This document shows, one piece after another, positions 1-64,000 of a DNA stretch of 64,000 nt (within the stretch, counting starts at the first letter, position 1; every line of letters begins with the position of its first letter). Position numbers and translations under genes: made by a program. Origin of the DNA: an uncultured Actinomycetes bacterium (GTDB taxonomy: Bacteria; Actinomycetota; Thermoleophilia; Gaiellales; JALYLC01). The stretch spans positions 66,500 to 130,499 of the forward strand of contig CAVPLI010000002.1 of assembly GCA_963705965.1 (NCBI GenBank), given 5' to 3'. The notes under the pieces were generated by a model. It made no database searches, had not been told where the DNA came from, and was given only the letters and a program-made list of their open reading frames with translations.

Positions 1-658
1 GCGACTTGAAGTGCTCGCCGTAGTCGTTCGGGCGCTCGAAGGCGGTGATGTCGAGCATCTCCTTCTCGTGCACGCGGAAGTCGACGCGGTCGCCGAACAA
101 CCCGCGCAGATGCTCCTCGCTGCCCCACAGCGGCGCCGGCTGCGCACCGGGCGGCGGGGCGGGCGCGAAGGGCCCCATGACCCGGAACAGCGCGCCGATC
201 ATCCCCTCGGGAGTCCAGCTGAGCAGCGCGATCTTCCCGCCCGGGCGGCACACTCGCACGAGCTCGTCGGCGGCCTCTTGGTGGTGCGGCGCGAACATGA
301 CGCCGATCGCCGACATGACGAGGTCGAACGACTCGTCCTCGAACGGCAGGTGCTCGGCGTCGGCCTCGACCCAGTCGAGTTCGAGACCTTGCGACTCCGC
401 GTCCTGGCGACCCGCCTCCAGGAGTTCCGGCGTGAGGTCGCTGGCCGTGACGCGCGCGCCGCGTTGCGCGGCCGGGATCGAGGCGTTCCCGGAGCCGGCG
501 GCGACATCCAGGACGCGCATGCCGGGAGCGATCCCGCATGCGTCGACGAGTCGCAGGCCGATCGGCAGCAGGAACGTCTCGACCATGGACGGGTAGTCAC
601 CCGTGGCCCACATCGCCCGGTGACGTGCCTTGAGCTCGGAATCCGCCGTGGACGACAA
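1..658 (-). CDS. class I SAM-dependent methyltransferase (3' end runs off the window; start TTG 658 or ATG 613)
   Basis: Manual reverse-strand translation gives ...SSTADSELKARHRAMWATGDYPSMVETFLLPIGLRLVDACGIAPGMRVLDVAAGSGNASIPAA...LWGSEEHLRGLFGDRVDFRVHEKEMLDITAFERPNDYGEHFKS. It carries the VLDVAAGSG SAM-binding motif. A purine-rich GGGAAGGGGGAG tract lies just upstream. It is absent from the ORF track because no stop lies inside the window. Confidence 0.7.
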   Translation of the reverse strand, partial: MSSTADSELKARHRAMWATGDYPSMVETFLLPIGLRLVDACGIAPGMRVLDVAAGSGNASIPAAQRGARVTASDLTPELLEAGRQDAESQGLELDWVEADAEHLPFEDESFDLVMSAIGVMFAPHHQEAADELVRVCRPGGKIALLSWTPEGMIGALFRVMGPFAPAPPPGAQPAPLWGSEEHLRGLFGDRVDFRVHEKEMLDITAFERPNDYGEHFKS

Positions 659-747
659 AGCTCCCCCTTCCCTGTTGACGCGCCGAGGCTACTCCCGTGG
701 AGCGCGGGAGTCCAGGGCTCCGCGGCAAGTCCCGCGGAGGGCCCGGT

Positions 748-1572
748 TCAGGCTCCGCGGCGAGCGGCGAACAGCGCGCTCACGTGCTCGCAGGCCAGGC
801 GGCCCGCCTCGAGCGCCGCCGCGCCTTCCGCGCGCGCGTACGCGTAGCTCGCGAGGAAGGCGTCGCCCGCGCCGGTCGGGTCGATGTCGGTCACGGCCTC
901 CGCCGAGACGTGGCCCGAGCCTCCCGCGGACGCGATCGCCGCTCCCCGGAAGCCGAACGTGACGAGGATCTCGGGCACGCCGCAGTGCTCGCGGATCGCG
1001 GCGGCATCGGTCGTGGCGAAGGCGGCGAGCGCCTCCTCCTCACTCAACTTGAGCGCCTGCACGTGCCGGAGCAGCGCGTCGTCCAGCGTGCCGCTGAGCA
1101 CGAGCGGCCCGACCTGCGGCAGTCGCAGCGGCCCCTGTACATCGAGCGCGACGCAGCGCCCGCCGTCCGCCAGGGCGGCCAGCACCTCGGGCCCGAGGTC
1201 TCCGCCGCGCTGCGTCCCTGCGTGGATCCAGGTCGCTCCCTCCAGCGCGGGTGCGGCCCAGGTCGCGATGTCCTCGGCACTCCAGGCGACGCCGATGCTC
1301 GCGAGCGTGTGGTCGCGCTCGCCGTCCTCGCGGTAGCGCAGCTCGCTCTGCATGACCGTCGCGTCGATCCGCAGGCAGAACGGGTCGGCGAGCGCTGCGA
1401 TCGGCGCGGCGAGCGCTTCGTCGTCGCAGCGGGTCGCGACTCCGGGGCGCACGCCGAGCGCCGCGAGCGCACGCGCCGCGAAGATCGGCGACCCGCCCGG
1501 GCTGTGCGTCGGCTCGCGACCCGGGAGGTACACGACGTCTCGCACGGTCGATCCGACGATCGCGACGCTCAT
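748..1572 (-). CDS. PfkB-family carbohydrate kinase (ribokinase-like)
   Basis: 274-aa ORF with the C-terminal DPTGAGDAF signature typical of PfkB kinases. Codons are GC3-rich. Confidence 0.85.
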   Translation of the reverse strand: MSVAIVGSTVRDVVYLPGREPTHSPGGSPIFAARALAALGVRPGVATRCDDEALAAPIAALADPFCLRIDATVMQSELRYREDGERDHTLASIGVAWSAEDIATWAAPALEGATWIHAGTQRGGDLGPEVLAALADGGRCVALDVQGPLRLPQVGPLVLSGTLDDALLRHVQALKLSEEEALAAFATTDAAAIREHCGVPEILVTFGFRGAAIASAGGSGHVSAEAVTDIDPTGAGDAFLASYAYARAEGAAALEAGRLACEHVSALFAARRGA

Positions 1573-1613
1573 GGCGCGGCAGGATACGGGCGGAGCGAGG
1601 CGTAGAGCGTGAC

Positions 1614-2249
1614 ATGCGTCGAGCGACCTCCCTTCCCGTGCTCGCCGCAGATCGTTTGCCGGGCAAGCTGCGGGGAGGCGCGATCCGCCTGCTCATCGCC
1701 TGTCTGGCGATCTGGGCACTCGGCATGCTCTCACCCGAGATCACCGAGAACCGCGCGATCGTCGTCTTGATCTTCGGCTGGGGCGCGATCCTGGCGGGCG
1801 TGCTCGTGATCGTGTTCGGGACGCAGCGGATCGTGGACCGGCTCGACGTCCCGCTGCTCGGCGCCGGCGTCGCGCGCGTGGCGGCGCTGATCCTGGCGCT
1901 CCGCAAGATCGGGCTCGTGCTGCTCGCGGTCGGGTTCTTCCTGTTCTGGACGCTGATCTACATCGGCGTCTGGCGGTCGCATCCGGAAGGCGCGTTCAAG
2001 GGCCTGCCCGAGACCCCGAGGTTCTCGGACTTCTTCTACTACTCCGTCTCGACCGGCTTCGTGAGTCCTCCCGGCGACATCACCGCGGCCAGCAAGGGCG
2101 CCCGCACGGCGACCATGATCGAGCTGCTCACGGGCACGGCGGCGCTGGCCGCCTACCTCGGGTCGTTCCTCGACTTCGGCACCGCGGCCGCGACCGCGGT
2201 GGCCGCGGGCGAGGAGCCGCCCCCGGCGAGCGACCCGGCTAGCGCGTGA
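1614..2249 (+). CDS. multi-pass membrane protein, ion-channel-like pore region
   Basis: The 211-aa ORF has several hydrophobic helices. FSDFFYYSVSTGFVSPPGDI resembles a K+-channel pore helix and filter (TxGYGD), but degenerate. Confidence 0.65.
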   Translation: MRRATSLPVLAADRLPGKLRGGAIRLLIACLAIWALGMLSPEITENRAIVVLIFGWGAILAGVLVIVFGTQRIVDRLDVPLLGAGVARVAALILALRKIGLVLLAVGFFLFWTLIYIGVWRSHPEGAFKGLPETPRFSDFFYYSVSTGFVSPPGDITAASKGARTATMIELLTGTAALAAYLGSFLDFGTAAATAVAAGEEPPPASDPASA

Positions 2250-3048
2250 CTTCGCTGGCGTCGTCGACGGGGATGTCGACCTCGCCCTGGACGCCCTCGA
2301 GCGCGACGACGAGCATGTCGTCGAGCACCTTGTAGTTGCGCACGACGCCCTGGCCCTGCGGGGTCTTGACGGTGCGCCCGACGGCCGGCGCGCGGTCGCG
2401 GAACGAGCGGTAGACGGGGTGCTCGAACGCGAGGCAGCAGCGCAGCCGCCCGCACAGGCCCGTGATGCGCCCCGGGTTCATCGGGACGTCCTGATCCTTG
2501 GCCATGCGCAGCGTGATCGGCTGCTCGTGCGAGGGGAAGCGCGTGCAGCAGCGCACCGGCCCGCACATGCCGCCGCCGCCGCACTGGCGGGCGGCCTCGC
2601 GCGGGCTCACCTGGCGCACCTCGACCCGGCAGCTCAGGCGGCTCGAGAGCGGCCCGGAGATGCCGCGCAGCTCCGTGCGCTCGTCGGCGCGATAGGTCAG
2701 CGCGATGCGCGAGCGGTCGAAGGCGACGTCGGCGCCGACCGGTCGCGCGTTCTCGATGCCGCGCTCGCGCAGGACGTCGCGAAAGGCGAGCATCGCCTTG
2801 CGGCCGAGTGCGCGGTTCTCCTTCACGCGCTCCTCGTCGGCCGGCGTCGCACGGCGCTCGATCGGGCGCAGCGCGGGGTCGCGCGGCGAGCGCTCGACCT
2901 CGTGATTGCCCGTCACGACGCGGGCGATCTCGGGTCCGCGGGAGGTGCCGCAGATCACGCGCTCGTCCCACGCCAGCTCGAGCCCGTTCGGGTCGAAGCT
3001 GTACACCTTCCCGCCCGGCGAGAAGACGACGTTCACGGCCCAGGCCAT
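2239..3048 (-). CDS. yaaT: PSP1-domain protein (YaaT/RicT family)
   Basis: The 269-aa ORF has the Cys-rich PSP1 core (CGGGGMCGPVRCC...GLCGRLRCCLAFE). It sits in the conserved tmk-holB-yaaT order. Confidence 0.85.
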   Translation of the reverse strand: MAWAVNVVFSPGGKVYSFDPNGLELAWDERVICGTSRGPEIARVVTGNHEVERSPRDPALRPIERRATPADEERVKENRALGRKAMLAFRDVLRERGIENARPVGADVAFDRSRIALTYRADERTELRGISGPLSSRLSCRVEVRQVSPREAARQCGGGGMCGPVRCCTRFPSHEQPITLRMAKDQDVPMNPGRITGLCGRLRCCLAFEHPVYRSFRDRAPAVGRTVKTPQGQGVVRNYKVLDDMLVVALEGVQGEVDIPVDDASEVTR

Positions 3049-3084
3049 TTCCGGCCCCTTTCAGAACCCGCTAGGGACGGGCTC

Positions 3085-4197
3085 TCATGCGTTCGCCTGC
3101 TCGGCCCGGGCGATCGTCCGCAGACGGTGGAAGAGCGCCTCGAGCGCGAGGGTCGGCGTAATTGTCAGCTCCAGCGCTCGGCGCGTGTCGCGCGCGGCCT
3201 CGAGGCAGCGCGCGGCAAGTGCTTCACGACCGTTTGCAGCATCTTTTGCAGCCTGCTCGCGGTGGTCCGAGTGTACCAGCGTGTCATCGGCTCCGAGCGT
3301 CGCAGCCAGCAGATCGCGGTACCAGGTGACGAGCGTCTCGACGGCCGCCCGCGCCTCCTCGACCTCGGCCGCGCGGCCCCGGCGCTTGGCCAGCGCCTCG
3401 CCCTCGCGGCGGACGCGCGAGGCCTCGGCGCGCGGCGGATGGTCGCCGAGCGCCTCGACGCGCTTCGCGGTCTCGCCCTCCGCGATCTCGCGCGCCTCGG
3501 CGCCGCGAGCGCTGCAGGCCTCGGCGACGGCCCGCGCGGCGGCGCCGGGATCGAACGCCTCGTCGTCGTAGACCGCGCGCGCGAGCGCGAGGTAGCGCTC
3601 GCGCCGGTCGCGCGCCTCGCCGCCCTCGATCAGCTCGCGGGCGCGCTCGAGATCGCCGCCGCTCGCGCGCGCGAGCGCAAGACCGGCGGGGCCGCCGAGC
3701 CCGAGCTCCGTCGCGACCTCGGCGGCGGCGAGCGGTGCGAAGCGCACCGTCTCGCAGCGCGAGCGCACGGTTGCGAGCAGGCGGTGCGGCTGGGAGCACA
3801 CGAGGATCACGACCGCGTGGGCGGGCGGCTCCTCGATCGATTTCAGCAGCGCGTTCTGGACGACCTCGGGCATCGTCTCGGCGTCCCAGATGAGGTAGAC
3901 GCGGCGCTCGGCCGAGAACGGCCGCAGCTGGATGTCGCGCCACAGCTCGCGCACCTGGTCGATGCGGATCTGCGTGCCCTCGGGCCGCACCTCGAGCAGG
4001 TCGGGATGCCCGCCCTCGAGCGTGCGCTCGGGCAGGCCCGCGAGCGCGGCCGCGAAGCGCCGCGCATGGGCGGCGACGCCGTAGCCGGGGCGGCCGAGCA
4101 GGAGGTACGCGTGGCTGGGCCGGCGCAGCGCGACGCGCAGCCGTGCGCGCGCGGCCTCGTTGCCGATCAGCCCGTGGAACGGATCGGTCTCGCTCAT
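3085..4197 (-). CDS. holB: DNA polymerase III subunit delta prime
   Basis: N-terminal clamp-loader AAA+ module (SHAYLLLGRPGYG, QNALLKSIEEPP, SRCETVRF). Its start overlaps the tmk stop. Confidence 0.9.
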   Translation of the reverse strand: MSETDPFHGLIGNEAARARLRVALRRPSHAYLLLGRPGYGVAAHARRFAAALAGLPERTLEGGHPDLLEVRPEGTQIRIDQVRELWRDIQLRPFSAERRVYLIWDAETMPEVVQNALLKSIEEPPAHAVVILVCSQPHRLLATVRSRCETVRFAPLAAAEVATELGLGGPAGLALARASGGDLERARELIEGGEARDRRERYLALARAVYDDEAFDPGAAARAVAEACSARGAEAREIAEGETAKRVEALGDHPPRAEASRVRREGEALAKRRGRAAEVEEARAAVETLVTWYRDLLAATLGADDTLVHSDHREQAAKDAANGREALAARCLEAARDTRRALELTITPTLALEALFHRLRTIARAEQANA

Positions 4198-4829
4198 AGG
4201 CCGAGCGCCTCGCGCACGCGTGCGGCGATGATCTCCGCGTCGCCCGTGCCGTCGACGCGCACGAGCCGGCCGTTGCCCGAGGCGAGCACGTCGTCGTAGG
4301 CGGCGATCACGTTGCGGTGGAACTCGATCGGCTCCCGCTCGATGCGATCGGCCGAGCCGGGGTCGCGGCGCTCGGCCGCCTGCTCGGCCGTGACGGCGAG
4401 CAGGACCGTCGCGTCGGGCCGCAGGCCGCCGGTGCCGACGTCGTTGATGGCGCGCACCGCATCGGCCCCGACGCCGCGCACGACGCCCTGGTAGACGAGC
4501 GAGCTGCCGACGAAGCGGTCGGCGATCACCGTCGCCCCGCGCGCGAGCGCGGGTGCGATGACGTCCTCGACGAGTTGCGCGCGCGCGGCGGCGAACAGCA
4601 GTGCCTCGGTGCGCGCCCCGAGCGGCGCGGTGCTGTCGAGCAGGAGCGTGCGGACGTGCTCGCCCGCCTGCGTCCCACCGGGCTCGCGCACCTCGACGAC
4701 CTCGCGGTCGAGCCCGCGCAGGTGTGCGGCGAGCAGCCGCGCCTGCGTCGTCTTGCCCGCGCCGTCGGCCCCCTCGAAGGCGATGAATCGCAGGGCGTCG
4801 CGGTCCGCGGCGCGCTGTTCAGCCGGCAT
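4194..4829 (-). CDS. tmk: thymidylate kinase
   Basis: FIAFEGADGAGKTT P-loop followed by REPGGT, 211 aa. Confidence 0.92.
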   Translation of the reverse strand: MPAEQRAADRDALRFIAFEGADGAGKTTQARLLAAHLRGLDREVVEVREPGGTQAGEHVRTLLLDSTAPLGARTEALLFAAARAQLVEDVIAPALARGATVIADRFVGSSLVYQGVVRGVGADAVRAINDVGTGGLRPDATVLLAVTAEQAAERRDPGSADRIEREPIEFHRNVIAAYDDVLASGNGRLVRVDGTGDAEIIAARVREALGL

Positions 4830-5016
4830 GGTCGATCACTTCCGCGAGGCTACACAAGGGCGCGTCGTGCCGCGCTCCTCGCGCCCGCCGCCGCACGGCT
4901 TGGTTGCTGCGGTTCGGGGTAGAGCGCTCCGAAATGGATCCGTCTGCGAACAACTGTCATGCTGAGGGCGACCACTGCCGATGGAACGACGATAGCCGCA
5001 CCGCGCAGGAGCTTGA

Positions 5017-5624
5017 ATGCGCATGGCGAAACGTGAGCCTCCCATGTCTGCAGCCCCCGCTTACATCGTGTACGGGCACCGCCACGCGGTGCGACTTGTG
5101 AGTCGCCTTGTCGCCATTGGTCTCCTGCTCGCCGCGATCGCCACCGTGCTCTTCGGCATCGTCTGGCAGCGCGGCTCCGACGGCAACCAGTCGGCGGCCT
5201 CTGCCCGCGGCTCGGCGGCGCGGCCATCGCCGTGCACCACGATCGCACCGGCAACGCCTCGGTGCCCGTCAACAAGCCCGCGGCCAAGACGCCGCCGCCC
5301 GCGACGAAGCCCAAGAAGCACCGTCCGGCAAAGCCGATCCCGCCGAACTCCAAGATCCCGGTGATGGTGCTCAACTCGAACGGCATCTCCGGGCTGGCGC
5401 ACCAGATGGCGGCGCGCCTGCAGGGCGCCGCGTATCCGATCGCCTACGTCGGCAACGCGCAGAAGCGCGGCCTGCCCACGATCGTGCAGTACGCGAAGGG
5501 CTACGGCCCGGCCGCGAGGAAGCTCGCGAAGCTGGTCGGCAACGTGCAGTTCGTGACGCCGCTCGACGGCATCACGCCCTCGCAGGCCGGCAAGGCCAAG
5601 CTCATCGTCATCCTCGGCACCTAG
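5017..5624 (+). pseudogene. LytR_C-domain cell-envelope protein, split by a -1 frame change as assembled
   Basis: The ORF at 5017 supplies the cytoplasmic N-terminus and a TM helix (LVAIGLLLAAIATVLFGIVW), then turns into Arg/Pro junk. ORF 5232-5624, in another frame, supplies a Pro/Lys linker plus the LytR_C domain (IPVMVLNSNGISGLA...KLIVILGT). The junction is near 5215. Confidence 0.6.
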
Positions 5625-7648
5625 CCGCCCGTGGTACACGCGTCGCTGGCCGCGATGACCTCGTCATCGGAGCCCGCGAAGACGTTGTCGTGGCCCGAGA
5701 GCGCACGCGCGCGGGCGAGGCTCGCCCTCCACGCGGGGTCGTTCCAGCACCAGCGCTGATAGCCCGCCAGCGTCAGCCAGACCTGGGCGTCCTCCCGCGC
5801 GAGCGAGAGCGCGTGGTCGACCGCGCGGCGCGCGTCGCGCGGGCGGTCGAGCGCCTGCAGCAGGCTGGCGCGCTCGAGTTGGACATCGACAGACGTGCGG
5901 TCGAGCGCGCCCGCGAGGTCGGCCTCGACGCGCGCCTCGTCGAGCCGGCCCTGCCCTTCGAGGCGTCCGGCCCGGTCGAGCCCGCGATTGCTCAGCACCG
6001 GAAGCGTCGCGGGGATGATGGCGAGCGCGAAGACGGCCGCGGCGACGACCGCGAGGCCGCGGCGGGGCGGGCGCGCGACCGCGACACCGCCGCCCGCCGC
6101 GCAGGCGATGAGTGCGGGGATCGGGTAGGCGAGCAGCGTCAGTGCGCTCTGCTTCCACTCCCAGTCGATCTGGTTGTGCAGCGCGAACGCGCCGACGCCG
6201 GCAGCCAGTGCGAGCCCGGCGGAGCGCTCGCTGCCGCGCAGGCGCGTGACCGCCGCCACGCAGGCGCCGGCGGCTGCGAGCGCGATCGCTGCCGGGATCG
6301 CGCCCACCAGCCCGAGGCCCGAGAGCACGTGGAAGAGGATCGAGTGCTCCTGGCCGGCCTGCTGGAAGTCGGGTCGTGCGAGGCGGTCGATCGTCTCGAA
6401 CGTGTCGGCGCCGTTGCCCTGCAGCGGGTGGGCGGTGAACCCGTCCCAGGCCTCGCCCCACCAGCGGCTGCGGAGGTTCGTCGAGAGCGAGTTGAGATGA
6501 TCGGTGGAGCCGACCGCGCCGCCGCCGGAGATCTGGTTCCAGGCATGGCTGAGCGCGCCGCCGGGGCCGCCGTGCGCCGAGGAGAGCTTGACCGCCGCCG
6601 CGACTGCCCCGATCACGAGCACCGCCGCGGCGACCTGGCCGCAGATGCGGCGCACGCGCTCGTCCGCGCGCTGCGCCAGCTCGACGGCGAGCGGCCCGAG
6701 GATCGCCGCCGCCAGCACCGCCGCTGCCGAGTACCAGACCAGGCGGTCGCCGGCGGGCACGGTGAACGGCGCGTCGAGCGCCTTGAAGGAGCGCAGGTCG
6801 ATGCCCCAGCGAGCGACCGGGACGGTCACGACGAGCACCGCCAGCGCGGCCGCTCCGGCCTCGGTCCTCCGGTCGCTGAGCGCGAACCAGGCGGCGCAGC
6901 CGATCACCGCGGCGAGCATGCCGCCGCGCGAGGAGGCCAGCGCGAGGCCGAGCACGAGCAGCGCGAGGGTGCCGCTCCCGGCGACGCGGCGGGCGCGCTG
7001 CGGCGAGCTCGCGAGCCACAGTGCCGCGGGCGCCGCGAGCGCCGCGTAGGCGCCGATCGCGTTCGGGTAGCCGAGCACGCCCTGCAGCCGCGGCGAGGTC
7101 TGGAAGAACACGCCGTCCGCGCGTTGCTGGATCGCGTAGGCGACGAGCGGCAGCGAGGCGGCGCAGAGCACCCACGCGGCGCTCTCGAGTGGACGGCGGA
7201 GCAGGCCGGCGAGCAGGGCACCGGCCGCCGCGGCGCCCGCGGCCACGAGCCAGCGGTTGGCGTCGCCATAGGACGTCTGCGGCGTCAGCGACCAGGCGAT
7301 CGAGGCGTAGGACGCGAGCGCGGTCAGCGCGAGTGCGCCGACGTAGACCTGCACCCGGCGCGGCGGCAGGGTGGGCACGTAGACGCCGGCGGCCGTGGCG
7401 ACGGCGGCGAGGGCGAGGGCTCCGAGGCAGACCGCGACGCCCAGTGCGATGCCGCCGCTCGAGGCTCCGCCACCGCCTTCGATCGCGACAACAGCGGCCA
7501 GCGCCAGCCAGACGGCTGCCGGCCACGCGCCCGCCGCGTCACGCAGGGACGCACTGACAGGACGCACAGGAGTAGGATAGTCGGGCACTGACGGGAACCT
7601 GTCGACGACGGCAGGCGCCCGCGGCCGATGCAGGCGTGACCCCAGCAC
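5621..7648 (-). CDS. O-antigen ligase (Wzy_C) family polytopic membrane protein with a C-terminal helical-repeat domain
   Basis: The 675-aa ORF has more than 10 hydrophobic helices and a central loop (ASSRGGMLAA...) typical of O-antigen ligase-like proteins. The start codon is uncertain. Confidence 0.8.
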   Translation of the reverse strand: MLGSRLHRPRAPAVVDRFPSVPDYPTPVRPVSASLRDAAGAWPAAVWLALAAVVAIEGGGGASSGGIALGVAVCLGALALAAVATAAGVYVPTLPPRRVQVYVGALALTALASYASIAWSLTPQTSYGDANRWLVAAGAAAAGALLAGLLRRPLESAAWVLCAASLPLVAYAIQQRADGVFFQTSPRLQGVLGYPNAIGAYAALAAPAALWLASSPQRARRVAGSGTLALLVLGLALASSRGGMLAAVIGCAAWFALSDRRTEAGAAALAVLVVTVPVARWGIDLRSFKALDAPFTVPAGDRLVWYSAAAVLAAAILGPLAVELAQRADERVRRICGQVAAAVLVIGAVAAAVKLSSAHGGPGGALSHAWNQISGGGAVGSTDHLNSLSTNLRSRWWGEAWDGFTAHPLQGNGADTFETIDRLARPDFQQAGQEHSILFHVLSGLGLVGAIPAAIALAAAGACVAAVTRLRGSERSAGLALAAGVGAFALHNQIDWEWKQSALTLLAYPIPALIACAAGGGVAVARPPRRGLAVVAAAVFALAIIPATLPVLSNRGLDRAGRLEGQGRLDEARVEADLAGALDRTSVDVQLERASLLQALDRPRDARRAVDHALSLAREDAQVWLTLAGYQRWCWNDPAWRASLARARALSGHDNVFAGSDDEVIAASDACTTGG

Positions 7649-7851
7649 GCGACCGAGGCGAATTGCGTTCCGAAAGCGCTCAAGGTCGAAAGGGTGACTG
7701 CCGATACCTCGATCGGGTGAGGTAACGCCGGCCCGCTATGAATCTTCACGAAACACTTACCAACCCGCCTACCATCGCTCACGCGGTCCCGGTACCGTCT
7801 GGTCTGCGACAGGGTGATACGTCTGTACCTCCTTCCCCTGGCGCCACACAC

Positions 7852-8346
7852 ATGGCCCGTCCTCGACACCGCCATTCGCTCCTGATCAGCCTCGCTGTGC
7901 TCGGCGCGCTGCTGCTCGTCCCCACGGGGGCTTCGGCGGCCACGTGCGACTGGCGCGACATGATCGACGCCGCGGCCAACAACCGCCAGATCAGCTCGCA
8001 CTCGACCGAGTGCTACCAGGTCGCCCTCTCCGAGGTCCCGGCCGACGTCGACGAGTACCTCCCCGAGGTGCGCGCGAACCTGATCGGCGCGATGCGCCGC
8101 GATGCCGGCATCCAGGCGAAGATCGACGGCACCACCGTCAGCCGTGCGGTGCAGAGCGCGCAGGCGCCCGCCGTCGCGGTCTCGGTGCGCGGCCCCGTGA
8201 CCGACCTGCTCGAGGGCCTCGGCCCCTCGCACGTCGACGAGGTTCCGGCGCCGGTCGTCGCGCTCGGCGGCCTGGCGGCGCTGCTCCTGCTCGCCGGGCT
8301 CGGCACCTCGCTCGCCCGCGTGCGCACGCGCCGTCTCTCGCGCTGA
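7852..8346 (+). CDS. exported protein with signal peptide and C-terminal membrane anchor
   Basis: MARPRHRHSLLISLAVLGALLLVPTGASAA signal and a C-terminal helix followed by RVRTRRLSR. ATG 7852 is preferred over ATG 7738 because the 38 upstream codons are rich in A/T-ending codons, unlike genes here. Confidence 0.6.
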   Translation: MARPRHRHSLLISLAVLGALLLVPTGASAATCDWRDMIDAAANNRQISSHSTECYQVALSEVPADVDEYLPEVRANLIGAMRRDAGIQAKIDGTTVSRAVQSAQAPAVAVSVRGPVTDLLEGLGPSHVDEVPAPVVALGGLAALLLLAGLGTSLARVRTRRLSR

Positions 8347-8393
8347 CCGACCGGCCTGGTTGAGCCGTTTGTCGCGTCGTCCGACGCGCCTGC

Positions 8394-8440
8394 CACTGTA
8401 GCTGGCGTGTGCTGGGGGCAGACAACGCTAGATCTGGGGT
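8394..8440 (+). promoter_or_regulatory. candidate tandem NrdR boxes upstream of nrdR-nrdJ
   Basis: Two imperfect 16-bp palindromes, CACTGTAGCTGGCGTG (8394-8409) and ACGCTAGATCTGGGGT (8425-8440). Their centres are 31 bp apart and they end just before the nrdR start. The match to the NrdR-box consensus is weak. Confidence 0.3.
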
Positions 8441-8447
8441 GGGGCGC

Positions 8448-8930
8448 GTGATTTGCCCAACCTGCGGGGATGGCGAGACGCGCGTGCTGGAATCGCGCAT
8501 GAGCGACGCCGGCGAGGCCATCCGCCGTCGCCGCGAGTGCCTCGACTGCCACGCGCGCTTCACGACGTTCGAGCGCTACGAGCAGTCGGTGCTGTGGGTC
8601 GTCAAGCGCGACGGCAGCCGGCAGCCGTTCGAGCATGCGAAGCTGTTGCGTGGCCTCGAGCGCGCCTGCGTGAAGCGGCCGGTCGCGCTCGAGACGGTCG
8701 AGCGCATCGTCGAGGCGGTCGAGGCGGGGTTCCGCAGCGACGGTCTCTCGGAGGTGCCGTCGGGGGCGATCGGCGAGGCCGCGCTGCTTCATCTGCGCGA
8801 GCTCGACGGCGTCGCGTACATCAGATTCGCGTCCGTGTACCGGTCATTCGAGACCACGGACGAGTTCCAGCGCGAGCTCGAATCCCTGGATTTCGACGGG
8901 CGAACACTTGTTCGCTCGGCGACTCTCTAG
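8448..8930 (+). CDS. nrdR: transcriptional repressor NrdR
   Basis: From GTG 8448: N-terminal zinc ribbon ICPTCG...CLDC followed by an ATP-cone (VVKRDGSRQPFEHAKL...). It lies directly upstream of nrdJ. Confidence 0.9.
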   Translation: MICPTCGDGETRVLESRMSDAGEAIRRRRECLDCHARFTTFERYEQSVLWVVKRDGSRQPFEHAKLLRGLERACVKRPVALETVERIVEAVEAGFRSDGLSEVPSGAIGEAALLHLRELDGVAYIRFASVYRSFETTDEFQRELESLDFDGRTLVRSATL

Positions 8931-8970
8931 CTGATAGAATTAAGACCCGCTCAAAGGAGGGGACGGACTC

Positions 8971-11748
8971 TTGGCGACCACCGAGACCACGGCCGCGATT
9001 GCGACCGACGAGGCACAGATTCCACTCGATACGACACGTTCGATCGGTGTGACCAGGCGCAATACGCGCCCGGGTGTCGACCCGTACGACGAGATCGAGT
9101 GGGAGGTGCGCGACGCCCTCATCCCCGGCAAGGACGGGCCTGCCTTCGAGCAGAAAGAGGTGGAGTTCCCGGTCTTCTGGTCGGCGACGGCGACGAACAT
9201 CGTCGCGCAGAAGTACTTCCGCGGACCGCTCGGATCGCCGCAGCGCGAGCGCTCGGTGCGTCAGATGATCTCGCGCGTGGTCGACACGATCACGGAGTGG
9301 GGCCGCAAGGACGGCTACTTCGCCGACGGCGACGAGGCCGACGCGTTCCACGCCGAGCTCAAGCACCTGCTCGTCAACCAGTACGCGGCGTTCAACTCGC
9401 CTGTCTGGTTCAACGTCGGATTTGAAGAGCGGCCGCAGTGCTCCGCGTGCTTCATCCTCGCCATCGACGACTCGATGGACTCGATCCTCAACTGGATCGT
9501 CGAGGAGGGCCGGATCTTCCGCGGCGGCTCGGGCTCGGGCATCAACCTCTCGCGCGTGCGCTCCTCGAAGGAGCAGCTGTCCAAGGGCGGGTACGCCTCC
9601 GGGCCGGTCTCCTTCATGCGCGGCGCCGACGCTTCTGCGGGCACGATCAAGTCGGGCGGCAAGACGCGACGTGCGGCCAAGATGGTCGTGCTCGACGTCG
9701 ACCATCCGGACATCGAGGAGTTCATCTGGTGCAAGTCGCGCGAGGAGGAGAAGGCGCGCTCGCTCCAGGAGGCCGGCTACGACATGTCGCTGGACTCCCC
9801 GGACTGGGCCTCGATCCAGTACCAGAACGCCAACAACTCCGTGCGCCTGACCGACGAGTTCATGCGTGCAGTCGAGGCCGATCGCGACTGGAACCTGACG
9901 GCGCGCACCACCGGTGAAGTCGTCAAGACCGTGCGCGCACGCGATCTCATGAACCAGATCGCCGACGCGGCCTGGCGCTGCGCCGATCCGGGCATCCAGT
10001 TCGACACGATCATCAACGACTGGCACACGTGCCCGAACACGGGGCGCATCAACGCCTCGAATCCGTGCTCGGAGTACATGCACGTCGACAACTCGGCCTG
10101 CAACCTCGCCAGCCTCAACCTCATGCGCTTCCGGCGCCCCGACGGCGAGTTCGACGTCGACGGCTTCCAGCACGCGGTCGACATCGTCTTCACGGCGCAG
10201 GAGATCCTCGTCTCCAACTCGTCGTACCCGACCGAGCAGATCGGCGAGAACGCGCACAAGATGCGCCAGCTGGGCCTCGGCTACGCCAACCTCGGCGCGC
10301 TGCTGATGGCGCGGGGCCTGCCGTACGACTCCGACGAGGGTCGCGCCTACGCAGCGGCGATCACGGCGCTCATGACCGGCCGCGCCTATCGCAAGTCGGC
10401 CGAGATGGCCGCGCGCATGGGGCCGTTCAGCGAGTACGAGCGCAACCGCCAGCCGATGGTGCGCGTGATCGAGAAGCATCGCGCGGCAGTGGCCAACATC
10501 GAGGATCGCGAGACCATCGCGGTCGATCTCGTCGACGCCGCGCGCGGCGCCTGGGACGAGGCGCTCGAGCTGGGTCGCGAGCACGGCTTCCGCAACGCCC
10601 AGGCCACGGTGCTCGCACCGACGGGGACGATCTCGTTCCTGATGGACTGCGACACGACCGGCGTCGAGCCCGACTTCTCGCTCGTCAAGACGAAGCGCCT
10701 GGTCGGCGGCGGCGAGCTCACGATCGTCAACGGCACGGTGCCGCTGGCGCTCCAGGTGCTCGGCTACACCCAGACCGAGGGCGAGTCGATCGTCGCCTTC
10801 ATCGCCGACCACAACACGGTCGTCGGCGCGCCGGCGATCCGGCCCGAGCACCTCGCCGTGTTCGATTGCGCGATGGGCGATCGCGCGATCGACTACAACG
10901 GCCACGTGTCGATGATGGGCGCGGTGCAGCCGTTCATCTCGGGGGCGATCTCGAAGACCGCCAACATGCCCGAGACGGCAACGGTCGACGATGTCGCCAA
11001 GCTCTACCTCGACTCCTGGAAGATGGGCGTCAAGGCACTCGCGATCTACCGCGACAACTGCAAGGTCGCCCAGCCGATGGGCGCCAAGCAGGCCGAGCTC
11101 GTGCACAAGCCGATGCGCAAGGTCATGCCGATCGAGCGCATGGAGATCGGCCGCAAGTTCCAGGTCGGCGAGTACGAGGGCTACATCCACGTCGGGCTGT
11201 TCCCCGACGGCACCCCGGGCGACGTGTTCGTCGACATCGCCAAGGAGGGCACGACGCTCGCCGGGCTCATGAACGCGCTCATGATCTCGGTCTCGCTCGG
11301 CCTCCAGTACGGCGTGCCGCTCGACGTCTACGTCTCGAAGTTCAGCCACATGCGCTTCGAGCCGTCCGGCCTCACCAACGACCCCGACATCCGGGTGGCC
11401 AAGTCGCTCGTCGACTACATCTTCCGGTGGCTCGGCAAGAAGTTCCTCGACGCCGAGATGCAGGCCGAGCTGGGCATCATGTCCGCCGAGGTGCGCGCTC
11501 GCCTGCAGGGCCAGCCCGCCGAGGCCGAGCCGCTCGCGGACGGCACGATGTACGGCGACGTCGTCGCCGCGCCGGATGCGGAGGTCTCGCGGGCGCAGAG
11601 CGTCGTGCCCGTCCAGTCCGCGGGCCAGCGGGCGCTCTTCAACGCCTGGGAGGACGCACAGGAGTGCGCGAAGTGCGGCGGCCGCAAGGTCCGCACCGGC
11701 TCCTGCTACACGTGCCGCGATTGCGGCGACAACTCCGGCTGCGGCTGA
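8971..11748 (+). CDS. nrdJ: adenosylcobalamin-dependent ribonucleotide reductase (class II)
   Basis: 925 aa with characteristic class II RNR blocks (NSPVWFNVG, SACFIL, NPCSEY, TISFLMDCDTTGVEPDF). The C-terminal tail is Cys-rich (CAKCGG...CYTCRDCG). Confidence 0.95.
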   Translation: MATTETTAAIATDEAQIPLDTTRSIGVTRRNTRPGVDPYDEIEWEVRDALIPGKDGPAFEQKEVEFPVFWSATATNIVAQKYFRGPLGSPQRERSVRQMISRVVDTITEWGRKDGYFADGDEADAFHAELKHLLVNQYAAFNSPVWFNVGFEERPQCSACFILAIDDSMDSILNWIVEEGRIFRGGSGSGINLSRVRSSKEQLSKGGYASGPVSFMRGADASAGTIKSGGKTRRAAKMVVLDVDHPDIEEFIWCKSREEEKARSLQEAGYDMSLDSPDWASIQYQNANNSVRLTDEFMRAVEADRDWNLTARTTGEVVKTVRARDLMNQIADAAWRCADPGIQFDTIINDWHTCPNTGRINASNPCSEYMHVDNSACNLASLNLMRFRRPDGEFDVDGFQHAVDIVFTAQEILVSNSSYPTEQIGENAHKMRQLGLGYANLGALLMARGLPYDSDEGRAYAAAITALMTGRAYRKSAEMAARMGPFSEYERNRQPMVRVIEKHRAAVANIEDRETIAVDLVDAARGAWDEALELGREHGFRNAQATVLAPTGTISFLMDCDTTGVEPDFSLVKTKRLVGGGELTIVNGTVPLALQVLGYTQTEGESIVAFIADHNTVVGAPAIRPEHLAVFDCAMGDRAIDYNGHVSMMGAVQPFISGAISKTANMPETATVDDVAKLYLDSWKMGVKALAIYRDNCKVAQPMGAKQAELVHKPMRKVMPIERMEIGRKFQVGEYEGYIHVGLFPDGTPGDVFVDIAKEGTTLAGLMNALMISVSLGLQYGVPLDVYVSKFSHMRFEPSGLTNDPDIRVAKSLVDYIFRWLGKKFLDAEMQAELGIMSAEVRARLQGQPAEAEPLADGTMYGDVVAAPDAEVSRAQSVVPVQSAGQRALFNAWEDAQECAKCGGRKVRTGSCYTCRDCGDNSGCG

Positions 11749-11779
11749 CCGCGCCGGAGTGAGATCAGCCGGAGGCTGT

Positions 11780-11802
11780 GCGGGGACCGGAGCGGTCCCC
11801 GC
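11780..11802. terminator. GC-rich hairpin between convergent nrdJ and a small ORF
   Basis: GCGGGGACC-GGAGC-GGTCCCCGC: 9-bp perfect stem, 5-nt loop, no T-tract. Confidence 0.4.
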
Positions 11803-11840
11803 ATGGCGCTCCGGTGTTCATCGCCGAACTGCGCGTGGCG

Positions 11841-12032
11841 TCAAGCCTGCGGGTTGTCCTCGCGGTCCGCGCGCTCGAGATGCTGAACCTCGTCGGCGCG
11901 CGCCATCGAGCGGGCGTTGCGGCCGGTGCGCATCGGCCCGCTCCATCCGCAGATGCAGCGCGCAGCCAGGATCTCGGGAACGCGCGGTGGCTGGCGCGGG
12001 TCCTTGATCTCGGTGCGGTGCTCGGCGTTCAT
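11841..12032 (-). CDS. small hypothetical protein (63 aa)
   Basis: AGGAG lies 6 nt upstream of the ATG and codons are GC3-rich. I recognise no family. Confidence 0.4.
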   Translation of the reverse strand: MNAEHRTEIKDPRQPPRVPEILAARCICGWSGPMRTGRNARSMARADEVQHLERADREDNPQA

Positions 12033-12139
12033 GTCAGCTCCTGGGGAGAGCCGGCGGCACAGAGAGGTTAGTACTCACCGCGCCATCGCGGGCGCGGGCA
12101 CGTCCACCGCGTCATGGACCTGGTCCGTATGATCGCCCG

Positions 12140-12508
12140 GTGGAAGCCATGGAGTTGCTGGACGACCCTTCGGGCGTTCGCGTCATCGTCCTGACCGGCG
12201 AGCAGGATCTCGCCTCGGCGGGCGCGCTCCGTCTCGCGTTGGCGGGTGCTCGCGAGGCCGGCCGTGGCGTCGTCGTCGAGTTGTCGATCGTGTCGTTCGT
12301 CGATTCGACGATCCTCGGCGCGATCGTCGAAGGCCTTCGCGAGTGCAAGGAGGACGGCCGCGGCTTCGCGGTCGTGGCCTCGGATCGAGACGACGAGGCG
12401 GTGCCGCGCATGCTCGGGATGACGGGACTCCGCACCGTCTTTCCCGTCTACGAGTCGCGCGAGACGGCAATCGCACGCTCCGCCGCAGGTCTCAGCACGC
12501 CCGCGTAG
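12140..12508 (+). CDS. STAS-domain anti-sigma-factor antagonist
   Basis: 122 aa with a SpoIIAA-like layout (VIVLTGEQDLASAGAL...SFVDSTILGAIV). Confidence 0.8.
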   Translation: MEAMELLDDPSGVRVIVLTGEQDLASAGALRLALAGAREAGRGVVVELSIVSFVDSTILGAIVEGLRECKEDGRGFAVVASDRDDEAVPRMLGMTGLRTVFPVYESRETAIARSAAGLSTPA

Positions 12509-12546
12509 CGCGGCCCCCGGGTACCTCGATCGAGTGATTCGGGGGT

Positions 12547-12969
12547 TTGTGGCAGGCGAGCTGGGCATATTCACGCGTGCTCCCGACGCTCAACCTCCTC
12601 ATGCCCGCGGTGCCCGAGAACGTCGCCACGGCACGGCGCGCGATCACGGGGCTCTGCGATCACCTCGAGATCCGCGGCGCGACCGCCGACGACATCCGGC
12701 TCGCCGTCACCGAGGCGTGCGCCGCCTGCATCGCGCACAGCCGCGGTGCCGAAGGCGATGCCAGGTTCGCGATCGACGCGAACGTGGAGGGAGAGTCCCT
12801 GCTCGTCGTCGTGCGTGACTTCGCCGGCGGACTCGTGCGGGGCCCGATCAGGGGCGGCGGCCGCGGCCTCGGCATGGGGCTCGTCAAGCACCTGGCCGAC
12901 CGCACCGACGTCGCCTCCCTGGCGTCCGGTGGCCTGCGCGTGACGATGCGATTCGCAACGCATCCGTAG
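12547..12969 (+). CDS. anti-sigma regulatory factor (HATPase_c Ser/Thr kinase, RsbW/SpoIIAB-like)
   Basis: AVTEACAACIAHS (N-box-like), VVVRDFAGG and GGGRGLGMGLVKHLAD. It lies immediately downstream of the STAS gene. The start may be an internal GTG. Confidence 0.75.
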   Translation: MWQASWAYSRVLPTLNLLMPAVPENVATARRAITGLCDHLEIRGATADDIRLAVTEACAACIAHSRGAEGDARFAIDANVEGESLLVVVRDFAGGLVRGPIRGGGRGLGMGLVKHLADRTDVASLASGGLRVTMRFATHP

Positions 12970-13061
12970 CGGCCGTTGACCTGAGACGCCGCGCGCGTTA
13001 GCGTGCGGTCGCCGGTGCCCTTGCCCAGCCCCCGTACGGGCAGCGGTAGTGAGGCTGCAGG

Positions 13062-14384
13062 ATGCACAGCGAACGATCAGGCGCCGCCAGCGGCGCAGCG
13101 ACGGATTTACCGGACGGCCGGCGCACGGTGGCGTCGAGGGTCGACGGCATGAAGACGCTTGCGGGCGCGCTCGGCCAGTTGCCCGTGACGGTGCGCTTCT
13201 GGGACGGCAGCGCGGTCGTCTCGCGTGACGACCCCGATGCGCCGGTCGTGCTCATCCGCGACGAGCGGGCGATCGCCCATTTCCTGCGTGCGCCCAACCA
13301 GCTCGGGCTCGGGCGCGCGTGGGTGTCGGGCGCGCTCGACGTCGACGGCGATCTCGAGCGCGTGCTCGGGCTGCGCCGGCGCGTCGGGGAGCTTCAGCTC
13401 GGGCGCCTGGAGCGCGCGCGGCTCGCTGCGGCTGCCGTGCGCGTCGCCGGTCCGCGCGCCCTGCGCCGGCCGCCGATCCCGGAGTCCGAGGCCGCCCCGG
13501 CGGGGCGGCGGCACTCGCTGCGGCGGGACCGCGCCTCGGTGCGCCATCACTACGACGTCTCGAACACCTTCTACGAGCTCCTGCTCGGGCCGAGCCTCGT
13601 CTACTCGTGCGCGTACTTCGCGAGCGAGGCGGACTCGCTCGAACGCGCGCAGGAGCGCAAGCTCGAGCTGATCTGCCGCAAGCTGCGGCTCCAGCCCGGC
13701 GAGCGGATGCTCGACATCGGCTGCGGCTGGGGATCGCTCGTCCTGCACGCCGCGGCCCACCACGGCGTGCGTGCGCTCGGCGTGACGCTCTCGGAGCCGC
13801 AGGCGGAGCTCGCGCGCAAGCGCATCGCCGCCGCCGGGCTGGGCGACCGCGTCGAGGTGCGCGTGCTCGACTACCGCGAGCTCGACGAGCAGCCGTTCGA
13901 CAAGATCGCGAGCGTCGGGATGTACGAGCACGTCGGCCGCGCTCAGCTCGACACCTACGTCGGCACCGTGCAGCGGCTGCTGCGCCCGGGCGGCCTCTTC
14001 CTCAATCACGGCATCACCCGCATCCACACGCGCCCGCCGCGCGGCCCGACGTTCATCAGTCGCTACGTGTTCCCGGACGGCGAGCTGCACCCGGTCAACG
14101 ACATCATCGGCGCGCTGGAGGCCGGCGGCTTCGAGATTCGCGATGTCGAGTCGATGCGCGAGCATTACGCGCTGACGCTGCGGCGCTGGGTCGCCAATCT
14201 CGCCGCCGGCCGCGAGCAGGCCGTCGCCGAGATCGGCGAGGAGCGCGAGCGCGTCTGGCGGCTCTACATGCTCGGCTCGGCGCAGGGCTTCGAGGGCGGC
14301 GAGATCGGCATCTACCAGACGCTCGCAGCCCGCCCGGGCGCTACGCACGCCCTACCGCTCGACCGCACGCACCTGCAGCTCTAG
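13062..14384 (+). CDS. cyclopropane-fatty-acyl-phospholipid synthase family methyltransferase
   Basis: HYDVSNTFYELLLGPSLVYSCAYF, MLDIGCGWGSL and FDKIASVGMYEHVG are CFA/mycolic-acid cyclopropane synthase blocks. The start may be ATG near 13149. Confidence 0.85.
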   Translation: MHSERSGAASGAATDLPDGRRTVASRVDGMKTLAGALGQLPVTVRFWDGSAVVSRDDPDAPVVLIRDERAIAHFLRAPNQLGLGRAWVSGALDVDGDLERVLGLRRRVGELQLGRLERARLAAAAVRVAGPRALRRPPIPESEAAPAGRRHSLRRDRASVRHHYDVSNTFYELLLGPSLVYSCAYFASEADSLERAQERKLELICRKLRLQPGERMLDIGCGWGSLVLHAAAHHGVRALGVTLSEPQAELARKRIAAAGLGDRVEVRVLDYRELDEQPFDKIASVGMYEHVGRAQLDTYVGTVQRLLRPGGLFLNHGITRIHTRPPRGPTFISRYVFPDGELHPVNDIIGALEAGGFEIRDVESMREHYALTLRRWVANLAAGREQAVAEIGEERERVWRLYMLGSAQGFEGGEIGIYQTLAARPGATHALPLDRTHLQL

Positions 14385-15811
14385 AAATCGAACGTGATCT
14401 GCTTGGTCTCGGTGACGGCGTCGGCGATGCCGTCGGCCAGCTCGCGGCCGGAGCCGGAGCTCTTGGCTCCGCCGAACGGTGCCATCTGATCCCAGTAGTT
14501 CGTCGTCTCGTTGATGTGGACGGTGCCGTGGCGCAGCTCCGAGGCGGCAGTCCAGGCGTCGCTCAGCGAGTTGGTGAAGACCGCGGCGGTGAGCCCGAAC
14601 TCGGTCTCGTTGCCGATCGCGATCGCCTCGTCGAGCGTGTCGAAGCGCATGATCGGCGCGACGGGCCCGAACGTCTCCTCGCGCGCGATCTCCATCGCGC
14701 TCGTGACCCCGGTCAGGATCGTCGGCTCGTGGTACATCCCGTTCGAGCCGCCGCCGTGGACGACGACCGCGCCGCGCTCGACGGCATCCGCGATGTGCCT
14801 CTGCGTGCGCTCGAGCGTGACCGAGTTGCACATCGGTCCCATGTCCGTCGCCTCGTCCAGCGGATCGCCGATGCGCAGCTGCTCGGTGCGCTCGATCAAG
14901 AGCTCGACGAAGCGGTCGTGCACGTCGCTGTGCACGAGCACGCGCTCGGCGGCCGTGCAGACCTGGCCGGCGAGGTAGAAGCAGCCCATGACCGCCGCGT
15001 CCGCGGCCGCCTCGAGGTTGGCGTCGGCGAGCACGATCTGCGGCCCGTTGCCGCCGAGCTCGAGGATGCGGTTCTTGAGTCCCGCCTCGCGCGCGACTTT
15101 CTCGCCGGTCGAGACGGATCCCGTGAAGACCACCGAGGCCACGTCGCGATGGCCCGTCAGCCTCGCGCCGACATCGCCGCGGCCGTGCACGAGATTGACG
15201 GTGCCCGGCGGGAAGCCCGCCTCGTGCAGCACGTCCACGAACAGCTCGGCGCACAGCGGCGCGAGCTCGGACGGCTTCCACACGGTCGTGCAGCCGAATG
15301 CGAGGCCGTAGACGATCGGAATGCCGGCGATGTCGACCGGGAAGTTCCACGGCGAGATCGCGGCGACCACTCCGACGGGCTCCTGGATCACGATGATGCG
15401 CTTGTGCGTCTTGCCCTGGGTCGAGGGCAGCACCTGCCCGGCGTGGCGCATCACGTCCTCGGCGGCGCGCCGGAAGTGATCGGCGGTGTACTCGACCATC
15501 TCCTCGCGCGACTCGCGGATCGTCTTGCCGGTCTCGCGCGTGATCATCCGCGCGATCTCCTCGGCACGGTCCATGCAGATGTCGTAGCCGCGCCGGCAGA
15601 TCTCGACGCGCTCGAGCACGCTCGTCCGGCGCCACGTGTCGAAGGCCGCGGCTGCGGCCGCGACCGCCTGATCGACCTGGTCGTCCGTGGCCGCGCGCAC
15701 GGAGCCGAGCAGCTCGCCCGAGGCCGGGCTCCGCACCTCGATCTCCTCGCCGTCGCCCGGCAGCCACTCGCCACCGACGAAGGCACCTCGCTGCGTCATC
15801 ACCTGAGCCAT
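14381..15811 (-). CDS. NAD(P)-dependent aldehyde dehydrogenase
   Basis: ISPWNFP, ELGGNGP and catalytic Cys context (AGQVCTAAERV). Start set at ATG 15811 because GGAGGAGG lies just upstream. Confidence 0.9.
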   Translation of the reverse strand: MAQVMTQRGAFVGGEWLPGDGEEIEVRSPASGELLGSVRAATDDQVDQAVAAAAAAFDTWRRTSVLERVEICRRGYDICMDRAEEIARMITRETGKTIRESREEMVEYTADHFRRAAEDVMRHAGQVLPSTQGKTHKRIIVIQEPVGVVAAISPWNFPVDIAGIPIVYGLAFGCTTVWKPSELAPLCAELFVDVLHEAGFPPGTVNLVHGRGDVGARLTGHRDVASVVFTGSVSTGEKVAREAGLKNRILELGGNGPQIVLADANLEAAADAAVMGCFYLAGQVCTAAERVLVHSDVHDRFVELLIERTEQLRIGDPLDEATDMGPMCNSVTLERTQRHIADAVERGAVVVHGGGSNGMYHEPTILTGVTSAMEIAREETFGPVAPIMRFDTLDEAIAIGNETEFGLTAAVFTNSLSDAWTAASELRHGTVHINETTNYWDQMAPFGGAKSSGSGRELADGIADAVTETKQITFDF

Positions 15812-15936
15812 TCCGACCTCCTCCGCCACGAGTCGCGGCCGACAATCCGCTGAGGCGACCAAGACTAGAGCGTCTGCGACCTCGGCGACCGGCCGCCCGC
15901 CTCGCACGCGCGTAGAAGGGCTGGCACGCTACCGCG

Positions 15937-16407
15937 ATGCCTCGCCTCAACATCGCATCGCCCGAGTTCGAGTACGACGACGCCGACCCCGAGGGGTTCC
16001 GCGCCGGGATGTTCCGGTTCGGCCCCAAGCTCGGAGCGAAGGAGACCGGCGCCAGCGTCTACGAGCTGCCGCCCGGCCAGTCGATCTGCCCGTACCACTA
16101 CGAGTACGGCGAGGAGGAATGGCTGCTCGTGCTCGAGGGCAACCCGACGCTGCGGACGCCCGCGGGCGAGGAGCAGATCGGTCCGATGGAGATGGTCTTC
16201 TTCCCGACCGGTCCCGAGGGCGCGCACCGTGTGCACAACGGCACCGACGCGACCGTGCGCGTGCTGATGTTCTCGACGCGCAAGGAGGTCGCCGTCGCCG
16301 TCTACCCCGACAGCGACAAGATCGGGATCTTCACGGGCCGCAAGGAAGACAACGTGATGGTCCGCAAGTCGAGCAACGTCGAGTACTTCGACGGCGAGAC
16401 GTCCTAG
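15937..16407 (+). CDS. cupin-domain protein
   Basis: 156 aa with the cupin core (YHYEYGEEEWLLVLEG...GPEGAHRVHN). It is a paralogue of 46039-46542. Confidence 0.8.
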   Translation: MPRLNIASPEFEYDDADPEGFRAGMFRFGPKLGAKETGASVYELPPGQSICPYHYEYGEEEWLLVLEGNPTLRTPAGEEQIGPMEMVFFPTGPEGAHRVHNGTDATVRVLMFSTRKEVAVAVYPDSDKIGIFTGRKEDNVMVRKSSNVEYFDGETS

Positions 16408-16432
16408 CGGCCGGCGAGCCGGCGCGGCGCAT

Positions 16433-16678
16433 TCAGGCGTCGCGCGCGCGGAGGTACAGGTCGATGCGCGTGAGCGCCTCGGGCGTCGCATCGCGCACAC
16501 GCCCCCAGTCGAGGTCGCGGACGCCGGCGGGGCCGTCGCCCAGCAGCCAGAGGTCGCGTGCATCCTTGCGCGGCGTGCCCTTCGCGGTCATGAAGCGATG
16601 GGCGCGCTTGCGCACGGCATCCAACTCGGCCTCGGTGAGGCGCCGTCGCTTGCGGGCACTGCCGCTCATCGGGGCCAT
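16433..16678 (-). CDS. small hypothetical protein (81 aa)
   Basis: GC3-rich ORF in a gap between confidently called genes. No family recognised. Confidence 0.4.
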   Translation of the reverse strand: MAPMSGSARKRRRLTEAELDAVRKRAHRFMTAKGTPRKDARDLWLLGDGPAGVRDLDWGRVRDATPEALTRIDLYLRARDA

Positions 16679-16711
16679 GCTACCGGCACGGCCGAGTGGG
16701 CTCTGGCGCCG

Positions 16712-17122
16712 CTACGCGGTCTTGCCGAGCGCCAGCGAGGGCGCGGCCATGCTCGCGAAGCCGACGTTGCGCGACGGGTGCACGCGGAAGAGCCCGGAGA
16801 TGCCGCTGATCTCGAAGAGTCGCGTCACGTAGCCCGCTTCCGCCGGGATGACCAGCTCGCAGCGGCCCTCGTGCGCCTTCAGCGTTCGCTGGGTCGCCAG
16901 CAGCAGGCTGATGATGGCGGAGTCGACGAAGCTGCAACGGCTGAGGTCGACGAGGATGTTGCGACCCTCGGCGGCATAGGCCAGCGTCGCTTGCAAGGCG
17001 GGACGCGAGTGCAGGTCGTGCTCACCGACGAGTGCGATCACCGCCGTCTGATTCGACGCGAACTCGACCTTGACCGTGCCCACCTGACTCTCCGTGCTCA
17101 CTCGGACCTCCGTCCCTGCCAC
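16712..17122 (-). CDS. STAS-domain anti-sigma-factor antagonist
   Basis: 136 aa (VIALVGEHDLHS...SFVDSAIISLLL). It lies 50 nt downstream of the PP2C/HATPase sensor gene. Confidence 0.8.
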   Translation of the reverse strand: MAGTEVRVSTESQVGTVKVEFASNQTAVIALVGEHDLHSRPALQATLAYAAEGRNILVDLSRCSFVDSAIISLLLATQRTLKAHEGRCELVIPAEAGYVTRLFEISGISGLFRVHPSRNVGFASMAAPSLALGKTA

Positions 17123-17171
17123 CGCACCTTACGGAGGCTCCGTTGCCGTCTCGCACCCGTTCGGGTGATGC

Positions 17172-19731
17172 TCACGCCAGCAGCCGGCTCAGCGTCACGC
17201 TGGTGCCGCGCTCGTCGTGCTCGATCGTCGTCATGTCCATCACCGCGCGCATCAGCGGAATGCCGCGGCCGCGCTCGAAGCTGGGCGTGGTCTGGTGCCA
17301 TGCGCCGCGGTCCGCGATGCGGATCGAGAGCGCGCCGTCGCGATGCTCGACCTGCAGATGGATCGCGCCCGGCTTCTCCCGGTAGGCGTGCTCGATCGCG
17401 TTGTTGCAGGCCTCGCTGACGGCGAGGACGGTGTCGTCGCGCTCGTTCTCGGCCAGCCCGCGCAGCTCGAGCCAGATGCGCAGACGTCTGCGCAGATCGG
17501 CGAGGGCCGCCGGGTCGCATGGCACCTCGACGTCCATGCGCTGGGGCACCTCGAGCAGGCGGACGATCAGGAGCGCGATGTCGTCGGAGGATCCGATGTG
17601 CGGTGCGACCTCCGCGAAGATCCGGTCGGCGAGCGGATCCGCGCCGAGCGAGGACGACGCGCCGACGACGGACGCGAGCAGGTCGATGCCGGTGTCGATG
17701 CTCCAGCCCCGCTTCTCGACGAGCCCGTCGGTGTACGCGACGAGCGTGCCGCCGGCGGGCAGCTCGACCATGGCTTCGCGGATCTCGGACGGATCGACGT
17801 AGCCGAGCGGCGGCGCGAGCGCGTGCCCGAGGCGCTCGACGACGGCGCTGTCGCCGTTCACGAGCAGCGACGGCGGGTGTCCCGCGGATGCGTAGGTGAG
17901 CTCCTGCGTGTAGGGATCGAGCGTCAGGCACAGCGCCGTCGCCATCTCGTCCTCGTCGACGTGCCGGAGCATGCGCCGCAGCACGTCGGCGGGCGACGTG
18001 TGCTCGTAGGCGTGCGCGCGGAAGGCGTTCCGCAGCTGGCCCATCAGCACGGCGGCGGTCACGCCGTGGCCGGCGACGTCGCCGACGGTCACGTGCACGA
18101 TGCCGTCGGAGCGCCGGATCGCGTCGTACCAGTCGCCGCCGATCAGCAGGCCGGCCCCGCCCGCGTTGTAGCGGCCGATCAGCTCGACCCCTTCGATGTC
18201 GGGAAGGTGGCTGGAGAGCAGGCTGCGCTGCAGCCGCACGGCGACCTCGTGCTCGCGCTCGAACGCGGTCGTGCGGTCGAACGCCTGCGCGGCCTGCTCG
18301 GCGTACCAGGCGACCTGCGCCTGCTCGCTCTCGTCCAGCGGATGCGTGTGCGCGAACAGCAGGCAGAGCGCGCCGAGGCGGTTGCCGCCGCTGTTCACGA
18401 GCGGCGTCGCGTAGAACGAATGCGCTTCTCCGAGCAGTGCCCGGTGCACACCCGGGAGCGTCGCCCGCAGATCGGTGTCCTTGCCGATCACGATCGCCGC
18501 GCCGGAGTCGAACGCCAGCGTGGCCGCCTGCGAGACCACGAGGTCGAGCGCGTCGGCGCTCGAGTGGAACACTCCCTCGGACGACGCGGAGAGCTCGAGG
18601 CCGTGATGATCCTCGGCGTCCAGCGCGACGACGCAGAGCGCGCCCGGAAAGGCATCGGCGAGACCGGCCACGAGGCCGTCGGAGACCTCGCGTGCCGAGC
18701 GAGGCGCTGCCGAGGATGCGGCTGAGGTCGCTGCGCTGGCGCGCTCGCGTGCGCTCGCGCTCGGCCCCGCGACGGCCGCGCAGGAGGATGAAGCCGATCA
18801 GGAAGAGCACGATCGACGCCGCCGCCGTGACGAGCGCGAGCTCGAGGAAGAGCCCGCGGCGGGCGTCTGCGAAGAGCACCGAGCGCGGCTGGTCGATCAC
18901 GATCGTCCAGCCCGGGATGGACGACACCGTGTAGGCCACCGCGTGATTGTCCGATCCGTCGAGACCGGGCGTGTCCGCGATGATTCCCGTCCCGCGCAGG
19001 GAATCGACCAGCGACGTGTTGGTCGGATCGCCGGCGCCGCTGAGCAGCGAGCGGCCGTCGCGGTCGAGGACGACCACGCCGGGCCCGCCGAGGTCGAGCG
19101 ATCCCTTGGTGATCGCGAACGGGCGGCTCAGCAGTGCGGCCGTGAGCACGCCCGTCATGCGCCCGCCGGCATCCATGGTGGGCACCGCCATGACGATCAC
19201 GCGCGCGCCGTCCACGCGGCTCTCGAGGCCCTCGCTCACGTACGGCTTCTCGGTGGCGAGCACGTTCCAGAAATACGACCGGTCGGACAGATCGAGATGC
19301 CGCGCGACGGCGCCGGGCGACGTGGAGACCCGGACGCGGCCCGAGGTGTCCAGCCAGCCGAGCCCTGCGTTGAACGCGCGGCCGTCGCCGCTCTGGAGGC
19401 GCTCGAAGTAGTCGCGCATGGCCGGGGCGTCGCGGTTGACGACCGAAGGCGCGCCGGCGATCGCCCGCAGAGCGGCAAGCTCCCCCTTGAAGTACGTGTC
19501 GACGACGCTGCCCGCGACGACCGCGCGTGCGCGTTCGCTGCGCAGTGCCGTGCGCTGCGCCGACTGGTACTGGCCCCAGGCGAGCGCCCCGGCCACCGTC
19601 ACGAGCAGCAGCACGGCGAGCAGCAGCCCGATCGCAAGCTGGCGGCGGTTGGCGATCCCGCCACGCGTGAACGCGTCTTCGATCTCCGGGGGCGGGCCGG
19701 GCTCGTGCGATCTGCCGTGGGGCCGATTCAC
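17172..19731 (-). pseudogene. membrane sensor: TM-dCache-TM-GAF-PP2C(SpoIIE)-HATPase_c (RsbU/RsbW fusion), one +1 frame change as assembled
   Basis: The frame starting at 19731 gives TM, a Cache-like domain (DRSYFWNVL...) and TM up to ...DLSRILGSASL. ORF 17172-18671 and its upstream extension continue with AREVSDGLVAGLADAF... (GAF), GGDWYD...GDVAGHG (PP2C) and ACNNAIEHA...RGRGIPLM (kinase). The junction is at about 18696. Confidence 0.75.
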
Positions 19732-19947
19732 GCGGAGCCCCGGCCGCCGGCTCGCGCGGTGCGCGGGCGGAGAGCGGCGGGCGAGCGTCGCGAAGGGGTG
19801 ACGGCAGGAATTCGTTGCATCAGGAACAAGTGCCGTTTCTCACGCTAGTCGAAGAAATCGCGCCTGCCGGGATGCGCATCGACCCGGGAGCCTTGCCAGG
19901 GTCGCTCGCTACGCTGCGGCCTCGCGATCCCGACGGAAGGTGCTCGG

Positions 19948-20505
19948 ATGAAGGCCCTCGTGATCGTCGACATGCTCGACGACTTCGTGACCGGCGCTCT
20001 CGCCAACCCGCATGCAGAGCGCATCCTCGACCCGCTCGGGCGCCTGCTCGCGCACGCGCGCAGCAGCGAGGACTGGGTCGTCGTGTTCTCGAACGACGCC
20101 CATGACCCGTCGGATCCCGAGTTGCGCGTCTGGGGCGAGCACGCGCTCGCCGGTACCCCCGGCGCTCAGGTCGTCGCCGAGCTCGAGCCGCACCCGGGGC
20201 CGCGGGAGATCGTCTCGCCGAAGCGCGCCTACGGCGCGTTCGACGGCACCGGCCTCGACGAGCAACTCAAGGCCCTCGGCGTGGACGAGGTGGTCATCAC
20301 CGGTCAGCACACGCACATCTGCGTCCGCCACAGCTCGTACGGCGCGCTCATCCGCGGCTATCGCGTGACGGTCCCGCGCGACGCCGTCTGCACGTTCGAG
20401 GGCGTGAACGAGGACGAGGCGCTCGAGTACCTCGTGATGGCCTACGGCGCGGACGTGACCGACGTCGCGGCGCTCACGGGTGCGCCGGCGGCCGTCCGGT
20501 CCTGA
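19948..20505 (+). CDS. isochorismatase-family cysteine hydrolase (nicotinamidase-like)
   Basis: ALVIVDMLDDF and the catalytic Cys context VVITGQHTHICVRHS. Confidence 0.85.
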   Translation: MKALVIVDMLDDFVTGALANPHAERILDPLGRLLAHARSSEDWVVVFSNDAHDPSDPELRVWGEHALAGTPGAQVVAELEPHPGPREIVSPKRAYGAFDGTGLDEQLKALGVDEVVITGQHTHICVRHSSYGALIRGYRVTVPRDAVCTFEGVNEDEALEYLVMAYGADVTDVAALTGAPAAVRS

Positions 20506-20649
20506 CCGCCGAGGAGGGGTACTGCCACCCACCGGCAGTGATGGAAATCCGCCAGAGATTGACGCTTCCTCGGTACCGATTGAGATCCTATAGGACGTAG
20601 GATTTCGGTGATATCGGCGATCGGCGATCAGAGGAAGGGAGCACCATGC

Positions 20650-21893
20650 GTGGGCTCGTCTCCAGATCCAGGATCATTCGCGCGAAGGCGTGGTCGACCG
20701 GGCGCACTGCTGGGGGTCAGTGCGGTTCTGCTGGTGGTCATGGCATTCCCGGCTGCTGCGTCGCAGACGCACAAGCCCAAGCACAAGGGCGATGGCAGCA
20801 TCACTGTCAGCAAGGCGCCCTATGGCACGCTGGCCGATGGCACTGCCATCGACCAATTCACGCTCGCGAACAAGCGTGGAATGACGGTGAAGATCATCAC
20901 CTACGGTGGCATCGTCACCGAGATCAACACGCCCGATCGCAAGGGCGCCGTCGCGAACGTCGCGCTCGGCTTCAACAACCTGGCCGACTACGTGGCCAAG
21001 AGCCCGTACTTCGGATCGATCACCGGGCGCTATGCGAACCGCATCGCGAATGGCACGTTCACGCTCGACGGCATCGTCTACACGCTGGCCAAGAACAACG
21101 GGCCGAATTCGCTGCACGGTGGCATCAAGGGCTTCGACAAGGTGGTGTGGAAGGGCACCACCGTGCCCGGAGGCGTCACGTTCAGCTACACCAGCCCGGA
21201 CGGCGAGGAAGGCTATCCGGGCACGCTCAAGACCGACGTGACGTACACGCTCACGAACAAGAACGAGCTGAAGATCGACTACCACGCCACCACCGACAAG
21301 GCGACAGTCGTCAATCTCACGAACCACACGTACTTCAATCTCGGCGGTGAGGGCACGGGCACCATCGAGGACCACGTGCTCTGGCTCAAGGCGCACAACT
21401 ACACGCCGGTCGACGCGACGCTCATCCCGACCGGCGAGATCGCGCCGGTCGCGGGCACGCCGTTCGACTTCACGACGCCGACGGCGATCGGCGCGCGCAT
21501 CCGCGACGCGCATCCGCAGATCGTGATCGGTCAGGGGTACGACCACAACTTCGTGATCGACCGGCCCGCGGGCGACACCTCGCTGACCCTGATCTCGACG
21601 GTCGCCGACCCGACCAGCGGGCGGGTACTGAAGACGTGGACGACCGAGCCGGGAGCCCAGCTCTACACCGGCAACTTCCTCGACGGCACGCTCGTCGGCC
21701 CGAGCGGTCACACCTACCGACAGGGCGATGCGTTCGCTCTCGAGACCCAGCACTATCCGGACTCGCCGAACCATCCCGCGTTCCCGTCGACGGTGCTGCG
21801 CCCCGGCGGGGTCTACACCAGCACGACGGTCTACGCCTTCAGCGCCGATGGACACGGCCCAAGGCCGCGCACAGCACGAAGAGCAAGCACTAG
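20650..21893 (+). CDS. galM: aldose 1-epimerase (galactose mutarotase), secreted; natural stop displaced by a probable 1-nt deletion
   Basis: GTG 20650 lies 8 nt after GGAAGGGAG and is followed by a signal peptide. Mutarotase blocks are present (GRYANRIANGTFTLDG, NNGPNSLHGG, NLTNHTYFNL, ALETQHYPDSPNH). As assembled, the frame stays open to 22680 (ORF 20608-22680). GC3-rich codons continue in the -1 frame to TAG 21891. Confidence 0.8.
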
Positions 21894-21945
21894 ACGCAGG
21901 CAGAGCGACCGCCGCCTCGCAGCCGCCGGGCTGCGAGGCGGGTCG

Positions 21946-23251
21946 CTACTCGCGCACGGCGTTGACGACGCCGTCGCAGAACTCCGCGACGGCGATGTCG
22001 TCGATCAGCTGATTCCAGCCGGGCTGGTCGAACGGCACGGGCAGCCCGTGGTTCGTCAGCAGGATGGCGATCAGCTCGCGCTTGGGGTCGATCCACATGA
22101 ACGTGCCGGCGCCGCCGGACTTGCCGTACGAGCCGGGCGAGAGGCGCATGCCGCCGGGCGAGAAGCGGTGCGTCCAGAGCTCGAAGCCGTAGCCCTTGGG
22201 CGTGAACAGGAGGTTCGTGGTCGGGTCCTGATCGGTCGCGGCCTCGGTCACCTGCGGCGTCTGGTTGGCGACCATCGCGGCCACCAGCTTCTTGGGCAGG
22301 AGGCGCACGTCGCCGTAGGAGCCGCCGTTGAGGATCATCTGGCTGAAGACGGCGACATTGCGCGCGGTCGCGAAGACGCCGTCGCAGCCGACGATGCCGC
22401 CGACCTTCCAGTCCTGGTCGTCCTGCACGGTTCCGCGCAACGGTCCGGGGCGCAGGCCGCAGCGAGCCGGGGCCGGTCGCGGCGCAGCGCGGCACGAGCG
22501 AGGCAGGCGGGTTGTAGGTCGTGTCGGCCATGCCGAGCGGGCCCCAGATCTCGCGCTTCGCGAACGCGTCGAGGTTCTTGCCGGCGACCGCCTCGATCAC
22601 CCGCCCGAGCAGGCGGTAGCCGAGATCGGAGTACTCCACCATCGAGCCCGTCGGGTACTCGAGCGGCGTCTCCTCCATGAAGCGCCAGATCGCGTCGATG
22701 TCGTCGGTGTCGACCTTCTGGTTGTCGATCGGCAGGCCCGAGGAGTAGCGCAGCAGATCGCGTACGAGGACGCCGTCCTTGCCGTTCGTGGCGAAGTGCG
22801 GCAGGTACTTCGCGACCGGCGCGGTCAGGGAGAGCTTGCCGCGGTCGACGAGCAGCATGGCGGCCGTCGCGGTCGCGAGCACCTTCGTCATCGACTCGAG
22901 GTCGTAGATCGTGTCGGTCGTCGTCGCCTCGCTCGATCCTGCGACGCGGACGCCGAACGCGCGCTCGCCGACGATGACGCCGCGGCGGGCGACGAGTGCG
23001 ACGGCGCCCGGGAAGCGACCGTCGGTGGCCCGGCGCGCAACGCGGGCGAAGGCGTCCTCGAGTGTCTCGGCGTCCATTCCCACATCGCCCGCGCGACCGT
23101 CCACGAGCACGTGCGAGCGGTGCATGTGGTGAGGCGCGCGCCCGCTGGTGCGAGCACCGGCGACCTCGGGCGCGACTGCCAGGCCGATCGCGGTTGCGCC
23201 TGTCAGGCGCGCGAGCGCGCCGCGGCTGATGCGTGGCCCCTGCAGTTCCAT
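21946..23251 (-). pseudogene. serine hydrolase (beta-lactamase/PBP4-like family), one +1 frame change as assembled
   Basis: The N-terminal part (frame of 23251) carries SMTK (SxxK) and runs to ...LVPRCAATGPGSLR. ORF 21946-22440 gives the C-terminal part (PLRGTVQDD...GKSGGAGTFMWIDP). The junction is near the GGGG run at 22447-22450. Confidence 0.75.
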
Positions 23252-23359
23252 CTCCGTTCCTCCTCGTCAGCGCGCAGCATACGTCGCGGCGTCGCGCGCG
23301 TCGCGCGCGGCCGTACGCAGCACGGGCATGCATCGGCGGCCGATCGGGCATCACTCCGG

Positions 23360-24344
23360 ATGGGCGCCTTCAATCGCAGCGTGGAGCGGCTCGACCGCTT
23401 CCAGCAGCGCCACCGGGTGCTCGCGCTTCCCGTTCGCGGTGCGCCAGAAGTTCGCCGAGGATCAGGGCGGCTATCTGGCCGCCAGCGTCACGTACTACGC
23501 GTTCTTCTCGATCTTCCCGCTGCTGCTCGTCCTCGTCACGCTGCTGGGCTACGCGCTCGAGGGCGATCCCGACCTGCAGCGCAGGGTGCTCGACTCCGCG
23601 CTCGCCGACTTCCCGGTGATCGGCCCGCAGCTGCGAGGACAACGTCCACTCGCTGACCGGCAGCGCGGCCGCCGCTCGTGATCGGGATCGGCGTCGCCGT
23701 ATGGGCGGGCACCGGCGTGGCGCTCGCGGTCGAGAACGCGCTCGACCACATCTGGGGCGTGCCGATCCGGCGCCGTGCGAACCCGCTGATGTCGCCGGCT
23801 GCGTGCGCTCCTCTGGATCGCGGTGCTCGGCGGCACCACGATCCTCGGCACCGTGCTCGCGTCGGCGAGCGCGATCGCGAACTACGGCCCGGCCGTCCGC
23901 GCGCTCGCGCTGATCGTCTCGCTCGCGCATCAACATCGCGGTGTTCGTGGGGGTCTTCCGCGTGCTCACGAGCGCACCGCCCGAGCTGGCGCGAGCTGCT
24001 GCCCGGCGCGCTCGTCGCGGCGGTCGCGTGGGAGGTGCTGCAGACGCTCGGCGGCTACATCGTCGACCACCAGCTGCGCCACGCGTCGGACACCTACGGC
24101 GTCTTCGCGATCGTCATCGGGCTGCTCGTCGTGGATGTACCTCGGCGCGATGGTGACGTTGCTGTCGGCCGAGGTCAACGTCGTCCACGCGCGCAAGCTC
24201 TGGCCGCGGAGCTTCTCGCTGATCAGCGAGCAACCGCTGACGGCCGGGGACGAGGACGCGCTGCGCCAGCGCGCCGGGGTGGAGGAGCGCCGCGCCGACG
24301 AGGACGTGAGCGTCGCGTTCGAGGCGCCCGAGCGAAAAGTTTGA
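23360..24344 (+). pseudogene. YihY/BrkB-family membrane protein, seven consecutive +1 frame changes
   Basis: The family-typical sequence MGAFNRSVERLDRFQQRHRVLA|FPFAVRQKFAEDQGGYLAASVTYYAFFSIFPLLL...PVIGPQLR|DNVHSLTGSAAA|VIGIGVAVWAGTGVALAVENALDHIWGVP...|RLRALLWIAVLGG...LIVSLA|INIAVFVGVFRVLTSAPP|SWRELLPGALVAAVAWEVLQ...VIGLL|SWMYLGAMVTLLSAEVN... is only recovered by stepping the frame +1. The steps are at about 23426, 23637, 23677, 23791, 23928, 23982 and 24128. Confidence 0.75.
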
Positions 24345-24372
24345 CGGAGCGCGTCTCCGGCAATCACCCTGC

Positions 24373-25275
24373 ATGCCGCGCGCACTCTGGAGCGGAGCGA
24401 TCTCGTTCGGTCTCGTCAACGTGCCGGTGCGCATGTACACGGCGATCAGCGAGCACAACGTGCACTTCAACATGCTGCGCGCCAAGGACGCCGAGCGGAT
24501 CCATTACCGCAAGGTCGCCGGCTCGAGCGGCCGCGAGGTGCCGGACGATCAGATCGTCAAGGGCTATGAGATCTCGGACGGCGAGTACGTCACGCTGACC
24601 GACGAGGAGATCGCCGCCGCCCACGTCGAGGGCGACAAGGTGATCGAGATCCACGAGTTCGTGCCGCTCGAGGAGATCGATCCGCTCGTGTTCGAGCGGA
24701 CGTACTACCTCGGCCCGGCCGATGGCGCCGAGCGGGTCTACGCGCTGTTCGCGAAGGCGCTCGAGTCGTCGGGCCTGGTGGGCATCGCGAGCTTCGTGTT
24801 CCACGACCGCGACCAGCTCGCCGCCGTGCGCACGAAGGACGGCGCGCTGCTGCTCTCCCGCATGTACTTCGCCGACGAGATCCGCGACGACGACGGCATC
24901 CTCCCCGACCGCAAGCGCTCGGTGGACAAGCGCGAGCTGAAGCTCGCCACCGACCTGATCGAGCGGATGCAGGGCACCTTCGACCACTCGGCCTACCACG
25001 ACCGCTATCGCGACCGCCTGATGGCGATCATCCAGAAGAAGCGCAAGGGCGAGACGATCACGGCGCCCGAGGTCGAGGAGCGGAAGGCGCCCTCGGATCT
25101 CATGGAGGCGCTCGAGGCCAGCCTCTCGGAGGCGGTCGGGCGCAGCAAGGCGAGGAAGGCGCCCGCTGCGGCTCGCAGCACGCCGGAGAAGAAGGCCGCG
25201 CGGAAGAAATCGCCGAAGCCGGCCAAGCCCGGAAAGACCGCGAGGAAGAAGGCCGCCAAGCCGACCGGCTCGTGA
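24373..25275 (+). CDS. ku: NHEJ DNA end-binding protein Ku
   Basis: MPRALWSGAISFGLVNVPVRMYTA is the canonical bacterial Ku start. The C-terminal tail is Lys/Ala/Pro-rich. Confidence 0.92.
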   Translation: MPRALWSGAISFGLVNVPVRMYTAISEHNVHFNMLRAKDAERIHYRKVAGSSGREVPDDQIVKGYEISDGEYVTLTDEEIAAAHVEGDKVIEIHEFVPLEEIDPLVFERTYYLGPADGAERVYALFAKALESSGLVGIASFVFHDRDQLAAVRTKDGALLLSRMYFADEIRDDDGILPDRKRSVDKRELKLATDLIERMQGTFDHSAYHDRYRDRLMAIIQKKRKGETITAPEVEERKAPSDLMEALEASLSEAVGRSKARKAPAAARSTPEKKAARKKSPKPAKPGKTARKKAAKPTGS

Positions 25276-25329
25276 TCGCTCGTTCTCGGCAGGCACGGGC
25301 GGACGCGATCGTGCATCCTCTCCTGGCGC

Positions 25330-26319
25330 ATGGCTGAGCATCTCGAGGAGTACCGGGCCAAGCGCCACGCCGGCAAGACGCCCGAGCCGCTGAAGCCGAC
25401 GCGCAAGCGAAAGCGCGGCGATCCGCTCTTCATCGTCCAGCGCCATTCCGCGCGCCGGTTGCACTACGACCTCAGGCTCGAGCGCGACGGCGTGCTGCTC
25501 AGCTGGGCGCTCCCGCGCGGCGTGCCGCTGCGGGCGGGCGAGCGCGCGCTCGCGGTGCACGTCGAGGACCACCCGCTCGAGTACGCCGACTTCGAGGGCG
25601 AGATCCCGCACGGGCAGTACGGCGCCGGCTACGTCGAGCTGTGGGATCGCGGCACCTACGAGCTCGTGCGCGAGCGCCCGGACGGCACGCTCACCGTGAT
25701 TCTGCACGGCGGCAAGCTGGAGGGCGAATGGGCGCTCGTCCCGGCCAAGCTGGACGGCGAGGAACGCAACTGGCTGATCGTGCGCGCCTCGAAGGACGGG
25801 GCGGCAGGCCCGCAGCGCGGCTACGAGCCGATGGTTCCCCGCGCGGCCAAGCGGGTGCCGGCCGGAGCCGACTGGGCATTCGAGATCGCCTGGGACGGAG
25901 TGCGCGCGCTCGCTCCCATGGAGGGGACGCGGGCGCACTTCCAGCACGACGCCGGCGACGAGCTCGACGAGCGCACCAAGCAGTTGCTCGCGCGCATGCC
26001 CCGGGCCGTGCGCACGAGCGACTGCGTGCTCGACGGCGTGATCTGCTCGTTTCCGGAGGGCGTCGTCTACGTCGTCACCGACCTGCTCGACCTCGAGGGC
26101 GCGTCGCTGATCGACCTGCCGTGGTGCGACAGGCGCACGCGACTGACGGGCCTGCTCGACGACCACGTGGGCGAGGTGCGTCTCTCACGCGACTACGACG
26201 ACGGTCCGGCGCTGCGCACGGCTGCACGCGCTCAGGGCCTCGGAATCGTGGCCAAGCGCCGCAAGTCGCCGTACCGGCCGGGCGTCGTCAGCGACGACTG
26301 GCGGCTGCTGCAGCCCTAG
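25330..26319 (+). CDS. LigD-like protein: 3'-phosphoesterase domain fused to a degenerate, truncated ligase nucleotidyltransferase module
   Basis: The PE domain looks intact (FIVQRHSARRLHYDLRLE...SWALPRGVP...VEDHPLEYADFEGEIP). The downstream module aligns by eye to the LigD ligase core but reads FEIAWDG where KxDG is expected, VLDGV for LDGE and WRLLQP for WxKxK. It stops before any OB fold. Confidence 0.8.
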   Translation: MAEHLEEYRAKRHAGKTPEPLKPTRKRKRGDPLFIVQRHSARRLHYDLRLERDGVLLSWALPRGVPLRAGERALAVHVEDHPLEYADFEGEIPHGQYGAGYVELWDRGTYELVRERPDGTLTVILHGGKLEGEWALVPAKLDGEERNWLIVRASKDGAAGPQRGYEPMVPRAAKRVPAGADWAFEIAWDGVRALAPMEGTRAHFQHDAGDELDERTKQLLARMPRAVRTSDCVLDGVICSFPEGVVYVVTDLLDLEGASLIDLPWCDRRTRLTGLLDDHVGEVRLSRDYDDGPALRTAARAQGLGIVAKRRKSPYRPGVVSDDWRLLQP

Positions 26320-26349
26320 GCCGCTCGCGCGTCCTCCCTCACCCGGGGG

Positions 26350-27601
26350 ATGGCCGCATGGCCCGTTCGGATCGATGCAGATCGTATGAGCGCGGTACTC
26401 GGGCGCCCGTCCGTGCGCGCGCACGGGCTGGCAGTTGGCGCGCTCCGAGTCGGGCAGTGGCTCCTCCTGTGCGTGCTGCCGCTCGCGATCGTCGGGACGA
26501 CGCTCGTCGCGAGCTTCCACACCGGCACGGGCGCGTGGGCGCTCGACTTCAACGGCAACTTCGTGATCCCGGCGCGGGACATCCTGCACGGCGTCTCGCC
26601 CTACCACCCCGCGTATCTCGAGCGCGTACGCGATGCGGTCGCGGCCGGCCATCAGCCGGACGAGTTCTCGCGCGGCGTGTTCGCGACCTATCCGGCGCCC
26701 GCGCTGCTGATCGGCGTGCCGTTCACCTATCTGCCCGCAGCCGTCGCCGAGTGGCTCTGGGTCGGGCTGAGCATCGCATCCGCGGCACTCGCGTTCCGCC
26801 TCGTCGGCGTGCGCGACTGGCGCGTCTACGGCGCCGCGCTGCTGGCGCCGGCGGTCGGTACGTCGCTCTCGTACGGCACGGTGCAGTGCTTCCTCATGCT
26901 CGGCCTCGCAGCGACCTGGCGGTGGCGCGACCACGCCTGGCGGGGCGGCCTCGCGCTCGGCGCGCTGATCGCGATCAAGCTGATCTTCGTCCCGCTGATC
27001 GCCTGGCTCCTGTTCACCCGCCGCTGGGCCTGCGCCGCGGTCGCCGCCGCCTCGTCCGCCGCGCTGTGCCTGGCCTCATGGGCTGCGATCGGCTTCGACG
27101 GCTTCACGGACTACCCGCACGTGCTCTCGCTGCTCACCCAGATCGAGAAGACGCAGGGCTTCTCGAGCGGCTCCTACGTGCTCTCGCTGGGACTCGGCGA
27201 CGGTATCGCCAAGGCCATGCCCTACGCGCTCGGCTGCTGCGTGATCGGCCTGCTCTGGCTCGCGATCCGGCGCGGCGGCGAGCACGCCGACGCCTACGGC
27301 TTCCTGCTCGCGACGCTCGCGGTGATCGCGTTCTCGCCGATCGTGTGGCTGCACTACCTCGCGCTGCTGCTGGTGCCGGTCGCCGTGCTGCGACCGAGGC
27401 TCGAGCATCGCCTGGTTCGTGCCCTGCGTGATGTGGGTGATGCCGTTCGCCGCGTTCACGCCGGCCAACACGATTCACCGCACCGTGTTCCTGGTCGCCC
27501 TGCTCGGCACCGTGATCTTCGCCATCGGCCCGCGCGCCGTCGCCGCGCTGCTGAGTGGCCGGTCGCGCGTCGAAGCTGGCACACTGCCCTCGTGGCGATG
27601 A
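26350..27601 (+). pseudogene. GT87/DUF2029-like polytopic glycosyltransferase, one +1 frame change near the 3' end
   Basis: Many TM helices. The frame of 26350 is sensible up to ...LLLVPVAVLRPRL. The hydrophobic tail SIAWFVPCVMWVMPFAAF...VFLVALLGTVIFAIG continues in the frame of ORF 27419-27601. The junction is at about 27403. Confidence 0.7.
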
Positions 27602-27858
27602 GGCCGACCTACCACGTGCGGATCGAGTACTGCGTCCCCTGAGGGGCGTCGCCGAACGCCGCCAGTCTGGCGGCGCGCATCGTCGAGGGATGGTCGCCGA
27701 TCCTGACCGCCGTCGAGCTCGTGCCCGGGACCGGCGGTGTGTTCGACGTCGACGTCGACGGCGAGCGCATCTTCTTCAAGAAGATGATCGGCCGCTATCC
27801 GCAGCCGGACGACGTTCTGCCGCTCCTGCGCGAGCGCATCGGGCCCGAGGTGCTGTAG
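27598..27858 (+). CDS. Rdx/SelW-like selenoprotein candidate (TGA 27640-27642 read as selenocysteine)
   Basis: MRPTYHVRIEYCVP-U-GASPNAASLAARIVEGWSPILTAVELVPGTGGVFDVDVDGERIFFKKMIGRYPQPDDVLPLLRERIGPEVL. It has a CxxU redox motif and Rdx-type downstream blocks. GC3-rich codons continue in-frame past the TGA. There is an ATGA overlap with the upstream stop and a hairpin 15 nt after the TGA. Confidence 0.7.
27657..27675 (+). other. SECIS-like hairpin downstream of the in-frame UGA
   Basis: CGCCGCCA-GUC-UGGCGGCG: 8-bp stem with G and U in the apical loop. The loop lies about 25 nt from the UGA. Confidence 0.55.
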
Positions 27859-27869
27859 TCCGTCCCGGG

Positions 27870-28904
27870 TCAGGCGAGGTCGCCCTGGAGGGCGCCCGCG
27901 TCGACGACCACGCGCCCGTCGAGAGCAACCGTGCAGCCGCGCATCGGCAGGTCGAAGTGGCCGGCCGTGTAGCGGCCCGCGTTCTCGTTGGCGCCGGTCG
28001 AGAACAGGAAGTTGCCGGCGAACGCGCGCGCCTCGGTGCCGTTGATCTGCGCCTTGTCGTAGAGCTCGAGGTAGTCCCAGCGCGCGTTGCGGTTCATGCC
28101 GAAGCCGACGTGGCTGACCGCGTAGCTCTCACGGTCGCCGAATGCCGCGAGGTAGGAGCGGAAGAGATCCGCGTCGAGCCCATCGCCCTCGATCGCGACG
28201 ACGTGGTCGTCCTCGATGCGCAGCGTCACGGGCTCGCGGACGTACGTCTTGAACGTGAGGTTGATGTCGCCCGGTGCGAGCACGACGGTGCCCTCGACGC
28301 AGTGCGCGGCCGGGAACGCGAGGCAGAGGCCCCCGGGCCAGTGCGCGATCGTGCCCGGCTCGGTCGCGACGCCGGACGACCCGGCTCGGAACGCGCCGTC
28401 GAGCTTCGCGGTGAGATCGGTGCCCGCGGCCGACGTCACGTGCATCACGTCTGCCGCCTCGAGCAGCGCGACCCCGCGCTCGACGCGCTCGTCCAGCGAC
28501 GGATCCTCGGCGTAGCGCTCGAAGTTCTCCGGGTGCTCGTTGCTGATCATGAGCACGCGCGCTCCGCCCTGCAGGATCGCGCCCAGCTCGGGCGCGTGGA
28601 GCAGGCCCTCGACGGTGCAGTCGATCACGAGGCCCGCGGCGGCGAGGCCTGCGATCGCTCCCGGATTGCCGGCCAGCGCGACCGAAGCCCCCGTCGAGCG
28701 CAGCGCCACCGGCCCGCGGTTGGCCGGCGTCGGGACGACGACGTCGTAGACACGGCCGCCCAGCATCTGCGCGGCCAGGCGCGCGGTCTCGACCAGCTCG
28801 GGGCGGCTCGCCGACTCCGAGAGCACCGCGACGACCTCGCCGTGGCTGAGCGCGCACTGGCGCAGGTGCCGCGCGAAGATCTCGATCCAGCGCCACTCCG
28901 TCAT
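27870..28904 (-). CDS. 2,5-dihydroxypyridine 5,6-dioxygenase (NicX)-like, aminopeptidase-T fold
   Basis: The C-terminal blocks VSHVGFGMN...ARAFAGNFLFSTGANENAGRYTAGHFDLPMRGCTVALDG match what I recall of P. putida NicX. ATG 28904 overlaps the upstream stop (ATGA). Confidence 0.85.
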   Translation of the reverse strand: MTEWRWIEIFARHLRQCALSHGEVVAVLSESASRPELVETARLAAQMLGGRVYDVVVPTPANRGPVALRSTGASVALAGNPGAIAGLAAAGLVIDCTVEGLLHAPELGAILQGGARVLMISNEHPENFERYAEDPSLDERVERGVALLEAADVMHVTSAAGTDLTAKLDGAFRAGSSGVATEPGTIAHWPGGLCLAFPAAHCVEGTVVLAPGDINLTFKTYVREPVTLRIEDDHVVAIEGDGLDADLFRSYLAAFGDRESYAVSHVGFGMNRNARWDYLELYDKAQINGTEARAFAGNFLFSTGANENAGRYTAGHFDLPMRGCTVALDGRVVVDAGALQGDLA

Positions 28905-29706
28905 CGCGCTGCCTCGACGGCGCCGAGATGCGCGCGCAGCGCGGCGTTGACCGCCTCGGGCGCCTCGACGTTCGCGATGTGGCCGGCGCCGGGAGCGACC
29001 CGGAGCACCGCGCCGGGGATGCCGTTCGCGAGCGCCTCGGCGTACGACAGCGGCGTCTCCTTGTCGTGCTCGCCGACGACGACGAGCGTCGGTGCGCCGA
29101 TCTCGCCGAGGCGGTCGCGCACGTCGTGCGTCGGCAGGAACTCGACGGCCGCGCGCAGGCCGTCGGCCGAGATCCGGGCCATCGACGCGGCAACCGCGGC
29201 GACAGCTCCCGCGTCGACGTCCGGCGCCATGATCGAGCGCAGCACGGGCTCGGCCATGCTCGCGGGCGTCTCCCCGGCGTCGAGCGCGTCGAGGCGCAGC
29301 CGCTTCCAGGCCTCGGGATCGGTGCCGTCGAGGCCGAAGGCCGGACTCGAGTCGAGCAGGACGAGCGAGCGCACGCGACCGGGATGGCGCAGCGCGGTGT
29401 GCAGCGCGATCTGGCCGCCCATCGAGAGGCCGGCGACGTGCGCCTGCGTCTCTCCGAGCGCATCGATCGAGGCCGGCGACGGAGTCCGCCAGCGCCGGGA
29501 ACGAGAGCCCGCCCGCGGGCATCGGCGACGCGCCGTAGCCCGGCATGTCCCACGCGACGCAGCGGTAGTCCGGAGCGAGCGCCGCGAGCTGGGGATCGAA
29601 GCCGGTGCGCGTCATGCCGAGCCCGTGCAGGAACAGCACGAGCGGCCCCGAGCCCGCCTCGCGCCAGGCCACCGGTGTCGGCGTCGACGTCGCGGAAATC
29701 AGACAT
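28901..29706 (-). pseudogene. alpha/beta hydrolase (NicD-like position), one or two +1 frame changes as assembled
   Basis: MSDFRDVDADT|VAWREAGSGPLVLFLHGLGMT...SFPALADSVAGL|IDALGETQAHVAGLSMGGQIALH...GAGHIANVE. The GxSxG nucleophile elbow and the HG oxyanion motif lie in different frames. Junctions are at about 29673 and 29468. The first disappears if the gene starts at GTG 29672. Confidence 0.7.
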
Positions 29707-30892
29707 GACGGTGATCTTCGAGCTCCCCGTAGAGGCCGAAGCGGCCGAGCAGCTCGAGGCACACCTCGGCGCTCCAGGGCAGCATGACCGAGCCGCAGCG
29801 GGCGTCGCGGTAGTGCTGCTCGAGCGGGAGGTTGCGCATCAGCGACCCGCCGCCGCAGGCGCGGATCGCGAGCGCGGCCACCTCGGGCGCCGTCTCCATG
29901 GCCGTGTACGAGGCCGCCCATGCGCGCCGCAGTTGCTCCGGAGTCGGGTCGAGGCCGGCTTCGGCGACGGCGCACTCCCAGAGCGACCGGCTGCGCTCCC
30001 AGGCGATCTGGATCTCGGCCCAGGCCCACTGCTTGGGCGCCACGTCGCGCCGCGCGGGAATGCCGGGCGGCGGGTTGCTGCCGAGGTAGCCCTGCACGAA
30101 GTCGACGACCGCGCGCGTGAGCCCGATGTAGGTCGGCGTGAGCGTGAGGTAGACGTGCGGCCAGCGCGCGGCGAGCTGGTCGAAGAGGCCGGTCGGCAGC
30201 AGCTCGTCGTCGGCCGCGACGTAGGCGTCCTTGAAGACGAGCGTGCGCGAGTCGGTGCCACGCATCCCGAGCGTGTCCCAGTCGCCGACGATCTCGACGC
30301 CCGGGTTGTCGGAGCGCACGGAGAGGAAGCGCAGGCCCTCCTCGCCCGGCACGCGGCAGGTGAAGTTGTAGGCGTGCGCGGCGCCCGCGAGCGACGCGAA
30401 GACCTTGCGCCCGTTGATCTCGAAGCCGCCTTCGACGGGCGTCGCCGTCGTCGCCACGCCGGCCGTCGCGCCGCGCGCGATGCCCTCCGAGAGCGGCTGG
30501 CTCATGATCGCGCCGTCCTCGAGGATCCAGCGGTAGAGCTCGGCGCGCCGCACCTCGTGGCGCTCGCGCACGTCGGCCGGCATGTCGAGGTCGTCCGCGA
30601 GGATGCCCGTCCAGAGCACCGTCTGGCTGTGCATGTTGTACGTCAGCGCCGTCGTCGGGCAGAAGCGCGCGAGCTCGGCCGAGATGTACATGTAGTCCTT
30701 GAACGTCGCGCCCATGCCGCCGTAGCGCTCGGGGATGCAGAGTCCGAGCATCCCGGCGGCGCGCAGCTCGTCGTAGTTCTCGAACGGGAACGCGGGCTCG
30801 CGGTCATACGCCGCCGCGCGCTCGGCGAACGCCGGGCCGAGCTCGTGCACGAGCGCGATCACGCGCGCGCGAAGATCGCCGGCGTGCGTCAC
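29699..30892 (-). CDS. acyl-CoA dehydrogenase-fold flavoprotein (dehydrogenase or group-D monooxygenase)
   Basis: ACAD family blocks from GTG 30892 (FPFENYDELRAAGMLGLCIPERYGG..., LGMRGTDS...). The stop overlaps the next gene's ATG by 8 nt. Confidence 0.85.
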   Translation of the reverse strand: MTHAGDLRARVIALVHELGPAFAERAAAYDREPAFPFENYDELRAAGMLGLCIPERYGGMGATFKDYMYISAELARFCPTTALTYNMHSQTVLWTGILADDLDMPADVRERHEVRRAELYRWILEDGAIMSQPLSEGIARGATAGVATTATPVEGGFEINGRKVFASLAGAAHAYNFTCRVPGEEGLRFLSVRSDNPGVEIVGDWDTLGMRGTDSRTLVFKDAYVAADDELLPTGLFDQLAARWPHVYLTLTPTYIGLTRAVVDFVQGYLGSNPPPGIPARRDVAPKQWAWAEIQIAWERSRSLWECAVAEAGLDPTPEQLRRAWAASYTAMETAPEVAALAIRACGGGSLMRNLPLEQHYRDARCGSVMLPWSAEVCLELLGRFGLYGELEDHRHV

Positions 30893-31325
30893 GTGCGCCA
30901 GATGACGTAGCCGTCGCGGGCGATGCGGAAGCCGGCGAGCTTCCCCTTCACGTAGCGGCAGGTGACACCGTTCGCGGCCGACCGGCAGCGGATCGGGCCG
31001 ATGTTCACCGACTTCCCGTAGCGCAATGTCGTGCAGTCGTTGAAGCACATCGGTCCCACGTCGCCGCGGCACGAGCCGATGATCACGCGACGGCTCCCGA
31101 GGCTGAGGTCGGCCGGTATCCAGTCGAGGTCGCAATTCGCGGGCCGAGCGCGGAGGCTCGGCCACGTCGCCTTCTTCGCGAGGCACTCGACGAACACCGG
31201 CGAGGTCCCGCCGATGCAGTTGAGGTTCCCCGACGGGCTCTTGAAGTGCACGAAGCGCGTGACCGCTCCGGCGGGGGCGGCGCCGACGGCCGCCAGCGCG
31301 AAGACGATGAGGATCGCGCGCGCAT
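30889..31325 (-). pseudogene. small secreted Cys-rich protein, start and signal peptide out of frame by one base
   Basis: The mature part is ...FVHFKSPSGNLNCIGG...CDLDW...CRGDVGPMCFNDC...CRSAANGVTCRYV. The signal peptide AILIVFALAAVGAAPAGA is in that frame but has no start codon. The only ATG (31325) is one base out, within a CGCGCGCG run. Confidence 0.55.
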
Positions 31326-31337
31326 CGCCGCGAACTT

Positions 31338-31365
31338 TAGTGCTCCATCCCGGGACGGAGCACTA
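31338..31365. promoter_or_regulatory. 28-bp near-perfect palindrome in a divergent intergenic region
   Basis: TAGTGCTCCATCCC|GGGACGGAGCACTA, 13 of 14 arm positions complementary. It is centred between ATG 31325 (minus strand) and GTG 31376 (plus strand). Confidence 0.5.
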
Positions 31366-31375
31366 GAGTGCAGCC

Positions 31376-32197
31376 GTGAACCCGCGCATCGCGTGCATCC
31401 AGCTGCGCGCCGGGCCCTCGCCCGACGACAACCTGGCCTCGGCCGAGCGACTCGTGCGGCGCGCCGCGGCGACCGGCGCCGACATCGCGCTGCTGCCCGA
31501 GCGCTGGGAGGCGTTCGGCTCGGCCGACCAGCTGCGCGAGGCCGCACAGCCCGTCGGCGGCCCGCGCCTGGTCGCGGTGCAGGGCTGGGCGCGCGAGCTC
31601 GGCATGGCCATCGTCGCGGGCTCCGTCGCCGAGCGGGTCGACGGCGACGTGCGGCTCCGCAACACCAGCGTCGCGTTCGACCGCGATGGCCGGCAGGTCG
31701 CCGCGTACCGCAAGATCCACCAGTTCGACGTCGATCTCGAGCATCAGCGCGTGCGCGAGTCCGACACCGACGCGCCCGGCACGGGGCCGGTCATGGCGAC
31801 GCTCGGCGATGTCCAGGTCGGACTCACGATCTGTTACGACCTGCGCTTCCCCGAGCTCTACCGCTCCTACGCCGTGGCCGGCGCGACGGTCCTGACCGTC
31901 CCGGCGGCGTTCCTCGAGCGCACCGGCCGCGACCACTGGGAGGTGCTGCTGCGCGCCCGTGCGATCGAGAACCAGTGCTTCGTCGTCGCCGCCAACCAGT
32001 ACGGCGCGCTGCCCGCCGGCCTCACGGCCTACGGGCGCTCGATGATCATCGATCCGTGGGGCACGGTGCTCGCGCAGGCGCCCGACGGGCACGGCGTGAT
32101 CGTCGCGGACTGCGACCACGCTGCTCTCACGCGCGTGCGCGAGCAGGTTCCCTCGCTCGCCCACCGGCGTCCGGAGGCGTACGGCTCGCCGACCTGA
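31376..32197 (+). CDS. carbon-nitrogen hydrolase (nitrilase superfamily, Nit-like amidase)
   Basis: LLPERW (catalytic Glu), YRKIH (Lys) and GLTICYDLRFPE (Cys) form the E-K-C triad blocks. Confidence 0.88.
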   Translation: MNPRIACIQLRAGPSPDDNLASAERLVRRAAATGADIALLPERWEAFGSADQLREAAQPVGGPRLVAVQGWARELGMAIVAGSVAERVDGDVRLRNTSVAFDRDGRQVAAYRKIHQFDVDLEHQRVRESDTDAPGTGPVMATLGDVQVGLTICYDLRFPELYRSYAVAGATVLTVPAAFLERTGRDHWEVLLRARAIENQCFVVAANQYGALPAGLTAYGRSMIIDPWGTVLAQAPDGHGVIVADCDHAALTRVREQVPSLAHRRPEAYGSPT

Positions 32198-32204
32198 CCT
32201 GCGC

Positions 32205-33662
32205 GTGGCGGCGGTCGCCCTCGCCGTCGGTCTCGTGCTGGCGGACGCGTCCGTCGTCATCCTCGCGCTGCCCGCGATCTACCGCGAGTTCAACGCGGAG
32301 GTCGCAGACGTCGCCTGGGTCGTCACGGCCTTCAACCTCGCGATCGCGCTCGCCGCGGTGCCCGCGGCGCGCCTCGCCACGAGGCGACCGGCCGGGCAGG
32401 TCTGCGCCGGCGGCCTCATCCTCTTCGCCCTCGCCTCGGCTGCGTGTGCGCTCGCCCCGTCGCTCCCGTTCCTGATCGCGGCCCGAGCCGTCCAGGGCGT
32501 CGGCGGAGCGATCGCGGTCTGCGCGGCCCTGGAGCTCCTACCGTCGCTGCTCGAACGTCCGCAGCCGGAAAGCACGGGGTCTGAACCGGTACGCGCCGGG
32601 TCTGGCCACGTGGGCAACGGTTCTGGCCACCTGGGCAACGGATCCGGGCCGGTGCGTACGGCGCCTGATCCCGAGCGTGCCGTTTGGCGGCCCGAGCGCT
32701 CCGCGGTGCGGATCTGGGCTGCCGCCGGCGTGGCAGGGGCGGCGCTCGGACCGGCGATCGGTGGATTGCTCACCGAGCTGATCTCGTGGCAGTCGATCTT
32801 CGTCGCGCAGGTGCCGCTGGCGCTGGTTCCGGCGCTCATCGTCTTCGGTCACGGCGCGCCGGGCGTCGCCGCTCGGGCGGGGCGGCCGCACATCGCGGCC
32901 AACATTGCGCTCGGACTGTTGTCGGCGGGTCTCGCCGCCGTGTTGTTCCTGCTCGTGCTGCTGCTCGTCGAGGGCTGGCGGATGTCGCCGATCGCCGCGG
33001 CGTTCGCCGTGACGGCGATGCCGGTCGCAGCCCTCGCGGTCGGGCCGTTCGAGCGCCGCGTGGCCAGTCCCCGCACGCGCGCGGCGGCGGGCGCGCTGCT
33101 CGGGGCGGGCGGCGTCGCCGCGCTCGGCCTGCTCCCGCACGCGGGCTGGCAATGGACGCTCGCACCTCAGATCCTCGTCGGCGCGGGGCTCGCGCTCTCG
33201 CTGGGGGCGCTCACGGAGGCGGCGCTGGCCGGGCGCTCGCCCGCGGCGATCCACGGCGGCTGGACGATCGCCGCGCGCCACGCCGGCGTCGTGCTGGGGC
33301 TCGTCCTGCTGACGCCCGTGTTCGTCGCCGACCTCGACACGCAGCGCGAGCGCGCGACGCAGAAGGGCACCGAGCTCGTGCTGGACGCGCCCGTCTCCGC
33401 GCTGCGGAAGATCGACCTCGCCCGCGAGATCTCGAACGACATCAAGGCGAACCCGGGGCGGCTGCCCGACATCAACCGCTCGTTCGACTCGGTGGGATCG
33501 AACGACGACGATCGCGCGGCGCTCGTGAAGCTCAAGGCGCAGCTCAACGATCAGCTCGACCGCGCCGCAACCTCGTCGTTCGAGCGCTCGTTCCTGTTCG
33601 CTGCGCTGCTGGCCGGCCTCGCGCTGATCCCGATCGCGCTCACGCGCGAGGTGTCGCTGTGA
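32205..33662 (+). CDS. MFS-like membrane protein with a repeat insertion in a loop and a C-terminal non-membrane segment
   Basis: DHA2-like N-terminal helices (DASVVILALPAI...WVVTAFNL...ARAVQGVGGA). Residues about 120-170 are a low-complexity insert. Confidence 0.7.
   Translation: MAAVALAVGLVLADASVVILALPAIYREFNAEVADVAWVVTAFNLAIALAAVPAARLATRRPAGQVCAGGLILFALASAACALAPSLPFLIAARAVQGVGGAIAVCAALELLPSLLERPQPESTGSEPVRAGSGHVGNGSGHLGNGSGPVRTAPDPERAVWRPERSAVRIWAAAGVAGAALGPAIGGLLTELISWQSIFVAQVPLALVPALIVFGHGAPGVAARAGRPHIAANIALGLLSAGLAAVLFLLVLLLVEGWRMSPIAAAFAVTAMPVAALAVGPFERRVASPRTRAAAGALLGAGGVAALGLLPHAGWQWTLAPQILVGAGLALSLGALTEAALAGRSPAAIHGGWTIAARHAGVVLGLVLLTPVFVADLDTQRERATQKGTELVLDAPVSALRKIDLAREISNDIKANPGRLPDINRSFDSVGSNDDDRAALVKLKAQLNDQLDRAATSSFERSFLFAALLAGLALIPIALTREVSL
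32577..32660 (+). repeat. in-frame tandem repeat, 4 x 21 bp (GSEPVRA/GSGHVGN/GSGHLGN/GSGPVRT)
   Basis: GGGTCTGGCCACGTGGGCAAC and GGTTCTGGCCACCTGGGCAAC are adjacent near-identical units, flanked by two more diverged units. Synonymous codon choice here is atypical for the window (GGT, TCT, GAA, GTA). Confidence 0.8.
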
Positions 33663-34163
33663 ACCCCCGCTTCCGGAGCCTCGCGACGCTCGCGTGCGCG
33701 GCGGCCCTGGCGGCCTCGGTGCCGCGTGACCTACCTGGCGCTCGGTGGCGGCTCCTACGACACCTCGTCGGTCCGCAACCCGTGCGCCGAACGTTCGTGG
33801 CGCGACCCCGCCGGCTTCCAGGCCGTGGCCGAGCAGATCGCGCTCTCGGCACTCGACGGCGCGGCCTGCCACTTCGGCGTCTCGCGCGAGACGCTCACGC
33901 TGGCGCTCGCGACCTCGAGCTCACGCGAGCGCTTCGCGCGCGAGCACCACGTGGACAACGGCGAGCTCGAGAACGCCGTCCGCCGCGGACTCGAGCGCTC
34001 GGTCGCCGACGCCGAGCGCGCCGGCGCGATCAGCGGCTGGCGCGCGACCGCGCTGCGCCTGGCGGCGGAGAACGTACCCGTGGAGCAGCTGGCCGATCTC
34101 GCCGAATTCCTGGGCGAGCTCGCCGGCAAGGCCGGGAACGTCCCCATTCCCGATTTCAGCTAG
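33659..34163 (+). pseudogene. putative lipoprotein, signal peptide separated from the body by a +1 frame change
   Basis: GTG 33659 (GTGA overlap with the upstream stop) opens MNPRFRSLATLAC..., which has a lipobox-like LAC. The body, ORF 33726-34163 (VTYLALGGGSYDTSS...), is in the next frame. The junction is at about 33722. Confidence 0.5.
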
Positions 34164-35419
34164 TCCCAGCGCAGCTCGAGCGTCGCCGGCCGCCGGAACG
34201 CGAAGCCGGTCGGCTCGGGGGCGTGCACGATCTCGAGACCGGGGAGCCGGTCGAAGAGCGCCGTCACGGCCATCTGGCACTGCATGCGCCCGAGGTTGAA
34301 GCCGAGGCAGTGGTGGTGCCCGTGGCTCAGCGTGAGGTGATGGCGCGCGTTGCCGCGCCGCACGTCGAAGCGCTCGGGGGCGGGGAACACGATCGGATCG
34401 CGGTTGGCCGCGACGGTGCTCACGCCGAGGAACTCGCCCTCGCCGAGCTCGATGCCGCCGAGCGCGCAGGGCACGGCCGTCCAGCGCTCGATGAAGGCGA
34501 CCGGCGGGATCAGCCGCATGCCCTCCTCGATCGCGTTGCCGGCGAAGCCCGGCTCGGCGCGCAGGATCTCGAGCTGGTCGGGGTGCTGGAGCAGCAGCAG
34601 GACCGCGTTCGCGATCGTCGACTCGACCGTCTCGATCGCGCCGAACAGGATCACGCGCAGCTGCGCGACGATCTCCTCGTCCGAGAGCCCGCGCGCAGGG
34701 TCGTTGGCGACGGCGCTCGTGATCGAGTTGTCCGGCCGGGTGCGCGAGCGCCGCACCTCCTCGAGCAGGATCGCGTTGAGGGCGTCGCGAGCCGCATCGG
34801 CGCGCCGCTGGGGCTCGGGATCGCCGTCGTAGACCATGGCGCCGGCGAACGCCTCGTAGAACTCCTGCACGCGTGCGACATCGTCGAGCGGGAGGCCGAG
34901 CACGTCGCCGGCGAGCCCGATCGCGAACGGCGCCGCGAAGTCCTCGACCAGCTCGCAGCGGCCGATCGGGGCGAGCTCGGCGATCAGCGCGTCGATGTGG
35001 CGCTGCACCGGCTCGGCGAAGCGCTCGCGCACGGAGCGCACGCGGAACGGCTCGTCGAAGGGGCGCCGCTGCCGCTCGTGCTCGGCGCCGTCGCTCGTCA
35101 GCATCATCACGCCGAGCGACGCGCGCACGAGGTTCGGCTCCGCCCACACCGTGAAGTCGTCCCGGCTGAGCAACTCGCGCGCGAGCTCGTGCGACGTGAC
35201 GAGCCAGCCGCCGAGCGCCGGCACCCACGAGACCGGCTCGAAGTCGCGCAGGCGATCGAGCGCGCTCACGCGGCTGTCCCGCTCGAGGTCGGCGAACTCG
35301 ATGGCGCCGCCGATCGGGAAGCGCGCGCTGCGCGCGGCGCTCTCGGCCTCGTCCACGACGACCTGCGGGATCAGCTCGCCCATCCGGGCGATGCTATCCG
35401 ACGGCGCATGCAGGGACAT
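34160..35419 (-). CDS. cytochrome P450
   Basis: Heme-binding loop LSHGHHHCLGFNLGR, EXXR (ETVES region) and I-helix LFGAIET. The start is uncertain (35482, 35419 or 35383). Confidence 0.88.
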   Translation of the reverse strand: MSLHAPSDSIARMGELIPQVVVDEAESAARSARFPIGGAIEFADLERDSRVSALDRLRDFEPVSWVPALGGWLVTSHELARELLSRDDFTVWAEPNLVRASLGVMMLTSDGAEHERQRRPFDEPFRVRSVRERFAEPVQRHIDALIAELAPIGRCELVEDFAAPFAIGLAGDVLGLPLDDVARVQEFYEAFAGAMVYDGDPEPQRRADAARDALNAILLEEVRRSRTRPDNSITSAVANDPARGLSDEEIVAQLRVILFGAIETVESTIANAVLLLLQHPDQLEILRAEPGFAGNAIEEGMRLIPPVAFIERWTAVPCALGGIELGEGEFLGVSTVAANRDPIVFPAPERFDVRRGNARHHLTLSHGHHHCLGFNLGRMQCQMAVTALFDRLPGLEIVHAPEPTGFAFRRPATLELRWD

Positions 35420-35650
35420 TTCGAGAGAGCGTTTGGACGCCGCTCCACCGGGGGAAAGCCCGCCGGCGGAGCGGCCCTCCAAGTACCTGTTTCAAGGCCC
35501 GCGGCCGGCCTCCCCGCCAGATAGCTCTACCGAGGCCCGCCCACTCCCGGCGGGCCTCGCCCTTTTCGTCTGCCGGCGCGCTCGATCACGGCGGCGACGG
35601 CGCCCGGGTGCGTGATGTCACCTCAAGGGGGCCGCGGCGAGGGCGACTGC

Positions 35651-36067
35651 TCAGCGCGCGTTGCCCTCGACGCGATCGATCAGCGATTCGTAGATGTCGC
35701 GGACGTCGTTGATCGCCTGCGCGATGTCCCCCGAGCTGACGGGCCCGTCCGCGTTGACGGCGTCGGAGACCTCGAGCGCCGCCCAGTACGTGGCGAGAAT
35801 CTCGCGCTCGTCGCCCTGTGCGACCGGGTCGTCCTGGTCGAGCACGTAGCCGTGCCGCCGCATCAGGCGCCCGACGAGATCGACGAGCTCGGGAAGCGCC
35901 TCGCGCGGATCCTCGTGCGCCTCTTCCCACAGCGAGGCCCACTCGCCCGCGAAGTCGTGGCGGTCGATGCCGGGGTCCCGCAACCCCGTGTTGCCGGGGT
36001 CGTCCTCGTCGGGCAGCGTCTCGATCGCGTCGATGTCGGCGGGGTCGGTGTCGTCGGGATACGACAT
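35651..36067 (-). CDS. acidic hypothetical protein (138 aa)
   Basis: GC3-rich ORF rich in Asp/Glu. No family recognised. Confidence 0.6.
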   Translation of the reverse strand: MSYPDDTDPADIDAIETLPDEDDPGNTGLRDPGIDRHDFAGEWASLWEEAHEDPREALPELVDLVGRLMRRHGYVLDQDDPVAQGDEREILATYWAALEVSDAVNADGPVSSGDIAQAINDVRDIYESLIDRVEGNAR

Positions 36068-36232
36068 GTGATCGTGGTCTCCCTTCGAGTGCGTGTCAAA
36101 ACCTCGTGCAGGCTGCAGGAATCGTCCCCCACCTGAATACCTCTCGTGGCCGGAAGGTTCGGTTAACCCCCGTTCACGGCACGTTCCCGGTGCCGCAATA
36201 CTGACGGGCTTACATCTTTCTGGGAGAGGATC

Positions 36233-37681
36233 ATGTCGTCGGAAATCCCTGATCCACGCCGCTGGATCGCACTCATCCTGCTGACTGCGACGCAGTTCAT
36301 GCTCATCATCGACGTCTCGATCGTCAACGTCGCGTTACCGACGATCGAACGCGATCTGCACTTCACCGACTCGAGTCTGCAGTGGGTGGCGAGTGCATAT
36401 GCCCTCACGTTCGGTGGCTTCTTGCTGCTCGGCGGTCGCATGGCCGACCTGCTCGGTCGTCGTCGCCTCTTCATGGTGGGGTTGGCGGTCTTCACGGTCG
36501 CGTCGCTCGCCTGCGGCTTCGCGACCACCAACAACCAGCTCATCGCGGCGCGCGCGGTGCAGGGCCTCGGTGGCGCGATGATCGCGCCGGCGGCGCTCTC
36601 GATCCTGTCGACGACGTTCGCCGAGGGCGAGGAGCGCAACAAGGCGCTCGCAGTCTGGGGAGCCGTCTCGGGTGCCGGAGGCGCGGTGGGCGTGCTGCTC
36701 GGAGGCGTGCTCACCGAGTACGTCGGCTGGGAGTGGGTCTTCTTCGTCAATGCGCCGATCGGCATTGCCGCGATCCTGCTCGCCCCGCGCCTGCTGCGCG
36801 AGAGCCGCGTCGAGGACGCGATCCGCTCCTTCGACGTCATCGGCGCGATCCTCGTGACGGCGAGCCTCTCGCTGCTCGTCTACACGGTCGTCAAGACCGA
36901 CGAGTACCACTGGTTCTCGGCCCGGACGCTCGGCTTCTTCGCCATCTCGGCCGTGTTGATGGTGGCCTTCCTGATCAACGAGCAGCGCGCCGCGAACCCG
37001 TTGCTGCCGCTCTCGATCTTCAAGCTGCCGACGATCGTCGGAGCCAACGTCGTCGGCTTCATGCTCGGGGCCGCGATCTTCGCGATGTTCTTCCTGCTCG
37101 CGCTCTACATGCAGGGGGCCGCCGGCCTCGGCTATTCCCCGATCCGCAGCGGCCTCGGCTACCTGCTCGTGGCCTGCACCATCATCGTCTCGGCCGGCGC
37201 CTCGCAGGCGCTGGTGGGGAGGCTCGGCGTGCGGACGGTGCTGCTGAGCGGACTCGTCCTGCTCACGCTCGGCCTGCTGTTCTTCTCGCGGGTGTCCCCG
37301 CACGGCAGCTATCTCGGCGATCTCGCGCCGGGCTTCATCCTCGCGGGCGTCGGGCTCGGCTTCGCGTTCATCCCCGTCACGATCGCCGCCCTCATGGGTA
37401 TCAGCGACGACGAGGCGGGACTCGCGTCCGGTCTCATCAACACGTCGCAGCAGATCGGCGGTGCGGTCGGCGTCGCGCTCCTGGCGACGGTCTTCACGAG
37501 CCGCACGACCGAGCAGCTCCACGCCGGCGTCGCGCAGGACGTCGCCTACACCGACGGCCTCTCGCGCGCGTTCCTCGTCGGCGCGTTGATGACGGTGCTC
37601 GGACTCGTCGCGGCCATCGTCCTCATCCGCGGCCGGCAGGCCGAGGCGGGCGCCGAGGTGACCGCCGTCCCGGTCGCCTAG
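36233..37681 (+). CDS. MFS transporter, DHA2 (EmrB/QacA-like, 14-TMS) family
   Basis: LIIDVSIVNVALPTI, GRMADLLGRRRLF and AARAVQGLGGAMIAP are classic DHA2 motifs. 482 aa. Confidence 0.9.
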   Translation: MSSEIPDPRRWIALILLTATQFMLIIDVSIVNVALPTIERDLHFTDSSLQWVASAYALTFGGFLLLGGRMADLLGRRRLFMVGLAVFTVASLACGFATTNNQLIAARAVQGLGGAMIAPAALSILSTTFAEGEERNKALAVWGAVSGAGGAVGVLLGGVLTEYVGWEWVFFVNAPIGIAAILLAPRLLRESRVEDAIRSFDVIGAILVTASLSLLVYTVVKTDEYHWFSARTLGFFAISAVLMVAFLINEQRAANPLLPLSIFKLPTIVGANVVGFMLGAAIFAMFFLLALYMQGAAGLGYSPIRSGLGYLLVACTIIVSAGASQALVGRLGVRTVLLSGLVLLTLGLLFFSRVSPHGSYLGDLAPGFILAGVGLGFAFIPVTIAALMGISDDEAGLASGLINTSQQIGGAVGVALLATVFTSRTTEQLHAGVAQDVAYTDGLSRAFLVGALMTVLGLVAAIVLIRGRQAEAGAEVTAVPVA

Positions 37682-37695
37682 TAGCAGCGCGTTCC

Positions 37696-37728
37696 GGGGT
37701 CAGGCACGCACGGCGCGTGCCTGACCCC
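37696..37728 (+). terminator. intrinsic-terminator-like hairpin after the MFS gene
   Basis: GGGGTCAGGCACGC-ACGGC-GCGTGCCTGACCCC: 14-bp perfect stem starting 15 nt after the stop, no T-tract. Confidence 0.65.
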
Positions 37729-37940
37729 GATGCGCGCTAGGTCTGCGTCACCGCGGTGGGCGGAGGATCGGTGGGCTGGGGGTGAGGAGGCGGCTCGGGA
37801 TTCGGCACCTCTGCGATGTGACTGTTCATGCGCGCGGTGTGTCGCTGCGCGTGGGTTTCCAAACCCGCGATGCGGCGATCGGAGAGCCGGTCGCGAGCGC
37901 GCGGAGGCCGACCTGATTGCGGTTGCAATAATGGATCCTC

Positions 37941-38870
37941 ATGCAGCTCGAGGGCATCCACCACATCACGGCGATCACGGGCGATGCGCCCCGGAACGTC
38001 GATTTCTACGCTCGCGTCCTCGGCATGCGGCTCGTCAAGAAGACGGTCAACCAGGACGATCCGAGCGTCTATCACCTGTTCTACGCCGACGAGCTGGGCA
38101 GCGCCGGTGCCGACCTCACGTTCTTCGAGTACCCGGGCGCGATCCCGGGGCGGCCCGGGCCCGGCATGGTGCACCGCATCCTCACGCGTGTCGCCTCGCC
38201 CGAGGCGCTCGACTTCTGGGCCGAGCGGCTCGGGGGCGAGGGCGTCGCCACGGAGCGCGCCGGCGACAGCCTCAGCTTCGCCGACCCCGAGGGCATGGCG
38301 CACGAGCTCGTCGTCGTCGATCGGCCCGACGCGCCGCTCGTCGCGCGCCATCGCGAGATCCCGCCCGAGCTCGCGCTGCAGGGCTTCGAGGCGGTGCGCG
38401 CCTCCAGCATGCGACCCGACTCGACGAAGCGCGTGCTCGAGGAAGGCCTCAACTTCACCTCCGCCGGCGACTCGGTGTGGGAGGCGCGCGGCGAGTCGCG
38501 CGGCGGCCTCTACGCGCTCGACCCGCTGCCCGAGGGCCGCGGCGTTCCCGGCGCGGGCACCGTCCACCACGTCGCCTTCGCCTCGACCTACGAGGATCAC
38601 GAGGCCTGGGGGGAGCGCGTGCGCGCACTCGGCCTCAACCCGACGCCGGTGATCGACCGCTTCTACTTCCGCTCGATCTACTTCCGCGAGCCGGGCGGCG
38701 TCCTCGTCGAGATCGCAACGCTCGGCCCTGGCTTCACGTCCGACGAGCCGCTGCTCTCGCTCGGCGAGCACCTCTCGCTCCCACCCGACTTCGAGCATCT
38801 GCGCGATCGCATCGAGCCGGTTCTGACGCCGCTTCCGGACATCCGGGCATGGCGTCCCGAGACGCAGTGA
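37941..38870 (+). CDS. ring-cleaving dioxygenase, VOC superfamily (MhqO/YfiE-like)
   Basis: GIHHITAITGDAPRNVDFY...HHVAF...FYFRSIYFREPGGVLVEIAT: two VOC modules. Confidence 0.88.
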   Translation: MQLEGIHHITAITGDAPRNVDFYARVLGMRLVKKTVNQDDPSVYHLFYADELGSAGADLTFFEYPGAIPGRPGPGMVHRILTRVASPEALDFWAERLGGEGVATERAGDSLSFADPEGMAHELVVVDRPDAPLVARHREIPPELALQGFEAVRASSMRPDSTKRVLEEGLNFTSAGDSVWEARGESRGGLYALDPLPEGRGVPGAGTVHHVAFASTYEDHEAWGERVRALGLNPTPVIDRFYFRSIYFREPGGVLVEIATLGPGFTSDEPLLSLGEHLSLPPDFEHLRDRIEPVLTPLPDIRAWRPETQ

Positions 38871-39496
38871 GTGGCGTCGACGATTTCGTCCATCGCTACG
38901 AGCCCGGCAGGGGCGGGGCAACGCTGCTGTTGCTGCACGGCACGGGCGGCGACGAGCATCAGCTGATCGAGCTCGGGCACCAGCTGGCGCCCGCGGCGGC
39001 GCTGCTCAGCCCGCGCGGCCAGGTGCTCGAGGACGGTGTGGCCGCGCGCTTCTTCGCGCGCCGCGGTGCGGGCAACCTCGATCTCGACGATCTCCGCCGG
39101 CGCGGCGAAGGACTCGCGACCTGGGTCGGGGAGGCGTCTGCGCACTACGGGCTCGATCCGGCCCGCGTCACGGCGCTCGGCTACTCGAACGGCGCCAACA
39201 TCGCCGTCGAGCTGCTCTTCCGGCACCCCGGCGTTCTGCGCGGCGCCGCGCTGCTGCGCCCGATGCTGGTCTATCGACCGGTCGAGCCGATCACGCTGTC
39301 GGGCACCGACGTGCTCATCGCAGCCGGGGACTCCGATCCGTACAGCTCGCCGCAGCAGGTGCAGGAGCTCGCCGAGGTGCTCGCCGCCGGTGGCGCCGAG
39401 GTCGAGCTCGTCCGCCAGGCGACCGGGCACGGGCTCGTGCAGGGAGACCTCGACGCACTCGCCACCTGGATCACTCCCCTGGCGGTCGCATCGTGA
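38867..39496 (+). CDS. phospholipase/carboxylesterase-family alpha/beta hydrolase (MhqD-like)
   Basis: LLLLHGTGGDEHQL and GYSNGANIA nucleophile elbow. GTGA overlap with the dioxygenase stop; ATG 38849 is an alternative start. Confidence 0.8.
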   Translation: MSGVDDFVHRYEPGRGGATLLLLHGTGGDEHQLIELGHQLAPAAALLSPRGQVLEDGVAARFFARRGAGNLDLDDLRRRGEGLATWVGEASAHYGLDPARVTALGYSNGANIAVELLFRHPGVLRGAALLRPMLVYRPVEPITLSGTDVLIAAGDSDPYSSPQQVQELAEVLAAGGAEVELVRQATGHGLVQGDLDALATWITPLAVAS

Positions 39497-40356
39497 GCGC
39501 GACCGAGCCGATCGCCGCGGCCACGCACATGGGCGCCGTGCACCTCACGGTCGCCGATCTCGAACGCTCGCTCGAGTACTACCGCGAGTCGATCGGTCTC
39601 GACGTGCTCGAAGGAGGACGACGGCAGGGCGACGCTCGGCGCCGGAACGACGCGCCTGCTCGAGCTGGTCGAGGTACCCGGCGCACAGCCGGCCCCGGGC
39701 CGCACCGGCCTCTTCCACTTCGCCCTGCTGCTGCCGGATCGCCGCAGTCTCGCGAGCTGGGTCGCGCACGCGGTGCGCACGCGGGTGCGTCTGGCGGGCG
39801 CGTCGGATCATTTCGTGAGCGAGGCGATCTACCTCAGCGACCCCGACCGGCACGGCATCGAGATCTACGCCGACCGGCCGAGGGAGCTCTGGGACGGCCA
39901 GGTGGCCGAGCGCATGGGCACCGATCCGCTCGATCTCGACGGCCTGCTCGGCGAGCTCGGCGATCCGCAGACGGCGCCGTTCGACGGCCAGCCCCTCGGC
40001 ACGACCATGGGCCACGTCCACCTGCAGGTGTCGCAGATTCCTCCGGCGGTCGAGTTCTACCGCGACCTGCTCGGCTTCGGCCTGATGGCCGAGTACGGCG
40101 GCCAGGCGGCGTTCCTCTCGGCCGGCGGCTACCACCACCACGTCGGCGCCAACACCTGGCGCAGCGGCGGCGCCGGGCCGCCCGAGCCGGGCGCCGCGGC
40201 TCTGCGCCGCTTCGAGATCGTGCTCCCCGGCGAGGCCGAGCGCGACCGCCTGGTCGAGCGCCTCGGCGCGGCCGGTCAGGTGATCGAGGAGCACGCGGAC
40301 GGGCCGCTGGCGCGCGATCCGTCGGGCAACGCGTTCACGCTGCTGACCGCGGCTAG
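39493..40356 (+). pseudogene. VOC-family (glyoxalase/extradiol dioxygenase-like) protein, +1 change near the 5' end and displaced stop
   Basis: MSATEPIAAATHMGAVHLTVADLERSLEYYRESIGLDVLE|EDDGRATLGAGTTRLLELVEVPG...GLFHFALLLP...SDHFVSEAIYLSDPDRHGIEIY...MGHVHLQV...GGYHHHVGAN. The junction is at about 39613. The coding frame has no stop until 40468, while TAG 40354 is one base out of frame. Confidence 0.7.
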
Positions 40357-40367
40357 AGCTTCGGGCG

Positions 40368-42209
<1,842 letters not shown>

Positions 42210-42251
42210 ACCTGCAGTGTCCGCGACCTCGGCCTCCCGGGCGGCAGGTTG

Positions 42252-42847
42252 TCAGCAGAAAAGCGCGATTGCGAAGCTCGTGGAGGCGAGTGTGCCGTTC
42301 GTGCGACGCGTCTGCACCGTGACCGAATTGGCCATCGGGAAGCCCGGCGCGAAGTCCGCTCCCGCGCTGCTCATGACCACGAAGGCAGCGCCGGGGATGC
42401 CCGTCGTGCTGTGGCCGGCGCTCGCGAAATCGGGGATGGATCCCTGCGTGGCGGTGGCCGCGCACTGCGGTGATGGCCTGTCCGAAGTTGACGTAGTAGA
42501 GGCCGGTTCCGGCATTCAGGGCGGTGATGTTGCCGCTCGACGCGTTGATGCTGCCGTCGGCCTTGATCTGCGCCCACAGCTTCGTGGCGTCCTCGCCGTC
42601 CGTCCCGTCGTCCCCGTCGAAGCCGTCCTCGCCGTCGTCACCCGTCTCGCCCTGCGGGCCGGCGGGCCCGCGCTCGACCGTGGAGCGCCTTGCGCGCGCT
42701 CTTGCTCAGCGAGCTCAGCGAGATCGAGCCCGGCTTGATCTGCTTGGACGAGGTGATCGTGTAGCCGGTCGCGGCGACCGACGTGCCGATCCCCGCCATC
42801 ACCAGTGCTGCAGACGCGACGACGAGCGCCGCGGATGGCTTGCGCAT
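42252..42847 (-). pseudogene. secreted collagen-like-repeat protein, paralogue 2, two +1 frame changes
   Basis: MRKPSAALVVASAALVMAG...KALHG|ERGPAGPQGETGDDGEDGFDGDDGTDGEDATKLWAQIK...NFGQAIT|QCAATATQGSIPDF...AIALFC. Nucleotide comparison with paralogue 1 shows one extra base at about 42676 (GGTCGAGCGCGG versus GGTGAGCGCGG) and one at about 42468. Confidence 0.65.
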
Positions 42848-42944
42848 TTCCGCCCTCCGGAGGTCGGGACGCGCACCGGCCCGCTGCGGTCGATGCGTCG
42901 CCGTCCCAACTCTACGAGGCCTCTCGAAGCAATCACATATAGTG

Positions 42945-43541
42945 CTATCCGCAGAGCACGGCGATCGTGAACGCCGAGGGCGCGGCCGCCCCTGCTGCGG
43001 CACCGTTCGTCGTCTCGACGAGCACGGTGCTCACGGTCGGAAAGCCCGGCGCGAGCTCCGCGCCCGCGCCTTGCAGGAACACGAGCGCGGCGCCCGGGAG
43101 GCCCGTCGTGGCCGAGGCCGGTGTCGCAAACGGCGGAATCGATCCCTGCGTTGCAGTGGCGGCGCAGCGTGTGATGTCCACTCCGAAGTTGACCGCATAC
43201 GTGCCGGGCGACACACCGAGGCGCGCGGTCACGCCCGGCGTCGAGACATTGACGCTCGCATCGGAACCGATCTGCGCCCACAGCTTGGTCGCCGAGAGGC
43301 CGGGGATGCCTGCGGCGCCGACCGGGCCCTGCGGCCCCGAGGCGCCGGCCTGACCACGCGGTCCGCGCTCACCGCGCAGGGCCTTGCGCGCCTGCTTGGT
43401 GAGCGCCGAGAGCGTGATCGTTCCCGGCTTGACCTGCTTGGGCGAGGTGATCACGTAGTGCGTGGCCGCCAGTGACGTGCCGAGGGTCGACATCACCAGA
43501 GCCGCCGTGGCGACGACGAGCGCCGCGGATGGCTTGCGCAT
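42945..43541 (-). CDS. secreted collagen-like-repeat protein, paralogue 1 (intact)
   Basis: GGAGGAG lies upstream of ATG 43541. Signal peptide, 9 G-X-Y triplets (GERGPRGQAGASGPQGPVGAAGIPGLS), then a roughly 110-aa C-terminal domain ending in ...AVLCG. Confidence 0.7.
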   Translation of the reverse strand: MRKPSAALVVATAALVMSTLGTSLAATHYVITSPKQVKPGTITLSALTKQARKALRGERGPRGQAGASGPQGPVGAAGIPGLSATKLWAQIGSDASVNVSTPGVTARLGVSPGTYAVNFGVDITRCAATATQGSIPPFATPASATTGLPGAALVFLQGAGAELAPGFPTVSTVLVETTNGAAAGAAAPSAFTIAVLCG

Positions 43542-43716
43542 GGCTCCTCCAGGATTCGCGGAACGCCGACCGTATGCCCCGGTCGATGCCACCGGAACCC
43601 TCGATCGAGGGAGACTTCCGCACGTTTGGGGCCAGACCCCGAACGTGCGAATCACCGATCTGCGCTACCTGCTCAATTGGGGCCTGGCCCCATTCGAGCA
43701 GTGAGCCTCGAGCCCC

Positions 43717-44442
43717 TCAGGCACGCAGGCCGAGGCGGAGGCCGACGATCCAGTCGTAGGTGCCCTCGACGTGGCGCTCCATCGCCGCGTGGGCGGCCTC
43801 GGGGTCGCCTTCGGCGATCGCGGCGACGATCGGGTCGTGGCTCGCCTGCGAGACCGCCCGGGCCAGGCGCGGGCCGGGGACGACGCGCAGCATCTCGGCG
43901 ATCTCGACCTGGATCTGCGTCTCGGCCGCGACCAGGCGGCGCGAGCCCGAGGCCTCGGCGACCGCGATGTGGAAGCGCGCGTCGGCCAGCCGGAAGCCGG
44001 CGAAGGCGCCGACGGCGCGCTCGGCGGCGGCCGCCGCTTCGGTGACTGCCTCGCGCCCGTCCGCCCCGGCCCGCTCGGCGGCGAGCTCCGCCGCCTCGCC
44101 CGAGACGGCGCGTCGCCAGTCGGTCAGCTCGCGCAGCGCACTGCGTGTCGGCGGCTCGCCGTTGAGGACGAGAGCGGCCGGCGGGTCGTCGCGCACGAAG
44201 GAGCCGCCGGTGCGTCCGCGCCGTGTCTCGACGAAGCCGGCGGCGCGCAGGATCTGCAGCGCCTGGCGCAGCGTCATGGGCGCGACGCCGAGCTGGGCGG
44301 CGAGCTCGAGCTCGCTCGGGAGCCGCTCCCCGGGGGCCAGCACGCCGGCGCCGATCGCCTCGCCGAGGCGTCGCACGATCTGCTCGACGGCCCCCTCCGC
44401 CTGGAGCGGAGCGAGCGCGACGTCGCGGGCTGTGAAGGTCAC
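43717..44442 (-). CDS. GntR-family transcriptional regulator (FadR/FCD subfamily)
   Basis: N-terminal wHTH (LPSELELAAQLGVAPMTLRQALQILRAAGFVETRRGRTGGSFV) plus an all-helical C-terminal domain. Confidence 0.88.
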   Translation of the reverse strand: MTFTARDVALAPLQAEGAVEQIVRRLGEAIGAGVLAPGERLPSELELAAQLGVAPMTLRQALQILRAAGFVETRRGRTGGSFVRDDPPAALVLNGEPPTRSALRELTDWRRAVSGEAAELAAERAGADGREAVTEAAAAAERAVGAFAGFRLADARFHIAVAEASGSRRLVAAETQIQVEIAEMLRVVPGPRLARAVSQASHDPIVAAIAEGDPEAAHAAMERHVEGTYDWIVGLRLGLRA

Positions 44443-44479
44443 TTGAACACCATTACCTCTAGATGATAGAACTTTATGT

Positions 44480-45338
44480 ATGACATCGACGGACCCGACG
44501 CCCGAGCAGATCCAGCAGTACGCGCGCGATGGGTTCCTGATCGTGGAGCGCTGGCTCTCGGACGACGAGGTCGAGCGGACGCGCGAGCGCTTTCACGCGT
44601 GCTTCGAGCACGAGTGGGAGACCGGTCTCGCGCCCGACGAGGTCAACTACACGCCCGGCGTCACGCCCCCCGATCGCACGCGCCAGCTGTGCAACGTGTG
44701 GAAGGCCGACCGCTGGCTCGCGCGCATCACGCTCGCCGAGCGCAACGCGCGCTTCGCCGCCAAGCTGGCCGGCGCGCCGGGCATGCGGCATCCTGCAGGA
44801 CAACATGATCTGGAAGCCGCCGTCGGGCAAGGCGCTGCTCGCCCACCAGGACGCGGCCTACGTGCCGTTCCTCGAGCCGCCGAACATGACGACGTGCTGG
44901 ATGGCGCTCGACGAGACGGCGGCCGACACGGGCACGATCTACTACGCGCGCGGCTCCCACGCCTGGGGCCGGCTGCCGACCGGCGACACGTTCCACGCGC
45001 CCGACGACTGGCTGGCCTGGATGCACGAGGTGCGCCCGGCCGACGTCGAGGCCGACATGGTGCCGATCGAGGTGCCGCCGGGCGGTGCGGCGTTCCATCA
45101 CGGCCTCTGCTTCCACGGCTCGCCGCCCAACGAGCGGCCCGATGCCGACCGGCGCGCGATCATCAGCCACATGGTCTCGACGGAGACGACGTGGCACCCG
45201 ACGATCCGCCACCAGCTCTACTCGCGCTACATGCGGCCTGACGTTCTGGAGATGGACGAGGTCTACTTCCCGATCATGTGGCGCGAGGACGGCCACCGGA
45301 CCCCCTTCATCGAAAGCCACTTCTCCGCGGCGGCCTGA
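44480..45338 (+). pseudogene. phytanoyl-CoA dioxygenase (PhyH) family Fe(II)/2OG oxygenase, one +1 frame change
   Basis: ...YARDGFLIVERWLSDDEV...AKLAGAPGMR|ILQDNMIWKPPSGKALLAHQDAAY...GSHAW...FHHGLCFHGSPPN. The HxD...H facial triad lies in the second frame (ORF 44805-45338). The junction is at about 44789. Confidence 0.75.
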
Positions 45339-45339
45339 C

Positions 45340-46035
45340 GTGAGTCCCGTCGAGACGGGTGCGCTCACGCTCTGCTGCTCGGACATGGCGGCGCCCCCGC
45401 TGTTCTGGACCGAGGCCGACGGCGCCCGCCACGGCTACGAGCCGGCGGCGGCGCTGGCCGTGGCCGAGACGCTCGGCCTCGAGCTGCGCTGGGTCTTCCG
45501 CCAGTGGGCCGACTTCGCCCGCACGCTCGCCGACGGTGAGTGCGACGGCATCTGGTGCGGGTCGGCGATCACGCCCGAGCGCGAGCGCCAGTTCCTCTAC
45601 ACACGCCCCTACGCCGTCTTCGACGAGGCCGTCGTCGTCCGCGCGGGCGACGCGGTGTCGGCCGAGCGCGATCTCCGCGGCCGCCGCGTGGGCGCGATCG
45701 CGGGCAGCACGAACCTCGCGCTGGCCGAGACGTTCCCCGAGGCCGAGTGCGTGCCCTTCGACGGCGTCAGCGACGACGTCTTCGGCGACATGCTGCGCGC
45801 GCTGCAAGACGGCGACATCGACGCGGTCGTGGACGACGACGTCGCCTTCATCGGCATCGAGCGCACCTTCCCCGGGATCCGCGTCGCCTTCACGGTCGCC
45901 ACGCGCAACCCCTGGGGCTGCGCGCTGCGCCTGGGCGACGAGGACCTCAAGCGGACGCTGGACGAGGGCATCGCCGAGGCCGACCTGCCGGCCGCCTGGC
46001 GCTGCTGGCTGCCGTCGCTGCCCTACCCGCTGTAG
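45340..46035 (+). CDS. SBP_bac_3-like substrate-binding domain protein (no signal peptide seen)
   Basis: From GTG 45340: ...YEPAAALAVAETLGLELRWVFRQWADF...DGIWCGSAITPERE...VGAIAGSTN... resembles family-3 solute-binding proteins. Confidence 0.7.
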   Translation: MSPVETGALTLCCSDMAAPPLFWTEADGARHGYEPAAALAVAETLGLELRWVFRQWADFARTLADGECDGIWCGSAITPERERQFLYTRPYAVFDEAVVVRAGDAVSAERDLRGRRVGAIAGSTNLALAETFPEAECVPFDGVSDDVFGDMLRALQDGDIDAVVDDDVAFIGIERTFPGIRVAFTVATRNPWGCALRLGDEDLKRTLDEGIAEADLPAAWRCWLPSLPYPL

Positions 46036-46038
46036 CTG

Positions 46039-46542
46039 TCAGATCTCGCCGTCGAAGTATTCGAGCCGCGGGCTGCGCCGCGTGATCAGGCGCGTGGAGC
46101 GGACGAGCACCTTGTCGGAGTCCGGGAACTCGACGACGTCGGAGTAGACCTTGTTGCTGATCGCGAGGTAGGCGAGCGGCACGTCGCCGTCGTTGATGAA
46201 CTGGTGCGCGATGCCGGTGCCCGCGGGGAACGCGACGACGTCGCCCGGCCCGAGCTCGATCAGCTCGTCCTCGCCCTCGCCGTCGCCCTGGCGCAGGAGG
46301 CCGCGGCCCTCGAGCACGTAGAACGCCTCCTCCTCGCCGTGGTGGAAGTGGAACGGGTTCGAGCGCGAGCCCGGCGCGACGAACGTGATGCTGTAGCCGA
46401 GGTCGCGCGCCCCGGCGGCCTCGGCGATCTCGCGCGCGCCGGCCTGATAGCGGCCGCTCGGCTCGGAGTAGTCCTCGTGCGGCACGTCGCGGGCGTTGAC
46501 GACGTTGTTGAAACGGCTCCGCATGCTCGCTTCCTCAGACAC
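46039..46542 (-). CDS. cupin-domain protein
   Basis: FHFHHGEEEAFYVLEG...GTGIAHQFIN. It shares the ...EYFDGE C-terminus with 15937-16407. Confidence 0.8.
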   Translation of the reverse strand: MSEEASMRSRFNNVVNARDVPHEDYSEPSGRYQAGAREIAEAAGARDLGYSITFVAPGSRSNPFHFHHGEEEAFYVLEGRGLLRQGDGEGEDELIELGPGDVVAFPAGTGIAHQFINDGDVPLAYLAISNKVYSDVVEFPDSDKVLVRSTRLITRRSPRLEYFDGEI

Positions 46543-47893
46543 GGGGCTGCTCGCCGGCCTGCAGCGCCGTCCGCACCGCCAGCGCCGCTTCCTGCCCGCT
46601 CGAGATCGCGGTGTCGGTGTAGACGCCGCCGAGATAGTCGCCGGCCAGATGCACGCGCCCGAGCGGGCGCTCGAGCGCGGGTTGCAGGGCCGAGCGGCCG
46701 GGCGCGGCGTACGGCAGCATGCGCGGCAGCTTCAGCATCATCGTCTCGCTGACGATCCCGCGCGCCTCCGGGTAGATCGCGTAGAGATCGTCGAGGAATG
46801 CCTGCTCGACCACCGCGTCGGGCTGGTCGAACATGGTGAGCGCCGCGTGGCCTGCGCGGTAGACCATGAGGCTGCCGCCGGGCGCGCGCACCGGACTCCG
46901 GGGACGCAGGACGTTGACGGTGTTGAAGAGCATGTTGAACGAGCGCTTCGGGGTGGCGAGCGCGTAGAGGTCGTCCCACGGCATCGGCCCGGTTTCGTTC
47001 GTCAGCATCGCCATGACGACGGTCGGGCCGTAGGGGATCGCGTTGAGCGCGCTGCTCGTGTCGGCGGGCAGGTCGCGGATCAGGCGCGCGGCATCGAACG
47101 CCTTCGTGGCGACGACCGCGTGCCGGGCGAGCAGTTCGCGCTCCGTGCCCGCCGCCCGGTAGCGCACGCGCACGAGCTCGGCCTCGGGGATGACCTCGAG
47201 CACCTCGGCGTCGTTGACGACGCGCCCGGCGAGCTCGGCGGCGATGCCGTCGATCAGCGCGCCGGCGCCGCCGACGATGTTGCGCGAGAGACCCCCGCCC
47301 GCGCTCCACACGAGCGCGAAGTACCCGGTGCCCGCGCCCGCGGTGATCTCCTCGGGCTCGGCCGTCGACCGCGTCACGGTGGCACGGAACATCAGGTCGG
47401 CGTCGCCCGGCAGGTCTCCCAGCCATTGCGAGAACGTCTGGTCGTCACCGTGCGCGAGCAGTCGCCGGCGCGTCACGACCGGCGACTCGCCCGGCCGCGG
47501 CTTCGCCACCCGCTCGTAGCGCGCGACCGCGACGCGCAGGCGCGCTCCTGCGCGCGTGAGCGCCACTCGCTCGGCAGGCCGGAGCGGGAGGCGCAGCGGA
47601 TACAGCTCGGGCCGGCCTCCCACGAGGAGCTTGCCGTTGAGCTCGAGCGCGACGAGGTGGCCGGGCACCGGCATCGACTCCACGCCGACGTCGGCGACGA
47701 GCCGCCCGGTCGCCGAGCCGGGTCCGCTGAAGACGTGGGCGCCGAGGTTCAGCCAGTACGGCGCGCGCGGCTCGCTGCGGATGCGGCCGCCGAGGCGGTT
47801 CGTGCTCTCGAGCACGACGACATCGCGGTTGCGCAGATCCCAGGCCGCGGAGAGGCCGGCGATGCCGCCTCCGATCACGACCACGTCGCGCAC
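46535..47893 (-). CDS. FAD-dependent oxidoreductase (amine oxidase/protoporphyrinogen oxidase-like)
   Basis: N-terminal VVVIGGGIAGLSAA dinucleotide-binding motif followed by LESTNRLGGRI. Confidence 0.85.
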   Translation of the reverse strand: MRDVVVIGGGIAGLSAAWDLRNRDVVVLESTNRLGGRIRSEPRAPYWLNLGAHVFSGPGSATGRLVADVGVESMPVPGHLVALELNGKLLVGGRPELYPLRLPLRPAERVALTRAGARLRVAVARYERVAKPRPGESPVVTRRRLLAHGDDQTFSQWLGDLPGDADLMFRATVTRSTAEPEEITAGAGTGYFALVWSAGGGLSRNIVGGAGALIDGIAAELAGRVVNDAEVLEVIPEAELVRVRYRAAGTERELLARHAVVATKAFDAARLIRDLPADTSSALNAIPYGPTVVMAMLTNETGPMPWDDLYALATPKRSFNMLFNTVNVLRPRSPVRAPGGSLMVYRAGHAALTMFDQPDAVVEQAFLDDLYAIYPEARGIVSETMMLKLPRMLPYAAPGRSALQPALERPLGRVHLAGDYLGGVYTDTAISSGQEAALAVRTALQAGEQPRV

Positions 47894-47966
47894 GGGCTCG
47901 CTGCTGGGGGCGTCGTCGGGCAGGCAGCCGAGTCTATCGACAGCGTCCGTTGTCTACCTTGCGGCA

Positions 47967-49079
47967 ATGGCGACGCCGCCCGACCCGACCCCGCAGGAGG
48001 AGTTGCTGCAGCGGCGCCTCACGCGCGCACGGGTTGCGCTGGGTGCGCTCGGCATGCTCGTGGCGGTCTGCGCGATCGGCGTGGGCTTCACGATCTGGTA
48101 CTGGATCTCGTATCTCCGCGGCCCGGGGGACACCCCGTTCACGCGCGGTCCGTACCTCCTGCGCGTGACCGCGAGCGAGGCCGAGCTGCGCTGGAGCACG
48201 CGCGGGGACAAGCCCGTGCGCGTGACCGCGCTCGACCCGAACGGCCGGGCCGTGCGCGTCGAGGGCGGCGTCCTGCACGGCCTGCAGCCCGACAACCTCT
48301 ACACGTGGGTCGCCACCGTGGACGGCACCGGCGAGGCCGGCGGCTCGTTCACGACGCCGCCCGCGGCGCTCGATCGCTCGGTGCGCTTCGCCGTGCTCGC
48401 CGACTACGGCTCGGGCGACGACGACGAGTGGGCGGTCGGCCGCCTGCTCGCGGCCCAGCGGCCCGACTTCGCGGTGACCGCCGGCGACAACTCGTATCTC
48501 GTCGCCGCGGAGGTGCTGCTCGACCGCAACATCTTCCGTCCGCTCGGCGAGCTGATGCGGAACGCGCCGATGTACGTCTGCCTCGGCGACCACGACAAGT
48601 TCTTCCCCGGCCCCGGGGCCATCAGCAAGGCGTTCGACCTCCCTCCCGACGGCGGGCGCTTCACCGTCAACCACGGTCCGGTCCAGGTCGTCGTGCTCGG
48701 CGACGAGCCCAACGAGCCCGAGGCCATCGCGTTCGCGCGCAGAGAGCTGAAGGTCGAGGGTCCGGCTGTCCGCTTCGTCGCCTGCCACCGTCCCCTGCAG
48801 GTCGGCGATCCGATCCTGCCGCTGCTGCGGGAGACCGGCGCGACGGTCTTCTCGGGGCACCTCCACCGCTACGAGCGCCGGACCGTCGAGGACGTGCAGA
48901 CGTTCACGGTCGGGACGGGCGGCCAGGGCCCCGGCTCGCTCGACCACACCAAGCCGACGCCCGGAGCCGATGTGACGCTGCTCGATATCGGCGCGCTGCT
49001 CGTCGACGTGCGCGCGGACGGCGTCGGCTACACGTATCTCGACAAGCGCGGGCGCGTGCTCGACCACGTCGTGATCTGA
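47967..49079 (+). CDS. membrane-anchored metallophosphoesterase (purple-acid-phosphatase-like)
   Basis: N-terminal TM helix followed by GDNSY, GDHD and GHLHRYER metallophosphatase motifs. Start set at ATG 47967. Confidence 0.8.
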   Translation: MATPPDPTPQEELLQRRLTRARVALGALGMLVAVCAIGVGFTIWYWISYLRGPGDTPFTRGPYLLRVTASEAELRWSTRGDKPVRVTALDPNGRAVRVEGGVLHGLQPDNLYTWVATVDGTGEAGGSFTTPPAALDRSVRFAVLADYGSGDDDEWAVGRLLAAQRPDFAVTAGDNSYLVAAEVLLDRNIFRPLGELMRNAPMYVCLGDHDKFFPGPGAISKAFDLPPDGGRFTVNHGPVQVVVLGDEPNEPEAIAFARRELKVEGPAVRFVACHRPLQVGDPILPLLRETGATVFSGHLHRYERRTVEDVQTFTVGTGGQGPGSLDHTKPTPGADVTLLDIGALLVDVRADGVGYTYLDKRGRVLDHVVI

Positions 49080-49082
49080 GCC

Positions 49083-49403
49083 GTGCGGATCCTGCTGGCA
49101 GTGCTGCTCGCCGCCGGCCTGGCCGGGCTGATCCTCGTGCCCATGCCCGCGTCCTTCCTCGTCGCCGTGCTCTTCGCGCTGCCCGCATTCCTGCTCGGCG
49201 CGGCCAAGCTCGCGATCGACCTGATCGAGCTGGTCCGGGCCGATCTCATCGCCGATGCGGCCCTGCTCGTCGCGCTCGGGGCCCTTTTCGTCTCGTTCTC
49301 GATGGGCAACCGCGTGGTCATCGGCGCCCTGCTCGCCGCGGCGCTCGCGACACAAGTGGTGCGCCTCGCGAGCACGCGTCGCGCGCGCCCGCGCGCGGCC
49401 TGA
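49083..49403 (+). CDS. small hydrophobic membrane protein (106 aa)
   Basis: Three predicted helices. It starts 4 nt after the upstream stop. Confidence 0.55.
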   Translation: MRILLAVLLAAGLAGLILVPMPASFLVAVLFALPAFLLGAAKLAIDLIELVRADLIADAALLVALGALFVSFSMGNRVVIGALLAAALATQVVRLASTRRARPRAA

Positions 49404-49438
49404 ATCTCACACCGCCCCTCTGCGCGTAGGATGGCGCG

Positions 49439-50188
49439 GTGTCTGCATCGCTGGATATCGCCACGGACGCGGGGCTCCGCCTCGCACGCGTCGAGCTCGC
49501 GGCCGCGCTGCGCGCTGCGGCCCTCTACGGCTTCAACGAGGGCATCGACAACCACTTCAGCCTCGTCGTCCCCGGCCGCGACGACTGCTTCCTGCTCAAT
49601 CCCTACGGCCCGCACTGGTCCGAGATGCGAGCGAGCGACCTGCTCACGATCGGCCTCGGCGGTGAGCGCCTGGCGGGCGAGGGCGAGCTCGACACGACGG
49701 CGTTCACGATCCACCTCGGCGCCCATCGCGCCCGGCCGGACGCCGCCTGCGTCCTGCACACGCACATGCCGTACGCCACCGCGCTCGCGATGACGGAGGG
49801 CGGGTTCGACACGCGCGCGAGCCAGAACGCCATGTACTTCCACGGCCGCGTCGCACGCCTCTCCTACGGCGGCCTCGCCGAGGCGGAGGAGGAGGGCGCG
49901 CGCATCGCGACGGCGCTCGCCGACGGCATCACCGTGATCCTGATGGACAACCACGGAGTGCTCATCGTGGGGGACTCGGTGGCCGACGCGTGGCATCAGC
50001 TCTACTTCCTCGAGCGCGCCTGCGAGGTGCAGGTGCTCGCGCAGTCGACGGGCTCGCCGCTGCTGCGCGTGCCCGAGGACGTTGCCGAGCACACGGCAGC
50101 GCAGTTCCGGCGCGTGGGCGGTCAGCCCGAGTTGTTCGCCGCGGTGCGACGCGAGCTCGATCGCGTCAATCCCGGCTACGAGCGTTGA
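49439..50188 (+). CDS. class II aldolase/adducin-family protein
   Basis: HTHMPYATALA and NHGVLIVGDSVADAW blocks. Confidence 0.88.
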   Translation: MSASLDIATDAGLRLARVELAAALRAAALYGFNEGIDNHFSLVVPGRDDCFLLNPYGPHWSEMRASDLLTIGLGGERLAGEGELDTTAFTIHLGAHRARPDAACVLHTHMPYATALAMTEGGFDTRASQNAMYFHGRVARLSYGGLAEAEEEGARIATALADGITVILMDNHGVLIVGDSVADAWHQLYFLERACEVQVLAQSTGSPLLRVPEDVAEHTAAQFRRVGGQPELFAAVRRELDRVNPGYER

Positions 50189-51540
50189 CGCACGACCTCG
50201 TCGTTCGCGGCGGGCTCGTCATCGGCGCGCACGGCCAGGAGGCGTGCGACGTCGCGGTGGACGGCGAGCACATCGCCGCGCTCGGGAGCGCCCTGCGCGG
50301 GCGCCGCGAGATCGACGCGCGCGGCCTCTACGTGCTCCCCGGCGCGATCGACGGCCACGTGCACATGCGCACGGAGCGGCCGCGCTGGGTCTACGACGAC
50401 ACGTTCGCGACCGGGTCCGTGGCCGCGGCGTTCGGGGGCGTGACGACGTTCATCGACCAGGCCCAGGTCGAGCCGGGGACGGCGCTCGTCGACGGTCTCG
50501 AGGCGCGCATCGCGGAGGCGTCTGGCGAGTGCGTCGTCGACTACGGCATCCACGTGAACCTGCGTGAGGCCAGTCCGGAGCGGATCGCAGAGATCCCGCA
50601 GATCGTCGAGCGCGGCTGCCCGAGCCTCAAGATGTTCATGGCGTACGAGGACTTCCGGTTGCCCGACGCGGCGATCTTCGCGGCGATGGGCGAGCTCGCA
50701 CGGGTGGGCGGGACGGCGATCGTCCATGCCGAGAACCAGGACCTGATCGACGAGCTCGGCTCGCAGTTCGAGGCGGAGGGCCACGCCGGCCGCCGCTGGG
50801 AGGCGCGCGCCCACCACGCGGCGTTCGAGGGCGAGGCGGTGCACCGCGCACTCGCGATGGCGCGCGTGGCCGGGGTGCCCGTGCTCGTGTACCACCTGAG
50901 CGCGGCCGACGCGGTGCGCGAGCTGGACGCCGCGCGGGCGCGCGGCCAGGAGGTCTACGGCGAGGCATGCCTGCCCTACCTGCTGCTCGACGAGGCCGCC
51001 TACGACGAGCCAGTGTCCGGCCCGGCGCTGCCCGTCGGCCCGCCGTTGCGGGATTCCTCGCATCGCGATGCGCTGTGGGACGCGCTCGGGCGCGGCGCGA
51101 TCGACATCGTCTCGACCGACCACGGCCCGCGCCGCAGCATCCGCGGCGACGACGGCGAGCGCGTGATTCCGGCCGGGACGAGCGGCCTGGAGGTGCGACT
51201 CGCACTCGTGCACGCCTACGGCGTGCGCACCGGCGGCCTTTCGCTGCAGCGCTTCGTCGATGCCTGTTGCACGCGGCCCGCCGAGCTGTTCGGATTGGCG
51301 CGCAAGGGCCGGCTCGAGGCCGGGTACGACGCCGACATCGTGATCTTCGACCCCGAGCGCCGCGTCACCCTCGCCGCCGCCGACCTGCACTCGGACATCG
51401 ACCACTCGACCTACGAGGGCTGGGTCTGCGAGGGCGCGCCGGTCACGACGATCGTGCGCGGCGAGATCGTCGTCGCCGACGGGAAGCTGCAGGTCGAGGC
51501 CGGTCACGGGCACTTCGTCGAACGGGAGGCACGCCGATGA
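50185..51540 (+). CDS. cyclic amidohydrolase (dihydropyrimidinase/hydantoinase-like)
   Basis: TTG 50185 (TTGA overlap). PGAIDGHVHM, KMFMAY, VHAEN and STDHGP metal-binding blocks. Confidence 0.88.
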   Translation: MTHDLVVRGGLVIGAHGQEACDVAVDGEHIAALGSALRGRREIDARGLYVLPGAIDGHVHMRTERPRWVYDDTFATGSVAAAFGGVTTFIDQAQVEPGTALVDGLEARIAEASGECVVDYGIHVNLREASPERIAEIPQIVERGCPSLKMFMAYEDFRLPDAAIFAAMGELARVGGTAIVHAENQDLIDELGSQFEAEGHAGRRWEARAHHAAFEGEAVHRALAMARVAGVPVLVYHLSAADAVRELDAARARGQEVYGEACLPYLLLDEAAYDEPVSGPALPVGPPLRDSSHRDALWDALGRGAIDIVSTDHGPRRSIRGDDGERVIPAGTSGLEVRLALVHAYGVRTGGLSLQRFVDACCTRPAELFGLARKGRLEAGYDADIVIFDPERRVTLAAADLHSDIDHSTYEGWVCEGAPVTTIVRGEIVVADGKLQVEAGHGHFVEREARR

Positions 51541-52268
51541 TCCGCACCGTCGTCGTCAGCGACTACGACGCCCTGAGCCAGGCGGCGGCCGACTCGATCG
51601 CCGCGACGCTGGCGCGCAAGCCCGATGCGCTGCTGCTGCTCGCGACCGGGGACACGCCGATGGGCGCCTATCGCGAGCTGGCCGAGCGGCGCCTGCGCGG
51701 CGAGCTCGACACGTCGCAGCTGCGCGCGGCGCAGCTCGACGAGTACGCCGGTCTGGGCGGCCCGGACGACCGGCGGTCGCTCTACGGCTGGATGGAGCGC
51801 TCGTTCCTCGAGCCGCTCGGGGTGACGGCGGAGCGCACGATCCGGCTCGACTCCTCGCTCCCGCCCGACGTGGCGTGCCGCGAGTACGACGCTGCCGTCG
51901 CAGCTGCCGGCGGATTCGAGCTCGCCGTGCTCGGCCTCGGCCCGAATGGCCACCTCGGCTTCAACGAGCCGCCGATCGAGCGCGGCGCGCCCACGCGCCT
52001 CGTACCGCTGACGCCGGCGAGCATCCGCAGCAACGCCCGCTACTGGGGCGACGAGGACGACGTCCCGCGCGAGGCGCTGACCTGCGGCATGGCGACGCTG
52101 CTCGAGGCGCGCCAGATCCTGCTCGTCGTCTCGGGCCCGCACAAGCGCGAGATCCTGCGCCGCACGCTGACGCCGCCGCCCACGCCCGACGTCCCTGCGT
52201 CGTGGCTGCAGCAGGCCTCGGGCGACGTCGTCGTCCTCGCCGATCACGACGCCTGCCCCGAGGGCTAG
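51537..52268 (+). CDS. glucosamine-6-phosphate deaminase/6-phosphogluconolactonase-family protein
   Basis: ATGA overlap with the upstream stop. LLLATGDTPMGAY and LGLGPNGHLGFNEP are NagB-type motifs. Confidence 0.85.
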   Translation: MIRTVVVSDYDALSQAAADSIAATLARKPDALLLLATGDTPMGAYRELAERRLRGELDTSQLRAAQLDEYAGLGGPDDRRSLYGWMERSFLEPLGVTAERTIRLDSSLPPDVACREYDAAVAAAGGFELAVLGLGPNGHLGFNEPPIERGAPTRLVPLTPASIRSNARYWGDEDDVPREALTCGMATLLEARQILLVVSGPHKREILRRTLTPPPTPDVPASWLQQASGDVVVLADHDACPEG

Positions 52269-52293
52269 CAGTCCACTCCGATATCGTCGCGCG

Positions 52294-53870
52294 GTGATCG
52301 AGGCGAGCACCAGCGAGGCAGGTTCCCGGCTCGATCGCGACTTCACGATCAGCCTCTGGGCAGAGGTTCCGCGCGACCGCGCAGGCGCTGCCGGCGGCCT
52401 CGCGGCGAAGTTCGATCCGGTCTCGCGCACCGGCTTCAATCTCAGTGCGATCTCGAGCGCCGGCGGCTACAACGGGCCGGGCGACGAGCTCCGCGTCTCG
52501 TTCGGGATCGACGCCGGCAGCGAGCCGCGCTGGTTCGACCGCGGACGGCCGTCACCGACCTCGAACTACGTGAGCAACTCGCTCACGGTCTTCGACGGCT
52601 CGCTCTTCGCGGCGACCTCGGACGCGCCCGACGAGGCGGATCGCGGTCATGTGTACCGGCTCCTCGGCGAGACCGCCTGGGAGGATCTCGGCCGGGTCGG
52701 GCGCGAGGGCGCGCACGGCGCGGGCCCGCTGATCGTGCATCGCGATGCGCTCTACGCGGCGACCTGGAACTACGACTGGACCCGCGTCCACGACCAGGAT
52801 CTCGAGCCCTGTCGCGTCTACCGCTACGACGGTCCGGGTCGCTGGGAGGACTGCGGCCAGCCGGGGCGCTCGCGGCGGATCTTCAGTCTCGCCTCCTACC
52901 GCGGCGACCTGCTGGCGTTCGGTGACGACTCGACCGTCCACGGCATCGCGGCGGGACGGCGTGGGAGCAGGTGACGGCCTTCGACACCTTCGCGCATCCG
53001 GTCACGGTGCACGACGGACGGCTCGTGCTCGGGATGCTCCAGCCCGCGACCGTGCGCTCGTTCGACGGCGGCGACTGGCGCGATCTCGGCAATCCGATCG
53101 GCGATCCGGAGCGCTGCGACGAGATCCACACGCTCGTCACGTTCCGCGGCGCGCTCCACGCGGGCACGTGGCCGCTCGGCCGCGTCGCCCGCTGGGACGC
53201 GGATCGCGGTCGCTGGCGGCAGGCCGGGCGGCTCGGCGACAGCACGGAGGTCATGGCGCTGAACGTCTACAACGGCAAGCTCTACGGCGCCGCGATCCCG
53301 CGCGCCGAGGTCTTCCGCTACGAGCGCGACGGCTCGTGGAGCAGCCTCCGCCGCCTCTTCGCGCCAAGCGGCTGGCGGCCGGTGCTGGTGCGGAACATGA
53401 GCAGGCCGCCGAACGGCGACCGCCGCATGCGCGAATGGACGCGCGTCACCAGCCTCACCCAGCACGACGGCCTGCTGTTCGCGTCGGTCGGCAGCTGCAC
53501 GAGCGCGGCGGTCGACGCGCCGGCGGACGTCCGCGGAACGGTGCATGCCGTCGCCGCCGGCGTCGTCGCGACTACCCCGCGAACGCTGGAGCCGGGTCGG
53601 CGCCACATCGCCGCCGTGCGGCGGGCGGGCGCGCTGGTGATCTACGTGGACGGGCGCGAGGCGGCCACGGCGAACGGCGCCGTCACCGGATCGCTCGCGA
53701 CCCCCGCTCCGCTTCGCATCGGCGAGGACGAGGCCGGCCGCTACGCGGGTGCCATCGACGGCTTCCGGACCTTCGATCGCGCGCTCGACGCACGCGAGAT
53801 CAGCGCTCTGGCGGCGGATGACACGCCGCGCCCCACAATGTCCGGGCACTACGAGGAGGCAGCGACATGA
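52294..53870 (+). pseudogene. LamG/concanavalin-like jelly-roll protein with internal beta-propeller-like repeats, probably split by a -1 frame change
   Basis: ORFs 52294-52974 and 52971-53870 carry the same repeat (V[YF]RY..G.W[ER][DQ].G ... G.LYA). The repeat register continues across the junction only if ...TVHGIAAG joins TAWEQVTAF..., which implies one missing base near 52954. The C-terminus is LamG-like (LVIYVDG...LRIGED...GAIDGFRTFDRAL). Confidence 0.6.
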
Positions 53871-54889
53871 AGCGATGGAGAGTCGGGATGGTCGGGTACG
53901 GCTGGGCCGCAGGTGCGCACATCGGCGCGCTCGAACTCATCGACCGCTTCGAGGTCGCGGCGGTCTGCACGTCCCGCGAGGACATCGACGCGGCCGGGCT
54001 CGAGCGCGCGCACGGGCACCCGATCGAGCTCGTCCGCGACTTCGACGAGCTGATCGCCCGGCCGGACATCGACGTCATCGACCTCTGCAGCCGCAGCAAC
54101 CTGCATGCGAGCCAGGCGATCGCCGCCGCGCGCGCCGGCAAGCACCTGATCATCGAGAAGCCGATCGCGCTCGACCTCGAGGGCATGCGCGGCGTCGAGG
54201 CGGCCGTCTCAGAGGCCGGGGTGCGCACGTGCGTCTGCCTCCAGGTGCGCTTCTCGCCGCAGTTCACGATGACGAGGAGCCTGGTCGGCGGAGGACTGAT
54301 CGGCGAGCTGCACTACGCCGAGGTCGACTACTTCCACAACATCGGCCCCGAGGTCAGCCAGTACGAGTGGAACCTGCGCAAGGACGGTGGCGGCAGCAGC
54401 CTGCTCACCGCGGGCTGCCACGCACTCGACGGGCTGATGATGTTCATGGACTCCGAGGTCACGGAGGTGACGAGCTACGCGACCTCGTCGCCGCACCCGA
54501 ACTTCTCGCGCTACGAGTACCCGACGTCGTCGGTGACGATCCTGCGCTTCGCGAACGGCGCGCTCGGCAAGGTGGCCTCGATCGTCGACTCCCACCAGCC
54601 GTACTACCTGCGAGTCCACCTCGTCGGCAGCGAGGGGACGATCCTGGACGGCAAGCTCTGGTCGAAGGCCATCGCCGGCCTCGACCCCGACCGCTGGACG
54701 GAGCTCGGCGTCCAGCTCGAGAGCCTGATGGTCGTGGACGAGCCGTATCTCCTGCAGTTCCAGGAGCTCGCCGACGCGCTCGACGGCGACCGCGAGATGG
54801 CGCTCACGAGCCTCGCGGACGCCGTTCGCACGTTCGAGGTGGTGTTCGCGGCCGACCGATCGGCGGAGCTCGGCCGGCCGGTCCGATGA
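53867..54889 (+). CDS. Gfo/Idh/MocA-family oxidoreductase
   Basis: VGMVGYGWAAGAH Rossmann start and EKP motif (HLIIEKPIAL). ATGA overlap with the upstream stop. Confidence 0.88.
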   Translation: MKRWRVGMVGYGWAAGAHIGALELIDRFEVAAVCTSREDIDAAGLERAHGHPIELVRDFDELIARPDIDVIDLCSRSNLHASQAIAAARAGKHLIIEKPIALDLEGMRGVEAAVSEAGVRTCVCLQVRFSPQFTMTRSLVGGGLIGELHYAEVDYFHNIGPEVSQYEWNLRKDGGGSSLLTAGCHALDGLMMFMDSEVTEVTSYATSSPHPNFSRYEYPTSSVTILRFANGALGKVASIVDSHQPYYLRVHLVGSEGTILDGKLWSKAIAGLDPDRWTELGVQLESLMVVDEPYLLQFQELADALDGDREMALTSLADAVRTFEVVFAADRSAELGRPVR

Positions 54890-55103
54890 GCGAGATATCG
54901 GCGTGAGCGCCTTCCCGCAGGCCCTCGTGGGCGGCCACCGTTTGCGATGGCTCGGCGTTCAGGCCATACTCGCGTCCGTGGCCGTCTTCGACCCGGCCGA
55001 TCGGCCGCTGGAGATGCCCTCGAAGGCCCACCGATGAGACCCCCTAACCGTTTCCGGACGACGCTCGTCCGAGGACCGTGAGACCCACCCAAGAGGAGGC
55101 ACC

Positions 55104-56483
55104 ATGAGGAAACTCGTGCTCGGGGCGATGGCGCTTTGCGTTGCGCTCACGGCTGCGACGCTCACCGGCCCGGCGTTCGCGCGCACGTCCGGCGTGAACT
55201 CGCCGACGGCGACGCCGCCAAAGACGAGCGGGTTCCAGTCGCTCGGCCCAGTGGAGCTCAACGTCTGGACGTACGACAACCAGAAGCCGGGCCTGCAGGA
55301 CGTCATCGAGCAGATGACCGCGAACTTCGAGAAGAGGTACCCGAACGTCAAGATCAATCTCAAGTTCATGGACTTCAACTCGCTCGTGAACACGGTCAAC
55401 CGCGCGCTCGATTCGAACAACGGCCCTGACATCACCGAGGGCAACCAGGGCTACCAGACCGACGCGCTGCAGGTGAAGGCCAAGTTGATCCTGCCGCTCG
55501 ACAAGTACGTCAAGGCCTACGGCTGGAACAAGTGGTGGGGCCCGTCGACCTGGCAGATCTTCCAGTGGACGCCCGACGGCAAGACCTTCGGCAAGGGCCC
55601 GAAGTGGGGCGTCGCCCAGACCGGCCAGAACGTCGTGCTCTACGTGAACACGAAGAAGCTGGCCGACGCCGGCATCAAGCTCGCCTCGCTGACGAACTTC
55701 GCGACCTTCGACAAGGCGCTCACGACGCTGCGCGGCAAGCTGCCGAAGAGCGAGCCCGTGATCCAGTTCGGCAACAAGGAGGGCTACGGCACGATTCACT
55801 TCCTCGGTGGCATCCAGGGCGCCTACGGCAGGGCGCAGCCCACCCGCAACTGGATCTACCACGTGCCGGGCTCGACGTTCGAGACGGCGCAGAACACGAA
55901 GGCCCTTCAGAAGATGGCCGACTGGGCGAAGGCCGGGATCTTCAACTCCGACTACAACGCCATCGGCTACGACGACGCCGCGAAGCAGTTCGCGAAGGGC
56001 AGGGGCGTCTTCCTCTACGAGGGCAACTGGGAGACCGCCGTCGTCGAGGCCGGCCTCGGCAAGAACGTCTCGATCATCAACATGCCGCCCGGCCCGAGCG
56101 GGAAGCACGTGGGCATCGGGGCGACCTCGGGGCCGTGGCACATCTCGGCCAAGACGAAGTACCCGGACGTCGCGGCCGCGTGGCTGAACTACATCATCGG
56201 CTCGGCTCCGGCCAAGGCCGCGATGTTCAAGTACACGCAGATCCCGGCGGTCGCGGGTGCCAAGCCGCCCGCCAGCAACCGGCTGCTCGCTCAGGCGACC
56301 AGGGCGTTCCAGCAGGTCAGCAAGGACGCCGGCCTGATGCTCTATACGGACTGGGCCTCGACGAGCATGTACGACACGCTCGCGAAGGAGTTCCAGCTCG
56401 TGGTGGCGGGGAAGAAGTCCCCGGCGGACGCAGCCAAGGCGATCCAGGCCGACTGGACCAAGTTCGACGCCACGCTCAAGTAG
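55104..56483 (+). CDS. sugar ABC transporter substrate-binding protein (family 1)
   Basis: AAGAGGAGG RBS and a signal peptide (MRKLVLGAMALCVALTAATLTGPAFA). 459 aa, with the overall sequence character of family-1 solute-binding proteins. Confidence 0.9.
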   Translation: MRKLVLGAMALCVALTAATLTGPAFARTSGVNSPTATPPKTSGFQSLGPVELNVWTYDNQKPGLQDVIEQMTANFEKRYPNVKINLKFMDFNSLVNTVNRALDSNNGPDITEGNQGYQTDALQVKAKLILPLDKYVKAYGWNKWWGPSTWQIFQWTPDGKTFGKGPKWGVAQTGQNVVLYVNTKKLADAGIKLASLTNFATFDKALTTLRGKLPKSEPVIQFGNKEGYGTIHFLGGIQGAYGRAQPTRNWIYHVPGSTFETAQNTKALQKMADWAKAGIFNSDYNAIGYDDAAKQFAKGRGVFLYEGNWETAVVEAGLGKNVSIINMPPGPSGKHVGIGATSGPWHISAKTKYPDVAAAWLNYIIGSAPAKAAMFKYTQIPAVAGAKPPASNRLLAQATRAFQQVSKDAGLMLYTDWASTSMYDTLAKEFQLVVAGKKSPADAAKAIQADWTKFDATLK

Positions 56484-56487
56484 CGCG

Positions 56488-57454
56488 GTGGCGGTAGGCG
56501 ACAGCGGATTCGACGACACGCGCCGCCCCGGGGAACCCCGGGGCGGCGCCGCCGTGCGGCGGCGCAAGCCGACCGGGCGGGCGCCCGGCGAGCCGCGCAA
56601 CGTCGCCTGGCTCTATCTGCTCCCGGGCGTCCTCTTCTTCGGGCTCTTCACGTTGGCGCCGCTCCTGCACTCGGGGTGGCTCTCGTTCTTCGACTGGGAC
56701 GGGCTGACGGACAAGAGGTACGTCGGCCTCGACAACTACACGGACGGCGTTCTCGGACCCCGACGTCCGTGCCGCGTTCGGCCACTCCGCCAAGCTCGTG
56801 ATCTTCTACGCGGTCGTGCCGGTCGTGCTGGGCCTGATCCTGGCCGGCGTCCTGACACGTCATCCCGTGCGCGGCATGACGTTCTTCCGGACGGCGCTCT
56901 TCCTGCCGCAGACCATCGCCGGCGTCGTCGTCGCGCAGGCGTTCGTGTGGTTCTACGCGCTCGAGGGACCGTTCAACCGTTTCCTCACGCTGATCGGCCT
57001 GGGCTCCATCACGCGCGGCTGGCTCGGCGACTTCGACTGGGCCCTGACGTTCGTCGGCACGATCGGGACGTGGGTCACGTTCGGCCTCTGCATGGTCCTG
57101 TTCATCGCCGGCGCCCAGAAGATCTCGACGTCGCTCTACGACGCGGCGCGGGTCGACGGCGCCGGCGCGGTGCGCGAGTTCTTCGCCGTCACGCTCCCGG
57201 GCCTGCGCAACGAGCTGGTCGTCGCGTTCGTGCTGACGACGATCAACGCGCTGCGCAGCTTCGACCTGATCTACAACGCCACGAGCGGCGGCCCGGGCAA
57301 CGAGACGTACGTGCCGGCGCTGCTCGTCTTCCAGAACGCGTTCCGGTACAACAAGGTCGGTTACTCGTGCGCGATCGCGGTGATGCTCGCGATCGTGATC
57401 TTCGCCGTCGCGATCGTCATCAACCGGCTCGCGGAGCGGGGGCAGGACGCGTGA
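56488..57454 (+). pseudogene. carbohydrate ABC transporter permease (MalF/UgpA-like), one +1 frame change
   Basis: ...WLYLLPGVLFFGLFTLAPLLHSGWLSFFDWDGLTDKRYVGLDNYTD|AFSDPDVRAAFGHSAKLVIFY...YDAARVDGAGAVREFFAVTLPGLRN (EAA loop). The junction is at about 56746 and the second part is ORF 56798-57454. Confidence 0.75.
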
Positions 57455-58296
57455 AGTCGTCGCGGTACGAGCGCGTCGTCACGTACTCGGTGCTCATCGG
57501 GTTCACGGTGATGGTGCTCTACCCGATGCTCTCGATCCTGTTCCTCGCGCTGCACAAGAAGACCGATCTCGTCACCGGCTTCGCGTTCCCGATTCACCCG
57601 GACCTGAGCTCGTTCACCGCCGCATGGACGCAGGACGACGGTGCGGGCGGCCCTGGCTTCGACAAGCTGTTCACGAACAGCTTCATCGTCGCGGGCGTCG
57701 TCACGGTGGTCTCGGCGGTGCTCTCGATCGGCACCGGCTACGCCTTCGGCACGATGCGGTTCCGGGGCGACAACGTGATCTTCGCGATCGTGCTGCTCGG
57801 GATCATCTTCCCGTACGAGGCGACGGTCATCCCGCTCTACTACGACTTCCAGCGCTTCGACCTGCTCAACACGTACTGGGCGCTGATCCTGCCGCAGATC
57901 GGCCAGTCGGTCTCGTTCGGGACGTTCTGGATGCGCGCGTTCTTCCGCAGCTCCCCGCGATCGCTGATCGAGGCGGCGCGCATCGACGGCGCGACGAGCT
58001 TCGGCGTCCTGCGGCGCGTCCTGCTTCCGCAGGCGCGGCCGGCGCTCATGACGCTCGGCACGCTCGTGTTCGTCTACACCTGGAACGAGTTCCTGCTCGC
58101 CCTGGTGCTGATCCAGGACCCCGAGAAGCAGACGGCCCCGCTCGGGCTCTCGTACTTCGCCGGCGCCGCCCGCGCAGGCGACCCGACCAAGGTCGCGGCG
58201 GCATCCGTCCTCGTGGCCGCTCCGATCCTCGTCGTCTACGTCTTCCTGCAGCGGCACTTCATCCGCGGCATGCTCGCCGGCGCGGTCAAGGAGTAG
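57451..58296 (+). CDS. carbohydrate ABC transporter permease (MalG/UgpE-like)
   Basis: GTGA overlap with the upstream stop. EAA loop LIEAARIDGATSFGVLRRVLLPQARP. Confidence 0.9.
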   Translation: MKSSRYERVVTYSVLIGFTVMVLYPMLSILFLALHKKTDLVTGFAFPIHPDLSSFTAAWTQDDGAGGPGFDKLFTNSFIVAGVVTVVSAVLSIGTGYAFGTMRFRGDNVIFAIVLLGIIFPYEATVIPLYYDFQRFDLLNTYWALILPQIGQSVSFGTFWMRAFFRSSPRSLIEAARIDGATSFGVLRRVLLPQARPALMTLGTLVFVYTWNEFLLALVLIQDPEKQTAPLGLSYFAGAARAGDPTKVAAASVLVAAPILVVYVFLQRHFIRGMLAGAVKE

Positions 58297-59460
58297 ATGA
58301 CGCGTCCGCCGGGCGTATTCCATTGCTGTGCTAGCGTCGCGGCCGTGAGCGAGGCTGCGATCCGGATCGGCGTGGTGGGGCTGGGAAGCGTCTTCTACGG
58401 CCCCTACATGGGCATGATCGAGCGTCTCGCGACGGCCGGTCGCGCGCATGTCACGGCCGTCTACGACGTCGACGAGGGCAAGCGCCGGGCGGCCGGGCAA
58501 CGGCTCGGCGTCGATCCCGGGCTGACGAGCCCGGAGGCCGTGCTCGAGAGCGACGACGTCGATGTCGTGCTCGTGCTCACGAGCATGCCGGCGCACGGCT
58601 CGCTCGCGAGCGCGGCGCTGCGCGCGGGCAAGCACGTGCTCGTGGAGAAGCCGATGGCGACGTCGCTCGAGGAGGCCGCCGCGCTCATGCAGCTGGGGGC
58701 CGATTCGCCCGGGCATCTCATCTGCGCGCCGCACATCCTGCTCTCGCCGACGTTCCGCGCCGTCTCGGCGCACGTCGAGAACGGCGACATCGGGCAGCTG
58801 CTGCTCGCGCGTGCGCGCTACGGCTGGTCGGGCCCGGACTGGGGCCGCTGGTTCTACGAGCGCGGCGGCGGCGCCCTCTTCGACCTCGGCGTCTACAACG
58901 TGACCTCGCTGTGCGGCCTCTTCGGGCCGGCGCGGCGCGTGACCGCCATGGCGGGCGTCGCGATTCCCGAGCGCGTGGTCGAGGGCGAGACGATGCGCGT
59001 GCAGGCCGAGGACAACGCGCACGTGCTGATCGACTTCGGCGACGCGCGCTTCGCCTCGGTCACCACGGGATTCACGATGCAGAAGTACCGCTCGCCCGCG
59101 ATCGAGCTGTACGGCTCCGAGGGCGTGCTGCAGATGCTCGGCGACGACTGGGCGCCCGAGGGCTACGAGCTGTGGCGCAACAGCGCCGGCTCGTGGGAGC
59201 TGTTCCCCGAGAGCGATCCGGGCTGGCAGTGGACCGAGGGTCTGCGCCACCTCGTCGATTGCATCGAGACGGGCCGCGAGCCGGTCACGCGGCCGGAGCA
59301 CGCGTACCACGCACTCGAGATCATGCTGGCCGCGCAGGCGGCAGCCGCCGACGGGCGTGCGCGGGAGATCGCCAGCGACTTCCCGCGCGCCGACCTCGCG
59401 GCTCTTGCAGACGTCAGGGACGGGCGCCGGGTCCACGACCCGCGCTCGGCGCTCATCTAG
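58297..59460 (+). CDS. Gfo/Idh/MocA-family oxidoreductase
   Basis: IGVVGLGSVF and HVLVEKPMA motifs. GTG 58345 is an alternative start. Confidence 0.85.
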   Translation: MTRPPGVFHCCASVAAVSEAAIRIGVVGLGSVFYGPYMGMIERLATAGRAHVTAVYDVDEGKRRAAGQRLGVDPGLTSPEAVLESDDVDVVLVLTSMPAHGSLASAALRAGKHVLVEKPMATSLEEAAALMQLGADSPGHLICAPHILLSPTFRAVSAHVENGDIGQLLLARARYGWSGPDWGRWFYERGGGALFDLGVYNVTSLCGLFGPARRVTAMAGVAIPERVVEGETMRVQAEDNAHVLIDFGDARFASVTTGFTMQKYRSPAIELYGSEGVLQMLGDDWAPEGYELWRNSAGSWELFPESDPGWQWTEGLRHLVDCIETGREPVTRPEHAYHALEIMLAAQAAAADGRAREIASDFPRADLAALADVRDGRRVHDPRSALI

Positions 59461-59471
59461 GAGGGGTTGGA

Positions 59472-60785
59472 ATGGCACGGATTCGCATGGCATACATCGG
59501 CGGCGGGTCGACCCGCGGCGCCGGGACGATGGCGAGCTTCATCCACCAGGGCGAGAACTTCGACGGCTCCGAGGTCGTGTTGATCGACCTCGATCCGGAG
59601 CGGCTCGACCTCATCCGGCGGCTGTCCGAGCGCATGGCCAAGGCGCGTGGGCTGGACATCAAGATCGAGGCCACGACGGATCGCCGCGCGGGCCTCACCG
59701 ACTGCGACGCGATCCTCTCGAGCTACCGCCCCGGCGGCTTTGCGGCGCGCGTGCTCGACGAGAAGATCCCGCTGAAGCACGGCATCATCGGCCAGGAGAC
59801 GCAGGGGCCGGGCGGATTCTTCATGGCGCTGCGCGCCATCTACGCCATGCAGGGGATCCTCGCCGACGTCGAGGACGTCTGTCCCGACGCGAAGATCTTC
59901 AACTACACGAACCCGGTCAACGTCCTCGCGCAGGCGGTCACGTCGCACTCGGACATCCCGTTCGTCTCGCTCTGCGAGGGCCCGATCTACTTCAGCGACC
60001 AGATCGCCAAGGCCGCCGACCTCGATCGCGACGAGCTCGAGACCGTCATGGTCGGGCTCAACCACGCCTGCTGGAGCGTCAAGCACGAGTACAAGGGCGC
60101 CGACGCGATGCCGCTCGTCGCCGAGGCCTGGGAGCGCCGCAAGGACGATCCCGAGCTCACCGGCGCCCTGCGCCGGCAGTTGCGCATCGCCGCCGAGATG
60201 GACGCGATCCCCGCGGACTACTTCCAGTACTACTACTGCCAGGACGAGGTGCTCGCCGAGCTGCAGGCCAAGCCGACGACGCGCGCCGAGGACATCCTCG
60301 GCTGGTCGACCGGCTACTGGGAGCACTACGCCGAGCAGGCCGAGCGCGACGATCCGCAGCTCGACCCGAAGTTCTCGCGCGGCGGCATCCACGAGCTCGA
60401 GCTCGCGATCGACGCCATGGACGCCGTCTTCAACAAGAAGGACGAGGTGCTCACGGTCAACGTCCCGAACACCGGCGGGATGCTGCCCGGGTTCGACGAG
60501 TCGCTGGTCGTCGAGCTGCTCGGCCGCTGCGGCGGCCCGGACGGCTGGATCCAGCCGCTGCCGGTGCCCGCGCCGCTCCCGCAGCACGTGCGCGGCCTCG
60601 TGCACGAGCTGGGCGAGTACCAGGCGCTCGCGGCCGACGCGGCCTGGGAGGGCACGCGCCGCGACGCCATCCACGCGCTCGCCGCGCACCCGCTGATGAT
60701 CGACCTCGACCGCACCGAGCGCGTCTACGACGAGCTCGCCCACGCGCATCGCGATCACCTGCCCGCGCGCCTCGTGCCCGCCTGA
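59472..60785 (+). CDS. glycoside hydrolase family 4 (NAD/Mn-dependent glycosidase)
   Basis: GGAGGGG RBS. IGGGSTRG start, NYTNPVN, CEGP and GLNH are GH4 signature blocks. Confidence 0.9.
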   Translation: MARIRMAYIGGGSTRGAGTMASFIHQGENFDGSEVVLIDLDPERLDLIRRLSERMAKARGLDIKIEATTDRRAGLTDCDAILSSYRPGGFAARVLDEKIPLKHGIIGQETQGPGGFFMALRAIYAMQGILADVEDVCPDAKIFNYTNPVNVLAQAVTSHSDIPFVSLCEGPIYFSDQIAKAADLDRDELETVMVGLNHACWSVKHEYKGADAMPLVAEAWERRKDDPELTGALRRQLRIAAEMDAIPADYFQYYYCQDEVLAELQAKPTTRAEDILGWSTGYWEHYAEQAERDDPQLDPKFSRGGIHELELAIDAMDAVFNKKDEVLTVNVPNTGGMLPGFDESLVVELLGRCGGPDGWIQPLPVPAPLPQHVRGLVHELGEYQALAADAAWEGTRRDAIHALAAHPLMIDLDRTERVYDELAHAHRDHLPARLVPA

Positions 60786-60791
60786 CGCCAG

Positions 60792-61746
60792 GTGCTCTAC
60801 CTCGGGGTCGACGGCGGCAACACCAAGACGATCGCTCTCGTCAGCGGCGCCGACGGCCGGATCGCCGGGCACGCGCGCACCGGTAACAGCGACGTGTACT
60901 CCGCCGTGGACACCGAGACCGCGGTCGAGGAGATCGTGCGCGGCGCAACGGCGGCGATCGCCGCGGCCGGAGGCGGCGAGGTGGCGTGTGCCTACTACTC
61001 GCTGGCCGGCGCGGACTGGCCCGCGGACTATGCGTTCTACGAGGACGAGCTGTCGCGGCGCATCCCGGCGCGGCGCACCGTCGTGGTGAACGACGCCATC
61101 GGCGCCATCCGCTGCGGGCCGGACGACGGCGTCGGCTGCTCGTTCGTGTGCGGCACGGGCACCGCGCTCGGCGCGCGCGCCGCGGACGGCCGCCTGTGGC
61201 ACGTGAGCTGGCTCGCGGCGCCGTTCTTCACGATCGACCTCACGCGCGCGACGCTCGACGCCGCCGTGCGCAGCGAGCTCGGCCTGATGCCGCCGAGCGT
61301 GCTGCCGGAGCGCGTCGCCGCCGCCTACGGCGCAGCCGATGCGGCCGGCGCCATGGAGCGCGTGACCGGTCGCGGCCCTCGCCCCTCGCGCACCTCGCTC
61401 GGCGGGCTCCTGCTCGACTGCGCGGCCGAGGGCGACGAGCTCGCCCGCGAGCGAATCGGCTGGGTCGCGCGCGAGAACGCCGCGTACCTCCGCGCGGGAG
61501 CACGCGCCTGCGGCCTCGGCGAGCCCACGCCGATCACGCTCGCGGGCGGCGTGATGCGCCACTCCTCGACCGTTCCTCGTCGACGCCTTCGCCGCGGCGC
61601 TGCCCGGCTCCGAGCTGCGCCGCGCGCAGCGGGAGCCGGCACAGGGCGCGTTGCTGGCCGCCCTGGACGAGGGCGGCGCGGCGCCGGTCGCGCTCGACGA
61701 CTCGGCGCTGCCGGAGGATCTTTTCGCCACAGCGCGCGTCGTGTAG
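60792..61746 (+). pseudogene. BadF/BadG/BcrA/BcrD-type ATPase (N-acetylglucosamine-kinase-like), one +1 frame change near the 3' end
   Basis: LGVDGGNTKT phosphate-1 motif. ...ITLAGGVMRHSST|FLVDAFAAALPGSELRRAQREPAQGALLAALDEG...ARVV, stop TAG 61744. The junction is at about 61572. Confidence 0.75.
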
Positions 61747-61877
61747 CGATTGGGTGTCGGGTGCCGGCCACACCCGCGGGTGCCGCCGCTGCCGCGCGGT
61801 TCGGCGGCGCCTGTCGATTCCGCTCCGCTCCGTTCGTCCTCGGTAGTGTCATCACTCCGCGAGCAAGGAGCACCACC

Positions 61878-62225
61878 GTGAAGTACATGCTTCTGATCAA
61901 TGACGATCCGTCGGCCTGGGCCCGGATGAGCGAGGAGCAGGTCAACGCCGTAATGAGCGAGTACTTCGCCTTCTCGGCCGCGATCCGCGAGGAGGGCATC
62001 TTCGTCGCGGGCGACGCCCTCAAGGGTCCCGAGGAGGCGCGTACGGTCCGCGTCCGCGACGGCCAGCGCGTCGTCAAGGACGGCCCGTTCGCCGAGACGA
62101 AGGAACTCGTCGGCGGCTACTACGTCGTCGATTGCGACACGATCGACCAGGCCATCGACGCGGCCGCGCGCATCCCGAGCGCCCGCTTCGGCGCGGTCGA
62201 GGTGCGCCCCGTCGCGCAGATGTGA
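61878..62225 (+). CDS. YciI-family (DGPF-type) protein
   Basis: AAGGAG lies 8 nt upstream of GTG 61878. MLLINDD...DGPFAETKELVGGYYVVDCDTIDQAIDAAARIP. Confidence 0.85.
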   Translation: MKYMLLINDDPSAWARMSEEQVNAVMSEYFAFSAAIREEGIFVAGDALKGPEEARTVRVRDGQRVVKDGPFAETKELVGGYYVVDCDTIDQAIDAAARIPSARFGAVEVRPVAQM

Positions 62226-63463
62226 GCAAGCCGCCACCGCTGCAGCGCGAGGCCATCGGCTGGCTCTACCGGGAGTGGTTCGGCCGGGCCGTCGGTGTCC
62301 TCGCGCGCAGCGTGGGCGACCTGGATCTGGCGGAGGAGTGCGTCCAGGACGCATTCGCGACGGCGCTCGAGCGCTGGCCCCGGGATGGCGTCCCGGACGA
62401 CCCGGGCGCCTGGATCATCCGCGCGGCGCGCAACCGCGCGATCGATCGCCTGCGGCGGCGCCGCATGGCGACGGAGCGGGAGCGCCAGGCCGTCGAGCTC
62501 GAGGCGCTGCGCCGGGCGATCGAGCCCGAGCGCGACTCGACCATCCCCGACGAGCGGCTCGGGCTGATGTTCGCGTGCTGCCACCCGTCGCTCGCGCCCG
62601 AGGCGAGCGTCGCGCTGACGCTGCGCCTCGTCGCCGGCCTCACGGTCGAGGAGATCGCGCGCGCGTTGCTGTCCACGCCGCCGGCGATCTCGCAGCGGCT
62701 CGTGCGCGCCAAGCGCACGCTGCGCGAGGGGCGCGTGAGCGTCGACGTCCCCGCCGACCACGAGCTCCCCGAGCGCCTCGGCTCCGTGCTCGCCGTCGTC
62801 TACCTCGTCTTCAACGAGGGTCACTCCGCGACCGGCGGCGCGCACCCGGTGCGTGCCGACCTGTGCGCCGAGGCGATCCGCCTCGCGCGCGTGCTCGCGC
62901 GGCTCATGCCCGACGAGAGCGAGGCGCGGGGCCTGCTGGCGCTCTGCCTGGCGACCGACGCGCGGCGTGCAGCGCGCTACGACTCCGACGGCAGCTACGT
63001 GTCGCTGGAGGATCACGACCGCTCGCTCTACGACGCCACCGGCGCCGCCGAGGCGGACGAGCTCGTCCGCGGCACGCTCGCGCAAGGCCCCGGCCCCTAC
63101 GCGCTGCAGGCGGCGATCGCGTCGTTGCACACGCTCGCGCCCAGCTTCGCGGAGACCGACTGGGAGCAGATCGCGGCGCTGTACGCGCTGCTGGAGCGCT
63201 CGGATCCATCGCCCGTCGTCGCGCTCAACCGCGCGCTCGCCGTGTCGTTCGCAGACTCGCCGGAAGCGGCCTTGTCGTTGCTCGACGAGCTCGCGGGGCA
63301 GCTCTCGGACTATTCGTCCTTTCACGCGGCGCTCGCCGACGTCCAGCGCCGCCGCGGGGACGTGACGGCAGCGCGCGCCGCCTATGTGCGCGCGCTCGAG
63401 CTGACGGACAATCCGGGCGAGCGCGAGTTCCTCGAGCGGCGCGTCAATCAGCTCGGGGAGTGA
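62222..63463 (+). CDS. ECF-type RNA polymerase sigma factor with extended C-terminal helical domain
   Basis: GTGA overlap with yciI. Sigma-2 region (DLAEECVQDAFATALERWPRDGVPDDPGAWIIRAARNRAIDRLRRR), sigma-4 region (LTVEEIARALLSTPPAISQRLVRAKRTL) and a roughly 230-aa C-terminal extension. Confidence 0.85.
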   Translation: MSKPPPLQREAIGWLYREWFGRAVGVLARSVGDLDLAEECVQDAFATALERWPRDGVPDDPGAWIIRAARNRAIDRLRRRRMATERERQAVELEALRRAIEPERDSTIPDERLGLMFACCHPSLAPEASVALTLRLVAGLTVEEIARALLSTPPAISQRLVRAKRTLREGRVSVDVPADHELPERLGSVLAVVYLVFNEGHSATGGAHPVRADLCAEAIRLARVLARLMPDESEARGLLALCLATDARRAARYDSDGSYVSLEDHDRSLYDATGAAEADELVRGTLAQGPGPYALQAAIASLHTLAPSFAETDWEQIAALYALLERSDPSPVVALNRALAVSFADSPEAALSLLDELAGQLSDYSSFHAALADVQRRRGDVTAARAAYVRALELTDNPGEREFLERRVNQLGE

Positions 63464-63524
63464 CGGCCCACGCACGAGGGAATCGATTGTGCGCATCGCG
63501 CGAGATCCGTAGCATCACCTCTCT

Positions 63525-63545
63525 GCCTCCTCGGAGGGAGGAGGC
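63525..63545 (+). terminator. hairpin after the sigma gene / in the leader of the next gene
   Basis: GCCTCCTC-GGAGG-GAGGAGGC: 8-bp stem, ending 5 nt before the GGGAGGAAG RBS of the next ORF. Confidence 0.35.
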
Positions 63546-63563
63546 GCGACGGGAGGAAGTGAC

Positions 63564-64000
63564 ATGGGGACTTCGGCTGAGCCGAGGCGTACGAGCGGCG
63601 GCGGGAATCTGCCGGCGCTGAGCGGGGTCGTGGCGGTCGTCCTGATCGTCGTCGCGTTCGTCGGACTCGGCGGCGACACGCCGACCAGCGAGGATTCCGG
63701 CGCAACCATCAATGCGTTCTACGACTCGCACTCGGCGCGTGAATTCATCGCGTCGTTCGTGCTCGCGGCGGCGGCACCGTTTCTCGTCATCTTTGCAGTG
63801 AGCCTCGCACTCGCCCTGTGGCCCGCGGGCGGCGGCGGCCGGGCGCTCTGGCAGTTCGTGCTGATCGCGGGCGGCGCGACCGCCGGGTTGGCGTTCGTCA
63901 TCACGGGGATGCTGCTCTTCGCGCTCACCGACGCGGCCGATCAGAGCAGCACCTCGGAGTCCGCGCTGCAGGCGCTCAACGTGCTCTCCTCCGACAGCTG
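63564..64000 (+). CDS. membrane protein (partial, continues beyond the window)
   Basis: GGGAGGAAG RBS then ATG 63564. The manual translation has several hydrophobic helices and no stop before the window end. Confidence 0.6.
   Translation, partial: MGTSAEPRRTSGGGNLPALSGVVAVVLIVVAFVGLGGDTPTSEDSGATINAFYDSHSAREFIASFVLAAAAPFLVIFAVSLALALWPAGGGGRALWQFVLIAGGATAGLAFVITGMLLFALTDAADQSSTSESALQALNVLSSDS

Follow-up and report, generated by a model that had tools for sequence, protein, structure and literature searches.

Known SelW-like proteins and the Rdx gene

Few bacterial selenoprotein families are as well known or as abundant as the SelW-like proteins with a CxxU motif, which have been described in the Sargasso Sea as well as in surveys of bacterial selenoproteomes (PMC1088965, PMC1794560). 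In Sec-using organisms, these proteins have few Cys homologues (PMC1794560). The window, i.e., the whole 64-kb stretch of DNA that was analysed, carries a gene that resembles this group in its domain, its length class (about 80-100 aa), a CxxU motif near the N-terminus whose second redox residue is presumably Sec, a SECIS-like hairpin directly downstream within the coding sequence and the rarity of Cys homologues. It differs from the described bacterial members in the carrier lineage, Gaiellales/Thermoleophilia soil Actinomycetota. Further relatives are the Rdx structures SAV_2001 of Streptomyces avermitilis (3dex), Atu0228 (2fa8), 2oka, 2obk, 2ojl and 2p0g, which matched with E-values from 9e-14 to 1e-5 and whose CxxC aligns with the C..TGA of the window; unlike the protein of the window, they use Cys and run about 20 residues longer. 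Mammalian selenoprotein W (2npb) and MIEN1 (2ljk) share the Rdx fold and the position of the CxxU or CxxC motif, but the sequence identity is only about 25 %, and the eukaryotic SECIS element is located in the 3' UTR and has a different structure.

With the TGA read as Sec, the open reading frame comprises about 85-86 codons (Table 1). The start, the in-frame TGA, the 71 following codons and the TAG stop, all proposed in the first-pass annotation, were recovered at these positions, as was the overlap of the start codon with the stop of the upstream gene. The 14 codons ahead of the TGA translate as MRPTYHVRIEYCVP. After the TGA, the GC content was 0.73, 0.45 and 0.93 at codon positions 1, 2 and 3, respectively. 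A GC3 of 0.93 is the coding signature to be expected in a window with 71 % GC, and the earlier description of these codons as GC3-rich was correct.

Table 1. Features at the Rdx locus and its upstream junction (window coordinates)
Feature	Position	Strand	Remarks
GT87-family membrane glycosyltransferase gene (context)	26350..27601	+	split in the window by a 1-nt insertion at 27402
SelW-like (Rdx) coding sequence	27598..27858	+	14 codons, UGA (presumed Sec15), 71 sense codons, TAG 27856-27858
ATGA overlap	27598..27601	+	start ATG 27598-27600 of the Rdx gene, TGA stop 27599-27601 of the upstream GT87 gene
CxxU redox motif	27631..27642	+	TGC (Cys12), GTC, CCC, TGA (presumed Sec15)
In-frame UGA, inferred Sec codon	27640..27642	+	invariant in the TGA-bearing relatives
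SECIS-like hairpin	27657..27675	+	arms 27657-27664 and 27668-27675, loop GUC 27665-27667
GTG-started 45-aa fragment ORF	27721..27858	+	reported by ordinary gene callers instead of the full gene

For profile searches, the translation was used with U replaced by C. The whole frame matched the Pfam family Rdx (PF10262) with an E-value of 9.2e-16 and 58.3 bits (cutoff 22.6). Even on their own, the 71 codons that follow the TGA were recognized with an E-value of 1.4e-8 and approximately 35 bits, thus the 14 codons ahead of it lifted the score from 35 to 58 bits. TIGR02174 was matched with 44 bits, above its cutoff of 34.2, and the Rdx/SelW-like layout noticed at first sight is hence well founded. 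The score for the Campylobacter equivalog NF041051 (SelTWH_Campy) was 67 bits, below the cutoff of 88, which indicates another subfamily. Among the PDB entries, 3dex (E 9e-14) and 2fa8 (E 2e-10) aligned with their CxxC on the C..TGA of the window, in the case of SAV_2001 the CTQC on C12-V-P-TGA15. The fold was assessed on a Cys-containing relative, P0006, which is 62 % identical to the window protein. Its AlphaFold model (pLDDT 91) had a thioredoxin-like topology, b1-a1-b2-b3-b4-a2, with the end of b1 at residue 12, the start of a1 at residue 18 and the CxxC/CxxU motif in between. Foldseek listed 2oka, 2fa8, 3dex and 2obk as best matches of this model with a TM-score of about 0.8; the SelW-related bacterial proteins were followed by mouse SelW (2npb) and then by thioredoxins. 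The gene is thus genuine but ordinary, and encodes a small redox protein that belongs to the known SelW-like (Rdx; SelW/SelT/SelH) family.

The upstream gene was assigned to GT87 by a PF09594 match of the intact 404-aa orthologue in contig L002; relative to this contig, the window has a single extra C at 27402, and the last piece of the split gene is the ORF 27419-27601. This frameshift in a neighbouring gene is an example of the indel errors present in the window. The junction between both genes, GCGATGAGG, was identical in nine independent metagenome contigs (L001-L009), and the overlap itself suggests that translation of the Rdx gene may be coupled to that of the upstream gene. When the regions flanking 80 loci were clustered, no order-wide conserved neighbour gene emerged.

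TGA is a normal stop codon here: 29 of the 49 confident ORFs of the window end in it, hence a recoding has to be site-specific. A scan of the 64-kb window found no other TGA-interrupted coding region, and no further gene with a TGA and a GGUCU hairpin was found in all the DNA analysed.

The TGA codon in related genomes

The locus was compared at the DNA level with 84 relatives, 82 distinct sequences with TGA and two with Cys. The former include 80 species-representative genomes of Gaiellales/Thermoleophilia with protein identities of 58-88 %. The TGA was kept in 82/82 sequences (80/80 species-representative genomes), and it was also present in the contigs L001-L009. The same TGA occurred in assemblies of short reads as well as of long reads, which came from many samples. 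The motif C-V-P-TGA was uniform in the 82 sequences apart from one CQP and one CAP variant. Two Cys forms, P0006 and P0009, read C-V-P-C with the Cys (TGT and TGC) exactly at the position of the TGA. The expected pairing of Cys with the TGA thus exists in these relatives as well as in the CxxC proteins 3dex and 2fa8, and the orthologues had no codon but TGA (82) or Cys (2) at this site; another sense codon, which the first-pass annotation had named as evidence against its proposal, did not occur.

Both sides of the TGA carry the signs of translation. Among the 84 relatives, the entropy at codon positions 1, 2 and 3 was 0.38, 0.30 and 0.63 upstream and 0.64, 0.44 and 0.97 downstream of the TGA, a concentration of the variation at third positions that indicates translation on either side. 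The stretch R-I-E-Y-C-V-P was near-invariant and varied at third positions only, and the downstream frame was under purifying selection in the 84 relatives.

Public gene callers report the gene as fragments of 45-69 aa. The 45-aa protein started by GTG is a called gene on nine public contigs and has only a weak match to the Rdx Pfam family; JGI names the truncated fragments "selenoprotein W-related". Among the 120 best database proteins, 118 were N-terminally truncated calls, and the only two of full length were both Cys proteins. Callers read the in-frame TGA as a stop and thereby cut off the end with the active site. The first-pass annotation had stated that the ORF list held nothing for the part behind the TGA and that standard callers would miss the gene: the full gene is indeed not called, but the 45-aa ORF was listed and fragments are called.

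A SECIS-like hairpin behind the TGA

The arms CGCCGCCA and UGGCGGCG form a perfect 8-bp stem that begins about 14-15 nt past the TGA. The G of the loop is nucleotide 26 if the U of the UGA is taken as number 1. If the closing A-U pair is opened, a 7-bp stem with the pentamer loop AGUCU results. The free energy of the 19 nt was -14.4 kcal/mol, and the pair probabilities were about 0.8 in a context of 61 nt. The hairpin with its 8 bp, the GUC loop and the spacing were present as initially described, but in the single sequence they are no better than chance: the fold of 64 nt had a z-score of 0.05 against shuffled sequences, and an equally good hairpin followed 5.7 % of all TGA trinucleotides of the window under the same loose rules. 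Single-sequence folding was therefore rejected as evidence, and the significance of the hairpin comes from the comparison with the relatives.

In this comparison, 98.3 % of the cells were paired across the 82 sequences, with compensatory changes in four of the eight pairs and 22 cells with double changes. None of 500 shuffles reached this level of pairing and covariation; slid controls were paired to 24-64 %. Some compensations were wobble-to-wobble swaps, e.g., GCC..GCG to GCG..GCC. RNAalifold predicted the same stem independently. Synonymous sites were depressed in the codons +5 to +11, which are the hairpin codons. The alignment was gap-free and the spacing between UGA and hairpin identical in 82/82 relatives. 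The pentamer loop was GGUCU in 67 and AGUCU, as in the window, in 15 of the 82 sequences, corresponding to a GU or an AU closing pair. Both Cys forms have retained the hairpin, hence it is not strictly tied to the TGA; most simply, these forms are read as recent changes from Sec to Cys. A 4-bp mini-helix around the UGA was set aside, having one covarying pair that probably originates from a single clade.

Rfam yielded nothing at the gathering threshold in the whole window, and a permissive search of 27590-27760 gave matches at chance level (E > 1) to unrelated families only. The hairpin was further compared with the Zhang and Gladyshev consensus for bacterial SECIS elements (PMC13188914, Fig. 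2). In this model, an upper stem of 4-16 bp is capped by an apical loop of 3-9 nt, a G falls within the first two positions of the loop in the pattern N1-G-[G|U]-N-N2 with pairing N1 and N2, the distance from the UGA to the apical loop is 16-37 nt, and the minimum free energy does not exceed -7.5 kcal/mol (PMC13188914). The window hairpin agrees on all four counts, with 8 bp and 3 nt or 7 bp and 5 nt, the loop A-G-U-C-U, 22 nt (27643-27664) or, if the closing pair is assigned to the loop, 21 nt, and the energy given above. The evolutionary maintenance of the structure was seen as covariation in the 82 sequences. The hairpin is conserved and covarying and fits the published model; its SECIS-like geometry had been noted in the first-pass annotation.

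The SECIS element of E. coli fdhF is likewise a hairpin within the coding sequence just past the UGA, with an apical GGUCU on a G+C stem; 5,420 E. coli records confirmed its sequence at 100 % identity. The loop bases G23/U24 of fdhF, reportedly the contact site of SelB according to work of the Böck laboratory, correspond to G26/U27 of the window, where the distance to the UGA is larger by precisely one codon. Unlike fdhF, the window hairpin is a perfect G+C helix of 7-8 bp without an evident bulged U, and its AGUCU with an A-U closing pair replaces the GGUCU that fdhF shares with the majority of the relatives.

The codons that open helix alpha-1 (N-A-A-S/G-L-A-A) contain the hairpin, so that protein and RNA signal would draw on the same nucleotides. 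The RNA pairing visibly couples amino-acid changes in P-N-A-A-G-L-A-A, where a change from Ala to Thr in one arm accompanies a change from Ala to Val in the other.

Probable selenocysteine insertion, alternative readings and consequences

From the comparison of sequences, the TGA at 27640-27642 almost certainly encodes selenocysteine. With a probability of roughly 0.88, the region encodes a thioredoxin-fold Rdx protein of about 85 residues with the active site Cys12-Val-Pro-Sec15, into which Sec is inserted by means of the hairpin and SelB. A ribosome arriving at UGA 27640 would find the (A/G)GUCU loop presented by the hairpin to a SelB carrying Sec-tRNA(Sec); SelB would deliver Sec, and elongation would go on without termination. 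The protein may then cycle between the selenol/thiol and the selenenylsulfide state in the manner of a miniature thioredoxin. The identity of the inserted residue as Sec, the reading of the hairpin by SelB and the redox chemistry are all inferred.

Genes for the insertion machinery were searched with ARAGORN and with tblastn, at first with E. coli SelD, then with actinobacterial SelA, SelB and SelD sequences. Neither tRNA-Sec nor selA, selB or selD was found in the 64-kb window or in approximately 0.6 Mb of flanking DNA of the relatives; the sole match of the SelA, SelB and SelD queries was the GTPase domain of BipA. A pattern scan of metagenome contigs yielded 98 tRNA-Sec loci, which contained no Rdx gene and had no gene in common with the Gaiellales pool; phyla were not resolved by tetranucleotide similarity. 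The SelD/SelA clusters recovered from metagenomes fell into other actinobacterial orders and were labelled Enemella, Arthrobacter, Mycolicibacter, Streptosporangiaceae, Nakamurella and Microlunatus/Friedmanniella, none of them Gaiellales. A comparison of the 80 Rdx-bearing contigs with homologues of tRNA-Sec-linked proteins revealed no contig with both a sel gene and the Rdx gene. One frequent type of tRNA-Sec stands alone beside a HAD hydrolase gene. This arrangement also occurred on a 3.45-Mb MAG contig labelled "Actinomycetota bacterium", with no tie to the Rdx gene.

The sel genes not found in the window and the flanks would suit a read-through of the UGA that bypasses the Sec pathway, with a standard amino acid inserted by a near-cognate tRNA for Cys or Trp or through another local recoding, and with a hairpin that only slows termination; the Cys forms demonstrate, moreover, that Cys is functional at this site. 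We consider such a read-through very unlikely. The only sense codons at the site were the two Cys codons against 82 TGA, the classical Sec/Cys signature of this family (PMC1794560), and in its spacing and its G-U loop the hairpin matches SelB-dependent SECIS elements, including the pentamer of fdhF. A leaky read-through would hardly have been kept through the divergence of the order, since a single change from TGA to TGC gives full expression.

Automatic annotation treats the TGA as a true stop in nearly all of the best database matches, and internal GTG and ATG codons exist from which a shorter protein of 45-69 aa could start, the 14 codons then being untranslated or a leader peptide. This is highly improbable: these codons hold beta-strand 1 and the CxxU motif, account for the gain in the Pfam score and include the near-invariant R-I-E-Y-C-V-P with its purely third-position variation. 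The called fragments start at different positions among the relatives, hence there is no conserved internal start, and judged by the model, a fragment without b1 and the active site could not make this fold. A sequencing error or a pseudogene, i.e., a TGC or TGT codon for Cys misread in error-prone long reads or mutated to TGA, would agree with the frameshift at 27402; this explanation has a negligible probability and is refuted by the comparative data, as the TGA recurs in both types of assemblies, in many samples and in 80 species, and purifying selection acts on the frame behind it.

Gaiellales/Thermoleophilia are a very abundant, aerobic lineage of soil actinobacteria. For Gaiella, Gaiellales, Thermoleophilia and Conexibacter in combination with selenocysteine or selenoprotein, the searchable literature contained nothing relevant. 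The gene implies the use of selenocysteine by a widespread group of soil Actinomycetota, which is undocumented in that literature. Across the Gaiellales/Thermoleophilia, this small Rdx protein may well be fixed in its Sec form, which would probably be ancestral, a reading that we favour slightly. The gene is subject to a systematic annotation error, being represented by a fragment of 45-69 aa without active site or being absent, and the counts of the Gaiellales proteome and selenoproteome are wrong as a consequence. Knowledge of selenoproteins or of the Rdx family in general is unchanged by this gene. The alignment of 82 sequences offers a clean natural case of an overlap between a SECIS element and the coding of a helix, with covariation at synonymous and non-synonymous sites. 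If the Sec form is indeed fixed across the lineage, the whole Sec machinery would be kept at least partly for a redox protein of about 85 residues, and the supply of selenium in soil could matter to the Gaiellales/Thermoleophilia.

The Rdx gene and its in-frame TGA

The SelW-like (Rdx) gene of the window had been proposed by the first-pass annotation as a hidden selenoprotein gene, and its sequence, start, in-frame TGA and stop codon were found as described there (see table). In a window of 71 % G+C, the codon-position G+C contents of 0.73/0.45/0.93 behind the TGA are the local coding signature. The same annotation held that the ORF listing ends the upstream frame at this TGA and contains nothing of the remainder. 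The former is correct, an ORF being listed from 26350 to 27642, because a 1-nt insertion at 27402 brings the upstream gene's 5' portion into the Rdx frame; the latter is not, since a 45-aa remnant is listed.

Features of the Rdx locus in window coordinates
Feature	Position	Strand	Remark
Ku protein	24373-25275		directly upstream; Pfam Ku called on the orthologous locus L002
LigD-like ORF	25330-26319		directly upstream; faint Pfam DNA_ligase_A_M match on the orthologous locus L002
GT87 membrane glycosyltransferase gene	26350-27601		upstream; in two frames
Rdx ORF, start	ATG 27598-27600	+	overlap with the stop TGA (27599-27601) of ORF 27419-27601 upstream
Rdx ORF, frame	MRPTYHVRIEYCVP, TGA 27640-27642, 71 sense codons, TAG 27856-27858	+	translation
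Hairpin CGCCGCCA-GUC-UGGCGGCG	27657-27675	+	first nt 15 nt past the TGA
45-aa remnant ORF of the Rdx gene	27721-27858	+	ORF listing
Convergent downstream gene	27870-30029	-	NicX-like part 27870 to ~28900, hydrolase part 28901-29611, different frames

By every family feature tested, the gene is a member of the SelW-like CxxU family. After substitution of C for U, the translated ORF matched positions 1-73 of the 74 in the Pfam Rdx model (PF10262) with E 9.2e-16, and the 71 post-TGA codons alone still matched this family with E 1.4e-8, which bears out the proposed family similarity. The score for the NCBIfam model TIGR02174 (CXXU_selWTH), 44 bits, exceeded its cutoff of 34.2; that for NF041051, a Campylobacter equivalog, fell short with 67 vs 88 bits. 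SAV_2001 of Streptomyces avermitilis (3dex, 9e-14) was the closest sequence match in the PDB, other top relatives were Atu0228 (2fa8), 2oka, 2obk, 2ojl, MIEN1 and 2p0g. The Cys homologue P0006, 62 % identical to the window protein, was modelled from an alignment of 34 relatives (pLDDT 91, pTM 0.81) with the topology b1(5-12)-a1(18-32)-b2-b3-b4-a2; Foldseek returned bacterial SelW-related structures first (TM ~0.8), then MIEN1, mouse SelW and thioredoxins.

The TGA is conserved. Nine public contigs, from varied samples and assemblers, have exactly the 45-aa downstream fragment as a called gene, and C-V-P-TGA-G precedes it in all nine. With each GTDB species represented by one genome, a scan yielded 169 relatives; the best 80 of these, all of them MAGs with the label Gaiellales, Gaiellaceae, Thermoleophilia or unresolved Actinomycetota, had 58-88 % protein identity and carried TGA at the codon of residue 15 without exception (80/80). 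So many independent sequences exclude a sequencing error as the source of the TGA. Of the 120 best protein matches, 118 were gene calls truncated at the N-terminus (50-69 aa), often named 'selenoprotein W-related protein' by JGI. Only P0006 and P0009 were full-length; both read IEYCVPCGA, and their DNA has TGT and TGC in place of the TGA. Cys thus pairs with the TGA, and the CxxC of the PDB relatives aligned likewise to C12..TGA15. Entropies per codon position in 84 in-register relatives were 0.38/0.30/0.63 for the ten codons 5' and 0.64/0.44/0.97 for the 71 codons 3' of the TGA, therefore both sides evolve as protein in the Rdx frame. A changed genetic code was rejected: TGA terminates 29 of the 49 confident ORFs in the window, is an ordinary stop there, and the recoding is therefore local to the Rdx gene.

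The codon before the UGA was CCC in 82 of 84 relatives, with a third-position entropy of 0.16 vs ~1.0-1.3 at other invariant Pro codons. RNAalifold placed the UGA in the loop of a 4-bp mini-helix (27632-27647, alignment columns 2-17), for which covariation was seen at one pair only (CG 43, UG 17, UA 12, broken 10), probably in one clade. Codon bias and mini-helix are weak evidence for a possible UGA context effect.

The hairpin behind the TGA

The hairpin was confirmed at its proposed position, and its bacterial SECIS geometry holds throughout against the published model (PMC13188914, Fig. 2): an apical loop of 3 nt, or 5 nt with the closing pair opened (model 3-9 nt), an upper stem of 8 or then 7 bp (4-16 bp), a UGA spacing of 22 nt (16-37 nt), a free energy of -14.4 kcal/mol (-7.5 kcal/mol or lower) and, for a G in the first two loop bases in the pattern N1-G-[G/U]-N-N2, the loop A-G-U-C-U in the window. 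In 67 of 82 relatives the loop is G-G-U-C-U, identical to the pentamer of the E. coli fdhF SECIS, a sequence that recurs with 100 % identity in 5,420 E. coli records bearing the annotation fdhF. The fdhF loop bases G23/U24, which are known to contact SelB, correspond to G26/U27 of the Rdx hairpin, one codon farther from the UGA.

In a single sequence the hairpin proves little: the 64-nt fold had z = 0.05, and an equally long hairpin under the same loose rules lies behind 5.7 % of all TGA trinucleotides of the window. Comparison among relatives settles the conservation of the predicted stem. In an ungapped alignment of 82 distinct TGA-bearing sequences the eight pairs were formed in 98.3 % of cells, both-sided changes occurred at four pairs (22 cells), none of 500 shuffles reached any of five hairpin measures, and a shift of the 3' arm by 1-3 nt lowered pairing to 24-64 %; RNAalifold, unaided, predicted the same stem. 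Wobble positions pair with wobble positions, as where Ala GCC with Ala GCG has become GCG with GCC, or AAC with GCG has become AAU with GCA; some lineages have Thr (ACC) for Ala on one arm and, to match it, Val (GUG/GUC) for Ala on the opposite arm. The hairpin codons are precisely those with reduced synonymous variation: their third-position entropy is 0.09-0.77, compared with 1.0-1.6 at invariant Gly, Pro and Val codons elsewhere. Both Cys forms (L091 344-595 and L092 324-575) retain the hairpin intact, in L092 with a compensatory U-A pair, and appear to be very recent Sec-to-Cys conversions, in agreement with the view that SelW-like proteins had Sec originally (PMC1794560).

Sec machinery and genomic neighbourhood

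The window held no tRNA gene and no Rfam match, and actinobacterial queries detected no SelA, SelB or SelD homologue in it or in ~0.6 Mb of relatives' flanks. A tRNA-Sec pattern built from the Rfam consensus recovered 98 tRNA-Sec loci from metagenome contigs, many within selD-selC-selA-selB clusters. By cluster look-ups and a search with a SelA profile, the clusters were assigned to Propionibacteriales, Micrococcales, Mycobacteriales, Streptosporangiales and Nakamurella; Gaiellales were not among these placements. A frequent soil tRNA-Sec type of 93 nt without encoded CCA (L214 9325-9417, also L192, L211, L208, L169) adjoins a small secreted protein, a HAD-IB hydrolase and an ECF sigma/anti-sigma pair, without selA, selB or selD beside it; L214 lies on a 3.45-Mb MAG contig (ERZ25039533:contig_31307) whose lineage is labelled only 'Actinomycetota bacterium'. 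Locus L098 (RJWC01000001.1, 4523-11244), with a SelD identical to that of Enemella evansiae, holds a formate dehydrogenase alpha subunit split by an in-frame TGA (ORF 4523-5092, ending ...ENQARI, then ORF 5186-7831), Fe-S and membrane subunits, selD and tRNA-Sec, the classical actinobacterial arrangement.

The ATGA overlap suggests translational coupling with the GT87 gene in close relatives of the window. Across the order a conserved neighbourhood was not found among the flanks of the relatives' loci, therefore no functional partner can be inferred. The GT87 gene is split by one extra C at 27402 relative to L002; together with ~100 gaps per 10-15 kb against L001 and L002 at 96-97 % identity, this has the look of indel noise from long reads, not of biology. 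The convergent gene is called as one 611-aa alpha/beta-hydrolase and NicX fusion in L001, its split in the window being either an indel or two overlapping genes. The Ku and LigD-like ORFs together would form a non-homologous end-joining pair. In Gaiellaceae-type relatives tRNA-Gly(GCC) follows within a few tens of nt past the Rdx stop, at ~3260-3440; a tRNA gene stands there in L038, L042, L043, L045, L047, L048, L052, L053, L057 and L062-L064, and two loci have tRNA-Thr(UGU) instead.

Probable selenocysteine in a SelW-like protein of Gaiellales

We consider it highly probable (about 0.88) that this is a Sec-decoded Rdx gene. The best-supported reading is that residue 15 is a Sec whose insertion depends on SelB and the SECIS, in a CxxU protein of thioredoxin fold that would cycle via a selenenylsulfide. 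SelW-like CxxU proteins are among the 25 bacterial selenoprotein families (PMC1794560), and in the Sargasso Sea survey no selenoprotein family outnumbered them (48 genes; PMC1088965). A literature search for selenocysteine or selenoprotein with Gaiella, Gaiellales, Thermoleophilia or Conexibacter found nothing relevant. New are the host lineage and the uniformity of the Sec form over 80 species-level genomes. The gene is no surprise to the specialist, but is of use in annotation and in the ecology of selenium use.
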